Sequence record: LR756511.1
Reading direction: 5' to 3' (one strand)
Length of the DNA stretch: 64,000 nucleotides
Numbering within the stretch: the first letter of the stretch is position 1; each line of letters starts with the position of its first letter. The translations under genes and the position numbers were made by a program. Of this stretch, positions 1-64,000 are shown piece by piece. The notes beneath the pieces are model-generated. The model did no database searches, had not been told where the DNA came from, and saw nothing but the letters and a program-made list of their open reading frames with translations.

Positions 1-205
1 CATTTTGCGTGGCACTAAATTTAGAACCAACTTTACAAGTGGGCATCACCACATCAAAAAGGATGCGGGTGAATTTGTTGGTTACAAAAAATTCATCTGC
101 GGGATGATTAAAACAATACCAAGTTATAACAATTTTTACAATGATGTCCTTAAAGAAGATATTGCCAAACTTTACAACAAAGATATTGCTGGACTTGGCT
201 TATAA
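1..205 (+). CDS. Partial CDS (C-terminus), possibly sulfotransferase-like
   Basis: Frame open from window start to TAA 203-205; C-terminal YxxFYxxxxxxxIxxLYxKDI resembles Sulfotransfer_2 C-terminus. Confidence 0.35.
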   Translation, partial: ILRGTKFRTNFTSGHHHIKKDAGEFVGYKKFICGMIKTIPSYNNFYNDVLKEDIAKLYNKDIAGLGL

Positions 206-206
206 A

Positions 207-395
207 CTACTTAGTTTTTGCTATATCTACTTCGCTATGCCATTGTAACTTGCCATCCTTGTCTACGACTTTGTATTCGTGTAAAGGAGGCAGTTGCATG
301 TCTTGCTGTTTAATTGTTCTAATGTCGGTAACAAAGCCTACATAACTGTCGGTCGGCCTTACTACTCTGACTTTTTCACCTAATTGAATATCCAT
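207..395 (-). CDS. Hypothetical protein, 62 aa (MDIQLGEKV...)
   Basis: ATG 2 nt downstream of the tRNA-Leu(TAA) discriminator; the ORF-track start at 440 lies inside the tRNA. Confidence 0.65.
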   Translation of the reverse strand: MDIQLGEKVRVVRPTDSYVGFVTDIRTIKQQDMQLPPLHEYKVVDKDGKLQWHSEVDIAKTK

Positions 396-397
396 AG

Positions 398-483
398 TGA
401 CCAAGGTGGGATTCGAACCCACACGGAGTAAAAACTCCACCAGGGTTTAAGCCTAGCGCGTCTACCAGTTCCGCCACATGGTC
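398..483 (-). tRNA. trnL: tRNA-Leu(TAA)
   Basis: Cloverleaf GACCATG...CTTGGTC-A; anticodon arm CTAGG-CTTAAAC-CCTGG; long variable arm; GGTTCGAATCC; no CCA. Confidence 0.95.
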
Positions 484-484
484 A

Positions 485-748
485 TTAGTAATCATCGTAA
501 CCACCTTGAGAAGAATAATAATCTTCCCAAGCTTCTCTACGTATCTTATCTATAATCTCCTGTTCCCGTATCTCGTCTAATGACGGATAACCGTTAGCTT
601 GTCGGTCATCTCCAGCGTTAATTAGTTTTGATAGTTGTAAACTTGGGTCTGTTGCATGGGCATCCCCGTAATAGTATTCGTATTTACATTTAGGGCAATA
701 ATCTCTTCTTGCACTACTAACCATGTCTGGATGTTCGCAGAAACTCAT
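485..748 (-). CDS. Hypothetical protein with CxxC, 87 aa
   Basis: GAGG RBS; CPKC; stop 1 nt before the next tRNA. Confidence 0.7.
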   Translation of the reverse strand: MSFCEHPDMVSSARRDYCPKCKYEYYYGDAHATDPSLQLSKLINAGDDRQANGYPSLDEIREQEIIDKIRREAWEDYYSSQGGYDDY

Positions 749-767
749 TTTTTAACCCTCTTAGTAG

Positions 768-851
768 TGGCCGAAGTGGGAGTCGAACCCACACTCCCTT
801 TCGGGAACCAGATTTTGAGTCTGGCGCGTCTGCCAGTTCCGCCATTCGGCC
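768..851 (-). tRNA. trnL: tRNA-Leu(CAA)
   Basis: GGCCGAA...TTCGGCC-A; CCAGA-CTCAAAA-TCTGG; long variable arm. Confidence 0.95.
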
Positions 852-852
852 T

Positions 853-1017
853 TTAATCTATCCACGGACCATTCTTCTCTTTAATTCTATACTTTCTACA
901 CTTGCGTAAGGTTTTACACCTTTCCATTTCAACCACACATTCTTCAAATGTTCCTTCAAAGAATGTCCATGACCAAGCCTCTTGATCCCATTCGAATAAT
1001 TCATATAATTTCTCCAT
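853..1017 (-). CDS. Hypothetical protein, 54 aa (MEKLYELFEW...)
   Basis: ATG 2 nt after tRNA-Leu(CAG); TAA 1 nt before tRNA-Leu(CAA). Confidence 0.6.
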   Translation of the reverse strand: MEKLYELFEWDQEAWSWTFFEGTFEECVVEMERCKTLRKCRKYRIKEKNGPWID

Positions 1018-1019
1018 AG

Positions 1020-1101
1020 TGACCGAGGTGGGATTCGAACCCACACCCCTTTCGGGACAAGCTTCTGAGGCTTGCGCGTCTACCAGTTCCGCCACTCGGC
1101 C
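1020..1101 (-). tRNA. trnL: tRNA-Leu(CAG)
   Basis: GGCCGAG...CTCGGTC-A; CAAGC-CTCAGAA-GCTTG. Confidence 0.95.
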
Positions 1102-1103
1102 AG

Positions 1104-1271
1104 TTAGTATTTCAAATCACTTTTGTTTCCACCCTTGTTCAAGCGGTCAATAATTGCGGACGGGAATTCTTTGGTAGGTTTTCCCCACCATTTCCCCATC
1201 TTGCGATCCCATATCTGCCATCCTTTAGGTGGATTCGCTCTGACACAATATCTAGCGTTCTTCTTACCCAT
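1104..1271 (-). CDS. Hypothetical protein, 55 aa (MGKKNARYCV...)
   Basis: ATG 2 nt after tRNA-Leu(TAG); TAA 2 nt before tRNA-Leu(CAG). Confidence 0.6.
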   Translation of the reverse strand: MGKKNARYCVRANPPKGWQIWDRKMGKWWGKPTKEFPSAIIDRLNKGGNKSDLKY

Positions 1272-1273
1272 AG

Positions 1274-1355
1274 TGACTACGGTGGGAGTCGAACCCACAC
1301 CCCCGAAGGGACAAGTTTCTAAAACTTGCGCGTATACCGATTCCGCCACGCAGCC
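1274..1355 (-). tRNA. trnL: tRNA-Leu(TAG)
   Basis: GGCTGCG...CGTAGTC-A; CAAGT-TTTAGAA-ACTTG. Confidence 0.95.
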
Positions 1356-1357
1356 AT

Positions 1358-1507
1358 TTACTTCATCATCTTGCGTATCTTTTCGCTTACACAATACGTT
1401 ACCAATAAAGCGGGCACTACAATCATCCAAAAATAAGTAAGCTTAACCTTCTCCCAAAAACTAGCTCTTTCCCAAATCCTATTGTGATATTCAATACTTG
1501 TATTCAT
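1358..1507 (-). CDS. Small membrane protein, 49 aa (not in ORF track)
   Basis: MNTSIEYHNRIWERASFWEKVKLTYFWMIVVPALLVTYCVSEKIRKMMK; ATGA overlap with upstream stop; TAA 2 nt before tRNA. Confidence 0.55.
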   Translation of the reverse strand: MNTSIEYHNRIWERASFWEKVKLTYFWMIVVPALLVTYCVSEKIRKMMK

Positions 1508-1806
1508 TTTATTTGCTCGTAATTCAATTGAACAGGCTTGTCGTCGTATACTGTTATTTGGAAATTCTTATCCATAAACAAAATGTGATAAGGGATTTCT
1601 AGGAGTTTTAGATGTTCCTCTGTGATAGCTCTGAACTCTTCTCTACGACTCGTCCATATTATAATATGGACGCCAGTTTCATATTGTTTTCTTAACTCAT
1701 TGACTATTTCACTTTTGACTTTTAGAACAAATATACCTTTATCGGGGTCTGTTCCGTCTTCCACTAAAGTTCCGTCAATATCATAGATTCTAGTATGGTG
1801 TTTCAT
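1504..1806 (-). CDS. HAD-superfamily phosphatase-like protein
   Basis: YDIDGTL (DxDxT), WTSR, YDDK motifs; ATG 4 nt after tRNA-Tyr. Confidence 0.75.
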   Translation of the reverse strand: MKHHTRIYDIDGTLVEDGTDPDKGIFVLKVKSEIVNELRKQYETGVHIIIWTSRREEFRAITEEHLKLLEIPYHILFMDKNFQITVYDDKPVQLNYEQIK

Positions 1807-1810
1807 TTAG

Positions 1811-1893
1811 TGCGTATGGTAGGAATCGAACCTACAAAGCCCGAAGGCGACAGATTTACAGTCTGTGGGACTCACCACCTGTCCAACATACGC
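1811..1893 (-). tRNA. trnY: tRNA-Tyr(GTA)
   Basis: GCGTATG...CATACGC-A; ACAGA-CTGTAAA-TCTGT; long variable arm. Confidence 0.93.
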
Positions 1894-2160
1894 CTAATTA
1901 CATTCTTGTCTTCCTTTAGATAATTTTATCAAAAAGAATCCAGGTATCTCACCTTCTTCATCAACACAAAGTAAAACTCTATCATCTACTTTAGGTTTAA
2001 ATTCATGACAATGTTCTATCTTTACTTTTACATCGCCGCCACCATGACCAGCATTAATGTTGGCGGTTACAATGCCTTCTTCGATAGATTTTATTCTACC
2101 AACGTTTCTGTTGGCACATTTATAGAACATGCCAAGTTGAAGTTGCTTTTTCTTTTTCAT
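1894..2160 (-). CDS. Hypothetical protein, 88 aa
   Basis: ATG 2 nt after the second tRNA-Tyr; TAG directly abuts the first tRNA-Tyr. Confidence 0.65.
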   Translation of the reverse strand: MKKKKQLQLGMFYKCANRNVGRIKSIEEGIVTANINAGHGGGDVKVKIEHCHEFKPKVDDRVLLCVDEEGEIPGFFLIKLSKGRQECN

Positions 2161-2162
2161 AA

Positions 2163-2244
2163 TGGGTGAGTGAGGAATCGAACCCCTTAGCTCTTAGGCA
2201 GTCGGGTTACAGCCGACTTAGCTTCCCACAGCGGTAGCTCACCC
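2163..2244 (-). tRNA. trnY: tRNA-Tyr(GTA), atypical second copy
   Basis: GGGTGAG...CTCACCC-A; GTCGG-CTGTAAC-CCGAC; C8 and irregular D arm. Confidence 0.85.
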
Positions 2245-2255
2245 TAAACATACAG

Positions 2256-2339
2256 TGGCCTTGGTGGGATTCGAACCCACACTCCCTTACGGGAACAACG
2301 CCCTCAACGTTGCGCGTCTACCAGTTCCGCCACAAGGCC
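2256..2339 (-). tRNA. trnL: tRNA-Leu(GAG)
   Basis: GGCCTTG...CAAGGCC-A; CAACG-TTGAGGG-CGTTG. Confidence 0.95.
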
Positions 2340-2340
2340 A

Positions 2341-2637
2341 TTATCACTTCTTTGCTTCGTCAAAGAATATTTTGGAACATTCTGACAACTTAGTTTTAGT
2401 ATAACGTTCTCCTGTTTTCAACCAGAAAAAGTCATAAATCTCTTTAATGGCTTGAACCAAGCCTTGCTCGTTCAACTCACCTCTGTAAGCTGCCAAGCGG
2501 AAACTAGGTCAGCCAAATTCAGGACATATTAATCCTTGCGTTAGTGGAAGTCTGTAACCATCTCTCCAAGCCCAACAGCGAGGATTAGTCCATTCTTCAA
2601 TACGTTTGCCAACGACGATCAACTCTTGCGGTGTCAT
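2341..2637 (-). pseudogene. About 97-codon ORF interrupted by an in-frame TGA (2511-2509); pseudogene or readthrough
   Basis: GGAGGGAG RBS, ATG 2637; 42 codons, TGA, then 54 more in-frame codons to TGA-TAA ending 1 nt before tRNA-Leu(GAG). Confidence 0.55.
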
Positions 2638-2667
2638 AACTCCCTCCCAATTAAAAGGGTATATATC

Positions 2668-2967
2668 CTAATATCGGTAAAAAGGCGAGTTGCCATTATA
2701 CAAAACATTCGGCCATTTTCTGTCATGTAAGATTTTCTTAGCTCTAATTAGAGCATAAGTCCATTTCCTGTTTGGGTTATCATCTTCGCTTAGAAACACT
2801 TCGGGGTCAACCCCATGTTTCTCGCAAAAGTTTCTGCACTGTCTTTCTTCGACAGGTAGCCATTTTTGATTCCATTGAGCTTTAAAGACAGCATAACGCT
2901 GCTTTTTGCCTCTGTAACCAAAACGACTTTTATTGCCCGAAGGCTTGATTTTAATTTTATTCCACAT
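2668..2967 (-). CDS. Hypothetical protein, 99 aa (MWNKIKIK...)
   Basis: ATG 2 nt after tRNA-Ser(TGA); the ORF-track start at 3021 is inside the tRNA. Confidence 0.65.
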   Translation of the reverse strand: MWNKIKIKPSGNKSRFGYRGKKQRYAVFKAQWNQKWLPVEERQCRNFCEKHGVDPEVFLSEDDNPNRKWTYALIRAKKILHDRKWPNVLYNGNSPFYRY

Positions 2968-2969
2968 AG

Positions 2970-3054
2970 CGGAAAGGGTGGGAGTCGAACCCACAGAGCC
3001 TTTCGGCCCACTCGTTTTCAAGACGAGGTAGAGTAGCCACTCTCAATCCAATCC
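2970..3054 (-). tRNA. trnS: tRNA-Ser(TGA)
   Basis: CTCGT-CTTGAAA-ACGAG; long variable arm; G73; two U-U mismatches in acceptor stem. Confidence 0.85.
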
Positions 3055-3059
3055 AGAAG

Positions 3060-3146
3060 CGGAGGATGCGAGAGTTGAACTCGCCAACCCCTTTCGGGGT
3101 TACTCGTTTTCGAGACGAGGGGGCTTGCCACATGCCCAAATCCTCC
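3060..3146 (-). tRNA. trnS: tRNA-Ser(CGA)
   Basis: GGAGGAT...ATCCTCC-G; CTCGT-CTCGAAA-ACGAG. Confidence 0.93.
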
Positions 3147-3150
3147 AAAT

Positions 3151-3215
3151 TTAGATGAAAGCTGGTAATACGGTTATCGGTATTCCGCGTTTATACCGCC
3201 AGTTCTTTCATCTAA
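3151..3215 (-). ncRNA. Candidate structured spacer RNA (about 65 nt)
   Basis: Closed by perfect 11-bp TTAGATGAAAG/CTTTCATCTAA, with inner CTGG/CCAG and CGGTAT/ATACCG stems. Confidence 0.45.
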
Positions 3216-3216
3216 G

Positions 3217-3304
3217 CGGAACAGGAGGGATTCGAACCCTCTCCACACAATTAAGGTGGCCAGCTTTCCAGGCTGGTGTGACTCTCCAACTTCACCGCTG
3301 CTCC
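3217..3304 (-). tRNA. trnS: tRNA-Ser(GGA)
   Basis: GGAGCAG...CTGTTCC-G; CCAGC-CTGGAAA-GCTGG. Confidence 0.92.
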
Positions 3305-3308
3305 ATAA

Positions 3309-3429
3309 TTTCGGTAACAATAAGCTTATGTGGAGTTTGCACTATGAGCTAAGCAAGGCCACATTTCAGTGGCTCCCCAGCCATCCACGCTCTATTGCTC
3401 ATGCGTGAACCGCTACATTGTTACCGAAA
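3309..3429 (-). ncRNA. Candidate structured spacer RNA (about 121 nt)
   Basis: Closed by perfect 13-bp TTTCGGTAACAAT/ATTGTTACCGAAA; inner ATGAGC/GCTCAT and GCCAC-TGAAAT-GTGGC stems. Confidence 0.5.
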
Positions 3430-3430
3430 G

Positions 3431-3520
3431 CGGAAGCGGCGGGAGTCGAACCCGCAAGGCGGCGATATGCCGCCTGCCTGTTTAGCAAACAGGGTAGAAT
3501 AGCCACTTTCAATCACTTCC
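3431..3520 (-). tRNA. trnS: tRNA-Ser(GCT)
   Basis: GGAAGTG...CGCTTCC-G; CCTGT-TTGCTAA-ACAGG; long variable arm. Confidence 0.92.
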
Positions 3521-3550
3521 AAATGGCAATACCGAATTGTCAAAGATACA

Positions 3551-3593
3551 AAAACAAAAAACCCGCCGTGACTTTTCAGCCACGGCGGGTTTC
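3551..3593 (-). terminator. Intrinsic terminator (attenuator) upstream of the tRNA array
   Basis: AAACCCGCCGTG-GCT-GAAA-AGT-CACGGCGGGTTT followed by a U tract; GNRA tetraloop supports minus orientation. Confidence 0.85.
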
Positions 3594-3617
3594 TACCCGT
3601 TGTTTCCGCTAAGCCTA

Positions 3618-3701
3618 CTAAGTCCCCCTTCGCACGTTGCTATAAAGCAACGACGATAGTGAATAACTGGACAAACGTAAGCTAGCAGAGAAAGTATGCA
3701 C
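3618..3701 (-). CDS. Ser/Leu/Tyr-rich leader peptide MHTFSASLRLSSYSLSSLLYSNVRRGT (not in ORF track)
   Basis: AAGGA RBS 8 nt before GTG; 15 of codons 5-21 are Ser/Leu/Tyr; ends TAG TAG. Confidence 0.8.
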   Translation of the reverse strand: MHTFSASLRLSSYSLSSLLYSNVRRGT

Positions 3702-3759
3702 GGTTATATTCCTTTCAGATATTGTATGCAGCAACCAAAGATTTTTGCTGCACAATTTC

Positions 3760-3787
3760 ACTTTACCACGAAAAAACCCATTGTCAA
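3760..3787 (-). promoter_or_regulatory. Sigma70-type promoter of leader/tRNA operon
   Basis: TTGACA-N16-TAAAGT with extended -10 TG. Confidence 0.7.
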
Positions 3788-3826
3788 GAAAATTTTTCTC
3801 GACTCAGCCGTTTGTACAGCTGCAAC

Positions 3827-4705
3827 TTACAGGGCACCCTTCAAATCCTTGAAGACATCACTACCAGGAATATCCTTATTCTGCTCGTCCTTGAGTCCAA
3901 ACCATATCCCTTCGTAATTCTCCGCACTTAATGGCGGCTGGGGCACTGGTCTTCCCATAATCTCAGCAAACTCTGACGCATTAATCAAGTAAACCTTCGC
4001 TATTTTTTCTGGAGATTCTTTCCAAACCTCAATTCCATGCGGGTCTTCATAGATTTTCTGCTTAATCTTTCCGCCCTTTCCCATTCCCATCTCATTAGCA
4101 CAGCAAGCTCTACTACCGCGACAGAAATCCATCATGCTGTCCGCTTGACAGATACCAGCGCTACAATAGTCTAAGTCCCCCAATTCCGATGGTCCCCACT
4201 TTTCATGTGGGTCAGAAACGTGTTTTAATTGCTCTGGATGTTTTGCCTTATAGACAGAAATCGAAATTGCGTGATCGTCCGTTTTGGCTAATTGTTCACC
4301 AATAGTCTTATTTTCACCAACACTGGCCGACACAAACTGATAAACACTTCCATCATCACTCTTCCATCCATCTAACCACGGCTGAGGCGGGGTAACTAAA
4401 TAACCATCTTTCTCTAAATTTTCTCTTAACTTATTGCCATTTAAGGAGTTAACAGTTCCAGCGCCAATTATAACGGCGAGTGGTTCGCAAGTTTGGAAGT
4501 TCATCCACATAGCTTCTTGATCGTGCATTGTAATGAAATATGCATCATGATTCCAATGTTTCGGGACACGATCTTTATAATCTGAAACCTTATGAAGCTC
4601 AAAAAGACCTAAACTTGGGGGTAAATTAGCGGCTTCATTATTATCTCTGACGCGGACTGTTTTATGAAAAGTAACAGATAATGGACCAATTTCTAGTGTT
4701 TGCAT
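3827..4705 (-). CDS. Conserved uncharacterised protein (LPPxLG / EAMW / QPWLDG / QFV motif family)
   Basis: Motif order matches a family I recall from bacteria and fungi; unverified. Confidence 0.6.
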   Translation of the reverse strand: MQTLEIGPLSVTFHKTVRVRDNNEAANLPPSLGLFELHKVSDYKDRVPKHWNHDAYFITMHDQEAMWMNFQTCEPLAVIIGAGTVNSLNGNKLRENLEKDGYLVTPPQPWLDGWKSDDGSVYQFVSASVGENKTIGEQLAKTDDHAISISVYKAKHPEQLKHVSDPHEKWGPSELGDLDYCSAGICQADSMMDFCRGSRACCANEMGMGKGGKIKQKIYEDPHGIEVWKESPEKIAKVYLINASEFAEIMGRPVPQPPLSAENYEGIWFGLKDEQNKDIPGSDVFKDLKGAL

Positions 4706-4734
4706 TTTGTATCTCCTTGACTATATAATAGCAA

Positions 4735-5091
4735 ATGAGATCGTTTCGTCAATACATCACTGAAGTTTTGTTAAATGAACAACCACCTCCAGGCGGATTG
4801 CCACCAATGGGCGGTCCCCCAGGCGGCGGATTAGGCGCACCCGCAGGATTACCTCCAGGTGGGCCATCATTAGGCGGTCCTCCAGGTGGACCCCCAGGTG
4901 GCGGACTCCCACCATTGGGAGGCGGCGGCGCAATGGGCGGTGGCGCTCCACCGATGGGTGGACTTGGCGGGCCACCAATGGGCGGCGCTCCAGGTGGGCC
5001 AGGAATGGGAGGAATAGTAAAATTGCCAGAATTGAACGTCTGGAAGATTTTGGAGAAATTACTTTCAGGCGGTGATACTAAAAAGCATTGA
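4735..5091 (+). CDS. Gly/Pro-rich putative internal virion protein
   Basis: N-terminus MRSFRQYITE resembles the T4 capsid-targeting sequence; low-complexity GPPGG repeats. Confidence 0.7.
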   Translation: MRSFRQYITEVLLNEQPPPGGLPPMGGPPGGGLGAPAGLPPGGPSLGGPPGGPPGGGLPPLGGGGAMGGGAPPMGGLGGPPMGGAPGGPGMGGIVKLPELNVWKILEKLLSGGDTKKH

Positions 5092-5116
5092 TTGTTTTTC
5101 AGAATCTTGCCATAAT
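5088..5116 (+). promoter_or_regulatory. Sigma70 promoter giving a leaderless mRNA
   Basis: TTGATT-N17-CATAAT, ATG 7 nt downstream, no SD. Confidence 0.55.
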
Positions 5117-5123
5117 CTAAATT

Positions 5124-6167
5124 ATGAGCAAGATTCTTTTATTTAGTGACATTCACATCGCCCAGCACAAAAAATCGTACGAAAGATTACAGGACTGTCT
5201 CAAAGTTCTCGATTGGGTCTTTGAGACAGCCAAGAAATTAAAAATCAAAGATATCGTATTTGCGGGTGATCTATTTCAAGATCGTCAGCGCATCGACATA
5301 GCGACATATAGCCTTACGTTTGATGTTCTGTTGAAACATTGTGATGGTAGTATAAACCTGTGGTTGTTGATCGGCAACCACGATATGTGGTACCACGATA
5401 AGTGGGATATCAGTAGTGTCCTACCTTTTTCCGCACTTCCTAATGTTACTGTAATTAACAAGGCTTGTACGCTTGAAATCAATGGGCATCCTATTGATTT
5501 CCTTCCCTATGTCCGCGATCCAATTGAACACTTAAAGACCATTCAACAGTCCAAAGTGCTAGTGGGGCATTTAGCTATTCACGGCGCTGAATTACATTCT
5601 CTCTTCCATACACTGTCAGATGTCATTCTTGAGCATGATGGCGACATGGTGAAAGTAGGACCAGAACTCTTTAGCGGGTGGGATAAGGTCTTCCTTGGTC
5701 ATTATCATGGTTGTCAGCAGATTGAAAACATCGAATATGTAGGCTCGCCGCTTGAGTTGAATTTCGGTGAAGCTTATCAGGAAAAGCATTTGATTGTTTA
5801 CGATCTTAAAACTGGTGAGCAGGAATATATCATCAATGATTTCAGTCCGAAGCATTTAGTTCTTAACGAAGAAGAAATCGACAACCAGGAATTCGAAAAC
5901 AACTTTGTTCGCCTTAATGTGGTCAACAAGAAAGCAATTGATTTGCTTGACCTGAAGAAGAACATTCAGGAAAAGAAGCCTGGAACGCTGGAGATCGTTC
6001 AGCGTCCAAAGAAAGAGCAAAAGCAAGTTGTTGAAGACGCAAAATCAATTTTGCACAAGGAAGATGAAATGCTAGAAACATACGTCAAAGAAGTAGACAC
6101 TGGCGATCTTGATAAGCCCCATCTTGTTGAGGTGGGCAAAGGCATCTGTGCGATAGAAGTGTCCTAA
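5124..6167 (+). CDS. sbcD: SbcD/Mre11-like nuclease (T4 gp47-like)
   Basis: Metallophosphoesterase motifs SDIH, GDLF, GNHD, GHL, LGHYH, YVGSP. Confidence 0.92.
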   Translation: MSKILLFSDIHIAQHKKSYERLQDCLKVLDWVFETAKKLKIKDIVFAGDLFQDRQRIDIATYSLTFDVLLKHCDGSINLWLLIGNHDMWYHDKWDISSVLPFSALPNVTVINKACTLEINGHPIDFLPYVRDPIEHLKTIQQSKVLVGHLAIHGAELHSLFHTLSDVILEHDGDMVKVGPELFSGWDKVFLGHYHGCQQIENIEYVGSPLELNFGEAYQEKHLIVYDLKTGEQEYIINDFSPKHLVLNEEEIDNQEFENNFVRLNVVNKKAIDLLDLKKNIQEKKPGTLEIVQRPKKEQKQVVEDAKSILHKEDEMLETYVKEVDTGDLDKPHLVEVGKGICAIEVS

Positions 6168-6316
6168 ATCCGCACAGGTTGCGCACAGTTTAGGCACATG
6201 CTAAGATATACGTAGTTTCTGTAAACGTCTCCTGCCTTTGGACTTAAATTTTGTTAATCTTGGCATGACTCTTGCTGTAGTAATGGTGTCGCCTAAACTT
6301 TTTAAGGAGTGGTGCC

Positions 6317-6511
6317 ATGTTTACCGAGAACGAATATTTCGAAGGTTGCGTGGAGGAGAAGCCGAACGTGCGAAGTGAAGAAAGTGATGCGGTGGGTAGA
6401 GCCATCATTGCGGCAGAAAAGGTCATGAGGGAGATTGCGGACGTGGATGCGGAAATAGCAATAAGACAAAGCAAGAAGCATATCTTATTGCGAAACCTAA
6501 TTCACAGCTAA
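6317..6511 (+). CDS. Hypothetical protein, 64 aa
   Basis: AAGGAG RBS; followed by terminator. Confidence 0.6.
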   Translation: MFTENEYFEGCVEEKPNVRSEESDAVGRAIIAAEKVMREIADVDAEIAIRQSKKHILLRNLIHS

Positions 6512-6517
6512 CACTAG

Positions 6518-6551
6518 AAAAAGACCCCGCAGGAAACTGCGGGGTCTTTTT
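6518..6551. terminator. Bidirectional intrinsic terminator
   Basis: AAAAAGACCCCGCAG-GAAA-CTGCGGGGTCTTTTT between convergent genes. Confidence 0.85.
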
Positions 6552-7022
6552 CTACATTACGCTTTTCAATTTTCTGTAGTAGTGAGGGTCTTCTTGTAAA
6601 TGCGCGAGAACGATCTTTAATGTTTTAACTGGATCGTCGTTGGTGACATTTAATTTTTTGTTTTTCTTCCCGTGTTCTAACTCCTCGTCCATTCCTGCTT
6701 TAATCTCTTTCTTGTCATACCTACTTATATCCAAATTCGCTTTAGCAGCAATCGCATGAATGTTTTCTAAAGATGCTATTTCCTCCCTTACTTTGCGCAT
6801 TTCTGGATGTGGGTCGCCTCCGCATTTCTCACAGCCACCTTCCACAATAGCGATATGGTGATCCTTCGCTAAGCAGCGGCATGATTCTATCCTATCGCCA
6901 CAGCTACAGTTAACAATTCCGTGGCCGCGTGCAACACGCCCCAACCAATCTCTCGCCTCTTTAATATCTTTGAAAAATTTAGTTTCTCTATCCGCTTCTA
7001 ACCATTCGCTGAATGTTTTCAT
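6552..7022 (-). CDS. DUF5661-like protein with capsid-targeting N-terminus
   Basis: MKTFSEWLE; GMDEELEH...KIVLAHLQEDPHYY motif. Confidence 0.7.
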   Translation of the reverse strand: MKTFSEWLEADRETKFFKDIKEARDWLGRVARGHGIVNCSCGDRIESCRCLAKDHHIAIVEGGCEKCGGDPHPEMRKVREEIASLENIHAIAAKANLDISRYDKKEIKAGMDEELEHGKKNKKLNVTNDDPVKTLKIVLAHLQEDPHYYRKLKSVM

Positions 7023-7030
7023 GCTTCACC

Positions 7031-7059
7031 TTGACTAATTTACTCTATTGGTATATAAG
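7031..7059 (+). promoter_or_regulatory. Sigma70 promoter giving a leaderless mRNA
   Basis: TTGACT-N17-TATAAG, ATG at 7066 six nt downstream. Confidence 0.6.
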
Positions 7060-7065
7060 TTTTCT

Positions 7066-9090
7066 ATGCGAAATCTCAATTTCAAATACGCAAAAGCACA
7101 GAACTTTCTCTGCTTCGGCAACGAAGGAATAGAAATTAATTTCGAACAATACGGGAATATTGTCTGTATAAAAGGTAATAATCTCGATGTTTGTAACGAC
7201 GACGGTTCTATTGCTTCCAATGGTTCTGGCAAATCCTCCATACCAGAAATCATAGTCTATGGTTTGTTCGGCAAGACAATCAAACAGCCGAAAAAACTAA
7301 ACCATCCAGACATCATTAACAACGGAGCAGAAGGAAAGTTAGTTGTCGAAGTGCGATGGGACGATTATAGAGTGGTTCGCACCAGGACCGCCGACAACAA
7401 GATGACTTTACGACTATGGGAAAGTGCTGAAGGCATATGGAATGACGACACAGAAATATCCAAGGGTGCTGGTTCGCAGAAACTTATTGAGGAAAAGCTT
7501 AAACTAACATACGAAGCATTCATCAATATCTTCATCTTTAGTGATGATAACACTTTTCCATTTTTAGAGTGTGATACAGGCAAGAAGCGCACTATTGTTG
7601 AGAACCTTCTTTCGCTCGACAAATACCGCAATTACTTTGAAGCTGCCAAGAAATCCTTAAAGGATTTGAAGGATAAGATTAAGGATTTAACTAAGGAGTA
7701 TGAACTTCTTAATCAGCAGAAGGATGCTGGAGCTACGCGCATTACGCAAGTTGAACGACAGGAGAGGGACTGGTTGGACGCCAGGAAGAAGGAATTAGAT
7801 AGAATCCTGTCTGAAATTAAGTCAAAGCGTGACGAGCTTGAAAAGTCTGGTAGTGGTGCCGCTCTAGCGACCTACCAAGAAGCTCAAGAAAGAATTGCAG
7901 AACTCAAGCAGCAAATTCCAACATTAGAGGAGCGAAAGTCGAAGCTTAATGATGTAATTGCGGAGATTACGCCTAAATTAGACATCATTCTTGAGAAGGT
8001 TTCTACGTGCGAGAAGGACTTGTCAGGATTAAAGGTCCAGGTAGAGCCTGTAAAGAAGTCGGTTAATGAGAACCGAAAGATCGTTGATGATATTGAGAAG
8101 AAAAGCGGCAAAGAATGCCCGTATTGCCTCAGTGTTGTTGAAGAGAAGAATTTTGAAACAATTCTCACCAAGGCGAGAGACATTCTTTCCGTCGATGAAC
8201 CTAAACTGGCCAATTTAGAGACTCAGTACGAAGAGGCTCGGACACGTCATGCCAGTGCGATTGAACTCAAACAAAGAATTGAGAAAGGTATTGCTGAATG
8301 TAAGACCAAGCTCAACAAGGTCAATTCTGATATTAGTGAAGTTTATTGCGACATCACAGAGCTATCCAAGATACAGAAACCAGATTCCAATGTGGCTGAG
8401 CTTGTGTTGGCTGAGCAAATTGAGTCATTAAAGAAGCAAGCTGTTGAAAAGCAGGAACTAATCGACGGTCCTAGCCCGTATGTTGATATTAAGAAAACCG
8501 CTTTTGATGAATTGGCACAAAAGATCAAAGAATGCGACGAGAAGAAGGATGAAGTTAAGAAGAATGAAGATGAAGTGCCGTATCATGATTTCTGGCTGAA
8601 GGCGTTTGGTGATACTGGCATTCGTAAGTATGTTATTGATGGAATTATTCCTACGCTGAATGATCGCATCGAATATTGGTTGCAATTCCTGATCGACAAT
8701 AAGATCAAGCTTACCTTTGACAACGAATTGAACGAAACGATTGATCGGTTTCCGTTCAATGGAAGACCGTACGTTTATCACGGCATGTCGGGTGGACAGA
8801 GGCGACGGTTGAAGTTAACTGTTGCGGCGGCTTGGGCATTCATTTCTGCTTTAAATTCTGGTGCATCTCCCTCGCTTATTTTCCTTGATGAAGTTACAAT
8901 GAACATGGACATTGTTGGTATTCAAGGAATTTATCGCATGATTTGTGAGCTTGCCAAAGAGAAACAAGTGTTCGTTATTGACCACAATGAAACTTTGTTG
9001 CAAATGCTTGAAGGGTGCGATGTTATAGAACTTGAGATGAAAGATGAAATTAGCAGGAAAGTGGTTGACACTTCTTCCACTTCCAGCTAA
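7066..9090 (+). CDS. sbcC: SbcC/Rad50-like SMC ATPase (T4 gp46-like)
   Basis: Walker A NGSGKS, coiled coil, zinc hook CPYC, signature MSGGQ, Walker B IFLDE. Confidence 0.92.
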   Translation: MRNLNFKYAKAQNFLCFGNEGIEINFEQYGNIVCIKGNNLDVCNDDGSIASNGSGKSSIPEIIVYGLFGKTIKQPKKLNHPDIINNGAEGKLVVEVRWDDYRVVRTRTADNKMTLRLWESAEGIWNDDTEISKGAGSQKLIEEKLKLTYEAFINIFIFSDDNTFPFLECDTGKKRTIVENLLSLDKYRNYFEAAKKSLKDLKDKIKDLTKEYELLNQQKDAGATRITQVERQERDWLDARKKELDRILSEIKSKRDELEKSGSGAALATYQEAQERIAELKQQIPTLEERKSKLNDVIAEITPKLDIILEKVSTCEKDLSGLKVQVEPVKKSVNENRKIVDDIEKKSGKECPYCLSVVEEKNFETILTKARDILSVDEPKLANLETQYEEARTRHASAIELKQRIEKGIAECKTKLNKVNSDISEVYCDITELSKIQKPDSNVAELVLAEQIESLKKQAVEKQELIDGPSPYVDIKKTAFDELAQKIKECDEKKDEVKKNEDEVPYHDFWLKAFGDTGIRKYVIDGIIPTLNDRIEYWLQFLIDNKIKLTFDNELNETIDRFPFNGRPYVYHGMSGGQRRRLKLTVAAAWAFISALNSGASPSLIFLDEVTMNMDIVGIQGIYRMICELAKEKQVFVIDHNETLLQMLEGCDVIELEMKDEISRKVVDTSSTSS

Positions 9091-9175
9091 TATCTCCTTC
9101 CCAAAAAATTAATAACAGAAAATTTTTGTTCTTACCCTTAGATATAAGTCCCTGCACATTTACCAAAGGTGGATC

Positions 9176-10150
9176 ATGGGAGTATTTGACAAACGAGTTG
9201 CCTTTAAGCCGTTCGAATATCCAGAAATTTTAGAATATAAGAATGCCATTAACCATAGTTATTGGCTGGTCAGCGAGTGGAACTTCATTGGCGATGTTCA
9301 CGATTTTAATGTCAAACTAAATGACGCTGAAAAGAACGCAATCAAGAATGCTATGCTCGCCATTTCACAGATCGAAGTATCCGTGAAGAAATTCTGGACC
9401 AAGCTTGGCGACCGTTTTCCCAAAGCAGAATTTGAACAGGTCGGTGTTACATTCGGAGAAAGTGAAGTAAGGCATTCCGATGCTTATTCTCACCTTCTAC
9501 AAGTGTTGGGCCTTAATGACGATTTTGCATTGTTGTTGGAGAATCCTGTCATTCAAGGGCGAGTTGATTACCTAACAAAATACCTTAAAGGGGCGTCGGA
9601 TAATAGTAACGAGAACTACACGCTCACGCTGACTCTGTTCTCTATTTTTATTGAGAACGTTAGTCTTTTCTCGCAGTTTCTTATTATCAAGTCCTTCAAC
9701 AAGCATATGAATGCGCTGAAGGATATTGATAACGTTGTGCAAGCAACCCAAAAGGAAGAATTGGTTCATGCTCTTTTTGGCGTTGCGCTTGTTAAGATTA
9801 TCAAGAAGGAATATCCAGACTGGTTTAATGAGCATTTCTACGAAAAGCTCTATCGCGCCTGTAAGAAAGCTTACGAATCTGAATGCAACATCATTGATTG
9901 GATTTTTGAGAAGGGAGAGTTGTCCTTCTTGCCAAAAGACGTTGTGAAGGAATTCATAAAGAGTCGTTTTAATGACAGTTTGGAAATGATTGGCGGGCAT
10001 AAAGTATTTGAGATTGACCAAGAAAAATTGGGACAAGTCAAGTGGTTTGAAGACGAAATTTACGCGGAAGTAAATACTGATTTCTTCCACAAGAAGCCAG
10101 TTACGTACTCAAAGAAGGTTCAAGCAATTACAGCGGATGATATTTTTTAA
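9176..10150 (+). CDS. nrdB: Ribonucleotide reductase class I beta subunit
   Basis: SQIE, ESEVRHSDAY, IENVSLFSQF, EELVH di-metal ligands. Confidence 0.95.
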   Translation: MGVFDKRVAFKPFEYPEILEYKNAINHSYWLVSEWNFIGDVHDFNVKLNDAEKNAIKNAMLAISQIEVSVKKFWTKLGDRFPKAEFEQVGVTFGESEVRHSDAYSHLLQVLGLNDDFALLLENPVIQGRVDYLTKYLKGASDNSNENYTLTLTLFSIFIENVSLFSQFLIIKSFNKHMNALKDIDNVVQATQKEELVHALFGVALVKIIKKEYPDWFNEHFYEKLYRACKKAYESECNIIDWIFEKGELSFLPKDVVKEFIKSRFNDSLEMIGGHKVFEIDQEKLGQVKWFEDEIYAEVNTDFFHKKPVTYSKKVQAITADDIF

Positions 10151-10161
10151 TAGAGGTTATA

Positions 10162-13100
10162 ATGAGTGAATATAGATGGTTGACGGAATTATCGCAGCAG
10201 TTCTTAGAGCGAGATTATTTGGTAGAAGGTCAGACAGTTGACGAAAGAGTAGACGAAATATGCAATGCGGCTGAAAGAATACTAGAGAAGCCAGGGTTTG
10301 CAAAGGCGTTTAAAGAGAACATTCAAAAAGGCTGGTATTCTCTTAGCACACCTGTCTGGACTAACTTCGGCACAGATCGCGGCTTGCCGATTTCCTGCGT
10401 GGCTGGCGAGACTTGGATTAACACAAAATCTAACGGCGGCAAACAAGCCAAAGATATTGTTGTTGGCGACGAGGTTCTTACGCATAAAGGAAGATATAGA
10501 AAAATAACTAAAGTCATAAAGACCGAGAATAGAAGAGATATTTATAAATTAAAAATTGGAACAAGAATGACCAATCTTTATTTGACAGGCGATCATCCTG
10601 TATTAACAAACCTTGGATGGGTAAGAGTTGACAGTCTTGATCCTAAAGTTCACTTGGTAGCCGTAAACAGGGAAATTGAGTTAGAAGAAATAAACCATAT
10701 CATAAACATGAGGCTTTTCTGCAAATATGATTGGTTAGAAAAAGACGGTAGAATTTACAAAAAAGGAAAAGAGACAGTCAGAGAGGACAGGCAGGTTGAA
10801 GTTGTTAGCTATTATGCTTTACCATTTGCCGAGATAGAAGTTACGGAAGATGTTGCTTGGGCATTAGGTTTGTGGTTTGCCGAAGGCAGTATTTCGGTAA
10901 ATGATAGAGGATTACCTAACGGAGCTAGAGTAACTTTAGGCTTAGATGAAAAGCATTTTGGTTATAAATGGCTGGATATCATCCGTCGTGACTTTGGCAT
11001 TGATGGCAATGCATATGAAGGCGAAGCAGAAAGAGATGGGACAGTAAACAGATGGTTTAACATCAATGTTAATTCAACAGTAGTTGGCAATTTTTTTGCT
11101 GCTTTTGGGAAGGATTGCAAAAAGAAAACTATTCCAGATTGGATCATTGCCCTTCCAAGTAATTTGTTGAGAAGTTTTTTGCAAGGACTATTGTTAGGCG
11201 ACGGTACGGTTAGGTTAGATGGTTCTAATAAATTGACACTAGCAAACCCCCAATTAGTTTTACAGGCATACCAAATTGCACTAAAGCTAGGTCTAGGGGT
11301 ATCGCTACAAATGCAGGAAAAAGCTGGTAAACTTTCATCGACCTCATATGTCTACACAATTAGGTTTAGGTCGCCTAATTTAAAAAATAGATATTCTAGC
11401 GGTTTTGCAATTCCATTTTCTGATGGCTTGTATTATTGTCACATCAGAACATTAGAAAAAACCAATAAAACAAAAACTGTTTATGATTTTACAGTCGAAG
11501 AAGATCACTCATTCAGTGCGGCAGGTGTAATATTACACAATTGCTTCGGTAGTTATATCGAAGATAATATGGAGTCCATTCTTTATACTCATTCCGAAGT
11601 TGGAATGATGACAAAGCATGGCGGCGGCACTTCTGCGTACTTTGGCAACTTGCGTGGTCGTGGCGAGAAGATTCGCAAGAACGGCGAATCCTCTGGCTCC
11701 GTCCACTTCATGAAACTGTTTGAGAATTTAATCAATATTGTGTCGCAAGGCGCTACTCGTCGCGGTAATTTCGCGGCGTACATTGATATTGACCATAAAG
11801 ACATTCTTGAGTTCTTGCAGATTCGCAATGAAGGTTTCCCAATTCAAGACCTTTCTTTCGGCGTTTGTGTCACTGATAAGTGGATGCAAGCAATGATTGA
11901 TGGTGATAAAGAGAAGAGAAAAGTTTGGGCGAAGGTTTTAGAGAGTCGTGCGCACAAAGGCTACCCATACATTTTCTTTGTCGATAATGCCAACAATAAC
12001 ACGGTTGATGTTTACAAAGACAAGGGCATGAAGATTAGTCACAGTAATCTCTGCGTCACAGGCGACCAGTGGGTTGTAACCTCTAAAGGAATGCGACAAG
12101 TATATGATTTGTACAAATCACAGGAAAACCTAACTTTGTTTGATGGCGAGAAAGCCGTTTTTGCATCTCCAATGAAATTGATTGAAAGGTCTGTTGATGT
12201 GTACGAAATTATTACGGAGGCTGGGCGAACACACAAAGTAACTGGTTATCATAAAGTTAAAACAAAGTTAGGAATGGTTGAAGCCAAGGATTTGATCCCT
12301 GGCACCAAGATCTGTGTTCAGAATGAAAAAGGTTTATTCGGCAACATTTATGCTCCGCAGCAAGCTTTCCTGTTAGGCTTATATCAAGGAGACGGAACAC
12401 AGACAGATGAAACTGTATTTATTGATTTGTGGGAAAATGATTTTGATTTAATTCCAGAAGTAGAGTCATGTGTTGAAAGTATATACAAACTTAACGGCTG
12501 GCTCACTTACGAAGTAACCGTGCCAAACAGAGGGCAACACACTCGGTCAACTATTGTGCCAACGTTCTGCGATCAGTCTCCATCTGAAAACGGCGTACTT
12601 AAAAAGAGATTACAAAGCGCAAAATTAAAACAGACAGGCTTTGAAAAAGGAAAGATTCCAGAATGGATTTGGTGCGCCAACGAACAAACTCAGTGGCAAT
12701 ATATCCGTGGACTGTTGTTCACGGACGGCACTGTAACACTTGGAAGCTCTAAAGGGGAACCAATCCAACTTTCTATCACATCAACAAATCTTGATTGGCT
12801 GCGTGAAATTCAAATATTGATGTCTAATTTAGGATTGAAACCTTCTATTCATCTGTCTGACGATGGCGGCAGAAAATTAATGCCTGATGGCAAAGGCGGC
12901 AAAAAACAGTATCTTTGTAAAGCCAAATACCGCCTGATTGTATCTAATAAACCAGATTCAATTGAAATAGAAAAAGCAACTGGTTTCCTTACGCGAAAAG
13001 GCGTTACACTAGAAGATAGAGAATATAGAGACAACACCAAAAAATTTGATACTGTTAAGGAAGTTAGACACGTTGGCAAAGAAGATGTTTATTGCACAAC

Positions 13101-14055
13101 AGTTAAATCTGACGAACACCTTTGGGTGTGCAACAGTTTCATTACGTCTAATTGTACGGAAATCATGCTTCCAGATAATGAGCAAGAGTGCTTTGTCTGT
13201 GACCTTTCGAGCATGAATCTATTATATTACGACGAATGGAAAGACACGAACGCTGTAGAGCTTATTGTGTATTTCCTTGACGCAGTAATGACGGAATTCA
13301 TTGAGAAGGCTGAAAAAATTAGTTTCATGGAGCGTCCTGTCCGCTTTGCCAAGAGACATCGTGCATTGGGGTTGGGCGTCCTTGGCTGGCACAGTTACTT
13401 GCAATCCAAGATGATTCCGTTTGAGAGCATGGAAGCAAAATATCTCAATGTTGCCATTGCTAAGAAGCTTAAAGAGGATTCCTACAAGGCATCGGCAAAG
13501 TTAGCTAAGGAATATGGAGAGCCAGAAGTTTTGAAGGATTATGGAAGGCGTAATACGACGCTTATGGCTATTGCGCCAACGAAATCTTCTGCATTCATTC
13601 TTGGTCAGGTTTCGGAACAGACTGAGCCTAATCGTGCCAACATTGTCGTTAAGGACTTGCAGAAGGGCAAGTTCACGATGCGAAATCCTTACTTAGAGGC
13701 TTTGTTGGAGCAGAAGGGGAAGAATGACGAGGCGACGTGGACCAGCATTTTGAAGATGGGCGGCTCGGTTCAGCACTTAGACTTCTTGACAGACCATGAG
13801 AAGGCGGTCTACAAAACGTTCAGCGAAATCAGTATGAAGGAAGTAATTATACAGGCTTCGCAGCGTCAGAAATATCTCGATCAGGCACAATCTCTTAATA
13901 TCATGATTCATCCAGAAATGCCTATAAAAGAGGTTAACAATTTAATTATAGAGGCGTGGAAGCTGGGCATTAAGAGCTTCTATTATCAGTACTCTATAAA
14001 CTCTTGTCAGAAATTTTCACGCGATTTATTGACCTGTAAGAATTGTGAGAGCTAG
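10162..14055 (+). CDS. nrdA: Ribonucleotide reductase class I alpha subunit with two inteins (about 548 aa spliced)
   Basis: GLPIS|CF, RRGNFAAY, SNL|CTE, VCDLSS, LGLGVLG, IAPT, C-terminal CKNC. Confidence 0.95.
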   Translation: MSEYRWLTELSQQFLERDYLVEGQTVDERVDEICNAAERILEKPGFAKAFKENIQKGWYSLSTPVWTNFGTDRGLPISCVAGETWINTKSNGGKQAKDIVVGDEVLTHKGRYRKITKVIKTENRRDIYKLKIGTRMTNLYLTGDHPVLTNLGWVRVDSLDPKVHLVAVNREIELEEINHIINMRLFCKYDWLEKDGRIYKKGKETVREDRQVEVVSYYALPFAEIEVTEDVAWALGLWFAEGSISVNDRGLPNGARVTLGLDEKHFGYKWLDIIRRDFGIDGNAYEGEAERDGTVNRWFNINVNSTVVGNFFAAFGKDCKKKTIPDWIIALPSNLLRSFLQGLLLGDGTVRLDGSNKLTLANPQLVLQAYQIALKLGLGVSLQMQEKAGKLSSTSYVYTIRFRSPNLKNRYSSGFAIPFSDGLYYCHIRTLEKTNKTKTVYDFTVEEDHSFSAAGVILHNCFGSYIEDNMESILYTHSEVGMMTKHGGGTSAYFGNLRGRGEKIRKNGESSGSVHFMKLFENLINIVSQGATRRGNFAAYIDIDHKDILEFLQIRNEGFPIQDLSFGVCVTDKWMQAMIDGDKEKRKVWAKVLESRAHKGYPYIFFVDNANNNTVDVYKDKGMKISHSNLCVTGDQWVVTSKGMRQVYDLYKSQENLTLFDGEKAVFASPMKLIERSVDVYEIITEAGRTHKVTGYHKVKTKLGMVEAKDLIPGTKICVQNEKGLFGNIYAPQQAFLLGLYQGDGTQTDETVFIDLWENDFDLIPEVESCVESIYKLNGWLTYEVTVPNRGQHTRSTIVPTFCDQSPSENGVLKKRLQSAKLKQTGFEKGKIPEWIWCANEQTQWQYIRGLLFTDGTVTLGSSKGEPIQLSITSTNLDWLREIQILMSNLGLKPSIHLSDDGGRKLMPDGKGGKKQYLCKAKYRLIVSNKPDSIEIEKATGFLTRKGVTLEDREYRDNTKKFDTVKEVRHVGKEDVYCTTVKSDEHLWVCNSFITSNCTEIMLPDNEQECFVCDLSSMNLLYYDEWKDTNAVELIVYFLDAVMTEFIEKAEKISFMERPVRFAKRHRALGLGVLGWHSYLQSKMIPFESMEAKYLNVAIAKKLKEDSYKASAKLAKEYGEPEVLKDYGRRNTTLMAIAPTKSSAFILGQVSEQTEPNRANIVVKDLQKGKFTMRNPYLEALLEQKGKNDEATWTSILKMGGSVQHLDFLTDHEKAVYKTFSEISMKEVIIQASQRQKYLDQAQSLNIMIHPEMPIKEVNNLIIEAWKLGIKSFYYQYSINSCQKFSRDLLTCKNCES
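10396..11541 (+). mobile_element. Intein 1 with LAGLIDADG homing endonuclease (382 aa)
   Basis: Starts CVAGETW, ends ILHN|C; LGLWFAEG and FLQGLLLGDG motifs. Confidence 0.9.
12052..13152 (+). mobile_element. Intein 2 with LAGLIDADG homing endonuclease (367 aa)
   Basis: Starts CVTGDQWV, ends ITSN|C; LLGLYQGDG and YIRGLLFTDG motifs. Confidence 0.9.
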
Positions 14056-14618
14056 AGAGAATTCAAAAATTTTTGCAATTCATTGAGACTTTCATTTAAT
14101 GTTTGCTTAAATGAAAGTCTCAATGGTTTTATTAATTCACAATTTTCGATTACAAGTATCTCTATGCCGTTGCTAATGGTAAATGTTTCTGGAATTGAAA
14201 AATCTTTTGATTTCCTGTTATTTTTGAATAGCAACTTCTCCCACTCGTTTAGTTTTGCCTCCATTTTATCAGGCGAAAGTTTAAAGGCTCTAATGTCTTT
14301 GTAGTCTTCACTATATGAAATATGAATATGACTTTTACTTCTCTCTTTTTGTATTTTTGAATACCAACTATCCTTCCCATAAGAATATAGAAATTTCTGG
14401 CCGCGTAAGCCAGATTTAATTTCAGTGTAGTACCCATCCGTCGCTGAATCCTCATTTTGATAATCTTTCTCAAGTTCTCTTCCGATCATTTCAAACACCT
14501 TTGACGATACTTTCCCAACGCTACTGAGTCTTTGGCGTACCGCCAAGCCTTCAGAAAGAAAATTTGGCAGAAAAATATTGTTGCAATAGACCCGATAGGC
14601 TGATATGATACTTTCCAT
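14052..14618 (-). CDS. Hypothetical protein, 188 aa
   Basis: Long ORF convergent with nrdA, 4-nt overlap. Confidence 0.6.
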   Translation of the reverse strand: MESIISAYRVYCNNIFLPNFLSEGLAVRQRLSSVGKVSSKVFEMIGRELEKDYQNEDSATDGYYTEIKSGLRGQKFLYSYGKDSWYSKIQKERSKSHIHISYSEDYKDIRAFKLSPDKMEAKLNEWEKLLFKNNRKSKDFSIPETFTISNGIEILVIENCELIKPLRLSFKQTLNESLNELQKFLNSL

Positions 14619-14705
14619 AGCTTCGGACTCCTTGGAAGACTTAGGTAATTATAATAAATTATCGAGGAGACACAATAAAAAAGGAGAAATTAAGGAGAAA
14701 TAATT

Positions 14706-15209
14706 ATGGTAAAAGTATTGAAGTCCGATAAGGGTTACTATGTGCAACTCTTGAAACGTTTGGAAGCTTCGTGGAAGGAAGACTTATCCGCCAACAGTCA
14801 GGAATGGCGGCGAATGTACGATCAGAAGAGAAAGGAAAATAGTTTATCTCCTCAAGGGGATTCTGATAGGTATATGTTTAAATTATTGCAATCTCGTTAT
14901 CCTCAACACTTTTTGGACCTAGAGGAATTGGATGCGAAATCTGAAAAGGACTTGCAAAGACTGTCCAAGGCAACGAATGCCGCGCGTCTGAGTCTCTCGC
15001 AAGGCGACCCAACACTACGGATAGGCTCACCGCGTAAGCGATCTCGTCAGGAAGTCTCCAGCGACACAACTACGGAAGGTAGCAAAGACAATAACACGAA
15101 GACTAAGAAGGAAGACGGCAATGCGACTATATCTGCACTGGTGGATGCATTGCCAGAAGATACGGCTAAAGCAATTGTTAAGATAATGTTGAAAAATTTC
15201 ATAAAATAG
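14706..15209 (+). CDS. Hypothetical protein, 167 aa
   Basis: AGGAG RBS; followed by terminator. Confidence 0.7.
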   Translation: MVKVLKSDKGYYVQLLKRLEASWKEDLSANSQEWRRMYDQKRKENSLSPQGDSDRYMFKLLQSRYPQHFLDLEELDAKSEKDLQRLSKATNAARLSLSQGDPTLRIGSPRKRSRQEVSSDTTTEGSKDNNTKTKKEDGNATISALVDALPEDTAKAIVKIMLKNFIK

Positions 15210-15210
15210 C

Positions 15211-15247
15211 AAAAAAGGGCAGAGAATTAAATTCTCTGCCCTTTTTT
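15211..15247. terminator. Bidirectional intrinsic terminator
   Basis: AAAAAAGGGCAGAGAAT-TAA-ATTCTCTGCCCTTTTTT. Confidence 0.85.
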
Positions 15248-15264
15248 CTTAGGCCCAACATGAA

Positions 15265-16050
15265 CTAGGCAGCAACGTGCGCTGTCCAGAAGTCGTCTGC
15301 TAATTGAGGGTTCGTAAAGAAATTGTAACTAATAAAAAAGCAACCAGCTGCACCCCAGCTAGCTCCCCAGCTATTTCTTACAATAAACCAATTCTTAGAA
15401 TCATCGTAACCGACAACTAAAATTGCGTGACCGCCAAGAACTTGCTCACTCTTCTTTGGCATTGGAACAATACCTGTGCGAGCAACGGTGTCGGATTCGA
15501 AACTTTCATAAACCGTGAAACCACCAACGACAGGATATCCGTCTGCCAAGCAAGCACGCATATCATCTAGATTGGTATTGTCAACGGAGAGGTATTCAGA
15601 TACCTTATGCTTCAAGCCATCCGCGTAGACTTTCTTGTTTGGCTTTACGGCAAACTTAGCGGTATTGTACCACCATAAAGATTCATGAGGTGCGCCAAGA
15701 TTAGCAACAACCTTCATGCCGTCTCTAATTTCAGCACCCGCGTCTTGGCTAACAGTGCCTTCTAAAACTCTTTCATTATAATAAATGAACAATCTTGATG
15801 GAACGAAAGCAGGATGTCTTTCTTTCATTTCCAAGAATTCGACTAAACCACCAATTGCGTTTGCGGTGCAAGAGCCAAGATCACCCTGGTCATAAATTGC
15901 TGGACATTGTGGGCGCAAATCCACCATAGATGGTAGCGCTTTTAACATACAGGTCTTAGGAGCAAACCTGTGGTCACGATGGTCAGGAAGACTTCTCTTC
16001 CAACCATATTTCTTAATTTTTCTAGCCTGTTTAAAGAATTTGTCACTCAT
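15265..16050 (-). CDS. Papain-family (C1) cysteine peptidase
   Basis: DQGxxGSCTANA, GGHAILVVGY, RNSWG. Confidence 0.9.
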   Translation of the reverse strand: MSDKFFKQARKIKKYGWKRSLPDHRDHRFAPKTCMLKALPSMVDLRPQCPAIYDQGDLGSCTANAIGGLVEFLEMKERHPAFVPSRLFIYYNERVLEGTVSQDAGAEIRDGMKVVANLGAPHESLWWYNTAKFAVKPNKKVYADGLKHKVSEYLSVDNTNLDDMRACLADGYPVVGGFTVYESFESDTVARTGIVPMPKKSEQVLGGHAILVVGYDDSKNWFIVRNSWGASWGAAGCFFISYNFFTNPQLADDFWTAHVAA

Positions 16051-16136
16051 ACAAATATTTATGTTTCATGCCCTGGTTTTGATTATTAACTTCTTGTTAA
16101 GGAATTGAGAAAGTGATTTTCGCGCTCTAATAGATT

Positions 16137-16361
16137 ATGTGGAAATATAAATCAATTTGCACGATTTGCGGGCGGGAAACAAAGGAATGTGATAATCTTG
16201 CGCAACACTGGCACGCCAAAATAGATGCTGGATTTATTGGGGTAGAACTTACGGGCGTGTGCCAATTAAGACAGTTGAATTTTTGCCCATCTTGTGCTAA
16301 AAAGAGTTACACGATAGAAGAGTTGCAGACAATTGGTAATTACAATCAGTGGAGTTACTAG
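16137..16361 (+). CDS. Small zinc-finger-like protein
   Basis: CTIC and CPSC pairs. Confidence 0.5.
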   Translation: MWKYKSICTICGRETKECDNLAQHWHAKIDAGFIGVELTGVCQLRQLNFCPSCAKKSYTIEELQTIGNYNQWSY

Positions 16362-16367
16362 GAAAGA

Positions 16368-18008
16368 ATGTGCAAATTCATATTTGTAGTAGGCGGCGTT
16401 ATTTCGGGTACAGGAAAAGGAATTGCTGGCGCTTCGATGGGAATGCTGCTGAAACAGCGAGGGCATGTTGTCCAAGCCATCAAATTCGATCCATACTTGA
16501 ATTCCAATGCTGGCGTTCTGTCTCCTAGAGAACATGGCGAAGTGTTCTTGTGTGACGACGGCAGTGAAACCGATCTTGATTTGGGCAGTTATGAACGAAT
16601 CATCGGCATTGATGTTTCGTCTCGAAACATTCTCACTAGCGGGACTCTCTATCGAGAATTATTTAAAGAGGAAGAAGAAGGAAAGTATCTTGGGCAAACC
16701 GTCCAAATTATTCCTCATCTAACCAATAAGATTCAAGACCGCCTTGTAGAGTTAGGCAAGCAAGCCGAAATAGTAATTTGTGAAATTGGCGGGACAGTCG
16801 GTGATATAGAAAGCGAACCTTACTTACGAGCGATCAGACAATTCAAACAGAAGAATTGGGATGATGTTCTAATCGTTTTGGTTGCGCCTATTTTGTGGAT
16901 TCCTACCATTAAGGAATTTAAGACGAAACCATTGCAGAATAGCGTAGAGAAACTGCATTCGTATGGCATTCAACCCGATATTTTACTTTGTCGTATTGAT
17001 AGAGAAATTCCACCGAAGCTATTAGACAAAGTTTCTAATATGACAAATGTGCCCCGCGAAGCGGTATTTGACGCTCCAGATGTGCAGACAATCTATCAGG
17101 TTCCTATTGAGCTTTATAACCGTCATGTCGATGATTTAATCGCAGACAAATTCCATTTAAAGCGGAATGGTTGCCGTATTCATAAGTATCGTGAGTTGGT
17201 GGAGAAGTACATTGGCAATGACCATATGGCGTCTGTCAATATTGGCATTGTTGGCAAGTATGACAATGAGGAAGCTTATTTGTCTTTAAAGGAAGCTATT
17301 TGCCATGCTGCTATTGCAAATGAAGTTAAGGTAAACATTAATTGGATCAATGCTAAGGAGCTTGAACAGGCTAAGGACATGCGCGGTGTATGGAAGTTCT
17401 TTGAGGATGTTAATGGGGTGATTGTTCCAGGCGGATTTGATTCGGCTGGCGTTGAGGGCAAGATTCGGGCAATCCGTTATGTTCGTGAGAAGAAGATTCC
17501 GTTCCTTGGAATTTGTTTAGGATTGCAATGTGCAGTGATTGAAGTGGCCCGCGACCTTTGTGGTTTAGAGGGTGCGAACAGCATTGAATTCGACAAGGAT
17601 ACGAAATATCCTGTCGTTCATTATGTCGAAGGTCAGGAAGCGATTAAGAAGAAATCAGGCACCATGAGGCTTGGCGCGTACGATTGTGAAATAGAATCCA
17701 AGGACACAATCGCATACGAAGTCTATAAGAAGAAATTGATTTCTGAACGGCACCGCCACCGCTATGAAGTGAATCCGCAATTCATTCAGGGGTTTGCCGA
17801 TAAGGGTTTTGTTGTTTCGGGGGCTAATCCAGAGACTAATTTGGTGGAGATTATGGAACTTAACAGGAGCCAGCATCCATTTTTTATTGGGACACAAGCA
17901 CACCCTGAATTCAAGAGCCGCCTTAGTTCGCCTGCTCCTTTGTTTGATTGGTTTATGAAGGCGGCTGCTAAACACAAGAGCGAAAAAGAGGAAGCCCATA
18001 CTACATAA
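16368..18008 (+). CDS. pyrG: CTP synthase
   Basis: GGVISGTGKG, KFDPYLN, DLDLG, EIGGTVGD, GICLG, RHRHRYE, HPEF. Confidence 0.97.
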   Translation: MCKFIFVVGGVISGTGKGIAGASMGMLLKQRGHVVQAIKFDPYLNSNAGVLSPREHGEVFLCDDGSETDLDLGSYERIIGIDVSSRNILTSGTLYRELFKEEEEGKYLGQTVQIIPHLTNKIQDRLVELGKQAEIVICEIGGTVGDIESEPYLRAIRQFKQKNWDDVLIVLVAPILWIPTIKEFKTKPLQNSVEKLHSYGIQPDILLCRIDREIPPKLLDKVSNMTNVPREAVFDAPDVQTIYQVPIELYNRHVDDLIADKFHLKRNGCRIHKYRELVEKYIGNDHMASVNIGIVGKYDNEEAYLSLKEAICHAAIANEVKVNINWINAKELEQAKDMRGVWKFFEDVNGVIVPGGFDSAGVEGKIRAIRYVREKKIPFLGICLGLQCAVIEVARDLCGLEGANSIEFDKDTKYPVVHYVEGQEAIKKKSGTMRLGAYDCEIESKDTIAYEVYKKKLISERHRHRYEVNPQFIQGFADKGFVVSGANPETNLVEIMELNRSQHPFFIGTQAHPEFKSRLSSPAPLFDWFMKAAAKHKSEKEEAHTT

Positions 18009-18012
18009 GTGT

Positions 18013-18474
18013 ATGGAATTTAAGAAGTTTTTAATCACAGAGCAAAAAGAATATTTGGCAGATAGAATCAATAATATTCTGACGGGCATTCATGAGTTGG
18101 TGCAGGCTGGAAAGCAAATGGGTGCGAAGCAGATGGTAAGAAATGCGGAGCATATTGCTAACCAGATTAGGAAGGTATTACATGCAAGTTGGCCACGTTC
18201 GGAACACAAATATTTGAGGGTTTTACAAGATTGCGGCGTGGCTTTAATGAAGGCTATTGACGATAAGGGTGATTTGCCTGAAGTGTTTAATAGTGTGAGA
18301 GCGGAGCTTGAAAAGTTGACACGTAAATTAGGCGTCCCAGCTAATCAGCTTGGCACGGGCGAGGAAGAAACGCCCCAACGTCCAGAAGGTCCACCGCCAG
18401 GGGCAGAAGCTGAACCGCCACAAATGCCTATGTCACCGCCAGGAGGAATGCCGAATCAAATGATGGGTCAATAA
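18013..18474 (+). CDS. Putative internal virion protein, Pro-rich C-terminus
   Basis: MEFKKFLITE CTS-like N-terminus. Confidence 0.7.
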   Translation: MEFKKFLITEQKEYLADRINNILTGIHELVQAGKQMGAKQMVRNAEHIANQIRKVLHASWPRSEHKYLRVLQDCGVALMKAIDDKGDLPEVFNSVRAELEKLTRKLGVPANQLGTGEEETPQRPEGPPPGAEAEPPQMPMSPPGGMPNQMMGQ

Positions 18475-18884
18475 TGGATAAATATGCAGTAGATAAAATT
18501 GTAGCTAGATATTTCATTACAGCCGATAGGAATTTTCATCATCATCCTGATTGTAGAATTGGCATTCGTGGTTTGCGTAAGATTTTTTGCAGTTGTGGCT
18601 TATTGCATGACTTGAAGCATCTTGACCATGCGTTTGCAAAATTACTTTATCCTAGATATCATGATGATCTTAATTTACAGGAATTCGGCATTAAAGGGAA
18701 AAAAGCAGCTTTGCCAATTTACACAGGGGAGAGCATTAATCGCCTATCCTTTAAGGACATTAAAAGCAAGCATGATGAATATAGAGCTATAATTAAATTC
18801 ATTTTTCCTAGAAAGACCGATTGCCCTGCTGTATTTAAACGGTTAGAGGAATGGTTGAAGGCAGAACTTGAGAAACCTGTGTAA
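18474..18884 (+). CDS. Hypothetical protein, 136 aa
   Basis: TAATG coupling; H/C cluster HHHPDC...CSCG. Confidence 0.6.
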   Translation: MDKYAVDKIVARYFITADRNFHHHPDCRIGIRGLRKIFCSCGLLHDLKHLDHAFAKLLYPRYHDDLNLQEFGIKGKKAALPIYTGESINRLSFKDIKSKHDEYRAIIKFIFPRKTDCPAVFKRLEEWLKAELEKPV

Positions 18885-18885
18885 T

Positions 18886-19368
18886 TCAACCTTCGTTTTC
18901 TTCCTCTTCTAAGTGTTCCAAGACTTCGGCCACGCCTTCGATAGTAATTTTCCCAATCTTCTGTAGTTCAGCGAGCAATTTCGCTTGGGTTGCTGCAAGG
19001 AACTTCACGTCCTCTTTGATTTGATGGGAAAGTGATTCAATCTCCTCTTCGTGAGCAATATCCTGTTCTACAAGTTCTTTTAGTTCTAAAAAAATTGCTC
19101 GATAGGCGATGTCTTGTTTCTTTTCGGCGCGATTCTGGCTCATCATGATAAATGGAGCTTGAAACGCGGCGATGAAACTGAGAACCAAATTTAAAAGAAT
19201 GAATGGGTAAGGATCGAAGTGATAGTCGCTAAGAGCCGCAATAGAATTAAATACAATCCATCCAGCCAATATAGAGCCAAACAGGAGAATAAACTTCCAT
19301 GATCCTGCAAATTCAGCTATATCGTCTGCTATTCTTTCACCAAATGTCCTATCATCTCTTAAAGGCAC
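18886..19368 (-). CDS. DUF1003-like membrane protein
   Basis: TFGERIAD..FAGSW, FDPYPFILLNL, QAPFIMMSQNR. Confidence 0.85.
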   Translation of the reverse strand: MPLRDDRTFGERIADDIAEFAGSWKFILLFGSILAGWIVFNSIAALSDYHFDPYPFILLNLVLSFIAAFQAPFIMMSQNRAEKKQDIAYRAIFLELKELVEQDIAHEEEIESLSHQIKEDVKFLAATQAKLLAELQKIGKITIEGVAEVLEHLEEEENEG

Positions 19369-19433
19369 ACTATAATTATAATTATTTTGTCAATTATTTG
19401 TCTATTGCGCTTCTTAAAAAACTATGATATTAT

Positions 19434-19958
19434 ATGGAAGATTTCTTTACAGAAGACGATTTTATGACGCCGAAGAAGAAAAAAATAAATTCTGGCGGTA
19501 AGGGAAAACGCCGTGAACGAGAGATTGTGAAAATATTGAACGAGCGTTTCAATACGACGGAGTTTTCTAGAACAATTGGATCGGGTGCCCGAATTCATCA
19601 AGTGGGTCATTTACCCAAGCACGCTCAGGATACATTTACAGGCGATTTGGTGACACCAGCCAACTTCGCCTTCTCGATTGAAAGCAAAGGTGGATATGAT
19701 GACGTTGATCTAGTATCCGCCTTTGATGAAGGCCATGCGCAGCTTGACGAATTTATTAAACAAGCGGAACATGATGCGGGTGCAAGCAATCGCAAGCCGC
19801 TTCTTGTGTGGAAGAAAAGCCGCAAACCCCGCCTTGGGTTCATGAAGACGGTCGATCTTCCACACATGAATTGGCAATACCGTCTTGTTTACAGAGAGTG
19901 GTCAGCGGTTTCCTTTGACGAATTGCTTAAAGAACCAGATTCTTTTTGGTTTACGTGA
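19434..19958 (+). CDS. Holliday junction resolvase-like PD-(D/E)xK nuclease
   Basis: KGKRREREI, TGDL, IESK, PLLVWK. Confidence 0.75.
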   Translation: MEDFFTEDDFMTPKKKKINSGGKGKRREREIVKILNERFNTTEFSRTIGSGARIHQVGHLPKHAQDTFTGDLVTPANFAFSIESKGGYDDVDLVSAFDEGHAQLDEFIKQAEHDAGASNRKPLLVWKKSRKPRLGFMKTVDLPHMNWQYRLVYREWSAVSFDELLKEPDSFWFT

Positions 19959-20443
19959 TGCTTTGAGTATTGGTTGTGATGTTCTTGAACCATGTTCTTG
20001 TAGCTATCACTCCATTCGAAAATATCTTCTATTGCGGGCTTAAACCCATAGTCCATATCCTTGCCACGCACGTAGAAACGAATAGCGGTGACGGTTCGAC
20101 GGTAAACCTCCCGTGTGTTACGGCGGCTGTTACGAATTAACCATTCCCAAAGGACGTGGCATGGATCGGATGGACCCTGATACTGCCGCTTGGCGACTGC
20201 CTCAACAAACGGAGCCATCTTGTCTTTGCCATACCAAAGGATTGCTTTGCCGAGAGCGCCACAGACGCCGACGCTGAGAGACTTCGGTAAAGTCTCTTCA
20301 ATATATCGAATAGTATCGGCGTAGGTTTTCTTAAACTCGTCAACATCTTCGCGCGTGCCCGCTAGATTGCAATGGGCTTTACCGTTGCAGCCCTTCATCA
20401 TTTGATTTGCAATCATTTCGAAACGGTCAGGCTTGGGTGGCAT
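19889..20443 (-). CDS. Paralog of the C-terminal domain of the DGQHR protein at 23312
   Basis: GKAILWYG..PFVE..DP..LW.WL..DIFEW aligns with GKSLLWWG..PFVE..DP..LY.WL..DVFEW. Confidence 0.7.
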   Translation of the reverse strand: MPPKPDRFEMIANQMMKGCNGKAHCNLAGTREDVDEFKKTYADTIRYIEETLPKSLSVGVCGALGKAILWYGKDKMAPFVEAVAKRQYQGPSDPCHVLWEWLIRNSRRNTREVYRRTVTAIRFYVRGKDMDYGFKPAIEDIFEWSDSYKNMVQEHHNQYSKHHVNQKESGSLSNSSKETADHSL

Positions 20444-20452
20444 TGGACCCTC

Positions 20453-21733
20453 CTATTCGTAGTCACGGAGTCTAAAGGTCTTGCTGTTGTTTGGAATATA
20501 CCCGCGAGAGGCACGATCCGTTAAGAACCAATGCCAGCGATCAGCGTGTTCAGGATTAACATGCGTCCCCTTTCCATCTGTCATGATGAATACGGCTTCT
20601 GGATATGCCGCTTTTTCTCGTTGCTTTAACTTCTGAATGTTCGTCTCAATAATACCGAAATTGGTTCCACCACCGCCCTTAATTTTCTTCTTGGTCAAAT
20701 CCAATTCGGTTATTTTTGTATCAAAACAAAAGCAGCGAACATCAAATCTCTCTTTGGGCAAAGACAAGGCAGCACGGAAGAAACGATCCTTTAAATGAAT
20801 GCAGGAGCCAGAGCTATCCAGGTAAAGGTGGACTGGAATCCTATCAAAGTCTTTCGCGTCGTCTTCCATTTCGCTTGGTAAGAAAATGTCGGACGGCAAC
20901 AATTCGAAACGACGGGCAATTCTCGCCCATTGTTCGTTTTCGTCCAACCCTTCTTTCATGTACTTTAAACTCCACTGGCGAATGACCGTTTCCCACTTCC
21001 TTTTTTTCTGAATCTTTCCTACGTTAACGAACTTCCATCCACCATAACCATCGCCCGCCTCTTCATCAGGCGTATCGCTATTTACTTCTTTTTCCTTCTG
21101 GTAATGCTTTTCAATTACATTCTTAATGGACTCTTTTTCTTCCTGAGAAAGACGACCATTGAGTTTTTCAATTACCTTCTTGGCGCGGCCATGAAGCGAG
21201 GAGTGATCGTCCACCGTGAAAACATCAATGGTGATGATCTTCGCTTCTGGAATCATTTGGTAGTAGTATTCATACGATTCATCCGTTGGGATTGTCGCTA
21301 GGTCTTCCCGATCTTTGAAAATCGTATCGGTCCAACACAACGTAGCGGCATCCCGAATTCGTGAGCGGTCGAATCCGAATGCGAATATCAACAAATGATT
21401 CACTACGATATCCAGCGACCAATTGATTCGCTGCATATCTTCATGTCGCGTTGTTCGAATGCCGTGATTTAAAACCACATGAAGGCATTCATGACAAATT
21501 ACAAATAGTCTTTCATATGGCGTAAGGCTTTCCCAATAGACAGGGTTAAAAACAAACTCCACGAATTCGCCCGCTTCAGAGAAGCGGACAGCGGCAGTAG
21601 GAATCTCGTCCGTGAAATTTGGAAGACCCATCTGCCACATCTCGTAAAAGAGGGCATGATGGTCTTCCAAATCCTGACTAATCTTAATCCATTCTGCCGT
21701 AGTTAACTTCAATTCTGCTTTAGTTGAATTCAT
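20453..21733 (-). CDS. DUF2201-like metallopeptidase-vWA protein
   Basis: CHECLH (HExxH); LDSSGS MIDAS, GGGTNF, TDG. Confidence 0.85.
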   Translation of the reverse strand: MNSTKAELKLTTAEWIKISQDLEDHHALFYEMWQMGLPNFTDEIPTAAVRFSEAGEFVEFVFNPVYWESLTPYERLFVICHECLHVVLNHGIRTTRHEDMQRINWSLDIVVNHLLIFAFGFDRSRIRDAATLCWTDTIFKDREDLATIPTDESYEYYYQMIPEAKIITIDVFTVDDHSSLHGRAKKVIEKLNGRLSQEEKESIKNVIEKHYQKEKEVNSDTPDEEAGDGYGGWKFVNVGKIQKKRKWETVIRQWSLKYMKEGLDENEQWARIARRFELLPSDIFLPSEMEDDAKDFDRIPVHLYLDSSGSCIHLKDRFFRAALSLPKERFDVRCFCFDTKITELDLTKKKIKGGGGTNFGIIETNIQKLKQREKAAYPEAVFIMTDGKGTHVNPEHADRWHWFLTDRASRGYIPNNSKTFRLRDYE

Positions 21734-23211
21734 GGTGTAGGCTGCGGCACCTTTTTAGCTGGGCGATATAACTTGTTATCCATGCCAGCGTCCCGCAATT
21801 TCTCAGTTAATTGACGGAACTTCTGTCCCCAATTGGTCATGATTTCCCGCCAACCTAAGTTGGTAGCTTTGTGAATCTGGTCAATACAATGATTCACCAT
21901 GCCGACAAAGTTACCATAATCCTTGAGCGTGCTAGCATGAGAGCGAGACGCAATGAGATTAAGTATCTCTAGTGTGTCTACCGCTTCATTTTGGCTAAGC
22001 AAGGGCGGCAACGAATCGCGGATGTTGTCGAAGATTAGCTTTCGTTGCGGGGTTGTATTCATCGGTTCAGCCATCCATTTTGTTAGCTGAGCCGTCCACG
22101 GCACGCTTGAGCCGCGCTTGCTGAAGTATGGCTTTTCCGCTTGTGATCCTTGTCCTAAAGCAGCAAAGGCTGGATTATCTTCCATTTCCTTTCGAATTCT
22201 TCGTGCCAAAACTTTATCGGTTTTTGTGTTTAAGATATCGTTAATTGCACGGCGGAAGATCGGAACCGTGTCGCAATTAGCCATAATTAATTTATAAGCC
22301 TCTTCATTAGAGGCAAACATTGCCATCAACTTTTCAGTCGGAATAGCGGTGAGGAAGAACAGCCGCCAATCCTTCGCGTCAACGTCATTAGGCAATTCGT
22401 CGCACAAGTAATTTACGGCGGCAGCGTAGTTATTTTCCACGCTCAAGAATTGCTTGGCGTTTGCTGGGCTTTTTTGGGTAAACAATTCTTTCAAACGATC
22501 TTCAACGGGACCGTTCTTTAAAGCCTGCGCCAGTTTCGAAGGGTTTGTTTCGGGAGGCAGAACATCCTTGATGTTGCCGCCTTCAAGGTTGAACATATCG
22601 AGCGCATATTCCAATCGGCGGGGGCTTACTTCCATCTGGTGTTCTTCCCTTAAAGCCTTCCACCACTCAATAGCGGCGCGAGCTTTCTTCGAATCATACT
22701 TATCTTTAAAGAATTCGAAGCAAGGCTCATAAGGCACACCGATGCGAACATGAAAGCGATCTTTTTGTGCCTTATCTAGAGCCTCAACCTGATACTCGCC
22801 TTCATCTTCGGGGTTGATTGCCGCCCAAATGATTTTTAAATTCTTAAAGGGGCGACCGTTTATTGTCTTAAATTGAAGAAGTTCCATGACCGCATTGCGC
22901 ACTTTTTTGTGGCTACGGTTGAACTCATCCATGTAGATTGCATCAATTGTATCGTCCCGCATGTCGCGCGGGAGAATATAATCAAGATATGGTCCCTTTT
23001 CATCGCTAACGACTTTCGGCACCCCAATGAAATCGCACCAGGGGTCCATAGTCGCGGCGCTGAAATACTTGAAGCGAAGGTTGTTTCTTTTAAAAGCGTC
23101 AAGAATTCTGGTTGTCTTCCCTGAGCCATAATGACCGATGAACAGAACATTGAGATTGTTCTTAATCCAGAAGTCCAGCTTTTCGTCTCTTAGCTCACGA
23201 ATAATGTGCAT
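21730..23211 (-). CDS. MoxR-like AAA+ ATPase
   Basis: GHYGSGKT, YMDEFNR, AAINP, DRF; 4-nt overlap with the vWA gene. Confidence 0.88.
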   Translation of the reverse strand: MHIIRELRDEKLDFWIKNNLNVLFIGHYGSGKTTRILDAFKRNNLRFKYFSAATMDPWCDFIGVPKVVSDEKGPYLDYILPRDMRDDTIDAIYMDEFNRSHKKVRNAVMELLQFKTINGRPFKNLKIIWAAINPEDEGEYQVEALDKAQKDRFHVRIGVPYEPCFEFFKDKYDSKKARAAIEWWKALREEHQMEVSPRRLEYALDMFNLEGGNIKDVLPPETNPSKLAQALKNGPVEDRLKELFTQKSPANAKQFLSVENNYAAAVNYLCDELPNDVDAKDWRLFFLTAIPTEKLMAMFASNEEAYKLIMANCDTVPIFRRAINDILNTKTDKVLARRIRKEMEDNPAFAALGQGSQAEKPYFSKRGSSVPWTAQLTKWMAEPMNTTPQRKLIFDNIRDSLPPLLSQNEAVDTLEILNLIASRSHASTLKDYGNFVGMVNHCIDQIHKATNLGWREIMTNWGQKFRQLTEKLRDAGMDNKLYRPAKKVPQPTP

Positions 23212-23266
23212 GGCGCTCCTTTCGATTGTATTCTCTACTACACTATACTACAAAAGCGGCCAAAGT

Positions 23267-23296
23267 AAAAGGGGAGGGCGCAACCCCTCCCCTTTT
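23267..23296. terminator. Intrinsic terminator
   Basis: AAAAGGGGAGGG stem with CCCTCCCCTTTT. Confidence 0.75.
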
Positions 23297-23311
23297 GTAT
23301 ACAAAGGAACA

Positions 23312-24571
23312 TCATGCCGTCTGCTGTGCTTCATCCTCTGGCGGCGTGTCGTCACGCAGGAAGACTTTGCCCTGACACGGTGCGTCTTCTGGAACTTCCC
23401 ATCCAGGCAACCACTCAAACACATCCTGATCGCGTGCTACAACTTTCTTCGCGTCACGCTTCATTGCATGAGCCGTGATAGCGCCAAGTGCCTTCTTATA
23501 GTAAATAACTGGTCCAACATATGCACTCTGCCGTCCTTGCTTTCGGGAATTCTGTAACCAAACATAAAGTGCCTTTGCGGGATCACCTTCCCCACAGAAT
23601 TGAATCGTGCGAAGGCGTTCGACAAACGGCCCCACAACCGCTTCGCCCCACCAAAGAAGCGATTTGCCGATTACCGCCTGCAAGTCAGCACGGTGCGATT
23701 TCATTGCCTGGAAGGTCCAATTAACGACCTTCTTGTGCTTGAGCATAAAGTCTGCGATTTCACTTTCTGTATATCTAATTCCACGATTCGTTAGACCGCC
23801 CATCATAGAACGGCATAGTGCTGCCGTCTTATGGGTCATCTTAAGATCGGGGAATAACATGGCTAGCTTTTCAGCGGCGCCACGCTTGTTACCTGAGTCC
23901 GTTGCATAAATGCCTGATGGGGGCACATTCCAGGTAACATAGATCGGCCACGGCACGCCAGCCTTAATAATGGCCAACGCACGATGCTGCCCATCGTGCA
24001 TGTTGCCTAGTTTATTGATAGCAATAGACTCATGCGTTTGTAACCAACGGTGATTCTGAATATCGCGTCGTAAGGCGTCAATATGTCCCGTAATAATCTT
24101 GCGATTAATAGGATTCCATTTAAGCAATTCTTCCGCCATTTCAGGCGAGATATAAACGAATTGACTGTACTGATTTGCTACTCGCGGGTATTGGAACCAC
24201 GGTTTCTTATAACCGTCCTGTTCCGCGCACTTAAGATAATAGTCGCGGTTTTCCAGCGCAAGCCGCCATTCTTCCGCATCGCAAGTGGACGGGCATTCGG
24301 GCCAGTCAAGAGAGGTGATAATGGCGGGAACAGCAGTGACGACAGGAGGAGCAATGGCAAGAGGCAAGTCGGACTGCATTGGAATCGAAGGCTGGATATC
24401 GTCGTCTACCATTGGTTCGCCCATCTTTTGCATCATCAAACGCTCGATGTGCATACCAATGGTGCGCTGAACGCCTTCGCCATTTCGCAAATCCCGTTGC
24501 AGGGCAGCTTGTTCACGTCTTTTTTGAGCTTCCAAACGACGCGCTTGCCGTTGGCGGGATCGCTTTGACAT
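23312..24571 (-). CDS. ParB-like/DGQHR-motif protein
   Basis: NRKI..HI.., HESIAI, HDGQHRALAII, DSGNKR; AGGAG RBS. Confidence 0.8.
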   Translation of the reverse strand: MSKRSRQRQARRLEAQKRREQAALQRDLRNGEGVQRTIGMHIERLMMQKMGEPMVDDDIQPSIPMQSDLPLAIAPPVVTAVPAIITSLDWPECPSTCDAEEWRLALENRDYYLKCAEQDGYKKPWFQYPRVANQYSQFVYISPEMAEELLKWNPINRKIITGHIDALRRDIQNHRWLQTHESIAINKLGNMHDGQHRALAIIKAGVPWPIYVTWNVPPSGIYATDSGNKRGAAEKLAMLFPDLKMTHKTAALCRSMMGGLTNRGIRYTESEIADFMLKHKKVVNWTFQAMKSHRADLQAVIGKSLLWWGEAVVGPFVERLRTIQFCGEGDPAKALYVWLQNSRKQGRQSAYVGPVIYYKKALGAITAHAMKRDAKKVVARDQDVFEWLPGWEVPEDAPCQGKVFLRDDTPPEDEAQQTA

Positions 24572-24718
24572 TGCCTTCTCCTAGTTTGGGGGTTTGCCTT
24601 ATCGCTAGGTTCACAAATCCTTTGTGAACACATACCCAACATACTATGTTTTTCGGCAAAGGTAAAAGGATACCCAAGAAAATTTTTTCTGTGAACAAAA
24701 GAACACTATGGGCTATTT

Positions 24719-25465
24719 TTAAGAATAAACCTGGAACTGATTTGTGTCACTAAGATAGACGTTATCGCCAAAATCTAGCTCAAAGAAAATATCGTAAATG
24801 CCGCAGTCAAACTGAGTTGTGTCTATTTTATAAAATCCCCTGTTCTTCTCACGGTATTGGGCTGGCTGTCTATCTACAACGGTTCTCAAATCGGTTTCAC
24901 AAGGTACGCAGTCACCGCATTTTTGAGTTATAGTTACAAACAGTTGTGCCGATATTGCTAAATTCTCATAGTAGGCACAAAGATCGGTTGCTCGCGGGAC
25001 ATTTGGGATAATTTCAATTTCTATCCACTTCTTCTCTCCATATTTCATGCGATTAGGCTGGAAGTAGAAGCTGAAATCATAAACAATCGGAATCGGAGTG
25101 GTATACCAAAGCTCTGAATAAATTTGGAATAGTTGGTCATGATTTGCGGGAGTATCACCAGTAACAAAAATCACTTCCCATTCATCAATGTATCGCCCAA
25201 CTTCGGTATAAATAAGCGGATCAAGGAACAAATCTATATAATACTCGCCAGTGGTCGGATTCTGAACACTGCCACCTGGGACTGTCTGTACTAATACACG
25301 TCCATCTGGATTTGCGCAACTAACTTGTGTTGGATCAAGATAATAAATCCTAACCTGATTAATTGCTTGTACTTCGGCAAAGTTGTTTGAGTTTAAGACA
25401 AAAAACTCTAAACGGACGGTATCAGATATAGTTGGGTTTTGGTATCGTTGTTTAAATGCTGCCAT
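24719..25465 (-). CDS. Putative virion structural protein, 248 aa
   Basis: Beta-rich composition; lies in the tail-gene region. Confidence 0.55.
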   Translation of the reverse strand: MAAFKQRYQNPTISDTVRLEFFVLNSNNFAEVQAINQVRIYYLDPTQVSCANPDGRVLVQTVPGGSVQNPTTGEYYIDLFLDPLIYTEVGRYIDEWEVIFVTGDTPANHDQLFQIYSELWYTTPIPIVYDFSFYFQPNRMKYGEKKWIEIEIIPNVPRATDLCAYYENLAISAQLFVTITQKCGDCVPCETDLRTVVDRQPAQYREKNRGFYKIDTTQFDCGIYDIFFELDFGDNVYLSDTNQFQVYS

Positions 25466-25715
25466 CTTTCGCTTTCCTGCTACTTATGTATTTACTAACA
25501 TTATTGGCAATTTGCTCGATTCTAGCCCAACGTTCTTCTATTTTTTGTCGGTTTGCACGCTTTTGTAACCAATGATTCTTAAAACCGCTATCACTAGTAC
25601 TCATACTATAAGCAAGTTCGTAGATTTCTGCCGTTGTCATGCCAGCATAGTATCTTAAAAACCACACCGCATCCAAAGTGCTATTTCTTATTCTTGGCTT
25701 TCTCGATGTACTCAT
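25452..25715 (-). CDS. Hypothetical protein
   Basis: ORF overlapping neighbours; start uncertain (25736 or 25715). Confidence 0.45.
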   Translation of the reverse strand: MSTSRKPRIRNSTLDAVWFLRYYAGMTTAEIYELAYSMSTSDSGFKNHWLQKRANRQKIEERWARIEQIANNVSKYISSRKAKDGSI

Positions 25716-25836
25716 GTTCTCTTTCCTTTTGTTCAATAAACTTATGTATGATGTATTTACGTTCGTTTATTGGGTATTGCAGGAAATCCTTCCTCCCCAC
25801 ATGAAGATGGTAGAGGAAGAAAAACTGCTCATCCAT
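25681..25836 (-). CDS. Tail assembly chaperone distal part (T-frame/gp51-like)
   Basis: FFLYHLH..FLQYPINERKYII motif; TAATG coupling; frame also open through the slippery site to 25950. Confidence 0.65.
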   Translation of the reverse strand: MDEQFFFLYHLHVGRKDFLQYPINERKYIIHKFIEQKEREHEYIEKAKNKK

Positions 25837-26945
25837 TAGATATCGCCAGAATTTGAATTCGTCTCCTCCACCGTCTCCGTCTTGCGGCGACGGCGTGGGA
25901 AGAAAAAACCCGCTTCTAATGGCAACTCCACTTCGAAATCGTGGTAGCAATAGCTACAAGTCATTGAGGACTTCGTTTCAACGCCAAAAGGAGGATCGTT
26001 TACCAATGCTCGCAAGAAAGCAACATCGCCCACAGGAAGCTTTTTCAACAAGACCAGAAGTTCCGTCTTATCTTGTAACCCTTCAATATCGTCAATCATC
26101 AACGCGGTTCTATATAATAGACTATCATCAATAGCATTGTCGCCATATTCCTTAACTCTACGATCACGATAATCAGTTACAAGCAACTCATCTTTTCCGC
26201 GTGGAAGATGCCATTCCAATCTTAAACCTGATTTTGGTAGTATCTCCATAAGTGGACTTTGGAAATTATCGTCGCAATATTTGACCATAAGCTGATCGAG
26301 ACGAATTACGGTATTAAATGCACGGCTGCATTCTGGACATTTAATTTCAACCTCATATTCATGTCCATAAGAAAGACTTCGCAATGCAATCAATAGATAA
26401 GTTCTATCTACGGATAGTAGATTATCTGGCTGAATTGTTTCCTTGCAGCATCGTTTGAATATCAAATTAACGCCGTATCCACGTTTTGAGAATTTTGGCG
26501 TTGTCAAAATTTGTTCATCTTCGCCTGTCATGGGACGAAGATGCAAAATGCCGTTTTGCGGTCCATCTTCTCCATTGTAGAACACGCCCTTTGATGGCAA
26601 TGTAATCGGGGTGTAGGTATATGCCTGTTCTCTTAATTGTAGCAAGATTTGTTCTAATTGAGGACTGCCTACGGCTCTTACTTTAGAGGGCTGTGGGCGA
26701 GCCTCTGCCTGTACAGGCTTTGCCTTTTGCTGTACTTTCGGCTGCTTTGGCGACTGTTTTGGCTCACCTTCTCCCAATTCTGCAAACGGGTCTTTTTGAT
26801 TAGCAAGTTCCGCTATTTCGCCATCTTCTTTTTTCTGGTTCTTTACTTGCTGCAATGCTTCAAAAAATGCAGGTGGTGTCTTTCCTAAGAATTTAATACC
26901 CTCACCTGGATTACCTGGGTTTGGGCCGCGCTTTTCCTCAGACAT
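25836..26945 (-). CDS. Baseplate hub/tail assembly chaperone (gp26-like)
   Basis: ITLPSKG.FY, RPMTGEDE, DRTYLLIALR, CPEC, CSYC, FFFP. Confidence 0.8.
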   Translation of the reverse strand: MSEEKRGPNPGNPGEGIKFLGKTPPAFFEALQQVKNQKKEDGEIAELANQKDPFAELGEGEPKQSPKQPKVQQKAKPVQAEARPQPSKVRAVGSPQLEQILLQLREQAYTYTPITLPSKGVFYNGEDGPQNGILHLRPMTGEDEQILTTPKFSKRGYGVNLIFKRCCKETIQPDNLLSVDRTYLLIALRSLSYGHEYEVEIKCPECSRAFNTVIRLDQLMVKYCDDNFQSPLMEILPKSGLRLEWHLPRGKDELLVTDYRDRRVKEYGDNAIDDSLLYRTALMIDDIEGLQDKTELLVLLKKLPVGDVAFLRALVNDPPFGVETKSSMTCSYCYHDFEVELPLEAGFFFPRRRRKTETVEETNSNSGDI

Positions 26946-26975
26946 ATTATCTCCTTTTTACTTTAATAAAGTAGT

Positions 26976-27344
26976 ATGCTTAAAATCAATCTAACTAACA
27001 TTGAGTCATTAATTTTCAGAAATCACAATGCTAAAATTTTATTGGCTGATCTCCGTCCCATTTTCGACAAGTGGCTTCTAAGTTACCGCGTTCCCGCTTT
27101 AAGCAACATGCGTAAGCAGGCAATGATTGATTTATTAAATTCTCTCGATGGAAGCCATATAGAAAAACTTGCGAGGTTGTTTGAAGACATAGTAATCGTA
27201 GAAAACATAGATCATCACACCGTTAAAAATTTAGAATTTTCTATACAAGATTCCATTGAGAGTGAATTGACAAGCTACGCTAGTTATAATATAATGTCCG
27301 TAACTAGAAGTGCCGATAAGGTATCTATAACGCTAGTGAGGTAA
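26976..27344 (+). CDS. Hypothetical protein, 122 aa
   Basis: First gene of a + strand run. Confidence 0.6.
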   Translation: MLKINLTNIESLIFRNHNAKILLADLRPIFDKWLLSYRVPALSNMRKQAMIDLLNSLDGSHIEKLARLFEDIVIVENIDHHTVKNLEFSIQDSIESELTSYASYNIMSVTRSADKVSITLVR

Positions 27345-27347
27345 TTT

Positions 27348-27692
27348 ATGGAAATTTTGTTGTTTTGTATTGGAACCATTGGAATGACTCACATCATTGT
27401 AGATGGAACTATATTTAAATGGCTGCGGGACTTATTTGACACTTATTTGTTTGAAAGCATTTCGGGAATGATTCATTGTCATCAATGCACTGGTTTTTGG
27501 TGTGGTCTGTTTTGCGGTTGGGCTGTATTTAGTAACATAACGTGGTGGCAAATTTTTGTAGCGGGATGTGCGAGCAGTATTCTCTCACTGGTAGTACATA
27601 AATATGTTAGTTATATAGAGGCACTGACAAGTTATACAGACCTACAGACGGTTTTAAACGTTCCGAAAGAACTGGAGGATGATGGCAAGTAA
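27348..27692 (+). CDS. DUF1360-like membrane protein
   Basis: Hydrophobic helices; CHQCTGFW. Confidence 0.6.
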   Translation: MEILLFCIGTIGMTHIIVDGTIFKWLRDLFDTYLFESISGMIHCHQCTGFWCGLFCGWAVFSNITWWQIFVAGCASSILSLVVHKYVSYIEALTSYTDLQTVLNVPKELEDDGK

Positions 27693-27966
27693 GTATTACA
27701 GGCTTTATTGTGAGATATGCGGTAACTGTATTATATCAGACGGCACTAATGTCAATTTAGTTGAATACAAACGTGCCCAAATTCAGAAAGAGATTCCTAA
27801 ATTAAACAAAGAAGGAAAAACGGTGCCTTCTACGTGGATCACTTTACCCAAGAAGTTTAAATGCCCGAAATGCGGGCGATTAATTTCAGCAAGACCGTAC
27901 AAGGAACCAGAAGTTGAAAATAAAACCAAAAGTAGTGATGATGAAAATTTCTATCCAAGAGGTTAA
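27679..27966 (+). CDS. Zinc-ribbon protein
   Basis: CEIC and CPKC. Confidence 0.6.
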   Translation: MMASKYYRLYCEICGNCIISDGTNVNLVEYKRAQIQKEIPKLNKEGKTVPSTWITLPKKFKCPKCGRLISARPYKEPEVENKTKSSDDENFYPRG

Positions 27967-28318
27967 AGAGGCTCTAAAAGACCCTAAGTTTAAAGCCTCT
28001 TTACCCGCAGAACTTCAAGAAGACATCAAGAAATACGAGAGTAATCCTAGCTGCCCTTGTAATTTTAGTATTTATAGGAATATCTTGAAGAAGGCGGCGA
28101 AAGAACTTATGGCTTATTATCCAGAACAGGAAATAGTAGACCCCGATGTTGATTTGCCAGCATTACGAGATAACAACTTTACTGTAATTAATTGCCACGT
28201 TGACCATCTAGAAAGAAAACTAAAAGAATTGGGTCCAGGCAGCAAGCAAATCGCTGTTGCTCGCTACGACAATCAAGTTACTGTAATTGTTAATGAGTTA
28301 GATGCGGTAACTTTTTAG
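27938..28318 (+). CDS. Hypothetical protein
   Basis: NPSCPCN motif; start 27938 or 27941. Confidence 0.6.
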   Translation: MMKISIQEVKEALKDPKFKASLPAELQEDIKKYESNPSCPCNFSIYRNILKKAAKELMAYYPEQEIVDPDVDLPALRDNNFTVINCHVDHLERKLKELGPGSKQIAVARYDNQVTVIVNELDAVTF

Positions 28319-29212
28319 TTGAGGTAAAGCGGCCCTACATTTTTGAATCATTTCTTTGGGATAAGCCTCATATTTGCTTATTTCCATAGGCCAAATGTCA
28401 AATTTAGACCGATGGTTGCCTAATAACGTGGCATTTTCATAAAATAAAATCGCCTTTTCAAATTCGCCATTCTTGGTAAATATATCTCCGAGCAAGCACC
28501 AAAATTCCGCCATTAGAATATTCTGTTCCAGGCATAAAATTAAATTGTGAATTGCTTCCTGTATGTCGTTATACACAATGCCTTGCACTAATGCCAAATA
28601 GTAACGTGCCATAACAGTCGAAATTTCGTTTTTTGTTGTTCCAAATAGATAATTCGTAATTAAACTTTTAAATTCCTTAAAATTCCGTTTTGCCAAGCAA
28701 GAAAAAGCTTTATAGTAGCAAGCGTCGATAGATAGTGGATGGGACCGTCTCCACACTTCTAATTCTTTATCTAAACTCTTTTCCGTTGTTTGATAGAGGA
28801 GGATATCTAGAACTTTGGTGATATTAGCGTTAGGTCTTTCAAAAACAGGATTCTTAAATATAATCTTGTGGTTTTTCTTATTCCAGATTCTAGGCTCTTT
28901 GATAAGGACTTCATTTTGTAGTATTTGCACGCCATAAATGTTATCTTCGTTCCAGATGTCCGTCAAATTTTCATTGATTTGCAGTAGCCTTTCATTCTCT
29001 TTAAGGTAAAATATCCAATCGGTTTCAGCCAAATCTACTAGTTGGTCTAGTGATTTAGCGTAACTTCCTTGTACTACGACAGTACGAACATTAGGTATGC
29101 GGAGCGGTTGATATACCCCGACAATAATGTTTTGGGGGTTTAGTAGGGATAACGAGCCTAAAGCTTCGTTAAATTCATTCTGTTTGCTCAGGAGAATTAC
29201 TGTTAACGGCAT
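28298..29212 (-). CDS. GT2-like glycosyltransferase with TPR-like C-terminus
   Basis: TDWIFYL.ENE, FKNPVFE, AEFWCLLGD..YENA. Confidence 0.65.
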   Translation of the reverse strand: MPLTVILLSKQNEFNEALGSLSLLNPQNIIVGVYQPLRIPNVRTVVVQGSYAKSLDQLVDLAETDWIFYLKENERLLQINENLTDIWNEDNIYGVQILQNEVLIKEPRIWNKKNHKIIFKNPVFERPNANITKVLDILLYQTTEKSLDKELEVWRRSHPLSIDACYYKAFSCLAKRNFKEFKSLITNYLFGTTKNEISTVMARYYLALVQGIVYNDIQEAIHNLILCLEQNILMAEFWCLLGDIFTKNGEFEKAILFYENATLLGNHRSKFDIWPMEISKYEAYPKEMIQKCRAALPQLKSYRI

Positions 29213-29351
29213 ATCTTACTTCCAAAAGATGTTCTATGGCAGCAGCGGCATCTTTATTGTCGATTTGGTTAAAATATTGTTTTAAGCGTTCGTAATTGTC
29301 GGAAGACTGAGGATTTTCTACTAGTTTATATAAGATTTTAATTAGGTTCAT
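29175..29351 (-). CDS. Hypothetical protein, 58 aa (not in ORF track)
   Basis: MNLIKILYKLVENPQSSDNYERLKQYF...; overlaps start of the GT gene. Confidence 0.45.
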   Translation of the reverse strand: MNLIKILYKLVENPQSSDNYERLKQYFNQIDNKDAAAAIEHLLEVRYAVNSNSPEQTE

Positions 29352-29366
29352 TGATTTAAGTAAGTT

Positions 29367-30251
29367 ATGGCCAAAGAAGATATTGCACCGATACGTGGTT
29401 TTAAATCACCGAAGGCTTTATGGCCTTCCAACCCTGTCAATAAGCCTTGGGAGGGAAGTTGTGACAAGAAACCTTGGGAATACACTGTCACAGCGGTTAT
29501 TCCAGCGTTAGACACTACTGAAACATTAGAGGTTTGTATCGAGCTTCTTCGCTTACAAACACAAAAACCTTACATTGTATTAATCGACACAGGCAGTCGT
29601 GGCGAACATTTAGGCAAAATGAGGCGATTACAGGCTGATGATCTAGAGGTTCATTTCTTGCAGCTAAATGGGGTTGAGCATCCATCTGACTTTCCCGCAA
29701 TAGCGATGGACTTAGCTTTCGCGCTTTGTAGAAGCGAGTTCCTATTCGCTACCCATGCCGATTGTTTCCTTAGAAAACGAATCTTTTTAGCTGAATTACT
29801 GGATATGTGTCGCACTGTATCTCCTGTTGTTGGTTACGAAATATCGCCGCGATCACACGAAGACTGGAAAGGTATGGTTTCTCATACCGCAACAATGTAT
29901 CACATGCCAACAATGGATAAGATTGGTTTCGGATGGAGTCTTCGCAGATTATGCAACATGTACGGCATCAAGGACCATAAACCTAATCCAGCACGTCCAA
30001 ATTGGCCTGATACCGAAATTCTTGGTAATTATATACTTAGACACGCCAAGATTACTCCACACCTTATTGGGCATGAAACTAATTTCGATAGACAAACTGA
30101 CGAAAATATTGACCACTTAAGAAGTTATACATCTAGCAAACTTTACAGTCCTGCCTATTATCAAAGAGCGAAAGAAAGTTTTGAAAAAGCGAAAGAAGAT
30201 GCACTCGAAAGAATGGAAGAATGGAAAAATGAAGATGATAAGGATACATAG
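29367..30251 (+). CDS. GT2-family glycosyltransferase
   Basis: AVIPALD, LIDTGS, FATHADCF (DxD-like). Confidence 0.75.
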   Translation: MAKEDIAPIRGFKSPKALWPSNPVNKPWEGSCDKKPWEYTVTAVIPALDTTETLEVCIELLRLQTQKPYIVLIDTGSRGEHLGKMRRLQADDLEVHFLQLNGVEHPSDFPAIAMDLAFALCRSEFLFATHADCFLRKRIFLAELLDMCRTVSPVVGYEISPRSHEDWKGMVSHTATMYHMPTMDKIGFGWSLRRLCNMYGIKDHKPNPARPNWPDTEILGNYILRHAKITPHLIGHETNFDRQTDENIDHLRSYTSSKLYSPAYYQRAKESFEKAKEDALERMEEWKNEDDKDT

Positions 30252-30259
30252 TTTTCTCT

Positions 30260-30820
30260 ATGCGGGAGCATAGGATAAGGAGTGCGTTGAGTACAGAATA
30301 TCTTAATAATAAGATTTTTGAGGAAGTAATAGGTAGGTTTCAACAGTCTAAAAAAGCAAAAAGTCGATACGCAATATGTATCGAGGATTTGGAAGGCGCA
30401 ATTGAGCGAGGCAATGATGGCATCGACTTTATCCTAAAGTTGAATAGGTTTATCAAGCTTCATACTGCTGCGGCTAGCTCATATGAGGAATCCCAACAAC
30501 AGTTGGCCCTTGCGTTCCTTACTTTGTCTGAGAACATCGTCCGTTATGCGAAGTTCAACTTAATTGACATAGATGACGCAATTCAAGAAGGCGTAATGAT
30601 TTGCTTCGAAAAGATAGACCGATTTGACCCACGGAAGGGCAAAGCGTTCAACTATATGACGACATGCATATTAAATCATTATAGACAGTTGTATAGGACT
30701 GCCAGGAATTACAACGAACTGAAGAAGAAGTATCACGATTTCTTACAGAGCCAAGTGGAGAAGGTTCTATTGAAATCTAAGCCGAATTCAAACAATAGTG
30801 TTGTAAAAGGACAGATTTAG
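30260..30820 (+). CDS. Phage RNA polymerase sigma factor (late, gp55-like)
   Basis: YLNNK, DDAIQEG..C, RFDP.K.KAFNY.T: sigma region 2. Confidence 0.82.
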   Translation: MREHRIRSALSTEYLNNKIFEEVIGRFQQSKKAKSRYAICIEDLEGAIERGNDGIDFILKLNRFIKLHTAAASSYEESQQQLALAFLTLSENIVRYAKFNLIDIDDAIQEGVMICFEKIDRFDPRKGKAFNYMTTCILNHYRQLYRTARNYNELKKKYHDFLQSQVEKVLLKSKPNSNNSVVKGQI

Positions 30821-30839
30821 AATATAATACCAATTTATT

Positions 30840-31073
30840 ATGGGTAAAAATTTAACAGAGATATTAGAGCAACAAGAGATTATTCAGAAGTTAATTGATA
30901 AGGGTTACGGAGAACTTATTGATGCGCTTCTGATGAATGAAGCTAAAGTCTATACCAAGAAAGGCCGACTTAATAAAAGCGGAGCTTGTCGAGTCTTAGG
31001 CTGGAAGACTAAACAACTAGAAGACGCCATTGAAGAATGTCGTAGTATCTTCCCCGATCTGTTTGACAATTAA
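30840..31073 (+). CDS. Small DNA-binding-like protein
   Basis: KKGRLNKSGACRVLGW; HTH-like. Confidence 0.55.
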   Translation: MGKNLTEILEQQEIIQKLIDKGYGELIDALLMNEAKVYTKKGRLNKSGACRVLGWKTKQLEDAIEECRSIFPDLFDN

Positions 31074-31855
31074 ATCATCATAAAATCTGGCGGACGGATT
31101 TCTGCCATTCCAAATGGTCCGCCACCTGGAGATGTTCCGCCGCCAGGAGACGGATTGTTGCCTGGAGACTGTGATGGCGGAATAGTTATCTCCTGCGAGG
31201 GCGGTGACAAATATGTGCAAGCTGGCTCAAAACAATTACCACAAGTGGTGGTGGTGTAAAGAATGTGATCCGTGTCTCCATTAGCAGCGGCACGTATCTG
31301 ATAGGCTCGATCATATCTTAAAGTGAATTCTACAGTCACAACTTCGCCCGAACTCATATCTAATTCACCGAAGTCAATGTTTTGAGGATAAATATGTTCT
31401 AAAATCCATTGTTCTACAATGCTTCCGCATCCGTCATAGAGGGACAAAGTTCCACAGGTTTTAAACGACAAAGCATCAAGACAAGGATACCACGCACCAC
31501 AACCAAAGTTGCTTGGATCATATTGTTGTTTTAACCATGAGAGAATTGGATTTAATGTATTAATACAACGATCAAACAAGACAAGTTGGATTGGTTGCCA
31601 TTCTGGTTTGCTGGGATAGGATATTGTTTCATTTAAATGTTCTGCTTGCATTTCTCGGAAATTCATTTTTGGTCGTGCAGCACGAATACATGGTAAGGCA
31701 CTATCATCGTCACCAGTAATGTTTTCAATGCCGAAAAACCACCTATATTTTTGTTTTAAGGAAGCAGTGCCATTAGCCCACTCAGGACGATAAAATCCCA
31801 TTCGCACTGTGTTATTGCTGTCGCTGTCTGAACAAATTGTGTTCTCACATGCCAT
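31070..31855 (-). CDS. Tail tube-like protein (gp19 paralog)
   Basis: KYRWFF, AARPK, WQPI.L..FD, LYDGCG..VEQW, FGELD.SS, TLRYDRA. Confidence 0.85.
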   Translation of the reverse strand: MACENTICSDSDSNNTVRMGFYRPEWANGTASLKQKYRWFFGIENITGDDDSALPCIRAARPKMNFREMQAEHLNETISYPSKPEWQPIQLVLFDRCINTLNPILSWLKQQYDPSNFGCGAWYPCLDALSFKTCGTLSLYDGCGSIVEQWILEHIYPQNIDFGELDMSSGEVVTVEFTLRYDRAYQIRAAANGDTDHILYTTTTCGNCFEPACTYLSPPSQEITIPPSQSPGNNPSPGGGTSPGGGPFGMAEIRPPDFMMI

Positions 31856-31884
31856 AATTATTATATACAAGTGTTAACACAAAT

Positions 31885-31914
31885 AAAAAAGAGCGTATTT
31901 CTACGCTCTTTTTT
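31885..31914. terminator. Intrinsic terminator between the tail tube genes
   Basis: AAAAAAGAGCGTA-TTTC-TACGCTCTTTTTT. Confidence 0.75.
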
Positions 31915-31932
31915 GTAACTTCAAGCTTAACT

Positions 31933-32616
31933 TTACGCGCAAGGCACGCATGGGCACTTGTTGAGTTGTCCACCTGGACAGAAGTTTTGATAGCCGACTT
32001 CGCTATAACGCAAGGTCAACTCGATTGTGCATTCATCGTTACTACCCATGTCAAGATCGCCCCAATTTACGTTTGTTGGCCATACGTGCCTTAATATCCA
32101 TGCTTCTAGTGGCGTTCCGCAACCATCATATAATGTTAGTCTACCAAGACCTTCGTAAGCTGCTGGGACGCTATTCATTTTCAAACAGCAAGGATCAGTG
32201 AAGTCATAGATTGTTGCTATCCATCCAAGTATATTAGTTGTAGATGCACCACCACTCAAAGGCGTGGTAGGAGTGCCCGAAACGTCGTAATAAGTCATGG
32301 TAATAGTCTGCCATTTACCTTTACCTGGAATCCAGTTAACACCGTTTAGGTAGTTAATTTCTACTTCATCAAATGCTATCTGTGGACGATTTCCAAGCTT
32401 TACGAATTCTCTTGCAACTGTGAATGGAGTTTCACTAGAGCAACAATATTGCAGTTCGAAGGTCCAGCGAAACTTCCTTTTAAACTGAATGCTACCATCA
32501 CCTAAAGCACCCAGCCCCATTGGAATTGCAGTTGATCCCTGGCACCCAGCGCATGTGCCTGGATTCAATGCGTCTACAATATCTGCACTACTAAGGCTAT
32601 CAATATTACATGCCAT
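31933..32616 (-). CDS. Tail tube protein (gp19-like)
   Basis: KRKFRW, NRPQIAFDEVEINYLN, GKGKWQTI, WPTNVNWGDLD, ELTLRY. Confidence 0.88.
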   Translation of the reverse strand: MACNIDSLSSADIVDALNPGTCAGCQGSTAIPMGLGALGDGSIQFKRKFRWTFELQYCCSSETPFTVAREFVKLGNRPQIAFDEVEINYLNGVNWIPGKGKWQTITMTYYDVSGTPTTPLSGGASTTNILGWIATIYDFTDPCCLKMNSVPAAYEGLGRLTLYDGCGTPLEAWILRHVWPTNVNWGDLDMGSNDECTIELTLRYSEVGYQNFCPGGQLNKCPCVPCA

Positions 32617-32653
32617 ACTTATACTCCTATTGCTTACTAGTCTATATATTTAC

Positions 32654-33706
32654 TTAATGGTTATTTTTTTCCATTGATTCTTCTATTTCCGCTATGCTCT
32701 TTTTCAACTCTTCTATGCTGTTTTTAATAGCATCGTCACTCATTCTCATAAAATCAGGCGGCTCGACAGGCGCAGTCGTCGGAACTTCGTCGCAAATATC
32801 CTTTGGCAAAGACTTTAGCCTATAAATCGGTTGCGGCAAGTATGTCTTGGCGGTCATATTAAACTGATACTTTAAAACCCGTATTTTCTGATCCCCAGGC
32901 TCTAACTCCATGTTATTAGCCGTGCTGTCAAGCGTAACAATTATTTCCCAATACACGCCCTTAACCTGTAGATATGCAACTGGAGAGAATTTAAGAAATG
33001 CTTGTTCTAAAATTTGCTTCATGTCCTCTTCGTAAAGGGTCCACATATAAAGCGTGTAGTTTATATTAAGCGGCAAACCCCTCGTTACCCCATAGAAAGT
33101 GTCTTTAGTATACTTTTCCTGGTTAAAAAATCCTGATTGACCGCCATTTGGGTCAAGCCACGGAAGTAATGAATAGGCTTTTTGATAGGTAAACCGCGTT
33201 TGATCGAACGTAATACCAGCATTCCAAATAGACATCATCGGAAGACGGATTCTGTCCACCACCAATGAATTGTCCTTTCGAACATTATCTTGCAAAATAG
33301 CATCAACGGCTTTTTCCTGACTTGCCCATATAATCGGTACCGTATGTGCTTTGCCTTGCTCGTCAATTACGACAGTATTACGGAATAGGTCAAGCATTGC
33401 CTCATCACAACCACGAATGCCTCTAGAATAACGATAAATAACATCACGGTTAGGCGTGTCTAGATCGTTAATAATCTGACCCGTCATAATCGGATCGCAT
33501 TGGTGATTTGCACCAATGCCTAACTTATTAAAAGTCTTCCTTCTGCCCCAATCTTTCGCGCCTGCGGTCGGAATTCTCTTCTGCGAACACCAGCCATCGT
33601 CCGCACATTCCTTGGGAACTGGATCAATATTGACAGAATTGCCACCAACTTTAGGCTGACATTCAACTAAAGATTTTTCTAGGTTCTGATCTTTTTCATT
33701 CGTCAT
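32654..33706 (-). CDS. Tail terminator/sheath stabiliser (gp15-like)
   Basis: VPIIWASQEK, RLPMMS, PLNINYTL...QILEQ...F.P. Confidence 0.75.
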   Translation of the reverse strand: MTNEKDQNLEKSLVECQPKVGGNSVNIDPVPKECADDGWCSQKRIPTAGAKDWGRRKTFNKLGIGANHQCDPIMTGQIINDLDTPNRDVIYRYSRGIRGCDEAMLDLFRNTVVIDEQGKAHTVPIIWASQEKAVDAILQDNVRKDNSLVVDRIRLPMMSIWNAGITFDQTRFTYQKAYSLLPWLDPNGGQSGFFNQEKYTKDTFYGVTRGLPLNINYTLYMWTLYEEDMKQILEQAFLKFSPVAYLQVKGVYWEIIVTLDSTANNMELEPGDQKIRVLKYQFNMTAKTYLPQPIYRLKSLPKDICDEVPTTAPVEPPDFMRMSDDAIKNSIEELKKSIAEIEESMEKNNH

Positions 33707-33714
33707 AATTCACC

Positions 33715-34317
33715 TTATTTACACGATCCAGAATTTCCGTTCGTGCCATTTGTGCTGTTAAATAACTTAGTATTATTAATCGTTGTGCCACCTTGTAAAT
33801 TGGTGTTCGTTTGTGTAACACGACCCTCGCCAGTAGTAGTACTTTCCTGAAATCTCTGGCAAATTAGTGTCAATCTTAATTCACCCCAAAGAAAGAAGTC
33901 CCCAACGTTTCTTTGAATGATAACCCAATTTTCTGCCTTGTGTGGCGTGAATAAACGTGAACCAATCTTCGGTGGATGGCCTACCGCTTTTAAGACTTCC
34001 CTGTAGTTAAACTGAAACTGCAACTCGTCAGGAGCATCAATACCAAACATATTTAGGAAGTTCTGCGACGGAATCGGCTCGTAGAAACCATTTAATGTGA
34101 TTGGGTTGTTAGAGAATATCTTACCACGGTCTTCACGGAACAACGGGTCAATCGTTTGATTCTGTATGAATACTTCGTAATAAAGGATAGGAGTTCCCGC
34201 AATCTGGATAATCTCCGCATCGTAGGAGTTCAGCAAATATTGCTCTGGATTCGTAGGATCAAATAGATTTAACGAACCAGACAATTTATATGGCGTTCCA
34301 TCGCAATTCTTAATCAT
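33715..34317 (-). CDS. Neck/head-closure protein (gp14-like)
   Basis: EIIQIAG..I.YY, DPLFREDR, FGIDAPDE, PKIG; start re-called at 34317. Confidence 0.78.
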   Translation of the reverse strand: MIKNCDGTPYKLSGSLNLFDPTNPEQYLLNSYDAEIIQIAGTPILYYEVFIQNQTIDPLFREDRGKIFSNNPITLNGFYEPIPSQNFLNMFGIDAPDELQFQFNYREVLKAVGHPPKIGSRLFTPHKAENWVIIQRNVGDFFLWGELRLTLICQRFQESTTTGEGRVTQTNTNLQGGTTINNTKLFNSTNGTNGNSGSCK

Positions 34318-34339
34318 CTTGTATCTATATATCTGAGTC

Positions 34340-34873
34340 ATGGCTATAAAAAATAAGGACGGCTCGCTTTTTAAGCTTAAGTCGCCGCCACCTGTAATGC
34401 ATGAACAAACCTTCTGGAATGAAAAAGTCAAGGTACATAACAAATTTGGACGAAGACATATTCAAGCTTTGGAACAAGAAGAGGAAGAACAAAGCTTTGA
34501 AATGCCAGAACAGCAGGAAGAGATTAAGATTGTTGAGTCGATCAAAGGAGAAAAGCCGAAGTCGCTTGACGAAAGTATCATTGACGTATGGTGTTTACCT
34601 TGCGTCGGCGTGATACAAAATACAGATGAGCTTTATGGGGAAAGTTATGAAAAGCCCGAATATGGTGACAAGTTCATATTCAAAGCAAAAATATTACAGT
34701 CAGAAGACTTGTTTATTCAAATCATTGCAAAAGAAGAAATCCCCCTTCAGTCAGTCCTATATCCAAGGACCAACATGAAGCGATGGTGGGAAGTAAAGCA
34801 TGTAGCTCCTGTCAAAGACGGCTTTCATGTCATCAGCGGTGTTATCAGTCCATATCAACCTAGTTTTTCTTAA
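34340..34873 (+). CDS. Hypothetical protein, 177 aa
   Basis: Divergent from gp14 across a TATATA element. Confidence 0.65.
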   Translation: MAIKNKDGSLFKLKSPPPVMHEQTFWNEKVKVHNKFGRRHIQALEQEEEEQSFEMPEQQEEIKIVESIKGEKPKSLDESIIDVWCLPCVGVIQNTDELYGESYEKPEYGDKFIFKAKILQSEDLFIQIIAKEEIPLQSVLYPRTNMKRWWEVKHVAPVKDGFHVISGVISPYQPSFS

Positions 34874-35117
34874 CAGTTATCTCAATGCCCATCTTTTCTA
34901 GTTGAGACTTATAATCGTCTAACGCCTTCTGATAACCAGCAGCAAGCACGTCGTTTATTAGGTAGCCAAACATCTTTATGTCGTTATCGGTGATTAGTAC
35001 AGACCCTATGCGTGTCAGCAAGTCATCATAATTAATGACTTTGTGTTGAATTGCTTGCGCCATGAAGTTTTTAAGCGCAATGCTTCTAGGGTTCTGTAAC
35101 ATCTCTGCAAAATTCAT
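34860..35117 (-). CDS. Hypothetical protein, 85 aa
   Basis: Coupled to the upstream large gene. Confidence 0.6.
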   Translation of the reverse strand: MNFAEMLQNPRSIALKNFMAQAIQHKVINYDDLLTRIGSVLITDNDIKMFGYLINDVLAAGYQKALDDYKSQLEKMGIEITVKKN

Positions 35118-35120
35118 ATC

Positions 35121-38100
35121 TTAACTTAGTCTGCTAATCAAAGCTTTCAACAATTTGTGAGTTCTCATGAACTCTTGGCGTAATTCCAATGGGGCCGCTC
35201 CCGAAAGTTGACTCCATCTTGAATGGATTTCATTGTCTGCTTGATATAGCTTGTTGGCTGCGTCTTTATCCGCCCCAAATTCCGCTTCCTTAGCAAGTAT
35301 TGCTTTCATTAATGCAATACCTTCCTGACCTGTCTTGAAGGAACCCGCCGTTCTCAACAATTCATCAACAGGCTTTGCGGCAGCAACCGCTGGCTGCGGT
35401 GCAACTTGTGGCTTTTGTGGCATTGGCGTAACCGTTGCTTGCGCTGGTTTTGATGTTGGTGGTGCAGCCGTAGCTTCTTTTCTCAAAGCGTCTTCGAATT
35501 CGGTCGCTATTTGTGCTTCATCCTTGCCTTCATCCTCTTCCTTCGCTGCTAGAACACTTTTGTATAGTTCTACGCCACGCTTACGAAGCCAAATGTTTGC
35601 CAAGAACGTAAAGTCAGCCGTATACAACGCCTTTACAATCTTAATAAGTTCACTTGGCGAAGACGGGAACTTATCTAATACTACTTCTGCTCCGTCTTCA
35701 AAGTCTTCTTTAGCTGAATCCCAAACAGGCTTCCTAGCTTCCCACTTGTCTATTAATTCATTGAAGAAGTGCTGCATCGCATCATCAATTTTGCGACCCA
35801 TTGCACCTTTATGCTGTGTAGGAGTCTTGGACATAGCCATTGCATTATTGATTGCTGTGACCATGATATTCTCAAATTCAGGCGACTTAGTAATCTCAGG
35901 AGTAGTGCCGAATTTTTCTGGATGTTTAGCCTGAAGAATTCCTGGCAACTCCTTCTGAAGAAGTTCTTTGATTTTCGCTTCACGATCTGTTTCATTCGGA
36001 TATTGCGCCTTAAGCAGCTCGTTATATTTTTCATATAAAGTCTGTGATTCTTCCATAGCCGTAATAATACTGTCCTCAGCAAATTTCATGTCTTTTTCGA
36101 TCTGCCCAGCCGCACCTCTCAAAACGTGAACGACATAGCTTCTCTTTGCTGCAAGGAATGTATCAACATTGGCAAACATTTGGTGTGGCTTGTGCGCAGC
36201 AGTAGCAACAGCACCTAGCCCTCTATGCAACCACCTTCTAACCGCACTTGTATCAATTTTAATAGCCTGCGGCTTTTGTTCTTTTGTAACCTGTCCAGCT
36301 AAGGTCTTTCCTGTATCGCCAATTGGAATATCTAAGCTCTTTATGCTGGAAGCGCCGAACTTTTTCTGCTGTCTTCTAGACAATGTATCTGCGGTAGCCT
36401 GTTGTGCTAAGCTTGCTAAATAGTTTCTGACTAATGCTCTACGATTTCGTTTGTTTATTTCCTCATCATAGTCTGACCAATCCACATGCCTAAGCAATCC
36501 AAATTTATCATCTTTGATACCATATTTCGGATTATCAAGCCAAGTTAGAAGCATGTAAGCAATGAATTTAGCAATTTCGTGTGATCTGTCCTTAAGAGCT
36601 TGAATACTCTGTTGGGACACACCCTTCTCAGCTAAATCATCAATGTAATAATCTATTAAGCTCTTTTGTTCTTCTCCAATTTTTCCTTTTTGGGCGCTTC
36701 CAAGGACTTCGCCTATCATTTTTCCCTTATATGCTTCAACGAATGCTGGCTGTAGGTCCGCTGGCACCGAAAATGACCATCGTTCTTGAGTCTTGTAGTT
36801 TGGAGAAAATCCAGCCATATAGAAACTTTTGTTCTTTGGATTGGCGTGGGGATCGCCTACGTCTCCTTGCGTGTGGTAAACCTGTGCCTGATGATGTAAA
36901 GTTTTTGTGTGATCTTTTAGCCACTCTCTTTGCTTTGGAGTTAAAATGTCCCAATTCGCAAGAACCTTCTCTAAGTCTTCAGGAGAAGCTGCAAGCTCGA
37001 AATTACCTTTGCCCTGGTATCGTTTCTTTGCTTGCTCAAAAGTTTCTTCAGCAGGATTCCACTGGTAAGGATAGCGATGACCGTCCTTATCTTCGTAGGT
37101 ACTTCTGCTTGCAAGCATTGCCTTTTGCTGATCCGAAAACGCCAAATCAGGAGGCAACTTGTGCAAGGCTGGAATTGTTTTTACAGGATTAAGGACTGGA
37201 ATGTGCGCATCCACCGACATTCCCTTTTGGGTTTTCTTCTTTTCGTCAACCTCAGTGAAATTAATCTTTCTTTGAATGGTTGGAATTTGCATATGTCCCA
37301 AACCGCCACCACTTTTCCCTTGGAAAATTTGGTCGCCACGGACATACTGAACATTCTTAGGTTGATTATTGTCCCATTTGTCATTTATAATTGTTGGATG
37401 TTCGCCAAACAAACGTTCTTCGCTTGCATTGGCTTTAATCCAGTTCATCAAGCTTTCCTGTGCTTTGCTTGGCTGTAGTACGTCATAGCCCGCGAAAGTA
37501 TGCTTTAATTCTTTCTTCATGGCAGTTTTAATCTTTTTAATTTCTGCCTGAACTGGCGCACTTTTTAATACGTTTGGGTCTTTCAAGTTCATACGCTTAA
37601 ATTTTTTCTTTGGCAATAATGGGACCATCTGATAATCAGTCATGTCGTCAATATCTTCTGGTGTAACTTCCACCATGCCACTTAGGTCAAAATTGTAAAG
37701 ACCGTGCTTATATTTGCTTAAATGTTGTGGATGTTCTTTATCTCCCTGATGTGGGTCAAGTTCCTTTAAGCTTGGACCATGTTCTTTAGGCCAATGTGGA
37801 TAATTGTCGCCCGTGTCTCCTGGTTCGATCTTTGGCTTGTCTGTTAACTTATGAGCTAGTTTTGTTAAGCCAATGTAAAAGTTCTTAGGACCGTCAGGCT
37901 GGCCAAATACCCACCACTTATCTCTACCTCCTGGTGCTGGCAATGATACAGAATCAATCCAATCGTATCCTTCAGGAATATCCGTTGGATTCTTCTGCAA
38001 TCTCATAAGCATTCTTATGCCTTCGTTGTATCTCCAGCTTAGTGCCTGCTTCCAAATCTGCGGCGGGAATTGAGAAAGAAACTTCCAATCGTCTTGATCG

Positions 38101-38243
38101 TACAATATTGCCATCTTTGGAGCTTCACCGCCCGCCATCGCCATTTCAGATAACACTTTTAACTCGGCATTCATTGCGAGCATGTGGCAAAATTCTGTTC
38201 CGTTCCACGAATTGTCTAAGAATTCTTTAAATTTAAGCAACAT
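35121..38243 (-). CDS. Large putative internal virion protein (about 1040 aa)
   Basis: MLLKFKEFLD CTS-like start with GGTG RBS; no recognisable catalytic motif. Confidence 0.8.
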   Translation of the reverse strand: MLLKFKEFLDNSWNGTEFCHMLAMNAELKVLSEMAMAGGEAPKMAILYDQDDWKFLSQFPPQIWKQALSWRYNEGIRMLMRLQKNPTDIPEGYDWIDSVSLPAPGGRDKWWVFGQPDGPKNFYIGLTKLAHKLTDKPKIEPGDTGDNYPHWPKEHGPSLKELDPHQGDKEHPQHLSKYKHGLYNFDLSGMVEVTPEDIDDMTDYQMVPLLPKKKFKRMNLKDPNVLKSAPVQAEIKKIKTAMKKELKHTFAGYDVLQPSKAQESLMNWIKANASEERLFGEHPTIINDKWDNNQPKNVQYVRGDQIFQGKSGGGLGHMQIPTIQRKINFTEVDEKKKTQKGMSVDAHIPVLNPVKTIPALHKLPPDLAFSDQQKAMLASRSTYEDKDGHRYPYQWNPAEETFEQAKKRYQGKGNFELAASPEDLEKVLANWDILTPKQREWLKDHTKTLHHQAQVYHTQGDVGDPHANPKNKSFYMAGFSPNYKTQERWSFSVPADLQPAFVEAYKGKMIGEVLGSAQKGKIGEEQKSLIDYYIDDLAEKGVSQQSIQALKDRSHEIAKFIAYMLLTWLDNPKYGIKDDKFGLLRHVDWSDYDEEINKRNRRALVRNYLASLAQQATADTLSRRQQKKFGASSIKSLDIPIGDTGKTLAGQVTKEQKPQAIKIDTSAVRRWLHRGLGAVATAAHKPHQMFANVDTFLAAKRSYVVHVLRGAAGQIEKDMKFAEDSIITAMEESQTLYEKYNELLKAQYPNETDREAKIKELLQKELPGILQAKHPEKFGTTPEITKSPEFENIMVTAINNAMAMSKTPTQHKGAMGRKIDDAMQHFFNELIDKWEARKPVWDSAKEDFEDGAEVVLDKFPSSPSELIKIVKALYTADFTFLANIWLRKRGVELYKSVLAAKEEDEGKDEAQIATEFEDALRKEATAAPPTSKPAQATVTPMPQKPQVAPQPAVAAAKPVDELLRTAGSFKTGQEGIALMKAILAKEAEFGADKDAANKLYQADNEIHSRWSQLSGAAPLELRQEFMRTHKLLKALISRLS

Positions 38244-38307
38244 CTCTTTTTCACCTTTTAGTTTATATATATTAGCCAAGAAAAGTTTTGTTTGAATAAA
38301 TAACTAC

Positions 38308-39210
38308 ATGGCTTGCAATACAAACAACACTTTGTTCCTAAATCGTCCGTCCCAACAAACAGCTAATAACTGTTGCAATGGCTCTTGCTCAGATGCTAGT
38401 TTTATCGCGCCGCCTCCTGGTTGCTGTGGTAAAATTGGTAAAAGACAATGCCGAGAAAAGGTCGTTGAACAAATTAAAGACTTGGTACTTTTGCGTTTAG
38501 GCGCACCAGTCCTCAAAATCGAACTCGATCAACAGCAACTTGACGCTGCTGTAGAATTAGCTTTACTTGAATTTGAAGAGTTTGCTGGACGCGAATATTT
38601 CACTTATTATGTTTTCAATACACAGCCAGGAAAGAGTGTCTACACAATGCCACCTGATGTGGGCTTCATTCGTCAGGTTTATTATCGTAAGCAACCAATG
38701 TTGACTTTTAACGCTTCTGACCTTGGCGGTGTGCTACCAATTGAATACTATTATCCAGGTGGTAGCTATTCCTCGATTCAAGGTGGTTTAATGGACCCAA
38801 ACACTCCGATCTATGGTCGCGCAGGCGAATGGGTTCTTTATAAGCAATACGAACAGATGTATAATCGTTTGGCAAGTCAATTGGGCGGCTGGGAATGGGT
38901 TGATGGCTATTGTAATATTAAGTTATACCCAACTCCATGTCGTTGTCATTCGGTTATGGTTCATTATTTGCCAAAGTTGCCTGACTTCAAGCGAGTCACA
39001 ACGGTTATGATTGAGGGAGCTTATTATCACGCTATGGAAATGCTTGGTAGAATCCGTGGCAAGTGGACGAATATCCCTGGACCGCAAGGCGGTTTGCAGT
39101 TGGATGGTCAGCAACTTGTTCAGGAAGCAAAAGAAGGCTTGACAAAATGGCGTGAAGACTTAATCTACAAGTGGGGCGACGGTCCCCAAGGCCAGATATT
39201 CATGGATTGA
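38308..39210 (+). CDS. Neck/head-tail adaptor protein (gp13-like)
   Basis: LLRLGAPVLKIELDQQQL, LGRIRGKW, LDGQQLVQEA. Confidence 0.88.
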   Translation: MACNTNNTLFLNRPSQQTANNCCNGSCSDASFIAPPPGCCGKIGKRQCREKVVEQIKDLVLLRLGAPVLKIELDQQQLDAAVELALLEFEEFAGREYFTYYVFNTQPGKSVYTMPPDVGFIRQVYYRKQPMLTFNASDLGGVLPIEYYYPGGSYSSIQGGLMDPNTPIYGRAGEWVLYKQYEQMYNRLASQLGGWEWVDGYCNIKLYPTPCRCHSVMVHYLPKLPDFKRVTTVMIEGAYYHAMEMLGRIRGKWTNIPGPQGGLQLDGQQLVQEAKEGLTKWREDLIYKWGDGPQGQIFMD

Positions 39211-39238
39211 GATTAATATTCATAGATTAAAATTTCAA

Positions 39239-39532
39239 TTAACTTTGTATTCCAGGCAATGTCGTTAAAGCATTCATGTTTACTGGTTGATTCGGTTGCG
39301 TTTTCTTTTTCTGGAGATCAGTTTTCATTTTGATAATATCTGCTTCTGGCGTCTGTAATATTGCTGCAACAAATTGAGCATTGTTTTTCGCTAGATTCTT
39401 TGCAGCCGTATTTACGTCTACATTATTAGCAGTAGGATTCGATAACGTATTAATAACATTGGTAGACACTTGGGGAGTAGCTGCAATTTCTGTCAATCTT
39501 TTATCATCTAACCACTGCATAAATGTTTTCAT
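39239..39532 (-). CDS. Putative internal virion protein
   Basis: MKTFMQWLD CTS-like. Confidence 0.7.
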   Translation of the reverse strand: MKTFMQWLDDKRLTEIAATPQVSTNVINTLSNPTANNVDVNTAAKNLAKNNAQFVAAILQTPEADIIKMKTDLQKKKTQPNQPVNMNALTTLPGIQS

Positions 39533-39553
39533 GAACTTATATATAATTAAGCT

Positions 39554-40063
39554 ATGCTAAATTTCAAGGATTACGTCGAGGAACCAACCCCAGGAGATTT
39601 CCTTTTACTGGTAAGACAACCAGTGCTAGAGGAAGTTGCCGATTCAACCAGATATAGCATTGAGGTTAATTTCCGAACAAAACCAGATGAGGCACTTGAC
39701 GCCTTCGCCAAAATTGCTCTTGGATACGTTTCGGCTGGTATGAAACAGCACAATTTCCATGTTAAGCATGTTTATACCGAAAAGCCTGTTAGAGTTTTGA
39801 TATCCAGCAGAAATTGGGATGATGGGGAATGGGTTGTTTTAGTCACCTGGAACGAACATCATAAATGCTTTGTTGTTTCTAAGGGATTCTACAATAAAGA
39901 CCGTGATACGGTAAGCGTTCAGTCTAGCGAACGATGCAAAGGGGATAATGCTTTTGAGATTACGAAACAGGTGTACAATATGTTACACGATTTAAAGGGT
40001 AAACCAGATCGCCACCTTGAAAAATTAAAGCCTGTTCCCCTCAAGAGAGGTCCAAAAACATGA
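39554..40063 (+). CDS. Putative internal virion protein
   Basis: MLNFKDYVEE CTS-like. Confidence 0.7.
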   Translation: MLNFKDYVEEPTPGDFLLLVRQPVLEEVADSTRYSIEVNFRTKPDEALDAFAKIALGYVSAGMKQHNFHVKHVYTEKPVRVLISSRNWDDGEWVVLVTWNEHHKCFVVSKGFYNKDRDTVSVQSSERCKGDNAFEITKQVYNMLHDLKGKPDRHLEKLKPVPLKRGPKT

Positions 40064-40467
40064 GTTTTCAGCAATGGCTAGAAAACAAGGGTGAATTTCA
40101 ACCGTTATACTTCGGCTGTGCCAATGATGATGTTGGACATTATGTTCAGGACATGAACGGAAGGCGTGAAGGTCGTTTGCGCAGCACCAATCCAAATGCT
40201 CATTTTTTGATTAACCACGATGGGCAACTAACGCCTAAAGATTCATACAAGCCCTATCAGGCTATTCTTCATCATTTCCCTCAATTCTCAGTATTAGCCT
40301 TTTGGGATAATACGGTCGATAGTCGTCCAGGTTCTAACTCAATGTTCTTGTTACCACCAGGAATTTCAGAACAAGAAGCATTAAATATGTCGGCACAATC
40401 TTTTCCTCACATATGGCAAAGATTTAAAACACCTATTAGTGTGATAAGAGTAGAGGAACATAAATGA
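40060..40467 (+). CDS. Putative internal virion protein
   Basis: MSFQQWLE CTS-like; ATGA coupling. Confidence 0.65.
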   Translation: MSFQQWLENKGEFQPLYFGCANDDVGHYVQDMNGRREGRLRSTNPNAHFLINHDGQLTPKDSYKPYQAILHHFPQFSVLAFWDNTVDSRPGSNSMFLLPPGISEQEALNMSAQSFPHIWQRFKTPISVIRVEEHK

Positions 40468-40877
40468 GGCGCGCGGCGGGCATTCTATACACTGACGGGA
40501 AGAAAATACTTCTTTTAAAACGTTCCGATGAAGTAAACAGCCCTGGAAAGTGGGCGTTTGTTGGCGGCAAGGTTGAAGATGGGGAGGACTGGTTAACTGC
40601 CGCCAAAAGGGAAAGTGAAGAAGAAATAGGCACCTGTCAAGGTGCTAAAATTGCCGAATTTCAAGTTGATAATGACTTTAAGACATTTATCTTTAAAGTT
40701 GATAAGCCATTCAAGTGCAAGCTAAACAAAGAACACGATAAATATGAATGGGTTCCACTTGACGAAGTGACCGAATATAAATTGCATCATCGCTTTAAAG
40801 ATGAATGGTCGCGCTACTTGCTAGCTATTGAAAGACATAACCATTCATTTAAAGAATGGTTGTCACAGCGCATCTAA
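40464..40877 (+). CDS. NUDIX hydrolase
   Basis: GGKVEDGEDWLTAAKRESEEEIG Nudix box. Confidence 0.92.
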   Translation: MRRAAGILYTDGKKILLLKRSDEVNSPGKWAFVGGKVEDGEDWLTAAKRESEEEIGTCQGAKIAEFQVDNDFKTFIFKVDKPFKCKLNKEHDKYEWVPLDEVTEYKLHHRFKDEWSRYLLAIERHNHSFKEWLSQRI

Positions 40878-41468
40878 TGCCGCTTCCAAGTCTTCAAAAA
40901 TTGCTTCCTTAGCTTTATCGCCCGCCCGCAAGCCGTAACTTGGATGATACGTAACTGTAACTTTTGCTTTTACGTGCGCGTCTTCATAGTCAAACCATTT
41001 CCCCCGAATATGACCAACAGGCTGATCTATCTTGAGCAAATACTTCATTGCTGACGCGCCCATACAGATAATGAGCTTAGGGTTTATGATTTTAATTTGT
41101 GCTTTTAAATAAGGTTCACAATTTTTAGCTTCTTCTGGCTTGGGCACTCGATTATTCGGTGGGCGGCACTTTAAGATATTACAGATATAAACTTCATCAC
41201 GTCCAACACCAACTGCCTTGAGAATATTGGTAAGAAGCTGTCCTGCTTTGCCTACAAAAGCTTCGCCTTCCTTATCTTCGTCTTCTCCTGGCGCTTCTCC
41301 AAGTAGCATAACCTTGGAATTAGGATTGCCTCCCTTCCCTAACTGACAGTCTTCTTCGTAATTGATGTTGTTGAATACAATTTGCGTTCTGCTGGCAACC
41401 AACTCTGGACATTTTGTACATTTGCATACTTTGTCTCTTACCAATTTAAGCATTTCTAGCTTGGTCAT
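40863..41468 (-). CDS. Uracil-DNA glycosylase family 4 (5' end supplied by the integrated element)
   Basis: CxxC, GEAPG, FVGKAG, NILKCRPP, YHPS; start re-called at 41468. Confidence 0.9.
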   Translation of the reverse strand: MTKLEMLKLVRDKVCKCTKCPELVASRTQIVFNNINYEEDCQLGKGGNPNSKVMLLGEAPGEDEDKEGEAFVGKAGQLLTNILKAVGVGRDEVYICNILKCRPPNNRVPKPEEAKNCEPYLKAQIKIINPKLIICMGASAMKYLLKIDQPVGHIRGKWFDYEDAHVKAKVTVTYHPSYGLRAGDKAKEAIFEDLEAALDAL

Positions 41469-41473
41469 TTTGG

Positions 41474-41719
41474 TTATTCCTGTTTGAATGGTTTGCCATC
41501 GTCTTCTTTCCATAAACGCCCATTCAAGAACACATATTCTGTTCCCAACTGAACGAATGCCTCATCACCAACAGGATTGAAGTATCGTGTAATGACATTG
41601 GGTGAAGCAACAGGACCATTGAAGGTTTGAGTAACCTTCACTTCCTGAGACACATAAAGTTTGTCTTTGTTGCCATCTGCGTCCACTATTGGAATAATTC
41701 TTAGTTCATTTGCCTTCAT
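41474..41719 (-). CDS. Hypothetical protein, 81 aa (element cargo)
   Basis: GGAGGG RBS. Confidence 0.65.
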   Translation of the reverse strand: MKANELRIIPIVDADGNKDKLYVSQEVKVTQTFNGPVASPNVITRYFNPVGDEAFVQLGTEYVFLNGRLWKEDDGKPFKQE

Positions 41720-41729
41720 TTGTCCCTCC

Positions 41730-42365
41730 TTATGCTGCCGCCGTTTTGAACTTGAAAGGAGGGCAAATTAACTCCAAAAAGTTCTTTCGAGCGTAAAAAG
41801 CTCTTGTAATCGATCCGTATCCTGCACCCTTTGTGCGGGCCTGGATATATTGACCATCACGACTGGTTAAGGCACCAAAGCCCTGTGTCTTCAACTTGTG
41901 ACGGATAAATTCGTAGTCCTTCTCAAGGTCTTTAATGAGATTATCTTCCTCAAGCAAATCAAATGTCGTCACCTTGAGAAGATGTGACATTGGATTGTTC
42001 CGACCATGCCAAGAGACTACGCAGAAAAGGAGACTCTTTAATTTCGCCCACAAATGGCTATCTAAAAACTCATCCCTGATTAAGTCTTCGGGATTGACCA
42101 TCGTGATAGCCATAGTTTCCTTTGGCACCCACAAGCCATCCTTTTCACAGAATGCCACTGATTTCAATTCATATCCAAGTCCATTTGGTGCCTTGCGGTT
42201 ATTGGGTGTAATGCCAGCCAGAGCTTCCAATCCAAGCCCTTTCCATCCTTTGTTAATCTTGCCGCTCTCACCAATTACGGTGATGCCTTGATTTTCTGCC
42301 AGAGGACGCAAATCACGACCTACATACTTCTCCAGCGTATCAACAGCGTGCCATCGAGTAAGCAT
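41730..42365 (-). CDS. MutH/Sau3AI-family endonuclease
   Basis: KGWKG..LE, PNG.GYELKS, KETMAIT, YIQARTKG, RAFYAR. Confidence 0.78.
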   Translation of the reverse strand: MLTRWHAVDTLEKYVGRDLRPLAENQGITVIGESGKINKGWKGLGLEALAGITPNNRKAPNGLGYELKSVAFCEKDGLWVPKETMAITMVNPEDLIRDEFLDSHLWAKLKSLLFCVVSWHGRNNPMSHLLKVTTFDLLEEDNLIKDLEKDYEFIRHKLKTQGFGALTSRDGQYIQARTKGAGYGSITRAFYARKNFLELICPPFKFKTAAA

Positions 42366-42389
42366 TACGAGCTTCCTTTGTAGTGAAAG

Positions 42390-43373
42390 TTATGCAGATT
42401 GGACATTTTTCTGTTTCTGAAACACCGCAACAATTTCTTCAACAGGATTGCGTTTATCTGTCTTGGCACTGATAGTGCGAGACACTTCGATTTTGCATAC
42501 CTTACCATTGTGCAGGTCTTGATATATCTGCTTCGAGTACCAGTTGTAATGATTTGAAATAACTACCGTCGCACCTTTTTCGGCAGCTTCCTCGGCACAC
42601 TTCGCCAAATCAATCTGGTCCTTTAGGCCAAAACCGACTTCGGCATAATCACTAAAATTAGCCGAAGCAGACAGTGGCATATACGGCGGATCGCAATATA
42701 CCACATCACCAGACTTCACCATTTTAAAAATCTCTCGGAAATCCTGGCTGTGCATTTGGAACTTTTTGACTATCTCCATGCAGCCATTGAATTCTTTTTC
42801 TGGAAAATATGGTTTCGTATATCTTCCAAACGGCACATTGAACTCGCCGCTCGCATTGTATCGGCATAATCCATTGAAGCAGTGTCGGTTCATGTATATA
42901 AACAACATTGCCTTGCGATATTTGTCTTTGGTAGAGTTAAACTCTTTTCGGAATTCATAGAAAACGTCCTCAGTGTTGTTTTTTGGAATAAACAAATTTT
43001 TCGCTTCTTCTATGAAGTTTGGCCCATCTGTCTTGAGAAACTTCCAAACCGATATTAAATCGTCATTGAAATCATTGACGATATATTCTGGATATGCCAC
43101 ATTAAGAGCAACGGAACCCGCACCAAGAAACGGCTCGATATATCGCCCACCGTTTTTGGGGAATTTCTTTTTAAGCGTATCTACTAATCGCAGTTTACCC
43201 CCAGCCCACTTTAGAAATGGCTTAGTATTATGCCCATTATCAACAACTTCTTCCTCAGCAGTTTCATCTGTTAAATTCTCTATATTCATTTTCCTCCTAA
43301 TATCGGACAGTTTGATACTTATTTTTGCCTTCGGCTTCTTTTTATGAGTAGGCTTATTTTTGCTTAACGACAT
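42390..43373 (-). CDS. dam: DNA adenine methyltransferase (Dam family)
   Basis: PFLKWAGGK, EPFLGAGSV, NRHCFNGLCRYN..G.FNVPFG, DPPY. Confidence 0.92.
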   Translation of the reverse strand: MSLSKNKPTHKKKPKAKISIKLSDIRRKMNIENLTDETAEEEVVDNGHNTKPFLKWAGGKLRLVDTLKKKFPKNGGRYIEPFLGAGSVALNVAYPEYIVNDFNDDLISVWKFLKTDGPNFIEEAKNLFIPKNNTEDVFYEFRKEFNSTKDKYRKAMLFIYMNRHCFNGLCRYNASGEFNVPFGRYTKPYFPEKEFNGCMEIVKKFQMHSQDFREIFKMVKSGDVVYCDPPYMPLSASANFSDYAEVGFGLKDQIDLAKCAEEAAEKGATVVISNHYNWYSKQIYQDLHNGKVCKIEVSRTISAKTDKRNPVEEIVAVFQKQKNVQSA

Positions 43374-43430
43374 TTCTACACCTATAGAACACACTTCACA
43401 TTCACCAATGCCACAGACACGATAATACCT

Positions 43431-45485
43431 TTATATAACTTTTTGGTCAACAGCCGTCGCAAGAAATTGTCCCTTTGTGTTTCTTTTGATGCTGGCAACC
43501 TTTTGTTTCTTGCTTTCAGATACCTTCCGACGAGTTTCCTCAGACATTGATTTGCCAAGGCGACAGTTACGCCGCCCATTGTATTTTTCGTTTATTGTTT
43601 CAAACTCTTTTGAGTCCAATACTTGTTTTGGAATAAAAGGATTGACTGAATTTATCTCGACACGACAGACTTTACAGTTGTTGTTTTTCTTACTGTTATC
43701 AAAGTAAAGAGTAACACCTTTGAGGTAAGGGCGTAGCAACATTGCTTTCTCTTCGCCAGTTGCTTGCATTACATCTTTAGAAAGACTCTGTATAGTCGAA
43801 GCTATTTCTAACAAGTGTTGCTTGCACCGCCGATATTCAGGAACTAAAGATACCAAGTTAGCTTCTAGCAACTCAATTTCACTCTGCTTCCCTTTAATGA
43901 ATTCCTTTATATCAGGGTCGTCCATATCAATAAATTTTAAAATCAATTTTTGTTTCTCTGCCTTCAACTCGGCAACTTTATTTCTTACCGATTGACTATT
44001 TTCATCAAATATCTCTTGATATATGACTTCAAAGTAATCATCACCGACAGCCGCCGTATATTTTCGCTTTTTAAAATTTTCCACCTTCTCATCATGCGTG
44101 TCGCCAGGAAGATGAGACAAAATGAACTGATACATCTTCTGAGCGACTTCTCCGCAAAACTCATGGGCGTTAGAAGATTTCACCTTTTCACATAGAGAAA
44201 TATAATTTTGGCATAACCAATTATTGAGCCAGTTGTCAATTATTTCGTGAATAACATCAGCTTTTATAGCCCCGCACTTCTCGCACCTATAGTTCTTGGA
44301 GGGCTTCCATTTAGTGCTATTGGCAATATAAAGAATATCTTGACAATTACCGCAGAATAAAAAGCACTTTGCCCAAAAATCACCAAGGTTGGCACGGCGA
44401 AGACGTTTATATCCAGTTTGATTACTTCGTAAATATTTATTTACTCGGTCCCAATGTGCAACATCTACAATTCGTATTGCCGCTCGCTCTTCTTCGGTCA
44501 ATGATATGGAGATTATATCCGTGGTTAATCGAGTTGTTTTTGCTTTTGAAGTCTGATTATCAACTGGATACCCTTTATATATCGGATTTGATAAAATGCA
44601 CTTTATTGTTTTTGCTTCCCAGCGTGTGCCAATGCTTTTAACACTTGTATTATTGAATATACAGGCAATTTCGTGAGGAGTTTTGTAATTAGGAGCATCT
44701 GCCAATTTAAATATATCTTTTACAATCTCGGCACGCTCAATATTAACAATCTCGGTTTTACGGTCGCCTTTTTCCATCACAGGAACAGATGTAAGTAATA
44801 CCCAATTATGCCCATCTTGAACCCAACGATCATGATATGGTTCTCTTTTTCCGTCAGGATATTCTTTCCACCGCATTAAAGCATAATTGGCACGACTTCG
44901 GGTATTTTTTGGAGGGTCAGTCCAGTGCCGTCCATCGCATTTTTTGTAACCGTCATAAATTACTTTATATTTAAAAATACCTTCACGATTATATACGATC
45001 CAATCGTAACCATAAGCACACATTTTGCCAGGACTTGATTTTTTCTCGATAGTTTTCCGCCGTGCAATTTGAGTTCTGTATCCCTTCTTCTCAATTTCGG
45101 CAGATGAAGCCAATTGATTTTGCACTGTCCGCATAGTCGAAGCGAGGTCAGTCATATCAACCACCTGTTCATCGTTGGCGGTGATAATTTTCATATTCAG
45201 TTGTTTCAAGGAGGTAATGAAGAAACCAATTTCGGCAGGATTCTTGAACCCTATTCTATCATGGTCACGGTAAATAACATACTCTGGTTTTGTAACTTTG
45301 AGTTTAGAAATTAAGTTATTTGCCTCATCGAGCATATCCCAGCGAGGCACGCCGTTCAAGGTTATTTCTCCAACCATGTCCCAACCCATCTTCTTAATGA
45401 ATGGGTCTATCACCATGTCTTGATTGGTTAGTTCCAGTGGATCAGAAACATTGGATTTCCGTCTTATTTTAACACAAGTGGTCAT
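43431..45485 (-). CDS. Large serine recombinase with C-terminal NUMOD3 motif
   Basis: N-terminal RKS, RDHDRIG, AYGY, recombinase domain W...TI..ILSNP.Y.G, CGNC/CEKC zinc ribbon, coiled coil, GKSMSEETRRKVSESKK; AGGAG RBS. Confidence 0.8.
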   Translation of the reverse strand: MTTCVKIRRKSNVSDPLELTNQDMVIDPFIKKMGWDMVGEITLNGVPRWDMLDEANNLISKLKVTKPEYVIYRDHDRIGFKNPAEIGFFITSLKQLNMKIITANDEQVVDMTDLASTMRTVQNQLASSAEIEKKGYRTQIARRKTIEKKSSPGKMCAYGYDWIVYNREGIFKYKVIYDGYKKCDGRHWTDPPKNTRSRANYALMRWKEYPDGKREPYHDRWVQDGHNWVLLTSVPVMEKGDRKTEIVNIERAEIVKDIFKLADAPNYKTPHEIACIFNNTSVKSIGTRWEAKTIKCILSNPIYKGYPVDNQTSKAKTTRLTTDIISISLTEEERAAIRIVDVAHWDRVNKYLRSNQTGYKRLRRANLGDFWAKCFLFCGNCQDILYIANSTKWKPSKNYRCEKCGAIKADVIHEIIDNWLNNWLCQNYISLCEKVKSSNAHEFCGEVAQKMYQFILSHLPGDTHDEKVENFKKRKYTAAVGDDYFEVIYQEIFDENSQSVRNKVAELKAEKQKLILKFIDMDDPDIKEFIKGKQSEIELLEANLVSLVPEYRRCKQHLLEIASTIQSLSKDVMQATGEEKAMLLRPYLKGVTLYFDNSKKNNNCKVCRVEINSVNPFIPKQVLDSKEFETINEKYNGRRNCRLGKSMSEETRRKVSESKKQKVASIKRNTKGQFLATAVDQKVI

Positions 45486-45649
45486 ATCTCCTGATTTTCC
45501 TTCTTCTAGTAAATGACGCCTCTGCATTATATAGAGTGTCAGTTACAGAATTTTGAAAGAAAATTCCGAAAATATTTTGACCGAGGAAAAGATGTGTGGA
45601 GAGGGAGAAATAGGGCTTGAAATGCCTAATGCGGGAGTTGTATAGTCAG

Positions 45650-45679
45650 AAAAAGAAAAACCGTCCAAGAAGGACGGTT
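45650..45679 (-). terminator. Terminator just inside the element boundary
   Basis: AACCGTCC-TTCTT-GGACGGTT followed by U tract. Confidence 0.75.
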
Positions 45680-45800
45680 AATTAGAGAAATTAGGATTGC
45701 CGCTGTCGAACACGGTTTGAGTTCTGTAATCGACTAGCTCAGGGCATTGTGTGCAATTACAGATTTTTTGTTTTAGGGTATCAAGTAATTCTAATTTCAT
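45678..45800 (-). pseudogene. Orphaned 5' fragment of the UDG gene, 40 aa (not in ORF track)
   Basis: MKLELLDTLKQKICNCTQCPELVDYRTQTVFDSGNPN aligns with the UDG N-terminus MTKLEML..KVCKCTKCPELV.SRTQIVF...GNPN. Confidence 0.85.
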
Positions 45801-46003
45801 AATTCATCTGGCTCATCTGGCTTCCAACCTTTCGGCTTCCAGTAATTTACTGGATCATCAGCGTCAAAAGTAGTTTCATCCTTTTTGAGCTTGGTTCCTA
45901 ATATTCTAATCATTTTATAAGCTAAAATATTGGTAAATATTAAGCAGAATCCGACGCCAATGAAGAATCCTGCAATCATGCCCATGATAAAGTCTTGAGT
46001 CAT
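45797..46003 (-). CDS. Small membrane protein
   Basis: One TM helix; ATGA coupled to the UDG fragment. Confidence 0.6.
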   Translation of the reverse strand: MTQDFIMGMIAGFFIGVGFCLIFTNILAYKMIRILGTKLKKDETTFDADDPVNYWKPKGWKPDEPDEL

Positions 46004-46011
46004 GGCCTTAT

Positions 46012-46821
46012 CTAGCTCGCAAGTAATGGTTCTTCGCCAAAAAACAACACTCGGTCACGGTTCACGACCGTCTTGAGCGGCGGCATATCATATCTAACAA
46101 ATTCGTTTCTTTCAATAGGAGCATCTGATGCCACCTTTCTCCACTTCTCAGGGATTTTACTCAAATCAGGAACACGCCGAACTTTCTTCCTAATAATAAA
46201 AGTTCCGCGTTTGAAGAAGGCAGGATAATCATTCCAATTAATGCCCTTTTCAGAAAAGAGCATTTCTTGAATCTGTGACCCTTTTTTCTTGTGCAATTGA
46301 TTGTGCGAGAAATATGCCTGCCCCGCCATCTGTACACTGTTGCGAGATGCGTCCATCTCTCTCCATAAGAACATATTAGTCGCTTCGCCTATATTGGGTA
46401 GATTAAATACCCTGCAATCAAAACACGCTTCCATTTTGCTTTTTTCAGGAATGTGCTGTGGTAATAGCCGATTGAACTTAACGGATAGCTTAGCGGCTAG
46501 GTGAGAATTGAATTTTTGCACTCGGCCATTGCAGAACATTTCGCTTTCGTAGTCTTCCAGGTTCCATCCCAAACTGATTTCATCGCTTTGTGTGTATGCG
46601 CAATTGGCATTGAATTCAAATGCCATATGCTCGGCAAGAATGACCATTAGATCAGATAATCTTTTGTCGTAAGGTCTTTGCAAATTTTTACAAAAGCTGT
46701 GAAAGCAAATTCCGTCCATACGAGCATAGACGGGCAGCATCGGCATAAGCCGCCGTGAAGTTTCGAAACTCTCGTAGAGCTTCATTCGGTCGCCAAAGCT
46801 ATCTTTTTTCATGACGATCAT
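46012..46821 (-). CDS. tRNA(His) guanylyltransferase Thg1-like protein
   Basis: FGDRMK.YE, RMDG..FH.F, RPYD, YTQSDEIS, FDCR, WRE.DA.RNS; start 46821 or 46812. Confidence 0.9.
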   Translation of the reverse strand: MIVMKKDSFGDRMKLYESFETSRRLMPMLPVYARMDGICFHSFCKNLQRPYDKRLSDLMVILAEHMAFEFNANCAYTQSDEISLGWNLEDYESEMFCNGRVQKFNSHLAAKLSVKFNRLLPQHIPEKSKMEACFDCRVFNLPNIGEATNMFLWREMDASRNSVQMAGQAYFSHNQLHKKKGSQIQEMLFSEKGINWNDYPAFFKRGTFIIRKKVRRVPDLSKIPEKWRKVASDAPIERNEFVRYDMPPLKTVVNRDRVLFFGEEPLLAS

Positions 46822-46925
46822 TTTCACTTTGTTGTTTAAAAATTGCAAGTCCAAATCCAAAAAAATGTTGCACTTATTAGTAATCTTTACTATCATTAAT
46901 TTAAATCGTTACAGTAGGTGATATA

Positions 46926-47681
46926 GTGATTAGAAAAATATTGGGTCTAGTTTTATTATTAGGGTTTACACTTCCATCTCTTTCTCAAGCAACTCCACCC
47001 GCTACTCCTTCAGCCATACCTGTAGGCGCAACTGAGGCTATGAGTGCCGCAAATTCTAATTCCACCGATGGATTAGAGCTTCCTGCGGATCAAACCGTGA
47101 AGTTTGACGAAGGTTTTGTAACCATTCAAGCCAAGTGTAATGGTGATGTTAAATGGTTGGTGGTTAGTGGCGTGAAGATAAAATATTTCACGTTGCCGTC
47201 GAATAATACTATAATAGTTTCAGTGCCGCCACAAGGCGGCTTAATTACGGTGTTTGCGGTTGGCTTGGTAAATGGCAAGATGACAGATTTTGCTAGGACA
47301 AGCATTACTGTCCAGCCAAATACCATACCTGGGCCTGGGCCAAATCCCAATCCTAATCCAAATCCGCCTGTAGCTGGAGCGCGACACGTTACATTTGTTG
47401 TAGATTTAAACAACATGACTCCCGCACTAGCTCAAATATTAAATTCTCAAAAGGTTAGAGAAACGGCTACAACCAGAAACGCAGTATATCGACTATATGA
47501 TCCAACTGACCCGCTGTTGAAACAGAAGGGTTTGGATAAAGTAGTATCGCAAAGTGGTGGTGCCCCATTAATCATTGTTCAAAATAGCGATGGTAGTGTG
47601 GTAGGCGGTGCGGGCAAGAAGATGCCAGCTACCGAAGCAGAAGTAATACAATATTTATCGCAGGTTCTCGGAGGTAATTGA
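46926..47681 (+). CDS. Exported protein with Pro-Asn linker
   Basis: Signal peptide; PGPGPNPNPNPNPP. Confidence 0.75.
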   Translation: MIRKILGLVLLLGFTLPSLSQATPPATPSAIPVGATEAMSAANSNSTDGLELPADQTVKFDEGFVTIQAKCNGDVKWLVVSGVKIKYFTLPSNNTIIVSVPPQGGLITVFAVGLVNGKMTDFARTSITVQPNTIPGPGPNPNPNPNPPVAGARHVTFVVDLNNMTPALAQILNSQKVRETATTRNAVYRLYDPTDPLLKQKGLDKVVSQSGGAPLIIVQNSDGSVVGGAGKKMPATEAEVIQYLSQVLGGN

Positions 47682-48517
47682 TGTATGCAATAGGAAAGTC
47701 GTCTATAAGCGATTTACCATCTGTTAAGTTTAACGGGATTTATTATGTTCTAGCATGTTTGAGAGAAACTGAAGAATCCACGAAGGATTTCCCGTTATTC
47801 GGTTCTAATTTCGCCGCTGCACCGCTTGATCCGTCGCAATGGCAAGAAATTGATCTTGAGTGGTATAACAATCCGATTTGGGATCAAGGCATGACAAGTT
47901 CCTGCGTGGGCCACGGCACCACGGCTGGAATGCAAATGTGTTACATGCAATCAGGCAGAAAGCTTGTCGAATTCAATCCATTCTTTGTTTACGGATTGAT
48001 TAATGGTGGGCGTGATGCTGGAGCAATGATTTCCGATGCCTTACGAGCATTAATGAGTAGTGGAACTTGCCCGCATGACGATTTACAACCTGGAATGATG
48101 TTCCAGAATCAATTCCCTCAGAAAGCTTTTACGGATGCGGCACGGTTTAAGTTAGCCCAAGCTTACAAGTGTGCCACATTTGAAGAAATATGCTCTGCCA
48201 TCACGCTCGGTTTTGTTTGTCCGTTGGGTATTTATGTCGATCAGGGTTTCATGAACGTAGGTAGTGATGGTGTGGCACCAACGCCTACAGGTCAGGGCGG
48301 CGGCGGGCACTGTATTCTTGGTATGGGATTGAAGAAGTCCTCGCGTTATGGATGGATGATTAAGATTCAAAATAGTTGGGGCGCACGATTTGGGATAAAT
48401 GGTCATGCTTATATTCACAAGGGGCATTTCCAAATGATGCAGCCAGATGCATTTGCTATACAATCAATTATAGATGATCCGCAGACTAACAATGATGAAC
48501 CGCCTGCGGTAAACTAA
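47678..48517 (+). CDS. Papain-family (C1) cysteine peptidase
   Basis: DQG..SSCVGHG, GGHCI...G, QNSWG. Confidence 0.88.
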   Translation: MMYAIGKSSISDLPSVKFNGIYYVLACLRETEESTKDFPLFGSNFAAAPLDPSQWQEIDLEWYNNPIWDQGMTSSCVGHGTTAGMQMCYMQSGRKLVEFNPFFVYGLINGGRDAGAMISDALRALMSSGTCPHDDLQPGMMFQNQFPQKAFTDAARFKLAQAYKCATFEEICSAITLGFVCPLGIYVDQGFMNVGSDGVAPTPTGQGGGGHCILGMGLKKSSRYGWMIKIQNSWGARFGINGHAYIHKGHFQMMQPDAFAIQSIIDDPQTNNDEPPAVN

Positions 48518-48525
48518 GGAGAAAT

Positions 48526-48975
48526 ATGAATATAGATACAATGAAAATGAGTGCCACTAACTTTGGCTTTGATCCAGCTTGGATAGCTCAAGTTTTGGCG
48601 AAGTATGGTCCCGATGTTCTTTCTATCGTTCTTGAGGCTGCTAGAAACGGATTAAGCGTAGGTTTAATCATGGAAGTATTACAGAAGTTCGGCCCACATG
48701 CACTCGATCTTCTTATTTCGATTCTAAACCACAAGAACTTAAAGCGAATTGGCGCGGACATTGTTGACGGTCCAGTTGTGACAGGCGACAACGTTCTTAC
48801 GCCTGCTGATTCGACATTTATTGATATAATTATTCAAAAGTATTTGCCAATCTTAATTCAGCAATATTTGCCGATAATTATTCAAAAATATGGTCCGCAA
48901 TTATTACAGTTGGCGGTGGATGCAATTATACAATACTTGCAGAGCTTGCAACCACAGCCACAACAGCCTAAGTGA
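48526..48975 (+). CDS. Helical hypothetical protein
   Basis: AAGGAG RBS; repeated KYGP/KYLP helices. Confidence 0.7.
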   Translation: MNIDTMKMSATNFGFDPAWIAQVLAKYGPDVLSIVLEAARNGLSVGLIMEVLQKFGPHALDLLISILNHKNLKRIGADIVDGPVVTGDNVLTPADSTFIDIIIQKYLPILIQQYLPIIIQKYGPQLLQLAVDAIIQYLQSLQPQPQQPK

Positions 48976-48983
48976 TATGATCT

Positions 48984-50819
48984 ATGAAAATAATTAGTGT
49001 CATTATGAGTTTTGTTGCGGTTATTTCTGCAAGCGTTGTTCTAATGGCTGCGGTATATCACAACAAAACTCATATTACGTCTTCTATCATCAAAACCGTT
49101 GAAAAAAAGGAAACGGAAAATAAGCCTACACAAGTGGCTAAGATTCCTGATCCGCACGAAAGCCATATTGTTGATACAAGACTGCCCGATGTTCCACCGC
49201 CAGCGGTTCCCGTAGCTCCAGAACCTCCACCAGCGGTTCCAGAATTACCACCACCGCCAATACCCCCACAACCAGTGGATATAGCTAAACCAGAAAAGCT
49301 ATATGAAGCAAATAGTTCGGTCGCATGGGCGGTTGGTGATTTGCTTACGGTTCCATCGCAAGACAGAAAGTATATCCGATATATTTCACTATACAATGTT
49401 CCTAAAGATCGAAGAAGGGAATATGCGGCTGTTCTTTCGTTTGTGGTTAATTCTTTAAGCACAAGAAAGAAAATGTATATTCCTGAATTCGTAGGAGCCT
49501 CAGACGAAACAGTTATTCGCCTGGATATGCGCAATTATGAATGGAATCCCGAAGCATGGGAGAAACTAGGCTTAAAGGGAAGTGGCGTAAGACCAGCACC
49601 AGAGCCATATTTTCATTATGTTTTAGATAAACCAGTACTAGAAAAGGTCAAGCGAAAGACCACTAAGAAGGTTCCGTACCTAGATCAATTTGGACGCCAA
49701 TACCGAGATAACCAAAATAAGCCAATGTTCCGTGATGAGGAAGTTGAGGTTGAGGAGACTGTTTCGAATAAGAGGCAGCTTTGCACAGAGAAAGCCCCTT
49801 GGCTTGAAAAACTAGGAAATGATTCTCTTTACACAATGACCTGTTCGCAATTTCCAATCTTTAGAGCCGACTGGTTTATCTCTAACGTAATTGTTCCACC
49901 AGCGTATTATGACTTCTTAAATCTTGGCAATAAGTCTGCCGACTTCGATAAATTGATTTTTGCGGATGAAGCTTTGGCTAAGAAAGCACGTTCACAGGAC
50001 AAGGCTGTTGTTGTGGCATCTATTGTGGCTAGGAACAATAGAACTTTAAATCGAAGCCCAACCTTTACAGGTGGTTATATTTGGAAAAGCCATGACTCTT
50101 TAACCAGCGTTAATGACCGCGATTACGTGAAGTTTGTGCTAGATGAGAAGTTCGATGCTACTGAAGATATTGGTAGCTTGCCTAATGGCTTACAAGCGTA
50201 TTTTCTAACGGATGGCAAAGGTAATCGTTTAGATTTCGCTAATCCCGATATTGCTATTGACCATTCTGCCGCTGACAAGCTTGTTCGAACAGGTCGAAGT
50301 TGTATTGTCTGTCATTCGGATGGAATCCGACCAATTGCCGATGAAGTACGATCATTAACGAAAAAACTACAGAACCCAAAACAAGTTCAACTTCTTATTA
50401 CTAGAAAAGAGGATGCATACCGTATTGAAGACTTATTTAGCTCAGATTTAGATGAGCAAATTGTTAAAGATCAGAACTATTATAGAGCAGCAGTTTCTAG
50501 AGCCTGCGGCTTACAATCGGAAGTTGTTTCTAAGTTGTTAAATGAAATTTACAATCAGTATGTTGAACATTTAATGACAATTGAAGACGTTTCCAGAGAA
50601 GTAGGCGTAGATGTAGTTACTCTGGAATCATACGTGAAGGCTAGCAAAGATAATGTGGTTCTAGGATTGTTAAAGACTCCTACAAGACCTATTCGACGTG
50701 ACCAGTGGGAGTTTTCATTCAGTAGATTTACAATCTTGGTTCATGCTAGGAGGCAGGGACTCGATCACGCTGATCCCTACCCGCCTGGGCCACTGATTCC
50801 AGTGCCAGAGCATGAATAA
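48984..50819 (+). CDS. Membrane-anchored CxxCH (heme c-binding motif) protein
   Basis: N-terminal TM, Pro-rich linker, RADWF, SLPNGLQAY, SCIVCH. Confidence 0.75.
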   Translation: MKIISVIMSFVAVISASVVLMAAVYHNKTHITSSIIKTVEKKETENKPTQVAKIPDPHESHIVDTRLPDVPPPAVPVAPEPPPAVPELPPPPIPPQPVDIAKPEKLYEANSSVAWAVGDLLTVPSQDRKYIRYISLYNVPKDRRREYAAVLSFVVNSLSTRKKMYIPEFVGASDETVIRLDMRNYEWNPEAWEKLGLKGSGVRPAPEPYFHYVLDKPVLEKVKRKTTKKVPYLDQFGRQYRDNQNKPMFRDEEVEVEETVSNKRQLCTEKAPWLEKLGNDSLYTMTCSQFPIFRADWFISNVIVPPAYYDFLNLGNKSADFDKLIFADEALAKKARSQDKAVVVASIVARNNRTLNRSPTFTGGYIWKSHDSLTSVNDRDYVKFVLDEKFDATEDIGSLPNGLQAYFLTDGKGNRLDFANPDIAIDHSAADKLVRTGRSCIVCHSDGIRPIADEVRSLTKKLQNPKQVQLLITRKEDAYRIEDLFSSDLDEQIVKDQNYYRAAVSRACGLQSEVVSKLLNEIYNQYVEHLMTIEDVSREVGVDVVTLESYVKASKDNVVLGLLKTPTRPIRRDQWEFSFSRFTILVHARRQGLDHADPYPPGPLIPVPEHE

Positions 50820-50828
50820 AGGAGAAAT

Positions 50829-51560
50829 ATGAATAAATGTATAGCAATAGCAATTATATTACTCGGACTAACGACAACGGCTGATGCAGGAATATTTAGA
50901 CGGAACATTGGATGCGGTGGAACATGCTCAACTTGTTACACGCCATGTGTTCAGGAAGTGGTGGTGCCAGTTTTAGCATATCCATTGCTAGTTCCCGCCT
51001 ATCAGTTTCAATATGTGCCGCCAGCAGTAGCACCTGTTGCAGCTGTTGTCCCTGTGACTGGTTATCCTGTCGCAACTCCAGTTGTTCAACCTGTAGCTCC
51101 CGTTAGCTATGGCCAACCAAATATGGTATATGGGCAACAACCACAACAGAACTTTAGCTTGAACAATAAGGACAAGATTAAAGAATTAGCGAGGGCTTTA
51201 TTGGAAGAAATGAATCGTGCTGCGGATGGTACAGCGGGCGATAATGGACCGCCAGCGGTTCCAGGCACTCAGCCATTTTCTACACCAGCCCCGCAACCAT
51301 TCCAGCCCCAGCCCCAATTACAACAATTTGCTTTGTCGGCAATGACTAGAACTTGTGCCCAATGTCATACGGGAATTGGTTCAAAAAGAGATTTTATAAT
51401 CTTTACGCAACCAGGATATTTTAACCAAAATGTAAATTGGAAGAAAGTTAAGGATGAGGTTTCGTCAGGCAGAATGCCGCCAAAAGACGTTCATTTCCAG
51501 CTTACACTACAGGAAAGGCAAACAATCGTTCAATGGCTTACCTCTATAGGTGTAAATTGA
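50829..51560 (+). CDS. Exported c-type cytochrome domain protein
   Basis: Signal peptide; CAQCH, distal ligand RMPP, LT.QER..I..W. Confidence 0.8.
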   Translation: MNKCIAIAIILLGLTTTADAGIFRRNIGCGGTCSTCYTPCVQEVVVPVLAYPLLVPAYQFQYVPPAVAPVAAVVPVTGYPVATPVVQPVAPVSYGQPNMVYGQQPQQNFSLNNKDKIKELARALLEEMNRAADGTAGDNGPPAVPGTQPFSTPAPQPFQPQPQLQQFALSAMTRTCAQCHTGIGSKRDFIIFTQPGYFNQNVNWKKVKDEVSSGRMPPKDVHFQLTLQERQTIVQWLTSIGVN

Positions 51561-51632
51561 TAAAAATTTTACTATATTAGATCGTATATATATGTGACAA
51601 TTCTATTTTAGTATGTATACAAGAGGAGGCTT

Positions 51633-52247
51633 ATGAAAGCTTTGTTAGCGTTAGTTGCAGCAGTAGGTCTATTGTTCGGTTCGGTTGGTGCGGCCAATGC
51701 TTGTAGCGTTGGTGTCGGTTACGGCGTAAGCTATAGTGTGGCTTATCCAGTTGCGGCGGTTCCTGTAGCGTATCCAGTTGCAGCAGCATATCCTGTTGCG
51801 GCTCCTACAGTAGCTCAGCCAGTAACTTATACTCCACCTGTTGCTGATCCCGCACCAGTTGCAGCACCTGTTTATGCAGCCCCTGTATTTGCAGCACCTG
51901 TTTATGCGGCTCCTGTATTTGCAGCACCTGTTTATGCGGCTCCTGTATTTGCAGCCCCATTTGGCTACGGTGTTGGCGTAGGCGTCCATAGCTTCGGATT
52001 CAACAGATTTGTTGGTTTCAATCGCTTTGGAAATGCTGTCGTAGTAAATCGCGGCTTCGGCAATAATGTCGTAGTTCGTAATGGTTTGTTCGGCAGTAAC
52101 GTCGTAGTAAATCGCGGTTTTGCAGGCAATAATGTCGTAGTTCGCAATGGTTTGTTCGGCAGCAATGTCGTAGTGAATCGCGGCTTCGGCAATAGTGTCG
52201 TAGTTCGTAACGGTGCGTTTGGCCGAAACGTAGTTCGTATTCGCTAA
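51633..52247 (+). CDS. Exported low-complexity repeat protein
   Basis: Signal peptide; (AAPVY/F)n and VVVNRGF/VVVRNG repeats; GGAGG RBS. Confidence 0.75.
   Translation: MKALLALVAAVGLLFGSVGAANACSVGVGYGVSYSVAYPVAAVPVAYPVAAAYPVAAPTVAQPVTYTPPVADPAPVAAPVYAAPVFAAPVYAAPVFAAPVYAAPVFAAPFGYGVGVGVHSFGFNRFVGFNRFGNAVVVNRGFGNNVVVRNGLFGSNVVVNRGFAGNNVVVRNGLFGSNVVVNRGFGNSVVVRNGAFGRNVVRIR
51861..51950 (+). repeat. 30-bp coding tandem repeat x3
   Basis: GCAGCACCTGTTTATGCRGCYCCTGTATTT. Confidence 0.8.
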
Positions 52248-52262
52248 GCAATTATAAAAGAT

Positions 52263-52296
52263 AAAAAGCCAGAAGTTACAAACTTCTGGCTTTTTT
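52263..52296. terminator. Bidirectional terminator
   Basis: AAAAAGCCAGAAGT-TACAA-ACTTCTGGCTTTTT. Confidence 0.85.
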
Positions 52297-52322
52297 CTTA
52301 CCCATTTCTAAAAGGAGGCAAA

Positions 52323-52805
52323 TTAACCTAACAATATTTCAACGCCTTCCATCGGGTCTTCTGTAATAAGCTTGTCCGTGGCTGGCTTCTGCTGTGGCTG
52401 ATTTTCAGTCAAAGGCTTTGCTGTCTTATTTTCAGGAGCAACTTGCTCTGTTTGGCCTTGATTAGTAAATCTCTCTGGCTGATCTAGCATCAATTTCTGC
52501 TCTGGCATAATTGTTTCTTTCCTTTCTGGTGAACTAATAACTTCAATCAATCTGATATCTCCTGTTTTCATTAAACAGAAGAAATAACTATCTCCTACAA
52601 ATGTACGACCTGCGGGAACAATGCGAGAATTAGAAGGAGGCGGGAACGCGGCCTTAATCGGTTCTTTTTCTAATGTTAAATCGCCTCTTGTGTTATTTAC
52701 GAATAAATACTCACCTTCGCCCTTCATTGCCTCTTCACGCTTCTTGCGTTTCATTTCTCGCAATGTGTACTTATCTACTTTGCTGGTTTTGTTTTTATAT
52801 TTCAT
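52323..52805 (-). CDS. Hypothetical protein, 160 aa
   Basis: Divergent pair around TATATATATA. Confidence 0.65.
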   Translation of the reverse strand: MKYKNKTSKVDKYTLREMKRKKREEAMKGEGEYLFVNNTRGDLTLEKEPIKAAFPPPSNSRIVPAGRTFVGDSYFFCLMKTGDIRLIEVISSPERKETIMPEQKLMLDQPERFTNQGQTEQVAPENKTAKPLTENQPQQKPATDKLITEDPMEGVEILLG

Positions 52806-52870
52806 AATAGCCTTTACAAATTTAACCTTTATATATATAATAGTTTAGGTAATAATTTTAAAGGTGAAAA

Positions 52871-53215
52871 ATGAAGAAGCTAAAGCCAGATCATCCACAA
52901 CTGCCGCCGTGGACAGAAATGTATCCGCAAGGAACTACCGAAGGTGATGAGGAGTTTGCCTTCTTTGTATCTTTGGCTAGAAACCCCAAGTATGCATGGC
53001 GTTCCACGTCTGGAATTGCTAATGAAACAGGCTTGTCCAAAGAGCGAGTCGAACAGATTGTACAGAAGTATCTCAAGCTCAATATGATATTCCAGCATCC
53101 AAAAAATGATGATAATTGGGGCTATTGGGAGAGAGTGCCTGCCGATATGTTGCCGAAAGAAAAACATAGTCTTGTTTCTCAAGACCATAAAACCCGAATG
53201 AAGAAAGCGCAGTAA
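52871..53215 (+). CDS. Winged-helix-like hypothetical protein
   Basis: WRSTSGIANETGLSKERV..I. Confidence 0.55.
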   Translation: MKKLKPDHPQLPPWTEMYPQGTTEGDEEFAFFVSLARNPKYAWRSTSGIANETGLSKERVEQIVQKYLKLNMIFQHPKNDDNWGYWERVPADMLPKEKHSLVSQDHKTRMKKAQ

Positions 53216-53247
53216 AAAAGGGGTGTGAAATTTCACACCCCTTTTTT
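53214..53247. terminator. Bidirectional terminator
   Basis: AAAAAAGGGGTGTGAA...TTCACACCCCTTTTTT. Confidence 0.85.
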
Positions 53248-53259
53248 AGAGCCTTAACG

Positions 53260-53496
53260 TTAAGGTGCCTCGTCGCTAGGTGCCTTATCTGATACTCCCC
53301 TAATATTTGGTAGGTCAACCGTTGCTGCTGTAGCTGAGTATGGCGCGAAATATGAGCCAGAACCAGCGTCCGCATATTGGCTATAGACGTAGCCCTTTGG
53401 GTATGCGCCGTGAATACCAGTTCGCTTAGTCTTTTCTGTCAAAAAGGTTAAGTCGTATTTCTTTTCTTCAGCCCACTGCATGAATGTCTTTACCAT
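53260..53496 (-). CDS. Putative internal virion protein
   Basis: MVKTFMQWAEE CTS-like; GGAG RBS. Confidence 0.7.
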   Translation of the reverse strand: MVKTFMQWAEEKKYDLTFLTEKTKRTGIHGAYPKGYVYSQYADAGSGSYFAPYSATAATVDLPNIRGVSDKAPSDEAP

Positions 53497-53566
53497 ATTC
53501 ACTCCATTTTGATTGTACAATCTTACTTTATATAGGGTTCCAATGAAATTTTTACAAAAAGTAATA

Positions 53567-53595
53567 TTGAAATTTACTGTCGTATCCGATATTCT
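53567..53595 (+). promoter_or_regulatory. Sigma70 promoter
   Basis: TTGAAA-N17-TATTCT. Confidence 0.55.
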
Positions 53596-53621
53596 GATGA
53601 AAGATAGGAGGTGATGTTTTT

Positions 53622-53855
53622 ATGAAACCAGTAATGAAAGTGAAAGCAAAAGAGCTTTCAGGCGGATTTAGCTATGAGGGTTTGGTAGAACTGCCAAATC
53701 TTTGTCCAACACTACTTAGGAAGGATCGGGGTGGCACCGTTTACGCTACCGTTTCCAATCTAAGACAAGCTGCCCAAGCTGCCGCAAAGAAGTACAAGGC
53801 TGATCTTGTGTTTGTTGAGCCAAATAAGGTCGCCGCAAAGAAATCAAGTAAGTAA
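53622..53855 (+). CDS. Hypothetical basic protein, 77 aa
   Basis: AGGAGG RBS; own promoter and terminator (53877-53911). Confidence 0.7.
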   Translation: MKPVMKVKAKELSGGFSYEGLVELPNLCPTLLRKDRGGTVYATVSNLRQAAQAAAKKYKADLVFVEPNKVAAKKSSK

Positions 53856-53946
53856 ACCATTCAGCTTAGGGGATGGTCCCCGCCAATTAAACTAATTGGC
53901 GGGGATTTTTTATTTATTACTCCATAAATACAACTAAGGAGGCTCT

Positions 53947-54144
53947 ATGTGTGGATGTGGCGGCGGTGGAAGAAGAATGGCGACAGCGCCAAAGCTTCCA
54001 GCAAACCAAAATCAGGCCATTGATGCGGCAAAATTGCATCCTAACGTTGTACAGATGCATAATATACAACGATTGGCTGAGGAGCGCAGAAAAGTGGAAA
54101 GGCTAAGAAGAGAACAATTATTAAAAGCATTAGCTAAACCGTAA
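53947..54144 (+). CDS. Hypothetical protein (MCGCGG...)
   Basis: CATAAATA element and AAGGAGG RBS. Confidence 0.65.
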   Translation: MCGCGGGGRRMATAPKLPANQNQAIDAAKLHPNVVQMHNIQRLAEERRKVERLRREQLLKALAKP

Positions 54145-54199
54145 AAAAATAATTGTCTGAGTATAGATAATAGTAATAACCTGAATGGAGATACAGAAT

Positions 54200-55231
54200 A
54201 TGATTTCATATAAGCAATGGAAAATCCTAAGTGAAAACCTTGACACAGTAGTAGGAATTTCCCGTCCAGCCACAGTTGGCATCGCTGGCGAGGGGGCATC
54301 TCTTTGGCACATGATGCAAAAGTCGAAGAAAATGAAGGGTGATGTTCCACCTCCAATGCCGCATGGTGATGAGGAAGACGAAGATCATCCACATCTAGGC
54401 GCTGGCGGTCCTGATGCCGATGCCGATGCTGATGACATGGGTGACGAAGACATGGGTGGCGCAGGCGATACAGATACCGATGATCTTGGCGACGAAGATA
54501 TGGGTGATGAAGAAGGCGATCATGACGCTGATGATATGGGCGGTGACATGGGTGATGAAGAAGGCGATCATGACGCTGATGATATGGGCGGTGACATGGG
54601 TGATGAAGAAGGCGATCATGATGCTGATGATATGGGCGATGACATGGGTGGCGATATGGGCGGAAAAGATATGCCACCTCCAATGAAGAAAAAGAAAAAG
54701 AAGGGTCCACCAATGGATATGGGCGCGGGTATGGGCATGGGTGGCCCAGGTATGGGCGGTCCTGGCGCTGGTCCTATGGGCGGCGGCATGGGTGGCGGTC
54801 CTGGCATGATGAGCAAAATGGCTTATATGAAAAAAGAAGCTCATGATGACGATGAGGATGAGGATGTAGAAGACGAAGAAATGGAAGACCAAGACAAGGA
54901 TATGGATATGTCTTTGCAAGGTCCAAAGTGTTGCCCGAAGTGCGCCAAGAGCAAGAAGAGTAAAAAGAGCAAGAAGTGCTGCAAGATGACTAAGGAAGAA
55001 AGAGAATTCTATGAAAGCCTTCGTCGTCAGCTTGGCTCTGTTAAGTTCCAGCAAGATCAGTATGGCTACTGGATTCCTGTTAAGGAAGATGTTCTACTTT
55101 CGAACGAACCAAAGGCCGCTGAAGAAGAAACTCCAGGTCCAGGTGACGTAGGATTTGCTCCTACACAGAAAATAGGACTGGTTGGCAGCAACTTCCAAGA
55201 ATGGGCTTCCAAGCATAAGAAGAAAAAGTAA
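54200..55231 (+). CDS. Acidic Asp/Gly/Met-rich disordered putative internal/scaffold protein
   Basis: MISYKQW CTS-like; MGDEEGDHDADDMGGD repeats; poly-Lys tracts. Confidence 0.75.
   Translation: MISYKQWKILSENLDTVVGISRPATVGIAGEGASLWHMMQKSKKMKGDVPPPMPHGDEEDEDHPHLGAGGPDADADADDMGDEDMGGAGDTDTDDLGDEDMGDEEGDHDADDMGGDMGDEEGDHDADDMGGDMGDEEGDHDADDMGDDMGGDMGGKDMPPPMKKKKKKGPPMDMGAGMGMGGPGMGGPGAGPMGGGMGGGPGMMSKMAYMKKEAHDDDEDEDVEDEEMEDQDKDMDMSLQGPKCCPKCAKSKKSKKSKKCCKMTKEEREFYESLRRQLGSVKFQQDQYGYWIPVKEDVLLSNEPKAAEEETPGPGDVGFAPTQKIGLVGSNFQEWASKHKKKK
54500..54643 (+). repeat. 48-bp coding tandem repeat x3
   Basis: ATGGGTGATGAAGAAGGCGATCATGAYGCTGATGATATGGGCGRTGAC. Confidence 0.85.
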
Positions 55232-55245
55232 TTAGATAACATTTC

Positions 55246-55280
55246 AAATAAAGGCGAGCTAAAACTCGCCTTTATTTTTT
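55246..55280 (+). terminator. Intrinsic terminator
   Basis: AAATAAAGGCGAG-CTAAAA-CTCGCCTTTATTTTTT. Confidence 0.8.
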
Positions 55281-55305
55281 TATTTTAATCTATTATAATC
55301 ACATC

Positions 55306-55446
55306 ATGAGACTTAGAAATTTTTGGACTACAAAGAAAAAAGAGAAATTAATGATAAAGGTTATCCAGTGGGCGCAGAAAAATCAAAAAAAGGTTGAGCT
55401 GCTGACTAAACAGGAAATAACTTTAGCATTAAGGGAAGAAAAGTAG
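55306..55446 (+). CDS. Small basic protein, 46 aa (not in ORF track)
   Basis: TATAAT 6 nt upstream of ATG (leaderless). Confidence 0.4.
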   Translation: MRLRNFWTTKKKEKLMIKVIQWAQKNQKKVELLTKQEITLALREEK

Positions 55447-55465
55447 CCAAACCATAAATACACAT

Positions 55466-55780
55466 ATGGATGGCTTTAAAGAATTCTTCGCGGAAAATAC
55501 TGGATATTCTGACCAGGAAGTAGTTTCTATTTACAACCAAAATCCTGATTTAAAGATCAAGGAAATATCGCATCGCACAGGAAAATCTGTAGGCGAAATA
55601 TACCGAATTCTACATAGCTATAACGTAACGCCAAACCGACAGAAAACCAATTATCATAATGTGATTAACTTCGCTGATTTTGGTTATTCTATCCCTCAAA
55701 TTGCAGAACTGACTGGATACACGGAGCGCAATGTGCGTTATATCTTAGCTAAAATGAAGATGGAAAGGAACAATGAGTGA
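55466..55780 (+). CDS. Double HTH DNA-binding protein with CTS-like N-terminus
   Basis: MDGFKEFFAE; IKEISHRTGKS..EIYRIL and IPQIAELTGYT.RNVRYIL. Confidence 0.75.
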   Translation: MDGFKEFFAENTGYSDQEVVSIYNQNPDLKIKEISHRTGKSVGEIYRILHSYNVTPNRQKTNYHNVINFADFGYSIPQIAELTGYTERNVRYILAKMKMERNNE

Positions 55781-57035
55781 GCTTCTCTGGTTACATTCTG
55801 GCGGCGCTTTTAACAAAGAACCAGAAAACGATTTGGGTAACTATCCGTCGAGATTTGAGCTTTCGGGAGAACCGCCCGATGAGCCAAACACGATGAATAA
55901 TCTTTTCGATGACGTAACACCAGAAGAATCCACTTCTGGAAACACCGATTATCGCTGTTTCTATATGTGGAATAAGAACGCCACCTTTGCTCTTACCGAT
56001 ATCACGTTAAATCTAGAAGTATGTGAAGCGTGTATTCCAGACATTGAATTTGGATCAAAACTACAAGATGAAGTTCAACAAATTAAAATAACCTGTGATG
56101 GAAATGGATCGCCTGAAGTGGGCGGATATGTTATTTTTGACGTAGGGTTTGGCTTTCCGTTTACTGTGACTTACAATGGCGATTGGGCACAATTTGCTAC
56201 TGATTTACAATCATTAATTAATGAGCAACCGTGGTGTGAAGACGTTACTGTAACAGGCACTAATCCTTTTATAATTACTTATACAGGCGGCGTTGGAAAC
56301 AGAAGAATGCCGCCTATAAGGATTATACAAAACAACTTAGTCAATAACGGTTTGTGTACCTATAATACTCAAATTTACTTTTCGTGCGATGATTATAATG
56401 GCTATGGAGATGCTATTGTTAGGGTGGTTCAGAAGATTAGCGATAACGTTCCTAACACTGGAACCTTACGAATTTATAATCCTCTAACTGGCTTATGGGA
56501 TGCTTATGACTATTTCAGCCACGATGATTATAATTTTTCATTGCTACAGAATTTAGAATTCAATCTAGTTGGGTTTTTAGGAAGCTGTCCACCTACTGAC
56601 AAATCTAATTCAACAAACGATCCGAACCTTCAAGGGGACGACGAACAACTTCTTGATGATTCACAAAACTGGCAACGGTGGTTCCCTAGTCCAGCTTTTG
56701 ATGACCCTAGCGGTAATCCTCAACCGATGCCTGCTCCGTGGGGCGTAATTGAAGTTGAACCTTGTCCAGAAGGCAAAACTTGCCAAATATGTGTTGAAAA
56801 GGTTACTGAAGGAAGCCCAATTAATTGTATAGCTACACCTATCCCAACAGAAAATGATGAGCCAGATGCTTCGTTCTTTGAACTAAATATGTCCATAGGA
56901 AATCTTCGCCCGAATGAAGGGTTTTTCTTATGGGTTAAAAGAACAACGCCACCATCGGGCTTACCATGCTTAAGAGCTTATTTTGATATTACGGCTTCTG
57001 GCACAAAGGTTTCATGGCCGCTAACGACTCCGTGA
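55773..57035 (+). CDS. Virion structural (tail/baseplate) protein
   Basis: HSGG, NNLFDDV, DYRCFY, IG.L.P.E.F..W..RT; paralog of the next gene. Confidence 0.7.
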   Translation: MSELLWLHSGGAFNKEPENDLGNYPSRFELSGEPPDEPNTMNNLFDDVTPEESTSGNTDYRCFYMWNKNATFALTDITLNLEVCEACIPDIEFGSKLQDEVQQIKITCDGNGSPEVGGYVIFDVGFGFPFTVTYNGDWAQFATDLQSLINEQPWCEDVTVTGTNPFIITYTGGVGNRRMPPIRIIQNNLVNNGLCTYNTQIYFSCDDYNGYGDAIVRVVQKISDNVPNTGTLRIYNPLTGLWDAYDYFSHDDYNFSLLQNLEFNLVGFLGSCPPTDKSNSTNDPNLQGDDEQLLDDSQNWQRWFPSPAFDDPSGNPQPMPAPWGVIEVEPCPEGKTCQICVEKVTEGSPINCIATPIPTENDEPDASFFELNMSIGNLRPNEGFFLWVKRTTPPSGLPCLRAYFDITASGTKVSWPLTTP

Positions 57036-57042
57036 GGTATAA

Positions 57043-57972
57043 ATGGCAGACTGTCTACCAACTAGTTGCGATCAATCATGTATTTCCTTTAGACATTCTG
57101 GAGGATTGAGCAATGATGATCCGTGCATGGACCTTGGAGGGGAAATTTCTATCAATGCAATAACAACTGGTTTAGACAACCTATTTCACTCGATAGGCCC
57201 AAAGTTAAGCCGCCGTGGACACGTTGATTATCGCTGTTTTTATATTAAGAACATTGATTCAGATGCCGTATTGAGAAACGTTTCCATATATTTCACCAAC
57301 ATCAAAAAGGGTGGAACTTATGTGGAAATGGGTATCTTGCTTCAAAATGAAAAACAAAGAATACAAGTGCAAGGCGTTACCGCCCCAAATAACGGCGAGT
57401 ATTTTCAGGTCGCAATTCCTGGTTATGATGCTTTTAATGTCTATTACGATCCCAATATAACCAAGTGGACAGGTAATTTCCAAACCGCCATTCGTGCTGT
57501 TGATGGCTTGCAGGAAGTTGTAGTTGTTGGATATGGAATCATTCCCACAACTGCGGCACAAACGCTTGATGTGACCTTTGATCTTAATTTTGGCGGGCAT
57601 GACACCAGAGATGGTTACATTCACATGCAAGCGGCTCGACATGATATTGGTTTAGCGGTTATCAGCGCCAATACTTTATTAAGCGGTGCCGCCACTGTCA
57701 CACCAAGCCCATTACTGGATGGTAGTCCAGTCAATACGACGGCGGAATTAATTCCAGACGAAATTACAGCCCCTTCTGGCATTCCTTTCAACACCTATCT
57801 AAAAGGAAATCCCGCCCGTGTAGGAAGCCTATTGCCAGGAGAATACTTCCCTGTTTGGATACGTAGAACATTGCCTATTGTCGATCCTTATTATGGGGCA
57901 CTTGCTAGAAATGGACAAATGGCAAAGTCTCTTGAAAGATTTTCTATTGCGGTGGATGCGACTTCTCCTTAA
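57043..57972 (+). CDS. Virion structural (tail/baseplate) protein
   Basis: Same HSGG/NLF/DYRCFY/W.RRT motifs as 55773. Confidence 0.7.
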   Translation: MADCLPTSCDQSCISFRHSGGLSNDDPCMDLGGEISINAITTGLDNLFHSIGPKLSRRGHVDYRCFYIKNIDSDAVLRNVSIYFTNIKKGGTYVEMGILLQNEKQRIQVQGVTAPNNGEYFQVAIPGYDAFNVYYDPNITKWTGNFQTAIRAVDGLQEVVVVGYGIIPTTAAQTLDVTFDLNFGGHDTRDGYIHMQAARHDIGLAVISANTLLSGAATVTPSPLLDGSPVNTTAELIPDEITAPSGIPFNTYLKGNPARVGSLLPGEYFPVWIRRTLPIVDPYYGALARNGQMAKSLERFSIAVDATSP

Positions 57973-58005
57973 TATACTCTTTTAGAGCATTTAGGAGATA
58001 TTTTC

Positions 58006-58530
58006 ATGCTTAAGAAGATGGTTGCGGTTGCTATTGTTTTGGCGGTTGCTAGCATTTCATTTGCTAAGTCAAAAAGCGAATTTGAAAAAACTTTGAAGAA
58101 TGTCGAGACGGTTGTAAACGGATATGACAAAGAAAATTTCTACGAGAAGTTTGAGTTTACAAACAAGAAGACAGGTAAGCCAAAGAAATTTTTAGAATTT
58201 ACGCCAGTCCAACGAGCCGTATTTATAGCCATGCAGATGAATGCGATTAACCATTCTATCGAAGAAATTTACAACAAATGGCAGGAGGAACTTAAGGGCG
58301 CTGAGGAACATCCAAGCGAAGAAGGCGAGGCAAGTAAGAAAGAAGTAGAAGAGTATCTTACGAAACTGATGGAGTTCAGGAAGGCAGGAGCCGTAAAGCT
58401 AGAAAGTTCCATTGACAGCACTTTCGAAAAATGGCCTGATGAGTTTACGGACGAAGAAAAAGAGAACATAAAGAAGAACATGCGTGAATATCACGACAAG
58501 AACCACCTTATAAAACGAGATGCAAAATGA
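58006..58530 (+). CDS. Exported helical protein
   Basis: Signal peptide ending SFA; AGGAG RBS. Confidence 0.7.
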   Translation: MLKKMVAVAIVLAVASISFAKSKSEFEKTLKNVETVVNGYDKENFYEKFEFTNKKTGKPKKFLEFTPVQRAVFIAMQMNAINHSIEEIYNKWQEELKGAEEHPSEEGEASKKEVEEYLTKLMEFRKAGAVKLESSIDSTFEKWPDEFTDEEKENIKKNMREYHDKNHLIKRDAK

Positions 58531-59084
58531 TGAAATGTCCTCTTAGCGGATTGCCCTGCTATCAGCAGAAGTGCATCCATGTTACAGAAGTCGGCCCTGA
58601 TTATAAGGCTCAAGAATCGAAAGATATGTGCCTGAATTGTGGTCCCGCTTATATTTCGGAAGCAAGTCAAGGTGCAATTGATCCACCTGTTGCTTTACCT
58701 GCGACACAACCGTTAACCTTGTTTGATTTAATGAACACTTTGATTAAGGATAAAAACTTGGATGCAGGCAGTATCCATATGCACGCTCCTACGTTGCCAA
58801 CTTGTCCTTCGTGTGGTTACACTTTTGAAGATATTAAAGCTGTAGGACGGGTTGGTTGTGGTGCTTGTTATGAATTTTTCAAGAAAGACTTAGGAGTACT
58901 TATTGAAAAATGTCAACAAGGTGCAAGTAAACACACAGGAAAAGTTCCTCAAACTAAGACTGCAAAAACGCTTGCGGAATTAGAGGCGGATTTAAAATTG
59001 GCTGTAGAGTCGGAAAATTATAGTTTGGCGGCACAGCTTCGGGATGAAATCAAGAAATTAAAGTCTCAATCCTCTCAAACTTGA
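58527..59084 (+). CDS. mcsA: McsA-like CxxC/UVR-domain protein
   Basis: CPSCG.TF......GRVGC..CY..F, HTGKVP, L..AV..E.Y..AA.LRDEI. Confidence 0.82.
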   Translation: MMKCPLSGLPCYQQKCIHVTEVGPDYKAQESKDMCLNCGPAYISEASQGAIDPPVALPATQPLTLFDLMNTLIKDKNLDAGSIHMHAPTLPTCPSCGYTFEDIKAVGRVGCGACYEFFKKDLGVLIEKCQQGASKHTGKVPQTKTAKTLAELEADLKLAVESENYSLAAQLRDEIKKLKSQSSQT

Positions 59085-60027
59085 TCCAGGGCCAGATTTT
59101 AGGATTGAGGAATATTAAGTCCGTTACATCATCGCCATATCTTCGATAACGACCCTCCCAGCGGGTTTCTATAACTGTGGTGGGTATTTCGCATAAAAGA
59201 GAGTAAGTCTTCAGCCATGTATCCATGCTGAAGACTTCTTCTGCTGCATGAATTATTCTAAGCATCCGTTTTAAATCGCTACGTTCATCTGAGTTGTGAT
59301 GATAGATTCTTTCAGAGTTTAACCAATGAAAATTTGGATGATCTACTTTTCCATAGAAGTGTAAATCACCAATAGAACCTACCGCAAAGACTTCATAATC
59401 TTTCTCAAGGTATTTTTTAGCTAAAGCTTGGCATTCATGAGGATGTAAGTATCTTTGTCGCCTTAGATCACGATGGGAACCAGACGGAGCTATTACAACG
59501 ACCTTTTTGTTGTAATCTTCCTTTCCCAAATGATTTATCCAGGGAACCTTGCTATTGATTCTTGTAATATATTTGACTTCATCAACCCAATTACCATAAT
59601 CCAGTCCATCGGCTAAATGTGCCGATTGTTTAAATGTAGGAAGTTTGATTACATAATCATATACATGATTAGCAATACGAGTTCCCATAACATTGTCATG
59701 TAAATAGGATTGAAGACCAAATAGATCAAAAAATGATTTGACTAATGGTTGGTAGTTGGCAAAAAAGATAATACGTGCGCGGGGATCATTCCAACAAGAT
59801 GCTAATAAAATAAGACCATCCCCTAAACCGCCAAAGCCTAGATAGTAATTGTGATCGACGGAAGATGTGAAAGATTTAATTTGGGAAAGTAACGCCGAAG
59901 AAGAAAAGGAGGGAAGTTTTGTAACTTCCCTCTTGTTATTTTGTACTACTATATTCTTATTCTTTTCTTGTATCGACTGAATTGCTGGTCGATTTTCCCT
60001 GGTGTGACTTTGAACAACACTTTTCAT
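59050..60027 (-). CDS. GT9-like (heptosyltransferase-fold) glycosyltransferase
   Basis: GGLGD, VIAP.GS, II..A..V.S.DT. Confidence 0.65.
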   Translation of the reverse strand: MKSVVQSHTRENRPAIQSIQEKNKNIVVQNNKREVTKLPSFSSSALLSQIKSFTSSVDHNYYLGFGGLGDGLILLASCWNDPRARIIFFANYQPLVKSFFDLFGLQSYLHDNVMGTRIANHVYDYVIKLPTFKQSAHLADGLDYGNWVDEVKYITRINSKVPWINHLGKEDYNKKVVVIAPSGSHRDLRRQRYLHPHECQALAKKYLEKDYEVFAVGSIGDLHFYGKVDHPNFHWLNSERIYHHNSDERSDLKRMLRIIHAAEEVFSMDTWLKTYSLLCEIPTTVIETRWEGRYRRYGDDVTDLIFLNPKIWPWIKFERIETLIS

Positions 60028-60332
60028 TCTTCGCCAAATCCAGCCATTGAAGTTATGGCACCAATGGCTCTGGTTAGCGCCATCTTTGTCTGAGGGTCTA
60101 TTTCCCGTGATTGACGCAAAACGTTTATAGCTCGTCTTAAACTGGCTGGGTCACTGTTAGCTAGCTGAAACATTGCGTTTTGAACTGCTGCCATAGCTCT
60201 TGCGTTTCTTGTGCCAACTTGTGATGCCTGCTGTCGCAAACCTGCTCCAATCGCGTTCGCACCACCACTAAGAGCCGTTAATTCATTTAATTGGTCATCA
60301 CCATCTGCTTTCCATTCTCTGTATGATTTCAT
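60024..60332 (-). CDS. Putative internal virion protein
   Basis: MKSYREWKAD CTS-like. Confidence 0.65.
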   Translation of the reverse strand: MKSYREWKADGDDQLNELTALSGGANAIGAGLRQQASQVGTRNARAMAAVQNAMFQLANSDPASLRRAINVLRQSREIDPQTKMALTRAIGAITSMAGFGEE

Positions 60333-60625
60333 TATAACTCCTCTGGATCACCTGTATTTATCGTCACCGTCTTTTCTTTTGCTTCTGGATTTGATTTATT
60401 TTTAGACTCTTCTAAAGCTTTTTGAATCAAAGACGGCCATGTAGTTATTTTCTCTGGCGGTACATTAAGAAGCGCGGACAACCCATCCTTGTTATTGCAA
60501 ACAAGGATAAAGTTGTCCCAAAAATCTTCTGCCACATTAATTCCTGAAAAGATCGCGCTAATTGCGGCATCATCCGCACTTTCTTTTAGCTTGCGGACAC
60601 TTTCCCAGGCTTCAAGAAAAGTCAT
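60332..60625 (-). CDS. Putative internal virion protein
   Basis: MTFLEAWE; AAGGA RBS. Confidence 0.6.
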   Translation of the reverse strand: MTFLEAWESVRKLKESADDAAISAIFSGINVAEDFWDNFILVCNNKDGLSALLNVPPEKITTWPSLIQKALEESKNKSNPEAKEKTVTINTGDPEEL

Positions 60626-60636
60626 AATTTGCTTCC

Positions 60637-60954
60637 TTATGGAGCCACAAGAGTCAATAGATCATCAGGGCTACCGTTCGCATACGTTTTCTTCAAATAC
60701 GTAGCAGTCTTGCCATAAGCAGTAAACTGATAGCCGTTATGACCATTACCTTGTGGGCCAAGAACGATCTGTGCAATGTTTGGTCCTGGCAAAATCGAAG
60801 GAATCCAGCTAGTAAACGTATCTGGAATCACACTTGCCTCAGAAACAGTTTCATTGCCTGCTGGCTGTGTATTACTCGGCAAAAGCCATCCCTTTCTTTG
60901 TGCAGCTACTAAATTTAGCTGAAACGTATAAATTGGCCACGTTGGGTTACTCAT
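60637..60954 (-). CDS. Hypothetical (structural?) protein, 105 aa
   Basis: AGGAG RBS. Confidence 0.6.
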   Translation of the reverse strand: MSNPTWPIYTFQLNLVAAQRKGWLLPSNTQPAGNETVSEASVIPDTFTSWIPSILPGPNIAQIVLGPQGNGHNGYQFTAYGKTATYLKKTYANGSPDDLLTLVAP

Positions 60955-60976
60955 AATAGTATATCTCCTTATATTT

Positions 60977-61213
60977 CTATTTATCCTGCTTCTTCATCTT
61001 TTTAAGCATCATATGCCTTCCCAATCCGTATAATTTTTTCGCATGATCCTTGCCTTTGCCGTCCATCGGTGGCACCCTATAGTTGAAACCAGGACCATTA
61101 TATTTGCTTTCAGGACCAAGATCGCCATAACTGCCTGTACCATCAGGTCCAGGGGCACCTATGAACGCTGCTCCATCGCCAACCCTTTCCTGAAACCATT
61201 GCTTAAAATTCAC
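60977..61213 (-). CDS. Putative internal virion protein
   Basis: MNFKQWFQE CTS-like; GTG start. Confidence 0.6.
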   Translation of the reverse strand: MNFKQWFQERVGDGAAFIGAPGPDGTGSYGDLGPESKYNGPGFNYRVPPMDGKGKDHAKKLYGLGRHMMLKKMKKQDK

Positions 61214-61220
61214 ACATTAT

Positions 61221-62009
61221 TTAGAAGTTTCGCCACAACAATTCTATCTTAACTGGCTTAACTTTCTGCTGTGATGCATGATTTGGCATCTTTTTCTTCT
61301 CGCACGTCCAGGTTTTATATAGTTTAGTATATAATCTAGATGGGTAGCCACTAATAAGAACCTTACCTTTAAAAGCATTCAACGCATCTGCCAATTCGAT
61401 ATGGTCGTCATACGACATTTCATGAGTATAAGCGTCTGGACTTTCTCTGGTTTCTGGCAGATATGGTGGGTCAGCATACACTAAAACATTAGCATCATCA
61501 AAAACCTTGATGGTTTCTATTGCTGATCTGTTCAAGATAATAACATTCTGTAGGCGATTGCTAATCTCTGGAAGCATGTCAATGATAGTTTTCCATGCAT
61601 TTACTTCTCCAGGGCGACCGCCTCTTTCTCGATTTGACCATGCGAAAGCCTTCTTTAAGCCGCCGCGACTCATTCTTCTCAAAACAAACTCATTGATCGC
61701 TTTCTGTAACAGCGAATTGAATTCTTCCTTCTCTAAGGCAACCTTGAAATTTGCCTCTTTGTATTTAATTGTTCTAATTTTCCTGATAAACGGCGTGCAT
61801 TGATCGCGTAATACTTTAAATAAACAAACTAAATTTTCATCTAAGTCGTTAATAATTTCTTCGCTAGAAGGGTCTTTATTCAATAGCACACTTGCCCCAC
61901 CACAGAAAGGCTCCAGGTAGGTCATATCTTGATAATTAGGTGGAAAATAACCGATTATCCACTTGGCAAGATAGCTCTTGCCGCCGTGAACTTTAACTGG
62001 AGGTCGCAT
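61221..62009 (-). CDS. D12-class DNA adenine methyltransferase
   Basis: GGKSYLA, EPFCGGASV, INDLD, DPPY; GGAG RBS before 62009. Confidence 0.9.
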   Translation of the reverse strand: MRPPVKVHGGKSYLAKWIIGYFPPNYQDMTYLEPFCGGASVLLNKDPSSEEIINDLDENLVCLFKVLRDQCTPFIRKIRTIKYKEANFKVALEKEEFNSLLQKAINEFVLRRMSRGGLKKAFAWSNRERGGRPGEVNAWKTIIDMLPEISNRLQNVIILNRSAIETIKVFDDANVLVYADPPYLPETRESPDAYTHEMSYDDHIELADALNAFKGKVLISGYPSRLYTKLYKTWTCEKKKMPNHASQQKVKPVKIELLWRNF

Positions 62010-62223
62010 CGTCTCCTTTATTTTTCTTTCTCTTCTTTTTCCTCTCATGTATTATAGTGTCACATGAACTACATTTGATAGAACTTAAACAATACAAAAG
62101 CGGATACGGGACGCCTTTTTTGCTTTTTTTAAAACATTCTTCACATTGAGTATAGACTTTTCTCTCAGTTTCGGGTACACTTTCATCATCCCAATAAACA
62201 AAGCAGTAATTAATTTTTTTCAT
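61993..62223 (-). CDS. Small Cys-rich protein
   Basis: CEEC and CSSC. Confidence 0.55.
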   Translation of the reverse strand: MKKINYCFVYWDDESVPETERKVYTQCEECFKKSKKGVPYPLLYCLSSIKCSSCDTIIHERKKKRKKNKGDDATSS

Positions 62224-62273
62224 ATTATCTTCATTAAGGGAATTAGATTGGAAAAATTTTGACTAGATATTAC

Positions 62274-63035
62274 ATGCGAAAACTTCTATTTAGCTTGCTT
62301 TTTTTTTGCGCCTCTCTGAATTCTAGTTTTGCTGGTGACGTTGATAAAAAATTACATCAACAGTGCCTTTACCCAACAATATACATCGGAAAAGCTGACC
62401 AAACCTCTTATGGAAGTGGTGTTATTGTCCGCTCCGATAAAGTCAATGACACAACCTATAAGAACGTATTTTTGAGTTGTGCGCATCTCGTAGACGATAC
62501 GAGTATCGACTATGAAGTAAAGCAATTTATATATGAAGAATGGTCGCAAGTTAAGGAAGTAAAAACGTATCCCGCCTTGTTTAATTCAATTCACCGAGCG
62601 CAGGATTTAGCAATTGGGGTATTCTTCTCGTCAGAACCAATGCCAGTTGCCGAACTTGATTTTACTCCCAAACTTTACATCGGAAATGAAGTTTTTCGTA
62701 TCGGGTGTGGATTGGGAGATGGTCCAAGACTTGATTATGGCAAACTTACCTATTACAAGAAGAAGCCACTTCCCACATTTAGAACATCAGTCATGACGGT
62801 CCCAGGCGATTCAGGCTCACCATTATTCCATAACTATAAAGTAATTGGCATAATGGTTTCTATCCGCAGCTACAAGAACCTACCAGTATTCAATATATCC
62901 TATAGCGTTCCATTAGAGCGTTTCCGCAACTGGAGTAATGAAAACGATCATGCCTTCGATTATGCATGGAGCGACAAAGAATTACCTAAAATGCCGTTTC
63001 ATTTCCTTGAATTTAATAACTATACAATGAAATAA
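62274..63035 (+). CDS. Exported trypsin-like (S1) serine protease
   Basis: Signal peptide; GSG, CAH, DLA, PGDSGSP. Confidence 0.88.
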   Translation: MRKLLFSLLFFCASLNSSFAGDVDKKLHQQCLYPTIYIGKADQTSYGSGVIVRSDKVNDTTYKNVFLSCAHLVDDTSIDYEVKQFIYEEWSQVKEVKTYPALFNSIHRAQDLAIGVFFSSEPMPVAELDFTPKLYIGNEVFRIGCGLGDGPRLDYGKLTYYKKKPLPTFRTSVMTVPGDSGSPLFHNYKVIGIMVSIRSYKNLPVFNISYSVPLERFRNWSNENDHAFDYAWSDKELPKMPFHFLEFNNYTMK

Positions 63036-63060
63036 AAAAGGGGGAGCTTAAAGCTCCCCC
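63034..63060 (-). terminator. Intrinsic terminator
   Basis: GGGGGAGCT-TTA-AGCTCCCCC followed by TTTTTT. Confidence 0.75.
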
Positions 63061-63081
63061 TAGTGGTTTAAAGGTAGACTA

Positions 63082-63900
63082 TTACACCTTTAAATTTACA
63101 GCATTGTAGTTGCTGAATGGCGATACGGTGCCAACGGTTGTCGAACCGACATGCACATTCAAACTCTGCGGCGCATTCATTAAGTGGTTAACGCTTAGGT
63201 CAACGTTGCCAACCACGCCAACGTTAGGCAAAGCACCGCTGTCCTCTTTAGTAAAGTCAGCAAGACAAGCAGAATCCGCACTATAAACATTTGATGATGC
63301 TACCAATCCTTCTGTGCGGCACTTGTAGTAACCATCTAGGCACTTACGGTTTCTCTGCATACCGCGAGTTGCCATTTCCGACGAAGCGTTAGACCACAAG
63401 GCCATGTTTGCAATCGGAATGTTGGTTTCCGCAGCAACCTTCTCGATTTCCTTCTTGTCGCAACCCATGTAAGTGAACGTCCACTTACCTGTGTCCTGAC
63501 ATTCTTTAATCAAACCGTTAATACGGTTCTTGTAGTGCTTGGAAGCGTTTTCCGCACCATCGGAAACAATCACCATCAAATAAGCGGTGTTTTCGTCTGC
63601 TTCCGTTGTCTTCTTTAGCTTGGAAATCGCATACCCAATCGCATCATGCATTGCGGTTGAGCCTTCGGTCAAATAATCCTCAGCAGACGCTTCATTAAGC
63701 TCGTCGGCTGGAACACACCATTGGTGTTCAAATACATCACCATTGAAGGTGATTAAAGAACAGAAAATATCCTGTTCCTTGGAATTAATCTTCATTTGCT
63801 GCACTTGTTCATTATAGCCTTGTACAGCTTCGGCTTTTGTGCCAAACATTGATCCAGATTGATCGAGAATCAGTGTTACGTAGGTCTTTGGCTTGCTCAT
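63082..63900 (-). CDS. vWA-domain protein
   Basis: ILDQSGSM, GSTAMHDAIG, IVSDGAEN; AAGGA RBS before 63900. Confidence 0.85.
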   Translation of the reverse strand: MSKPKTYVTLILDQSGSMFGTKAEAVQGYNEQVQQMKINSKEQDIFCSLITFNGDVFEHQWCVPADELNEASAEDYLTEGSTAMHDAIGYAISKLKKTTEADENTAYLMVIVSDGAENASKHYKNRINGLIKECQDTGKWTFTYMGCDKKEIEKVAAETNIPIANMALWSNASSEMATRGMQRNRKCLDGYYKCRTEGLVASSNVYSADSACLADFTKEDSGALPNVGVVGNVDLSVNHLMNAPQSLNVHVGSTTVGTVSPFSNYNAVNLKV

Positions 63901-63948
63901 CTTATTATCCTTCTTCTTGAGTTTCTTTGCTTTCATGTTTTTCACCTT

Positions 63949-63985
63949 AAAAAAGAAGGGCGCTAGGCACACACCTAGCGCCCTT
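63949..63985 (-). terminator. Intrinsic terminator
   Basis: AAGGGCGCTAGG-N6-CCTAGCGCCCTT followed by CTTTTTT. Confidence 0.75.
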
Positions 63986-64000
63986 GGTTAATTATTTTGG

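What the first reader, a model, noticed from the sequence alone, without database searches (positions are those of the whole stretch)
3551..3787. Leader-peptide attenuator that appears to sense Ser/Leu/Tyr tRNA supply and gate a phage Ser/Leu/Tyr tRNA array
Seen, on the minus strand in order: promoter TTGACA-N16-TAAAGT; SD AAGGA; a 27-codon ORF (3701-3618) MHTFSASLRLSSYSLSSLLYSNVRRGT; a GNRA-capped intrinsic terminator (3593-3551); then the tRNA array 30 nt later. In the ORF, 15 of codons 5-21 are Ser (8), Leu (5) or Tyr (2), exactly the three amino acids of the 11 downstream tRNAs. All six Ser codons are used, plus TTA/TTG/CTA/CTT and TAT. Mutually exclusive helices exist. Segment 1 (TCGTCGTTGCT, 3656-3646, Ser-Ser-Leu-Leu codons) pairs with segment 2 (AGCAACGTGCGA, 3641-3630). 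Segment 2 (ACG-T-GCG-AA-GG) can instead pair with the terminator 5' arm ACCCGCCGTG. A local CGGGT-AGAA-ACCCG hairpin (3599-3586) also competes. Known: this is trp/his/leu/thr-type attenuation logic, normally used for amino-acid biosynthesis or synthetase operons. Inference: ribosome stalling when host Ser/Leu/Tyr tRNAs are uncharged or destroyed (e.g. by anticodon-nuclease defence or starvation) would switch on replacement phage tRNAs. I know of no described phage tRNA array controlled this way.
Basis: partly seen in the sequence, partly recalled or inferred. Interest (0 to 1): 0.93.

Follow-up and report, generated by a model that had tools for sequence, protein, structure and literature searches.

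The report
Leader-peptide attenuator gating phage tRNA array
A 595-kb phage puts a tiny, conserved reading frame packed with serine, leucine and tyrosine codons, plus a transcription terminator, in front of its serine/leucine/tyrosine tRNA genes, so it probably makes these tRNAs only when ribosomes run short of them; no such control of tRNA genes turned up in the literature I searched.

Summary
On the minus strand lie a promoter, an SD, a 27-codon ORF (3701-3618; 15 of codons 5-21 are Ser/Leu/Tyr), a strong terminator (3594-3557) and then 11 tRNAs, all Ser, Leu or Tyr (the bacterial class II tRNAs). The window is LR756511.1, an uncultured 595-kb phage. The leader is the top-ranked Ser/Leu/Tyr stretch of 59,612 windows in the 64 kb. 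Homologous leaders precede class II tRNA arrays in 11 other phage contigs. ORF, start and stop position are kept, and Ser/Leu/Tyr stays at 46-62% while the codon order is permuted. Helices P1-P3 and the terminator covary. Ser/Leu/Tyr codons stop about 6 codons before the stop codon, as attenuator geometry requires. Simulated stalling frees the P1 3' arm to pair with the terminator 5' arm in all 11 full-length leaders, but the statistics for this antiterminator are mixed. Leader composition tracks array content: Gln codons where Gln tRNAs are present, Cys likewise. A distant phage (L121) has an Ala/Ser/Gly/Arg/Cys/Trp leader before exactly those tRNAs. A boxA-like site follows the terminator. 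The phage's class I tRNA array lacks any leader. I found no prior description. Verdict: real; a new variant of leader-peptide attenuation; function untested.

The parts
3760..3787 (-). Sigma-70-type promoter TTGACA-N16-TAAAGT (TG before the -10)
   Evidence: 10 of 12 matches. -35 TTGACA and a TAnnnT -10 are conserved in the relatives. An almost identical promoter heads the phage's class I tRNA array.
3725..3754 (-). 5'-terminal stem-loop of the leader transcript
   Evidence: MFE fold (10-bp stem). A smaller hairpin occupies the same place in relatives.
3720..3730 (-). Conserved motif TGCATACAATA (TGCATATATTA in relatives); function unexplained (second, phage-specific promoter or processing site?)
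   Evidence: TGCATA is invariant in 10 leaders. GCGTATATTAG is also present upstream of the class I array.
3710..3714 (-). Shine-Dalgarno AAGGA, 8 nt before the start codon
   Evidence: AAAGGA is conserved in the relatives.
3618..3701 (-). Leader ORF, 27 codons plus stop (GTG...TAG), followed by two more in-frame TAGs
   Evidence: The ORF is kept in 11 homologs at 21-29 codons with stop type TAG, TAA or TGA at the same place. Ser/Leu/Tyr is 57% in this frame against 26% and 21% in the other frames.
3639..3689 (-). Regulatory zone, codons 5-21: 8 Ser, 5 Leu, 2 Tyr
   Evidence: Across 11 leaders, positions -8 to -21 before the stop are Ser/Leu/Tyr in 8-11 of 11, and the last five codons in 1 of 11 each.
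3677..3689 (-). P1 5' arm (region 1), codons 5-9
   Evidence: Folds; covariation (helix 1: 4 of 9 pairs with compensatory changes).
3605..3618 (-). P1 3' arm (region 2), starting at the last base of the stop codon; pairs with the P1 5' arm or, if a ribosome stalls upstream, with the terminator 5' arm
   Evidence: antiterminator forms for stalls at codons 8, 12, 17 and 21. Native duplex -14.9 kcal/mol against a mean of -8.5 for 49 other terminators of this genome.
3622..3672 (-).
   Evidence: helix 3 has 7 of 11 pairs with compensatory changes; helix 2 is conserved.
3595..3599 (-). CGGGT, a mimic of the terminator 3' arm base; pairs with ACCCG 3590-3586 and forms the core of the antiterminator
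   Evidence: Present in most homologs with changed sequence (CAGG:CCTG in L020).
3547..3594 (-). Intrinsic terminator: 17-bp stem, GAAA loop, T tract (-29.9 kcal/mol)
   Evidence: helices 4 and 5 are 100% paired, with 11 of 13 pairs showing compensatory changes.
3532..3546 (-). boxA-like element TCTTTGACAATTCGG (putative NusB/S10 loading site for processive antitermination through the untranslated array)
   Evidence: Occurs once per locus, always between the terminator and the first tRNA, in 8 distinct contigs. Matches E. coli rrn boxA-spacer UGCUCUUUAACAAUUUA and the B. subtilis NusB-binding consensus AUGAUCUUUGAAA.
397..3520 (-). Array of 11 class II tRNA genes: Ser GCU, GGA, CGA, UGA; Leu GAG; Tyr GUA x2; Leu UAG, CAG, CAA, UAA. 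Small ORFs lie between some of them.
   Evidence: The anticodon set can read all Ser, Leu and Tyr codons.

Best explanation
This is a ribosome-mediated (leader-peptide) transcription attenuator that controls a phage array of class II tRNA genes and senses the same tRNAs that it controls. Shown: a promoter-proximal transcript carries an SD and a 27-codon ORF whose codons 5-21 are almost all Ser, Leu or Tyr. The ORF lies inside a long three-part hairpin (P1-P3), and the 3' arm of P1 begins at the stop codon. A strong intrinsic terminator follows about 24 nt later, then a boxA-like site, then the tRNAs. Inferred: if charged Ser, Leu and Tyr tRNAs are plentiful, the ribosome runs to the stop codon and covers the P1 3' arm (or P1 re-forms after release). 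The terminator then folds and transcription ends after about 200 nt. If any of these tRNAs is scarce, uncharged or damaged, the ribosome stalls in the Ser/Leu/Tyr zone. That holds the P1 5' arm and leaves the P1 3' arm free. The free arm, together with the CGGGU mimic, pairs with the terminator 5' arm before the terminator 3' arm is made. RNA polymerase reads through, and Nus factors probably load at the boxA-like site to carry it through the long untranslated array. New tRNAs then restore fast leader translation and shut the array off again, giving a negative-feedback homeostat for class II tRNA supply. Because the sensor reads charged, decodable tRNA, it could also respond to host defences that cleave these tRNAs or block their charging.
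For: Anatomy as stated. Enrichment: 58% against 17.8% background; top 1 of 59,612 windows; P = 0.0018 against dinucleotide shuffles, and P <= 0.014 in all 11 homologs, with no Pro codon in any. Conservation: a covariance model built from 6 leaders recovers 12 leaders, including the unseeded L013 and L014. It finds one copy only in the 595-kb genome and none in 783 kb of unrelated viral DNA. Coding signal: the frame is kept at lengths of 21-29 codons; the stop type varies at a fixed place; the bias is frame-specific (57% against 26% and 21%). Geometry: Ser/Leu/Tyr codons fill positions -8 to -21 and avoid the last 5 codons, where a stalled ribosome would mask region 2. Structure: 91% of cells paired, 23 of 37 pairs compensatory, 0 of 500 shuffles as good, slid controls 34-44%. 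Switch: in all 11 leaders a stalled ribosome gives 9-16 pairs between region 2 and the terminator arm (-12 to -23 kcal/mol), against -1 to -8 with the ribosome at the stop. Native pairing beats 98% of 49 other terminators from the same genome. Specificity: the class I array has the same promoter but no ORF or terminator. Tracking: the L116 leader has 4 Gln codons before an array with 2 tRNA-Gln (p = 7e-8 for its own set); the L120 leader has Cys x2 before tRNA-Cys x2; L121 has an Ala/Ser/Gly/Arg/Cys/Trp leader using 22 of 23 possible codons (P = 0.0002) before exactly those tRNAs. No promoter is evident between the terminator and the first tRNA, so the array depends on read-through.
Against: There are no functional data, and the host and the transcribing polymerase are unknown. 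The antiterminator is not better than composition-preserving shuffles in the window's own clade (z about 0; significant only in L013 and L014). Its register differs between clades, so it shows no positional covariation. Swaps among leader lineages show no own-partner preference. The GC-matched terminator null is tiny, with 1 of 6 as good. The terminator (-29.9) is far more stable than the antiterminator (-14), so the switch must be kinetic. The divergent high-GC leaders (L116, L057, L121) lack a canonical U-tract terminator, so at least those must work differently. Tracking is imperfect: the L110 array has no tRNA-Tyr although its leader has a Tyr codon, the short L057 contig shows no tRNA-Leu, and Trp, Phe, Gly and Arg are not significant. 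High codon diversity holds in only some lineages.
Confidence: 0.7

Rival explanations
1. The leader ORF is translated and senses Ser/Leu/Tyr decoding, but the output is not terminator/antiterminator competition of the trp type. Translation might instead control Rho access, RNA processing (RNase P or RNase E at the first tRNA) or transcript stability, and the sign of regulation could even be opposite.
For: The divergent leaders L057 and L121 end 5-8 nt before the first tRNA with no terminator, and L116 has no U-tract terminator. Antiterminator statistics are weak in the window's clade. A boxA-like site suggests that Rho or Nus factors matter at this locus.
Against: In the window's family a very strong, covarying intrinsic terminator is always present between ORF and tRNAs. 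The Ser/Leu/Tyr codons avoid the last 5 codons, as the hairpin-competition model predicts. A region 2 to terminator-arm pairing appears in all 11 simulated stalls. Positive feedback (less tRNA giving less array) would make little biological sense.
Confidence: 0.15
2. The conserved object is a structured RNA (P1-P3 plus terminator), for example a small RNA, a processing signal or a protein-binding element. On this reading the ORF is not translated, or its translation is irrelevant.
For: The fold is very stable and covaries (z = -6.8). The terminated roughly 200-nt transcript would be a discrete RNA.
Against: SD and start codon are conserved, and the frame is maintained through indels (21-29 codons). 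The stop type changes at a fixed position. The bias is frame-specific and absent from the other frames. It survives dinucleotide shuffling controls. Codon order is permuted while composition is kept. Composition follows array content. No Rfam family matches.
Confidence: 0.07
3. The ORF encodes a functional small Ser/Leu-rich peptide, or the terminator merely ends the upstream operon and the ORF is a coincidence.
For: Small hydrophobic peptides are common in phages. The terminator follows a same-strand gene (3827-4705).
Against: The peptide sequence is not conserved; only its composition is. A promoter lies between the upstream gene and the leader, and in relatives an extra gene also lies there. 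The leader is found only in front of class II arrays, once per genome. Chance is excluded.
Confidence: 0.04

Closest known systems
Leader-peptide attenuators of amino-acid operons (trpL, hisL, leuL, thrL, pheL; multi-amino-acid ilvL / ivbL)
   Same: A promoter-proximal SD and a short ORF with a run of regulatory codons. The stop codon sits next to a segment that can pair either upstream or with the 5' arm of an intrinsic terminator. Without translation the 1:2 pairing gives termination. Like ilv leaders, this one senses several amino acids at once.
   Different: The controlled genes are tRNAs, not biosynthetic enzymes, so the sensor measures the product class it regulates (direct feedback on tRNA supply). 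The codons are mixed, sample most synonymous codons and are not a homopolymeric run. The ORF is enclosed by one long three-part hairpin. The element is phage-encoded. There is no sequence or structure match to the Rfam leader families.
pheM-pheST attenuator and T-box riboswitches (control of aminoacyl-tRNA synthetase genes by tRNA charging)
   Same: Both regulate a component of the translation apparatus in response to the charging state of the cognate tRNA through a terminator/antiterminator choice.
   Different: pheM controls a synthetase, not tRNAs. T-boxes bind uncharged tRNA directly without a ribosome and have a specifier loop and a T-box sequence, none of which is found here.
rrn operon antitermination (boxA, NusB/S10, NusA, NusG, SuhB)
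   Same: A boxA-like sequence lies between the promoter region and structural RNA genes, and there is a hairpin at the 5' end of the transcript. The motif matches the E. coli and B. subtilis boxA consensus in 12 of 13 positions.
   Different: Here boxA sits downstream of a regulated terminator and in front of tRNAs in a phage. Binding of Nus factors is untested.
Leaderless poly-Cys short-ORF attenuators of mycobacteria (bioRxiv 10.1101/834739)
   Same: Short ORFs enriched in one amino acid's codons that tune downstream operon expression. This resembles the high-GC variants L116 and L057, whose ATG lies a few nt after the predicted start site and which lack canonical terminators.
   Different: Those control Cys metabolism genes, not tRNAs. 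I took the comparison from the abstract only.
Phage tRNAs as counter-defence (T5 tRNAs against PARIS or retron effectors; anticodon-loop variants in mycobacteriophages)
   Same: Phage tRNAs replace host tRNAs that defence systems inactivate (titles and abstracts: PMC11464382, PMC11555353, PMC10264068).
   Different: No regulatory sensor upstream of the tRNA genes appears in the titles and abstracts returned by my searches. Here expression itself appears to be coupled to tRNA shortage.

Membership tests
Ribosome-mediated (leader-peptide) transcription attenuator | Short ORF with SD and start codon in the 5' leader, just downstream of a promoter | tested here: met
Ribosome-mediated (leader-peptide) transcription attenuator | Regulatory codons enriched in the ORF and cognate to what the operon supplies | tested here: met
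   15 of 17 codons; matched to 11 Ser/Leu/Tyr tRNAs; tracking in variant arrays
Ribosome-mediated (leader-peptide) transcription attenuator | Intrinsic terminator between the leader ORF and the controlled genes | tested here: met
   conserved with compensatory changes
Ribosome-mediated (leader-peptide) transcription attenuator | Mutually exclusive 1:2, 2:3 (antiterminator) and 3:4 (terminator) pairings, with 2:3 available only when the ribosome stalls at the regulatory codons | tested here: inconclusive
   Present in all 11 simulated stalls and better than 98% of other terminators. Not better than shuffles in 9 of 11, and there is no register-conserved covariation.
Ribosome-mediated (leader-peptide) transcription attenuator | Regulatory codons placed so that a stalled ribosome leaves region 2 uncovered | tested here: met
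   Ser/Leu/Tyr codons at -8 to -21, almost none in the last 5 codons
Ribosome-mediated (leader-peptide) transcription attenuator | Read-through rises when the cognate charged tRNA is limiting and needs leader translation | not testable with these tools
   Needs reporter or cell-free assays
Ribosome-mediated (leader-peptide) transcription attenuator | Controls amino-acid biosynthesis or synthetase genes (the classical scope) | tested here: not met
   The downstream genes are 11 tRNAs; hence a variant, not a classical member
Rfam leader families (Leu, His, Thr, Trp leaders) and T-box | Match to the family covariance model | tested here: not met
   apart from tRNA models, the only hit on the leader is rnk_pseudo at 23.9 bits (gathering 55), E = 0.95
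boxA / Nus-factor antitermination site | Sequence consensus (E. coli UGCUCUUUAACA; B. subtilis AUGAUCUUUGAAA) | tested here: met
   Window UCUUUGACAAUU; L003 and L015 UGAUCUUUGAAA
boxA / Nus-factor antitermination site | Located in the transcribed leader upstream of untranslated structural RNA genes | tested here: met
   14-50 nt before the first tRNA in 8 contigs
boxA / Nus-factor antitermination site | Binds NusB-S10 and confers terminator or Rho resistance | not testable with these tools
   Biochemical assay needed

The most novel reading that the evidence does not exclude
Huge phages run programmable 'codon-sampler' circuits. A mini-ORF that contains nearly every codon read by the downstream tRNAs acts as a live assay of the cell's decoding capacity and switches the matching tRNA array on when any one isoacceptor fails. 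The codon content of the sampler co-evolves with the array: Ser/Leu/Tyr here, plus Gln in L116, plus Cys in L120, and Ala/Ser/Gly/Arg/Cys/Trp in L121. For the class II array this may be an inducible counter-measure against host systems that disable long-variable-arm tRNAs, such as MenT3/AbiEii-type nucleotidyltransferases that block charging at the CCA end (bioRxiv 10.64898/2026.01.19.700257).
Probability: 0.4. Interest if true: 0.92.

Novelty: new variant of a known kind. Interest (0 to 1): 0.82.

Why it matters
How phages regulate their tRNA genes is largely unknown, and the reason phages carry tRNAs at all is still debated: codon compensation, or replacement of tRNAs destroyed by host defence. 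An attenuator that reads out decoding of exactly the codons served by the downstream tRNAs would be the first case I know of in which tRNA genes are under leader-peptide control. It would show that tRNA supply can be feedback-regulated at the level of charged, usable tRNA. It also gives a directly testable link between tRNA-targeting immunity or starvation and phage tRNA expression. The element is small (about 240 nt), modular and apparently re-programmable by changing codons, which would make it useful as a synthetic sensor of isoacceptor availability.

Tried and rejected
1. Rfam scan of 1-6000: no known leader, T-box or riboswitch.
2. BLAST against cultured phages: only the source record and generic tRNA hits, so there is no cultured relative.
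3. Antiterminator tests:
   - Dinucleotide shuffles were uninformative for the window's clade, because G-rich region 2 pairs with C-rich arms anyway.
   - Swapping terminators among leader lineages was uninformative, because all share the same motifs.
   - A column-wise covariation count was abandoned because the pairing register differs between clades.
5. Leader upstream of the class I tRNA array: none. L122 arrays: none.
6. Loose DNA pattern scan of viral contigs: 116 chance hits and no leader. A specific pattern found only known contigs.
7. The TTGACA inside the boxA-like motif as a -35 element: rejected, because a start site would fall inside the tRNA.
8. Bacterial Schlafen as a class II-specific nuclease: the paper reports cleavage of anticodon arms of host and phage tRNAs without stated class II specificity.
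9. Function of the flanking 292-aa gene: no Pfam, PHROG or PDB sequence hit. The AlphaFold model is poor (pLDDT 61) and has no fold match.
Full report
**1. What is there**

The window is a 100% match to LR756511.1, an unannotated 595,163-bp uncultured phage. Window base 1 is record base 434,001. The minus strand carries these elements in order:
- A promoter, TTGACA-N16-TAAAGT (3787-3760).
- A 5' stem-loop (3754-3725) and a conserved motif TGCATACAATA.
- An SD, AAGGA (3714-3710).
- A GTG-initiated ORF of 27 codons (3701-3618), VHTFSASLRLSSYSLSSLLYSNVRRGT.
- A 17-bp GAAA-capped terminator with a T tract (3594-3547).
- Starting at 3520, eleven tRNAs: Ser GCU, GGA, CGA, UGA; Leu GAG; Tyr GUA x2; Leu UAG, CAG, CAA, UAA.

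Ser, Leu and Tyr are exactly the bacterial class II tRNAs, those with a long variable arm (established knowledge).

**2. More than chance**

- Ser+Leu+Tyr makes up 17.8% of this phage's long ORFs and 58% of the leader (binomial 6e-6).
- The 15-of-17 stretch is the single best of 59,612 stop-free 17-codon windows in all six frames of the 64-kb window.
- Dinucleotide-preserving shuffles of the ORF reach the observed count in 0.18% of trials.
- The leader folds far better than shuffles (z = -6.8).
- No Rfam family matches.

**3. Conservation**

The flanking 292-aa gene (3827-4705) retrieved 13 viral and 80 metagenome loci.

Wherever a class II tRNA array follows the gene, the spacer holds a homologous leader. 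The flanking protein in these loci is only 41-72% identical:

| Locus | Leader peptide |
|---|---|
| L003 | VHTFSASLLLSSYYSLLSLSSARRWTN |
| L004 | VHTFSVNLLSSYYSLSLSLSSAGRWTE |
| L015 | VHTFSAILLLSSYYSLSLLQSAGRWTE |
| L017 | VHTFSANSSYYSLSLSLSARI |
| L006 | MFNLSVSLLSSLSSLLYSNAGRGTE |
| L007 | VFNFSVSLLSSLSSLLYSCAWTGTE |
| L020 | VFNFSVSLLSSLSSISSLLYSSAETGTE |
| L079 | VVTFSASRLSYYSSLSLSLRLSDDGGGSV |
| L013 | MIRSTISSTKSLSKYSLFNLNSTGETS |
| L014 | VISFSACLLYSLCLLSSLFLSGLDRLAV |
| L002 | cut by the contig end |

- In a blind scan of both strands of all loci, the combination of a Ser/Leu/Tyr-rich ORF with a terminator occurred only at these leaders.
- A covariance model built from six leaders found all twelve, including L013 and L014, which were not in the seed.
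- The model found exactly one copy in the whole 595-kb genome and none in 783 kb of unrelated viral DNA.
- A specific DNA pattern found no further contigs in IMG/VR. The family therefore belongs to a small clade of very large phages.

**4. Evidence that the ORF is read**

- SD and start codon are conserved.
- ORF length varies from 21 to 29 codons but the frame is always kept.
- The stop codon is TAG, TAA or TGA at the same structural position.
- Ser/Leu/Tyr is 57% in the ORF frame against 26% and 21% in the other two frames, which usually contain stops.
- The bias survives dinucleotide shuffling in all 11 leaders (P from <0.0002 to 0.014), and none has a Pro codon despite pyrimidine-rich sequence.
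- The order of Ser, Leu and Tyr codons is permuted between relatives while the composition is kept. This argues against a conserved peptide and for selection on codon content.
- Synonymous-codon diversity is higher than expected in some lineages (L007 P = 0.002, L015 0.003, L017 0.02, window 0.056) but not in others (L006, L014). 'All six Ser codons' is a tendency, not a rule.

**5. Structure**

All leaders share one architecture:
- A long hairpin encloses the ORF.
- The outer helix P1 pairs codons 5-9 with a segment that begins at the stop codon.
- The terminator follows.

On a model-guided alignment, 91% of cells are paired and 23 of 37 pairs show compensatory changes. No shuffle of 500 reaches this, and slid controls give 34-44%. 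That alignment is fitted to the model, which favours the structure somewhat.

**6. The switch**

I simulated the moment when polymerase has made only the terminator 5' arm and loop:

| State | Result |
|---|---|
| No ribosome | P1-P3 forms and sequesters the P1 3' arm |
| Ribosome at the stop codon | Only a small hairpin remains (CGGGU with ACCCG, a mimic of the terminator 3' arm): -1 to -8 kcal/mol |
| Ribosome stalled in the Ser/Leu/Tyr zone | The freed P1 3' arm plus the mimic pairs with the terminator 5' arm in all eleven leaders: 9-16 pairs, -12 to -23 kcal/mol |

This is the classical 1:2 / 2:3 / 3:4 logic.

The Ser/Leu/Tyr codons occupy positions -8 to -21 before the stop and are almost absent from the last five codons. 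That is where they must be if a stalled ribosome is to leave region 2 uncovered.

Statistical support for the antiterminator is mixed:
- It beats shuffles only in L013 and L014 (z about -3.6) and not in the window's clade.
- Its register differs between clades.
- Swaps among leader lineages are uninformative.
- Against 49 other terminators of the same genome, the native pairing is in the best 2%. The GC-matched set has only six members.
- The terminator (-29.9 kcal/mol) is much more stable than the antiterminator (-14), so the choice must be kinetic, as in trp.

**7. Specificity and tracking**

The phage has about 62 tRNAs and a tmRNA. Class I tRNAs lie at 233-278 kb, and class II tRNAs lie almost only in this array.

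The class I array starts with a nearly identical promoter, a hairpin and the same TATATTA-type motif. It then runs straight into tRNA-Met with no ORF and no terminator.

With longer flanks, the arrays behind the window-type leaders hold only Ser, Leu and Tyr tRNAs, up to 16 of them over 9 kb.

Variant arrays have variant leaders:
- **L116 (= L012):** the array is Ser, Leu x4, Tyr, Gln x2, Ser. The leader MFHRTLSSSRLSSLQQGYQRSLQLLG has four Gln codons (17 of 25 cognate, p = 7e-8).
- **L120 (= L014):** the array adds Cys x2 and Phe, and the leader has Cys x2.
- **L121, a distant high-GC phage:** the array is Arg, Ser x4, Gly x3, Ala x3, Trp, Cys. It is preceded by a promoter, an SD and a 49-codon ORF, MTLQIINRRAYCPAAAPLAAAAAGSCSGSWSGAGTEPSSGALSRQRRPV. 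The ORF uses 22 of the 23 possible codons for those six amino acids (P = 0.0002 under that locus's codon usage).

Pooled Fisher tests give Gln 0.002, Cys 0.018 and Ala 0.0003 (confounded by GC content). Gly, Arg, Trp and Phe are not significant.

The high-GC leaders lack canonical terminators, and two of them stop 5-8 nt before the first tRNA. Their output mechanism is open.

**8. boxA-like site**

The motif TCTTTGAMAAYTYGG occurs once per locus, always between the terminator and the first tRNA. It matches two known sequences:
- The E. coli rrn boxA-spacer, UGCUCUUUAACAAUUUA (PMC2724277).
- The B. subtilis NusB-binding consensus, AUGAUCUUUGAAA (PMC13753749).

I infer that polymerases which pass the attenuator are converted to a termination-resistant form for the long untranslated array, as in rrn operons.

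**9. Known or new**

Eight full-text searches found no description of tRNA genes under leader-peptide control, in phages or in bacteria.

The mechanism class is classical attenuation. What differs is the target (tRNA genes), the feedback topology, the mixed multi-codon sampler and the phage setting.

There is a possible reason for singling out class II tRNAs. MenT3 targets tRNA-Ser. [quoted passage not shown] Both block aminoacylation at the CCA end (bioRxiv 10.64898/2026.01.19.700257). A ribosome-based sensor reads exactly that defect. This link is speculation.

**10. Verdict**

- The finding is a new variant of a known kind.
- Function is untested.

Noticed in passing
window 3532-3546 (-); L003 7710-7724, L004 7543-7557, L006 7427-7441, L007 7459-7473, L014 7428-7442, L015 2163-2177, L020 2098-2112: A boxA-like motif TCTTTGAMAAYTYGG lies between the attenuator terminator and the first tRNA, once per locus. 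It is a near-match to the E. coli and B. subtilis rrn boxA. A similar GGTCTTTGACAACTT lies inside the class I array upstream of tRNA-Val (record about 277,390).
   Followed up: partly
window 3720-3730 (-); record about 278,060 (L099): The invariant motif TGCATA(T/C)A(T/A)TA, preceded by a small hairpin and an A-rich stretch, lies between the sigma-70-type promoter and the SD in all leaders. It also lies upstream of the class I tRNA array, which has no ORF. It may be a second, phage-specific promoter or a processing site; this is unexplained.
   Followed up: partly
LR756511.1 whole record (loci L095-L105, L001, window): The record carries about 62 tRNA genes plus a tmRNA (record 341,280-341,632, tag ANPEFAMAA). 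Class I tRNAs are clustered at 233-278 kb and class II tRNAs are segregated at 427.7-437.5 kb, all on the minus strand.
   Followed up: partly
LR756511.1 record 179,588-179,661 (L101); window 3609-3620: There is a tRNA with anticodon CUA (called tRNA-Pyl by ARAGORN, i.e. a potential amber suppressor). The window's leader ends in three in-frame TAGs within four codons (TAG TAG GCT TAG), and the next in-frame stop is TGA in the terminator loop. If TAG were suppressed late in infection, a ribosome would run into the terminator. Not tested.
   Followed up: no
L121 7023-6874 (-), upstream of tRNA-Arg 6867: An independent 'codon-sampler' leader: a 49-codon ORF rich in Ala/Ser/Gly/Arg plus Cys and Trp, using 22 of 23 possible codons. 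It lies directly before an Arg, Ser x4, Gly x3, Ala x3, Trp, Cys tRNA array, with no canonical terminator and its stop 5 nt before the tRNA.
   Followed up: partly
L012 86-166 (= L116), L057 260-343: High-GC leaders that look almost leaderless (ATG a few nt after the predicted start site). They are Ser/Leu-rich, with Gln codons in L012 and with Cys and Trp codons in L057, matching Gln, or Trp and Cys, tRNAs downstream. Neither has a U-tract terminator.
   Followed up: partly
window 1504-1806 (-): A 100-aa ORF between tRNA genes has a HAD / polynucleotide-kinase-phosphatase-like signature (PHROG 1238 at E = 6e-11; PNK PHROGs; weak Pfam HAD_PNKP). It may be related to RNA repair inside the tRNA array. 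Other inter-tRNA ORFs (485-748, 1894-2160, 2668-3021) have no matches.
   Followed up: partly
window 3827-4705 (-): A conserved 292-aa protein of unknown function neighbours the class II array in many relatives (283 metagenome relatives confirmed by tblastn). It has no Pfam, PHROG or PDB match, and the AlphaFold model is poor.
   Followed up: yes
L003 6852-7210, L004 6834-7250, L006 6860-7180, L007 6850-7180: In relatives, an extra gene for a 110-140-aa Tyr/Gly/Trp-rich protein with an N-terminal signal-like sequence sits between the 292-aa gene and the leader promoter. It is absent from the window.
   Followed up: no
L014 about 7300-7420: A tRNA-like sequence (GCCGCTCTGGTGTAGGGG...GGTTCAACTCCGTGGGGCGGCA) not called by ARAGORN lies between the attenuator terminator and the boxA-like motif. 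L003 9553-9633 is called as a tRNA with an irregular anticodon.
   Followed up: no

What the first reader, a model, noticed from the sequence alone, without database searches (positions are those of the whole stretch)
41318..45800. Hidden integrative element inside the phage: serine recombinase + Dam + MutH-like nuclease inserted in the UDG gene and repairing it
Seen: an unannotated 40-aa ORF (45800-45678) is a UDG family 4 N-terminus ending at GNPN. The intact UDG (41468-40863) has a diverged N-terminus with an extra segment (NNINYEEDCQLGKG). The 13-bp sequence GGCAATCCTAATT (minus strand) occurs at both GNPN codons (45701-45689 and 41330-41318) as a direct repeat. Between them lie a terminator, the LSR, Dam, a MutH/Sau3AI-like nuclease and an 81-aa ORF. 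Recombination between the cores would excise a 4371-bp circle and restore an in-frame canonical UDG (RTQTVFDSGNPNSKVMLLGEAPG). Known: integrative elements often carry replacement target-gene fragments, and LSRs catalyse attP x attB exchange. Inference: a phage-parasitic methylase-endonuclease islet with its att sites readable from the sequence, and a potentially new LSR/att pair.
Basis: partly seen in the sequence, partly recalled or inferred. Interest (0 to 1): 0.85.

Follow-up and report, generated by a model that had tools for sequence, protein, structure and literature searches.

The report
Serine-recombinase islet inside a huge phage
A 4.4-kb mobile element with its own serine integrase sits inside the uracil-DNA-glycosylase gene of a 595-kb bacteriophage and patches that gene with a spare front end. 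It belongs to a small, previously undescribed family that has entered distantly related huge phages at exactly the same codon, each time carrying a DNA-methylase cargo with a partner gene.

Summary

**What is in the window.** The window is part of LR756511.1, an uncultured 595-kb phage. Window 41328-45698 is a 4371-bp element, all on the minus strand. It holds a terminator, a divergent large serine recombinase (LSR), a Dam-type methylase, a MutH/Sau3AI-family nuclease, a conserved 81-aa ORF and a replacement UDG 5' end. It lies between a 40-aa UDG N-terminal remnant and the resident UDG body.

**Comparative evidence.**
- At least five further complete elements (L001/L003, L006, L010, L011, L012), plus partial or decayed copies, sit at the same Asn codon of the UDG 'GNP' motif in other huge-phage contigs.
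- Related phages with the same synteny have an uninterrupted canonical UDG, that is, an empty site.
- In L010 the two junctions share only the dinucleotide AA.
- The reconstructed attP has its dyad-symmetry peak on that AA in all six elements.
- Element proteins are 74-89% identical between copies, while host proteins are 47-57%.
- Occupied UDGs are polyphyletic (AU test p = 5e-6).
- Most elements lack CCGG although their flanks do not.

**Not shown.** Present-day activity, the excised circle and the directionality factor are untested. The 81-aa ORF is only a candidate for the last.

**Verdict.** This is a new variant of a known kind: an LSR integrative element whose host replicon is a phage.

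The parts
45678..45800 (-). Remnant of the phage's original UDG 5' end (N1, 40 aa). It ends GNPN, followed by 3 element-encoded codons (FSN) and a stop. Its ATG overlaps the stop of the upstream 68-aa TM ORF.
   Evidence: It is 66% identical to the N-termini of the empty-site UDGs P0002 and P0003, against 50-53% for the element-borne N2.
45672..45723 (-). Upstream junction (attL): host B arm, then the AA crossover at 45698-45697, then the element P' arm (TCCTAATTTCTCTAATTAACCGTCC).
   Evidence: The P' arm is conserved in L001, L004, L005, L006, L010, L011 and L012.
45659..45679 (-). Intrinsic-terminator hairpin (AACCGTCC-TTCTT-GGACGGTT followed by a T run) at the element's upstream end. It would stop transcription arriving from the phage side.
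   Evidence: dG -13.1 kcal/mol, z -4.85. The same hairpin is present in L004 and L005.
45486..45560 (-). Conserved LSR upstream region with a TATAAT box at 45531-45526.
   Evidence: The same ...CTCTATATAAKG... block lies upstream of the LSR in L001, L002, L005 and L006. Promoter function is inferred.
43431..45485 (-). Large serine recombinase, 684 aa. Features are R9-x-S11, D74/R77, the recombinase domain, a 4-Cys zinc ribbon (C378, C381, C401, C404) and a long coiled coil.
   Evidence: Pfam Recombinase 3e-9. Pfam Resolvase only E=0.002, below its cut-off. AF2 model at pLDDT 70.5. Foldseek top hits are full-length serine integrases at E 2e-15 and the TP901-1 catalytic domain at TM 0.69. Alignment A3.
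42390..43394 (-). Cargo: Dam-family (D12 class) N6-adenine DNA methyltransferase.
   Evidence: Pfam 6e-63. TIGR00571 5e-87, above its cut-off. PADLOC MTase_II / orphan MTase.
41730..42365 (-). Cargo: small MutH/Sau3AI-family endonuclease, the probable restriction partner of the methylase.
   Evidence: Pfam MutH 4.5e-9. NCBIfam Sau3AI 3e-13 and MutH 2e-10, both far below their equivalog cut-offs. PADLOC REase_II 3e-11. E. coli MutH structures at 3.5e-7. More than 1400 homologues, paired with methylases in a bacterium and in another phage.
41474..41719 (-). orf81: conserved core gene of the element and candidate recombination directionality factor.
   Evidence: 79-89% identical in six elements, and immediately upstream of the replacement UDG 5' end in five of them; in L010 a 125-aa ORF lies between. 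Found only with the element in IMG/VR. Predicted all-beta, with no family or fold match.
41328..41468 (-). Element-borne replacement UDG 5' end (N2). It encodes the CxxC motif, RTQIVF and the extra NINYEEDCQLGKG loop, whose codons are the attP P arm.
   Evidence: N2 parts are 62-85% identical between copies, while the attached C-parts are 47-70%.
41301..41352 (-). Downstream junction (attR): element P arm (GACTGTCAGTTAGGGAAGGGAGGC), then the AA crossover at 41327-41326, then the host B' arm.
40863..41325 (-). Resident (phage) part of the UDG gene, from the GNP motif to the stop.
   Evidence: 75% identical to the empty-site UDG P0002 and no more than 54% to any other occupied UDG. Nested among 14 empty-site UDGs in the tree.
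45797..46896 (-). Phage flank: 68-aa TM ORF (45797-46003) and Thg1-like tRNA-His guanylyltransferase (46012-46896). These are the conserved upstream neighbours of UDG in empty-site relatives.

Best explanation
Window 41328-45698 is a site-specific integrative element that lives in huge-phage genomes.

**How it entered (inferred from anatomy and comparison).** Its large serine recombinase joined an element attP to an attB that lies inside the phage's family-4 UDG gene. attP is about 50 bp and is an imperfect inverted repeat centred on the dinucleotide AA. The crossover fell on the AA of the Asn codon in the conserved G-N-P motif.

**How the gene is kept working.**
- An insertion there would cut off the first 37 codons of UDG.
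- The element therefore carries its own UDG 5' end, with start codon, CxxC and RTQIVF.
- That 5' end has a 13-residue extra loop, and the loop's codons double as the attP P arm.
- The integrated state thus encodes a chimeric but complete UDG at the end of the element's gene string.
- The original 5' end is left as a 40-aa stub closed by an element-borne stop and terminator.

**Core and cargo.** LSR, orf81 and the replacement 5' end form the conserved core. The genes between them are exchangeable cargo, and every complete element that carries cargo has a D12 adenine methylase plus a partner gene. In this copy the cargo is Dam plus a MutH/Sau3AI-type nuclease.

**Inferred functions.**
- The cargo is probably a GATC restriction-modification pair that protects methylated element-bearing genomes and cuts unmethylated DNA.
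- Excision would need a directionality factor, for which orf81 is the best candidate.
- Excision would release a 4371-bp circle and restore a canonical 188-aa UDG.
For: **1. Same module, same nucleotide, different phages.**
- Complete elements occur in L001/L003, L006, L010, L011 and L012.
- Partial copies occur in L002, L005, L007 and L008, and L004 is a decayed copy.
- Each complete element has an N1 stub upstream and an N2-type UDG downstream.

**2. Empty sites.**
- The P0002 contig reads Thg1C / 65-aa ORF / canonical UDG / NUDIX / 169 aa / 100 aa / gp13, which is the window's order minus the islet.
- L009 and L051 are empty sites with DNA available.

**3. Crossover.**
- The identity shared by the two junctions is 13, 5, 5, 2, 8 and 5 bp in the six complete elements.
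- The only common core is AA, and in L010 it is AA alone.

**4. attP symmetry.** The reconstructed attP has its dyad-symmetry maximum exactly on AA in all six. Scores are 12-16 matches of 24, against a background mean of about 6.5.

**5. Chimeric UDG.**
- N2 parts average 73.6% identity and their C-parts 54.5%, with N2 higher than C in all 21 pairs.
- In uninterrupted UDGs the N part is the less conserved one, at 49% against 58%.

**6. Polyphyly.**
- The window's UDG body nests inside 14 empty-site UDGs with starred support.
- Occupancy needs 6 changes on the tree.
- The AU test rejects one clade, with dlnL 99 and p 5e-6.

**7. Element less diverged than its hosts.**
- LSR is 74-87% and orf81 79-89% identical in all pairs.
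- Thg1, UDG-C, the 169-aa protein and gp13-like are 47-57% between the window and other occupied phages.
- Those host proteins are 68-70% identical to the empty-site L009.

**8. Composition.**
- The elements in L001, L006 and L011 have 0 CCGG, against Markov expectations of 5.1, 8.9 and 4.8.
- Their flanks have 36, 35 and 15 CCGG sites.
- Element GC is 0.37-0.40, against 0.41-0.45 for the whole loci.

**9. The enzyme is an LSR.**
- Pfam Recombinase matches, and the AF2 model hits full-length serine integrases at E 2e-15.
- R-x-S, D..R and four Cys are invariant or nearly so.

**10. Where the LSR clade is found.**
- It is rare: 8 proteins among 5.8e9, and 21 of 1.84e9 representatives at E<1e-30.
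- It is absent from 185,579 species genomes.
- Among GenBank phages it is present only in this genome.
Against: - **No excised form.** Only IMG/VR could be scanned for the attP junction, and it gave 0 hits. No reads were available.
- **No proof of recent movement.** No two host phages share a near-identical element. The best LSR pair is 87% identical.
- **Atypical catalytic domain.**
  - It scores below Pfam's Resolvase threshold, at 18.7 bits against a cut-off of 23.3.
  - The position of resolvase Arg71 is an invariant Phe. Neighbouring LSR clades lack that Arg too.
- **orf81 is unsupported beyond its position.** It has no detectable similarity to any known protein or fold.
- **Closest empty site has no DNA.** The P0002 contig is known only from its gene table.
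- **Some copies do not restore UDG.**
  - In L012 and L002 the LSR is inverted and the UDG lacks its CxxC N-terminus, so restoration is not universal.
  - In L001/L003 the UDG is frameshifted.
Confidence: 0.85

Rival explanations
1. Fixed relic or domesticated module. The element did enter by LSR recombination, but this copy no longer moves. It is kept because the phage now depends on the chimeric UDG and benefits from the methylase-nuclease pair, and the LSR is idle or does another job.
For: - No circle or attP junction was found.
- Copies differ by at least 13% in the LSR, so no recent transfer is documented.
- Decayed and rearranged copies exist: L004 is truncated, and L012 and L002 have the LSR inverted.
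- The LSR lacks the Arg71 equivalent.
Against: - In the window the LSR, orf81, both att arms and the N1 stub are all intact.
- The catalytic domain has only 10 differences in its first 150 residues between the window and L001.
- The N1 stub is as similar to empty-site N-termini as a functional gene part would be. It is 66% identical, against 75% for the C part, and N-terminal parts normally run about 9 points lower than C parts. That argues for a recent insertion or for ongoing cycling.
- The window's nearest relatives are empty sites.
Confidence: 0.2
2. Programmed switch. The LSR excises the islet at a set stage of infection, as the skin and SPbeta elements are excised in Bacillus. This would swap UDG expression from element control to phage control, or shed the RM genes. 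On this view it is a regulatory device, not a parasite.
For: - The integrated state puts UDG behind the element's genes and behind a terminator.
- The excised state would couple UDG again to the upstream TM ORF, whose stop overlaps the stub's ATG.
Against: - Both states encode a complete UDG, so nothing is switched on or off.
- Close relatives live without the element.
- The cargo differs between copies.
- The polyphyletic distribution fits horizontal spread better than a conserved developmental device.
Confidence: 0.08
3. Cassette moved by homologous recombination between co-infecting phages. The duplicated UDG 5' ends would be a by-product, and the LSR an irrelevant passenger.
For: - Phage islands are often exchanged through flanking homology.
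- The window's two junctions share 13 bp.
Against: - In L010 the junctions share only 2 bp, and in L001, L006 and L012 only 5 bp.
- The flanks of the repeat are unrelated in sequence.
- The join falls at the same dinucleotide in all copies.
- The reconstructed attP is dyad-symmetric around that dinucleotide.
Confidence: 0.03

Closest known systems
Serine-integrase prophages and islands that insert into protein-coding genes: SPbeta/SprA in spsM, the skin element/SpoIVCA in sigK, A118 in comK, SCCmec/CcrAB at rlmH, and Vibrio PLE with its LSR and a phage-supplied RDF. (From my own knowledge; PLE is also mentioned in PMC11795197.)
   Same: - The LSR has a catalytic domain, a recombinase domain and a zinc ribbon with coiled coil.
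- The att sites are short and dyad-symmetric with a 2-bp crossover.
- Insertion is inside a coding sequence.
- Excision is expected to need a separate directionality factor.
   Different: - The target replicon is a phage genome, not a bacterial chromosome.
- The element is only 2.4-5.2 kb and has no replication, packaging or transfer genes.
- It repairs the target gene by supplying a new 5' end.
- The LSR is 11-15% identical to solved LSRs and forms a rare clade of its own.
Integrating elements that carry a substitute end of their target gene: tRNA-gene integrating islands, and phage 21 and e14 in icd. (From my own knowledge.)
   Same: A duplicated, diverged piece of the target gene at one element end keeps the gene intact after insertion. 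The displaced original piece remains as a stub at the other end.
   Different: - Those use tyrosine integrases and replace the 3' end. Here a serine integrase is used and the 5' end is replaced, including the start codon and an Fe-S cysteine pair.
- As a result, expression of the gene passes to the element.
- The attP arm is written into an extra protein loop.
Mobile type II restriction-modification units, on the view of RM systems as selfish elements. (From my own knowledge.)
   Same: - A methylase gene sits next to a small nuclease gene.
- The same nuclease family is paired with methylases in a bacterial chromosome and in another phage.
- The cargo differs from copy to copy.
   Different: - Here the RM unit rides on a dedicated site-specific vehicle inside phages.
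- Nuclease activity and GATC specificity are not shown.
- The nuclease family has Asn at the position of MutH Asp70.
Selfish elements already known inside virus genomes: homing-endonuclease genes, introns and inteins in phages, and integrated virophages and transpovirons in giant viruses. (From my own knowledge.)
   Same: They are parasites of a virus genome that target conserved genes and leave the gene functional. Spread is expected during co-infection.
   Different: - Here there is no splicing and no homing double-strand break.
- Movement is by conservative site-specific recombination at a defined att pair.

Membership tests
Large serine recombinase (serine integrase) | N-terminal resolvase-type catalytic domain with a serine nucleophile after strand 1 | tested here: met
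   - The motif IRRKS (R9, S11) is nearly invariant in alignment A3.
- The AF2 model has the beta-alpha topology plus a long helix E.
- The TP901-1 catalytic domain matches at TM 0.69, and gamma-delta and Tn3 resolvases also match.
- The Pfam Resolvase hit is only E=0.002 at 18.7 bits, below its 23.3-bit cut-off.
Large serine recombinase (serine integrase) | Full set of active-site residues (resolvase R8, D67, R68, R71) | tested here: inconclusive
   R9, D74 and R77 are present. The R71 position is an invariant Phe, in the motif DRIGF. Neighbouring LSR clades read DRFGTK or QRIGTF and also lack this Arg. It is therefore a clade trait, not decay. Its effect on catalysis is untested.
Large serine recombinase (serine integrase) | Recombinase domain (PF07508) | tested here: met
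   E 3.3e-9 at 37.4 bits, above the 21.1-bit cut-off. PHROG 95 'integrase' at 3e-28.
Large serine recombinase (serine integrase) | Zinc-ribbon domain with an embedded coiled coil | tested here: met
   - Four invariant Cys: C378, C381, C401 and C404.
- The Pfam Zn_ribbon_recom hit is weak, at E=0.099.
- The model has long helices across residues 409-572.
- Full-length alignments to serine-integrase cryo-EM structures 9dxd, 9y66 and 9rah at E 1e-12 to 2e-15.
Large serine recombinase (serine integrase) | attP and attB of about 40-50 bp that are different from each other, each an imperfect inverted repeat round a 2-bp crossover | tested here: met
   - The reconstructed attP scores 12-16 of 24 symmetric positions at the AA centre in six elements, against a background of about 6.5.
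- attB scores are weaker, at 9-12.
- The junctions share as little as AA.
Large serine recombinase (serine integrase) | Catalyses attP x attB recombination, with reversal only in the presence of an RDF | not testable with these tools
   This needs a recombination assay. orf81 is a candidate RDF by position and co-conservation only.
Integrative mobile element (genomic islet) | Presence/absence polymorphism at a defined site (empty sites in relatives) | tested here: met
   The P0002 contig, L009 and L051 have an uninterrupted UDG in the same neighbourhood.
Integrative mobile element (genomic islet) | Element history differs from host history | tested here: met
   - The AU test rejects a single clade of occupied UDGs, at p 5e-6.
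- Element proteins are 74-89% identical, against 47-57% for host proteins.
- CCGG-free elements sit in CCGG-containing flanks.
Integrative mobile element (genomic islet) | Excised circular form or attP junction observed | tested here: not met
   A degenerate attP pattern found nothing in IMG/VR. The larger metagenome collection could not be scanned again, and no reads were available. The test is therefore weak.
Type II restriction-modification system (GATC type) | Dam-family methyltransferase | tested here: met
   TIGR00571 at 292 bits, above its 114.85-bit cut-off. Pfam D12 at 6e-63.
Type II restriction-modification system (GATC type) | Active nuclease with a PD-(D/E)XK catalytic set, and GATC specificity | tested here: inconclusive
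   - MutH/Sau3AI homology is present.
- E47, E66 and K68 are conserved, but the MutH D70 position is Asn throughout this family of more than 1400 members.
- Scores are far below the NCBIfam equivalog cut-offs.
- Specificity was not tested.
Family 4 uracil-DNA glycosylase (the chimeric gene) | UDG_fam4 profile, the GEAPG and HPS motifs, and four Fe-S cysteines | tested here: met
   TIGR00758 at 188 bits, above its 125.3-bit cut-off. The motifs and cysteines are visible in alignment A2. Enzyme activity of the chimera with its 13-residue insertion was not tested.

The most novel reading that the evidence does not exclude
These islets are hyperparasites of huge phages that spread during co-infection by 'site-specific homing'.

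- **Spread.** The LSR inserts an excised circle into the conserved G-N-P codon of any naive phage's UDG gene.
- **Weapon.** The methylase-nuclease cargo destroys unmethylated, element-free rival genomes. It would then act as both an addiction module and a drive.
- **Directionality.** orf81 is a new type of directionality factor.
- **Target immunity.** UDG alleles that read G-S-P, as in L009 where the centre is AG instead of AA, are escape variants.
Probability: 0.35. Interest if true: 0.9.

Novelty: new variant of a known kind. Interest (0 to 1): 0.8.

Why it matters
**A new kind of host for a known machine.** Site-specific integrative elements are textbook parasites of bacterial chromosomes. 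Six full-text literature searches found no description of a family that uses a phage genome as its chromosome. If confirmed, huge phages carry their own layer of integrating mobile DNA. That DNA brings in methylase-nuclease pairs that could decide contests between co-infecting phages.

**A compact new recombinase system.**
- The LSR is far from all characterised ones.
- Its attP and attB can be read directly from natural junctions, with a defined AA crossover.
- An obvious candidate directionality factor lies next to it.
- All three are testable in E. coli, and serine integrases are of interest as genome-engineering tools.

**An unusual design.** The element writes its attP arm into an extra loop of the protein whose gene it repairs.

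Tried and rejected
- **Close relatives among deposited phages.** The only DNA match in 50,697 records is the source genome, and protein matches elsewhere are marginal.
- **Sequence search of the LSR against solved structures.** It gave nothing meaningful. The link to LSRs came only from the Pfam Recombinase domain and the predicted fold.
- **UDG single-sequence scan of IMG/VR.** No relatives were found.
- **attP-junction pattern in IMG/VR.** 0 hits.
- **LSR profile scan of 185,579 species genomes.** Only generic LSR fragments at 22-43% identity turned up, so a bacterial home for the element was not supported.
- **orf81.**
  - No hit passing threshold in Pfam, PHROGs, NCBIfam or PADLOC.
  - The AF2 model is only moderately confident, and Foldseek found nothing below E 0.27.
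- **Intron, intein or homing endonuclease.** Rejected. The gene is not spliced but rebuilt from a second 5' end, and no endonuclease of those kinds is present.
- **The phage's own lysogeny integrase.** Rejected. The two att sites lie 4.4 kb apart in the same genome, relatives lack the segment, and the LSR clade is absent from bacterial genomes.
- **Assembly artefact.** Rejected. The same architecture was assembled independently in at least eight projects.
- **Asn-for-Asp in the nuclease as decay of this copy.** Rejected. It is invariant across the family.

Full report
**Origin and observation.**

The window matches LR756511.1 at 100% identity. This is an unannotated 595,163-bp 'uncultured phage' record, and no other deposited phage is similar at the DNA level.

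- The minus-strand 13-mer GGCAATCCTAATT occurs exactly twice, at 41318-41330 and 45689-45701.
- Upstream of the higher copy lies a 40-aa ORF (45678-45800) that is a family-4 UDG N-terminus.
- That ORF ends ...RTQTVFDSGNPN, followed by three foreign codons and a stop.
- The lower copy lies inside an intact 201-aa UDG (40863-41468). Its N-terminus carries an extra NINYEEDCQLGKG segment.
- Between the repeats, all on the minus strand:
  - a strong terminator hairpin;
  - a 684-aa recombinase;
  - a Dam-family methylase;
  - a MutH/Sau3AI-family protein;
  - an 81-aa ORF.
- Joining the flanks at the repeat removes 4371 bp and gives an in-frame 188-aa canonical UDG.

**More copies at the same codon.**

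Searches with the recombinase and with the UDG recovered the same module in other metagenomic phage contigs. Complete elements:

| Locus | Gene order inside the element |
|---|---|
| L001 / L003 (same phage, IMG/VR copy and metagenome copy) | LSR / D12 methylase / 221-aa ORF / orf80 / UDG |
| L006 | LSR / Dam / PDDEXK_11 nuclease / 260 aa / 64 aa / orf80 / UDG |
| L010 (277-kb contig) | Thg1 / 71 aa / [LSR / Dam / PDDEXK_11 / orf82 / 125 aa] / UDG |
| L011 | Thg1 / 49 aa / [LSR / 285 aa / D12 methylase / orf81] / UDG |
| L012 | LSR only, inverted between the two junctions |

- Partial copies are L002 (L012-type), L005 (upstream end), and L007 and L008 (downstream end).
- L004 is a decayed copy, also seen as L045 and L046. 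Its LSR is frameshifted and then truncated, and its stub is frameshifted.
- In every complete element a UDG N-terminal stub precedes the element and an N2-type UDG follows it.

**Empty sites.**

The closest homologue of the window's UDG is P0002, at 66% identity overall and 75% in the C part. It is a canonical 189-aa UDG.
- Its contig reads Thg1C / 65-aa ORF / UDG / NUDIX (opposite strand) / 169 aa / 100 aa / gp13.
- That is the window's gene order without the islet. The contig is known only from its gene table.
- L009 and L051 are further uninterrupted sites with DNA available.

**Where the crossover is.**

Aligning all junctions gives a clear pattern.
- Every upstream junction reads host sequence / GGN-AA / conserved element arm (...TTCTCTAATTAACCGTCC...).
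- Every downstream junction reads conserved element arm (GACNNTCAGTTRNNGAAGNNNGGN) / AA / host sequence.
- The identity shared by the two junctions of one element is 13 bp in the window, 8 bp in L011, 5 bp in L001, L006 and L012, and only AA in L010.
- When the element's two arms are joined, the resulting attP has its best dyad symmetry centred exactly on that AA in all six complete elements. The scores are 16, 15, 15, 14, 15 and 12 of 24 positions. Other centres average about 6.5, with maxima of 10-12.

A 2-bp crossover in an imperfectly palindromic site of about 50 bp is the hallmark of serine integrases. This last statement rests on established knowledge, summarised in PMC11795197 and PMC12286644.

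The window's 13-bp repeat is therefore real, but it is longer than the functional core. The extra identity reflects that attP itself looks like a UDG 'GNPN' sequence.

**The UDG is a chimera.**

- Among occupied genes the part before the crossover (N2) is 62-85% identical, with a mean of 73.6%.
- The part after the crossover is 47-70% identical, with a mean of 54.5%.
- N2 exceeds C in all 21 pairs.
- Among uninterrupted UDGs of similar divergence the N-terminal part is the less conserved one. It averages 49% against 58%, and N exceeds C in only 18% of 582 pairs.
- The window's stub N1 is 66% identical to the N-termini of P0002 and P0003. That is the value expected for the true partner of a C part that is 70-75% identical.
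- The window's N2 is only 50-53% identical to those N-termini.
- The extra loop of N2 (EEDCQLGKGG) is encoded by the attP P arm. The element has written its recombination site into a surface insertion of the protein it repairs. This follows from the sequence; the surface location is inferred.

**Horizontal history.**

- In a maximum-likelihood tree of UDG C parts, the window nests within a clade of 14 empty-site genes with starred support at five successive nodes.
- The other occupied genes lie elsewhere, and occupancy needs six changes on the tree.
- An AU test rejects a single clade of occupied genes, with dlnL 99.3 and p 5e-6.

| Comparison | Protein | Identity |
|---|---|---|
| Window vs other occupied phages | Thg1 | 47-51% |
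| Window vs other occupied phages | UDG-C | 49-54% |
| Window vs L001 | 169-aa protein | 56% |
| Window vs L001 | gp13-like protein | 57% |
| Window vs empty-site L009 | Thg1, UDG-C | 68-70% |
| All element pairs | LSR | 74-87% |
| All element pairs | orf81 | 79-89% |

Composition points the same way.
- The elements in L001, L006 and L011 contain no CCGG, against Markov expectations of 5.1, 8.9 and 4.8.
- Their flanks contain 36, 35 and 15 CCGG sites.
- Element GC is 0.37-0.40, against 0.41-0.45 for the whole loci.

The whole 64-kb window, islet included, has no CCGG at all, against 112 expected.

Together these results say that the element has moved between diverged phage lineages, or has been precisely lost many times. 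Precise loss would also need the recombinase.

**The recombinase.**

- Pfam finds the Recombinase domain.
- It finds only a sub-threshold Resolvase match, at E=0.002 and 18.7 bits against a cut-off of 23.3.
- A sequence search of the PDB finds nothing relevant.
- An AlphaFold2 model from a 10-sequence alignment has mean pLDDT 70.5. It shows a resolvase-type catalytic domain, a mixed recombinase domain, a zinc ribbon and long coiled-coil helices.
- Its best Foldseek matches are:
  - full-length serine integrase cryo-EM structures 9dxd, 9y66 and 9dxh, at E about 2e-15;
  - PhiC31 integrase, 9rah and 9tep;
  - 4bqq and 4kis;
  - the TP901-1 catalytic domain, at TM 0.69.
- All of these matches are at 11-15% sequence identity.
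- The alignment conserves R9-x-S11, D74, R77 and four Cys.
- The position of resolvase Arg71 is an invariant Phe. Neighbouring LSR clades lack this Arg too.

The clade is rare.
- Eight proteins were found by the word-indexed search of 5.8e9 sequences.
- 21 representatives of 1.84e9 score at E<1e-30.
- None occurs in 185,579 species-representative genomes.
- Among GenBank phages it occurs only in this genome.

The conserved start is MTTCVKIRRKS at 45485. The longer ORF start at 45527 overlaps a TATAAT box that is conserved upstream of the gene in other copies.

**Cargo and orf81.**

- Every complete element except the minimal L012 type carries a D12-class adenine methylase plus a partner gene.
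- In the window the methylase is a bona fide Dam-family enzyme.
- The partner belongs to a large bacterial family of small MutH/Sau3AI-type endonucleases.
- That family is paired with a methylase in an Ornithobacterium chromosome, and also in a T4-like phage contig without any LSR. This is consistent with a restriction-modification unit.
- Activity and GATC specificity are inferred. The family has Asn at the position of MutH Asp70.
- GATC is only mildly depleted in the window, at a ratio of 0.75.
- orf81 is the most conserved element protein, at 79-89% identity. It lies directly upstream of the replacement UDG 5' end in five of the six elements that carry it; in L010 a 125-aa ORF intervenes.
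- In IMG/VR it occurs only with the element.
- It is predicted to be a small all-beta protein with no family or fold match.
- Known RDFs share no common sequence or fold (PMC12286644, PMC11795197). Position and co-conservation therefore make orf81 a reasonable candidate, but an untested one.

**Mechanism, with its status.**

*Shown by sequence comparison:*
- insertion at a fixed dinucleotide within UDG;
- a dyad-symmetric attP;
- replacement of the gene's 5' end;
- the presence/absence polymorphism;
- element history that disagrees with host history.

*Inferred:*
- The LSR catalysed these insertions and can still do so.
- Excision needs orf81 or a phage factor, and yields a 4371-bp circle.
- Transfer happens between phages co-infecting one cell.
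- The methylase-nuclease cargo gives element-bearing genomes an advantage, or makes loss of the element costly.

*Counter-evidence:*
- No circle junction was found, though only IMG/VR could be scanned.
- No near-identical copies occur in different hosts.
- The catalytic domain is atypical.
- Several copies are decayed or rearranged, or their UDG is broken.

**Comparison with known systems and novelty.**

- The machinery is that of serine-integrase prophages and islands.
- The trick of carrying a substitute end of the target gene is known from tRNA-targeting islands and from phage 21 and e14 in icd. This is from my own knowledge.
- What is new is the combination:
  - the host replicon is a huge phage;
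  - the target is the phage's UDG gene;
  - the 5' end is replaced, and the attP arm is coded in an added protein loop;
  - the element is a 2.4-5.2 kb islet whose cargo is a methylase-nuclease pair;
  - the LSR clade is uncharacterised.
- Six full-text literature searches found no description of such elements, and a jumbo-phage comparative survey does not mention them.

I rate this a new variant of a known kind, with interest 0.8.

Noticed in passing
window 1-64000: The tetranucleotide CCGG is completely absent from the 64-kb window, against 112 expected. GGCC (ratio 0.38) and GTAC (ratio 0.52) are also depleted. The empty-site relative L009 likewise has 0 CCGG against 9 expected. This looks like strong restriction-site avoidance by this phage lineage.
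   Followed up: partly
L001:7816-12073; L006:4942-10143; L011:2815-7800: The elements themselves contain no CCGG, although their host flanks have 36, 35 and 15 sites. Element GC is also lower, at 0.37-0.38 against 0.41-0.45 for the whole loci. The element carries a compositional signature like that of the window's phage lineage.
   Followed up: partly
L012:8826-11256 and L002:1-2702: This is a minimal version of the element with both att junctions but only the LSR gene, and that gene is inverted relative to the att arms. The downstream UDG then lacks the CxxC N-terminus, so the gene is probably not restored.
   Followed up: partly
L001:12190-12250 (same in L003): The UDG downstream of this element is frameshifted in both copies of this phage, the IMG/VR contig and the metagenome contig. 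The target gene may therefore be decaying in this phage.
   Followed up: no
L004:7735-9540 (also L045, L046): This is a decayed copy. The UDG stub is frameshifted, the LSR is frameshifted and truncated near residue 410, a TnpB-like ORF lies just downstream on the opposite strand, and no UDG body follows.
   Followed up: partly
L009:8100-8112: This empty-site UDG reads G-S-P (GGA AGT CCT), so the position of the AA crossover is AG. A serine integrase needs matching central dinucleotides, so such alleles might be refractory to insertion. The empty site in L051 keeps AA.
   Followed up: no
window 41730-42365: The whole family of small MutH/Sau3AI-like endonucleases, with more than 1400 members, has an invariant Asn (motif APNGL..ELK) where E. 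coli MutH has the catalytic Asp70.
   Followed up: partly
L014:7892-9654: A D12 methylase plus MutH-like nuclease pair, 76% identical in the nuclease, sits in a T4-like phage contig with Gp23 capsid and prohead protease genes but without any LSR. The cargo pair therefore also travels by other routes.
   Followed up: no
window 45240-45260 (LSR residues 74-81): The LSR clade has DRIGF where resolvases have DRLGR, so the Arg71 equivalent is missing. More distant LSRs found by the profile search read DRFGTK or QRIGTF and lack it too.
   Followed up: partly
window 40060-40467: A 135-aa ORF lies between NUDIX and the 169-aa gene. It has no counterpart in the P0002 empty-site contig, where those two genes abut. 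This is a second small indel difference between the relatives.
   Followed up: no
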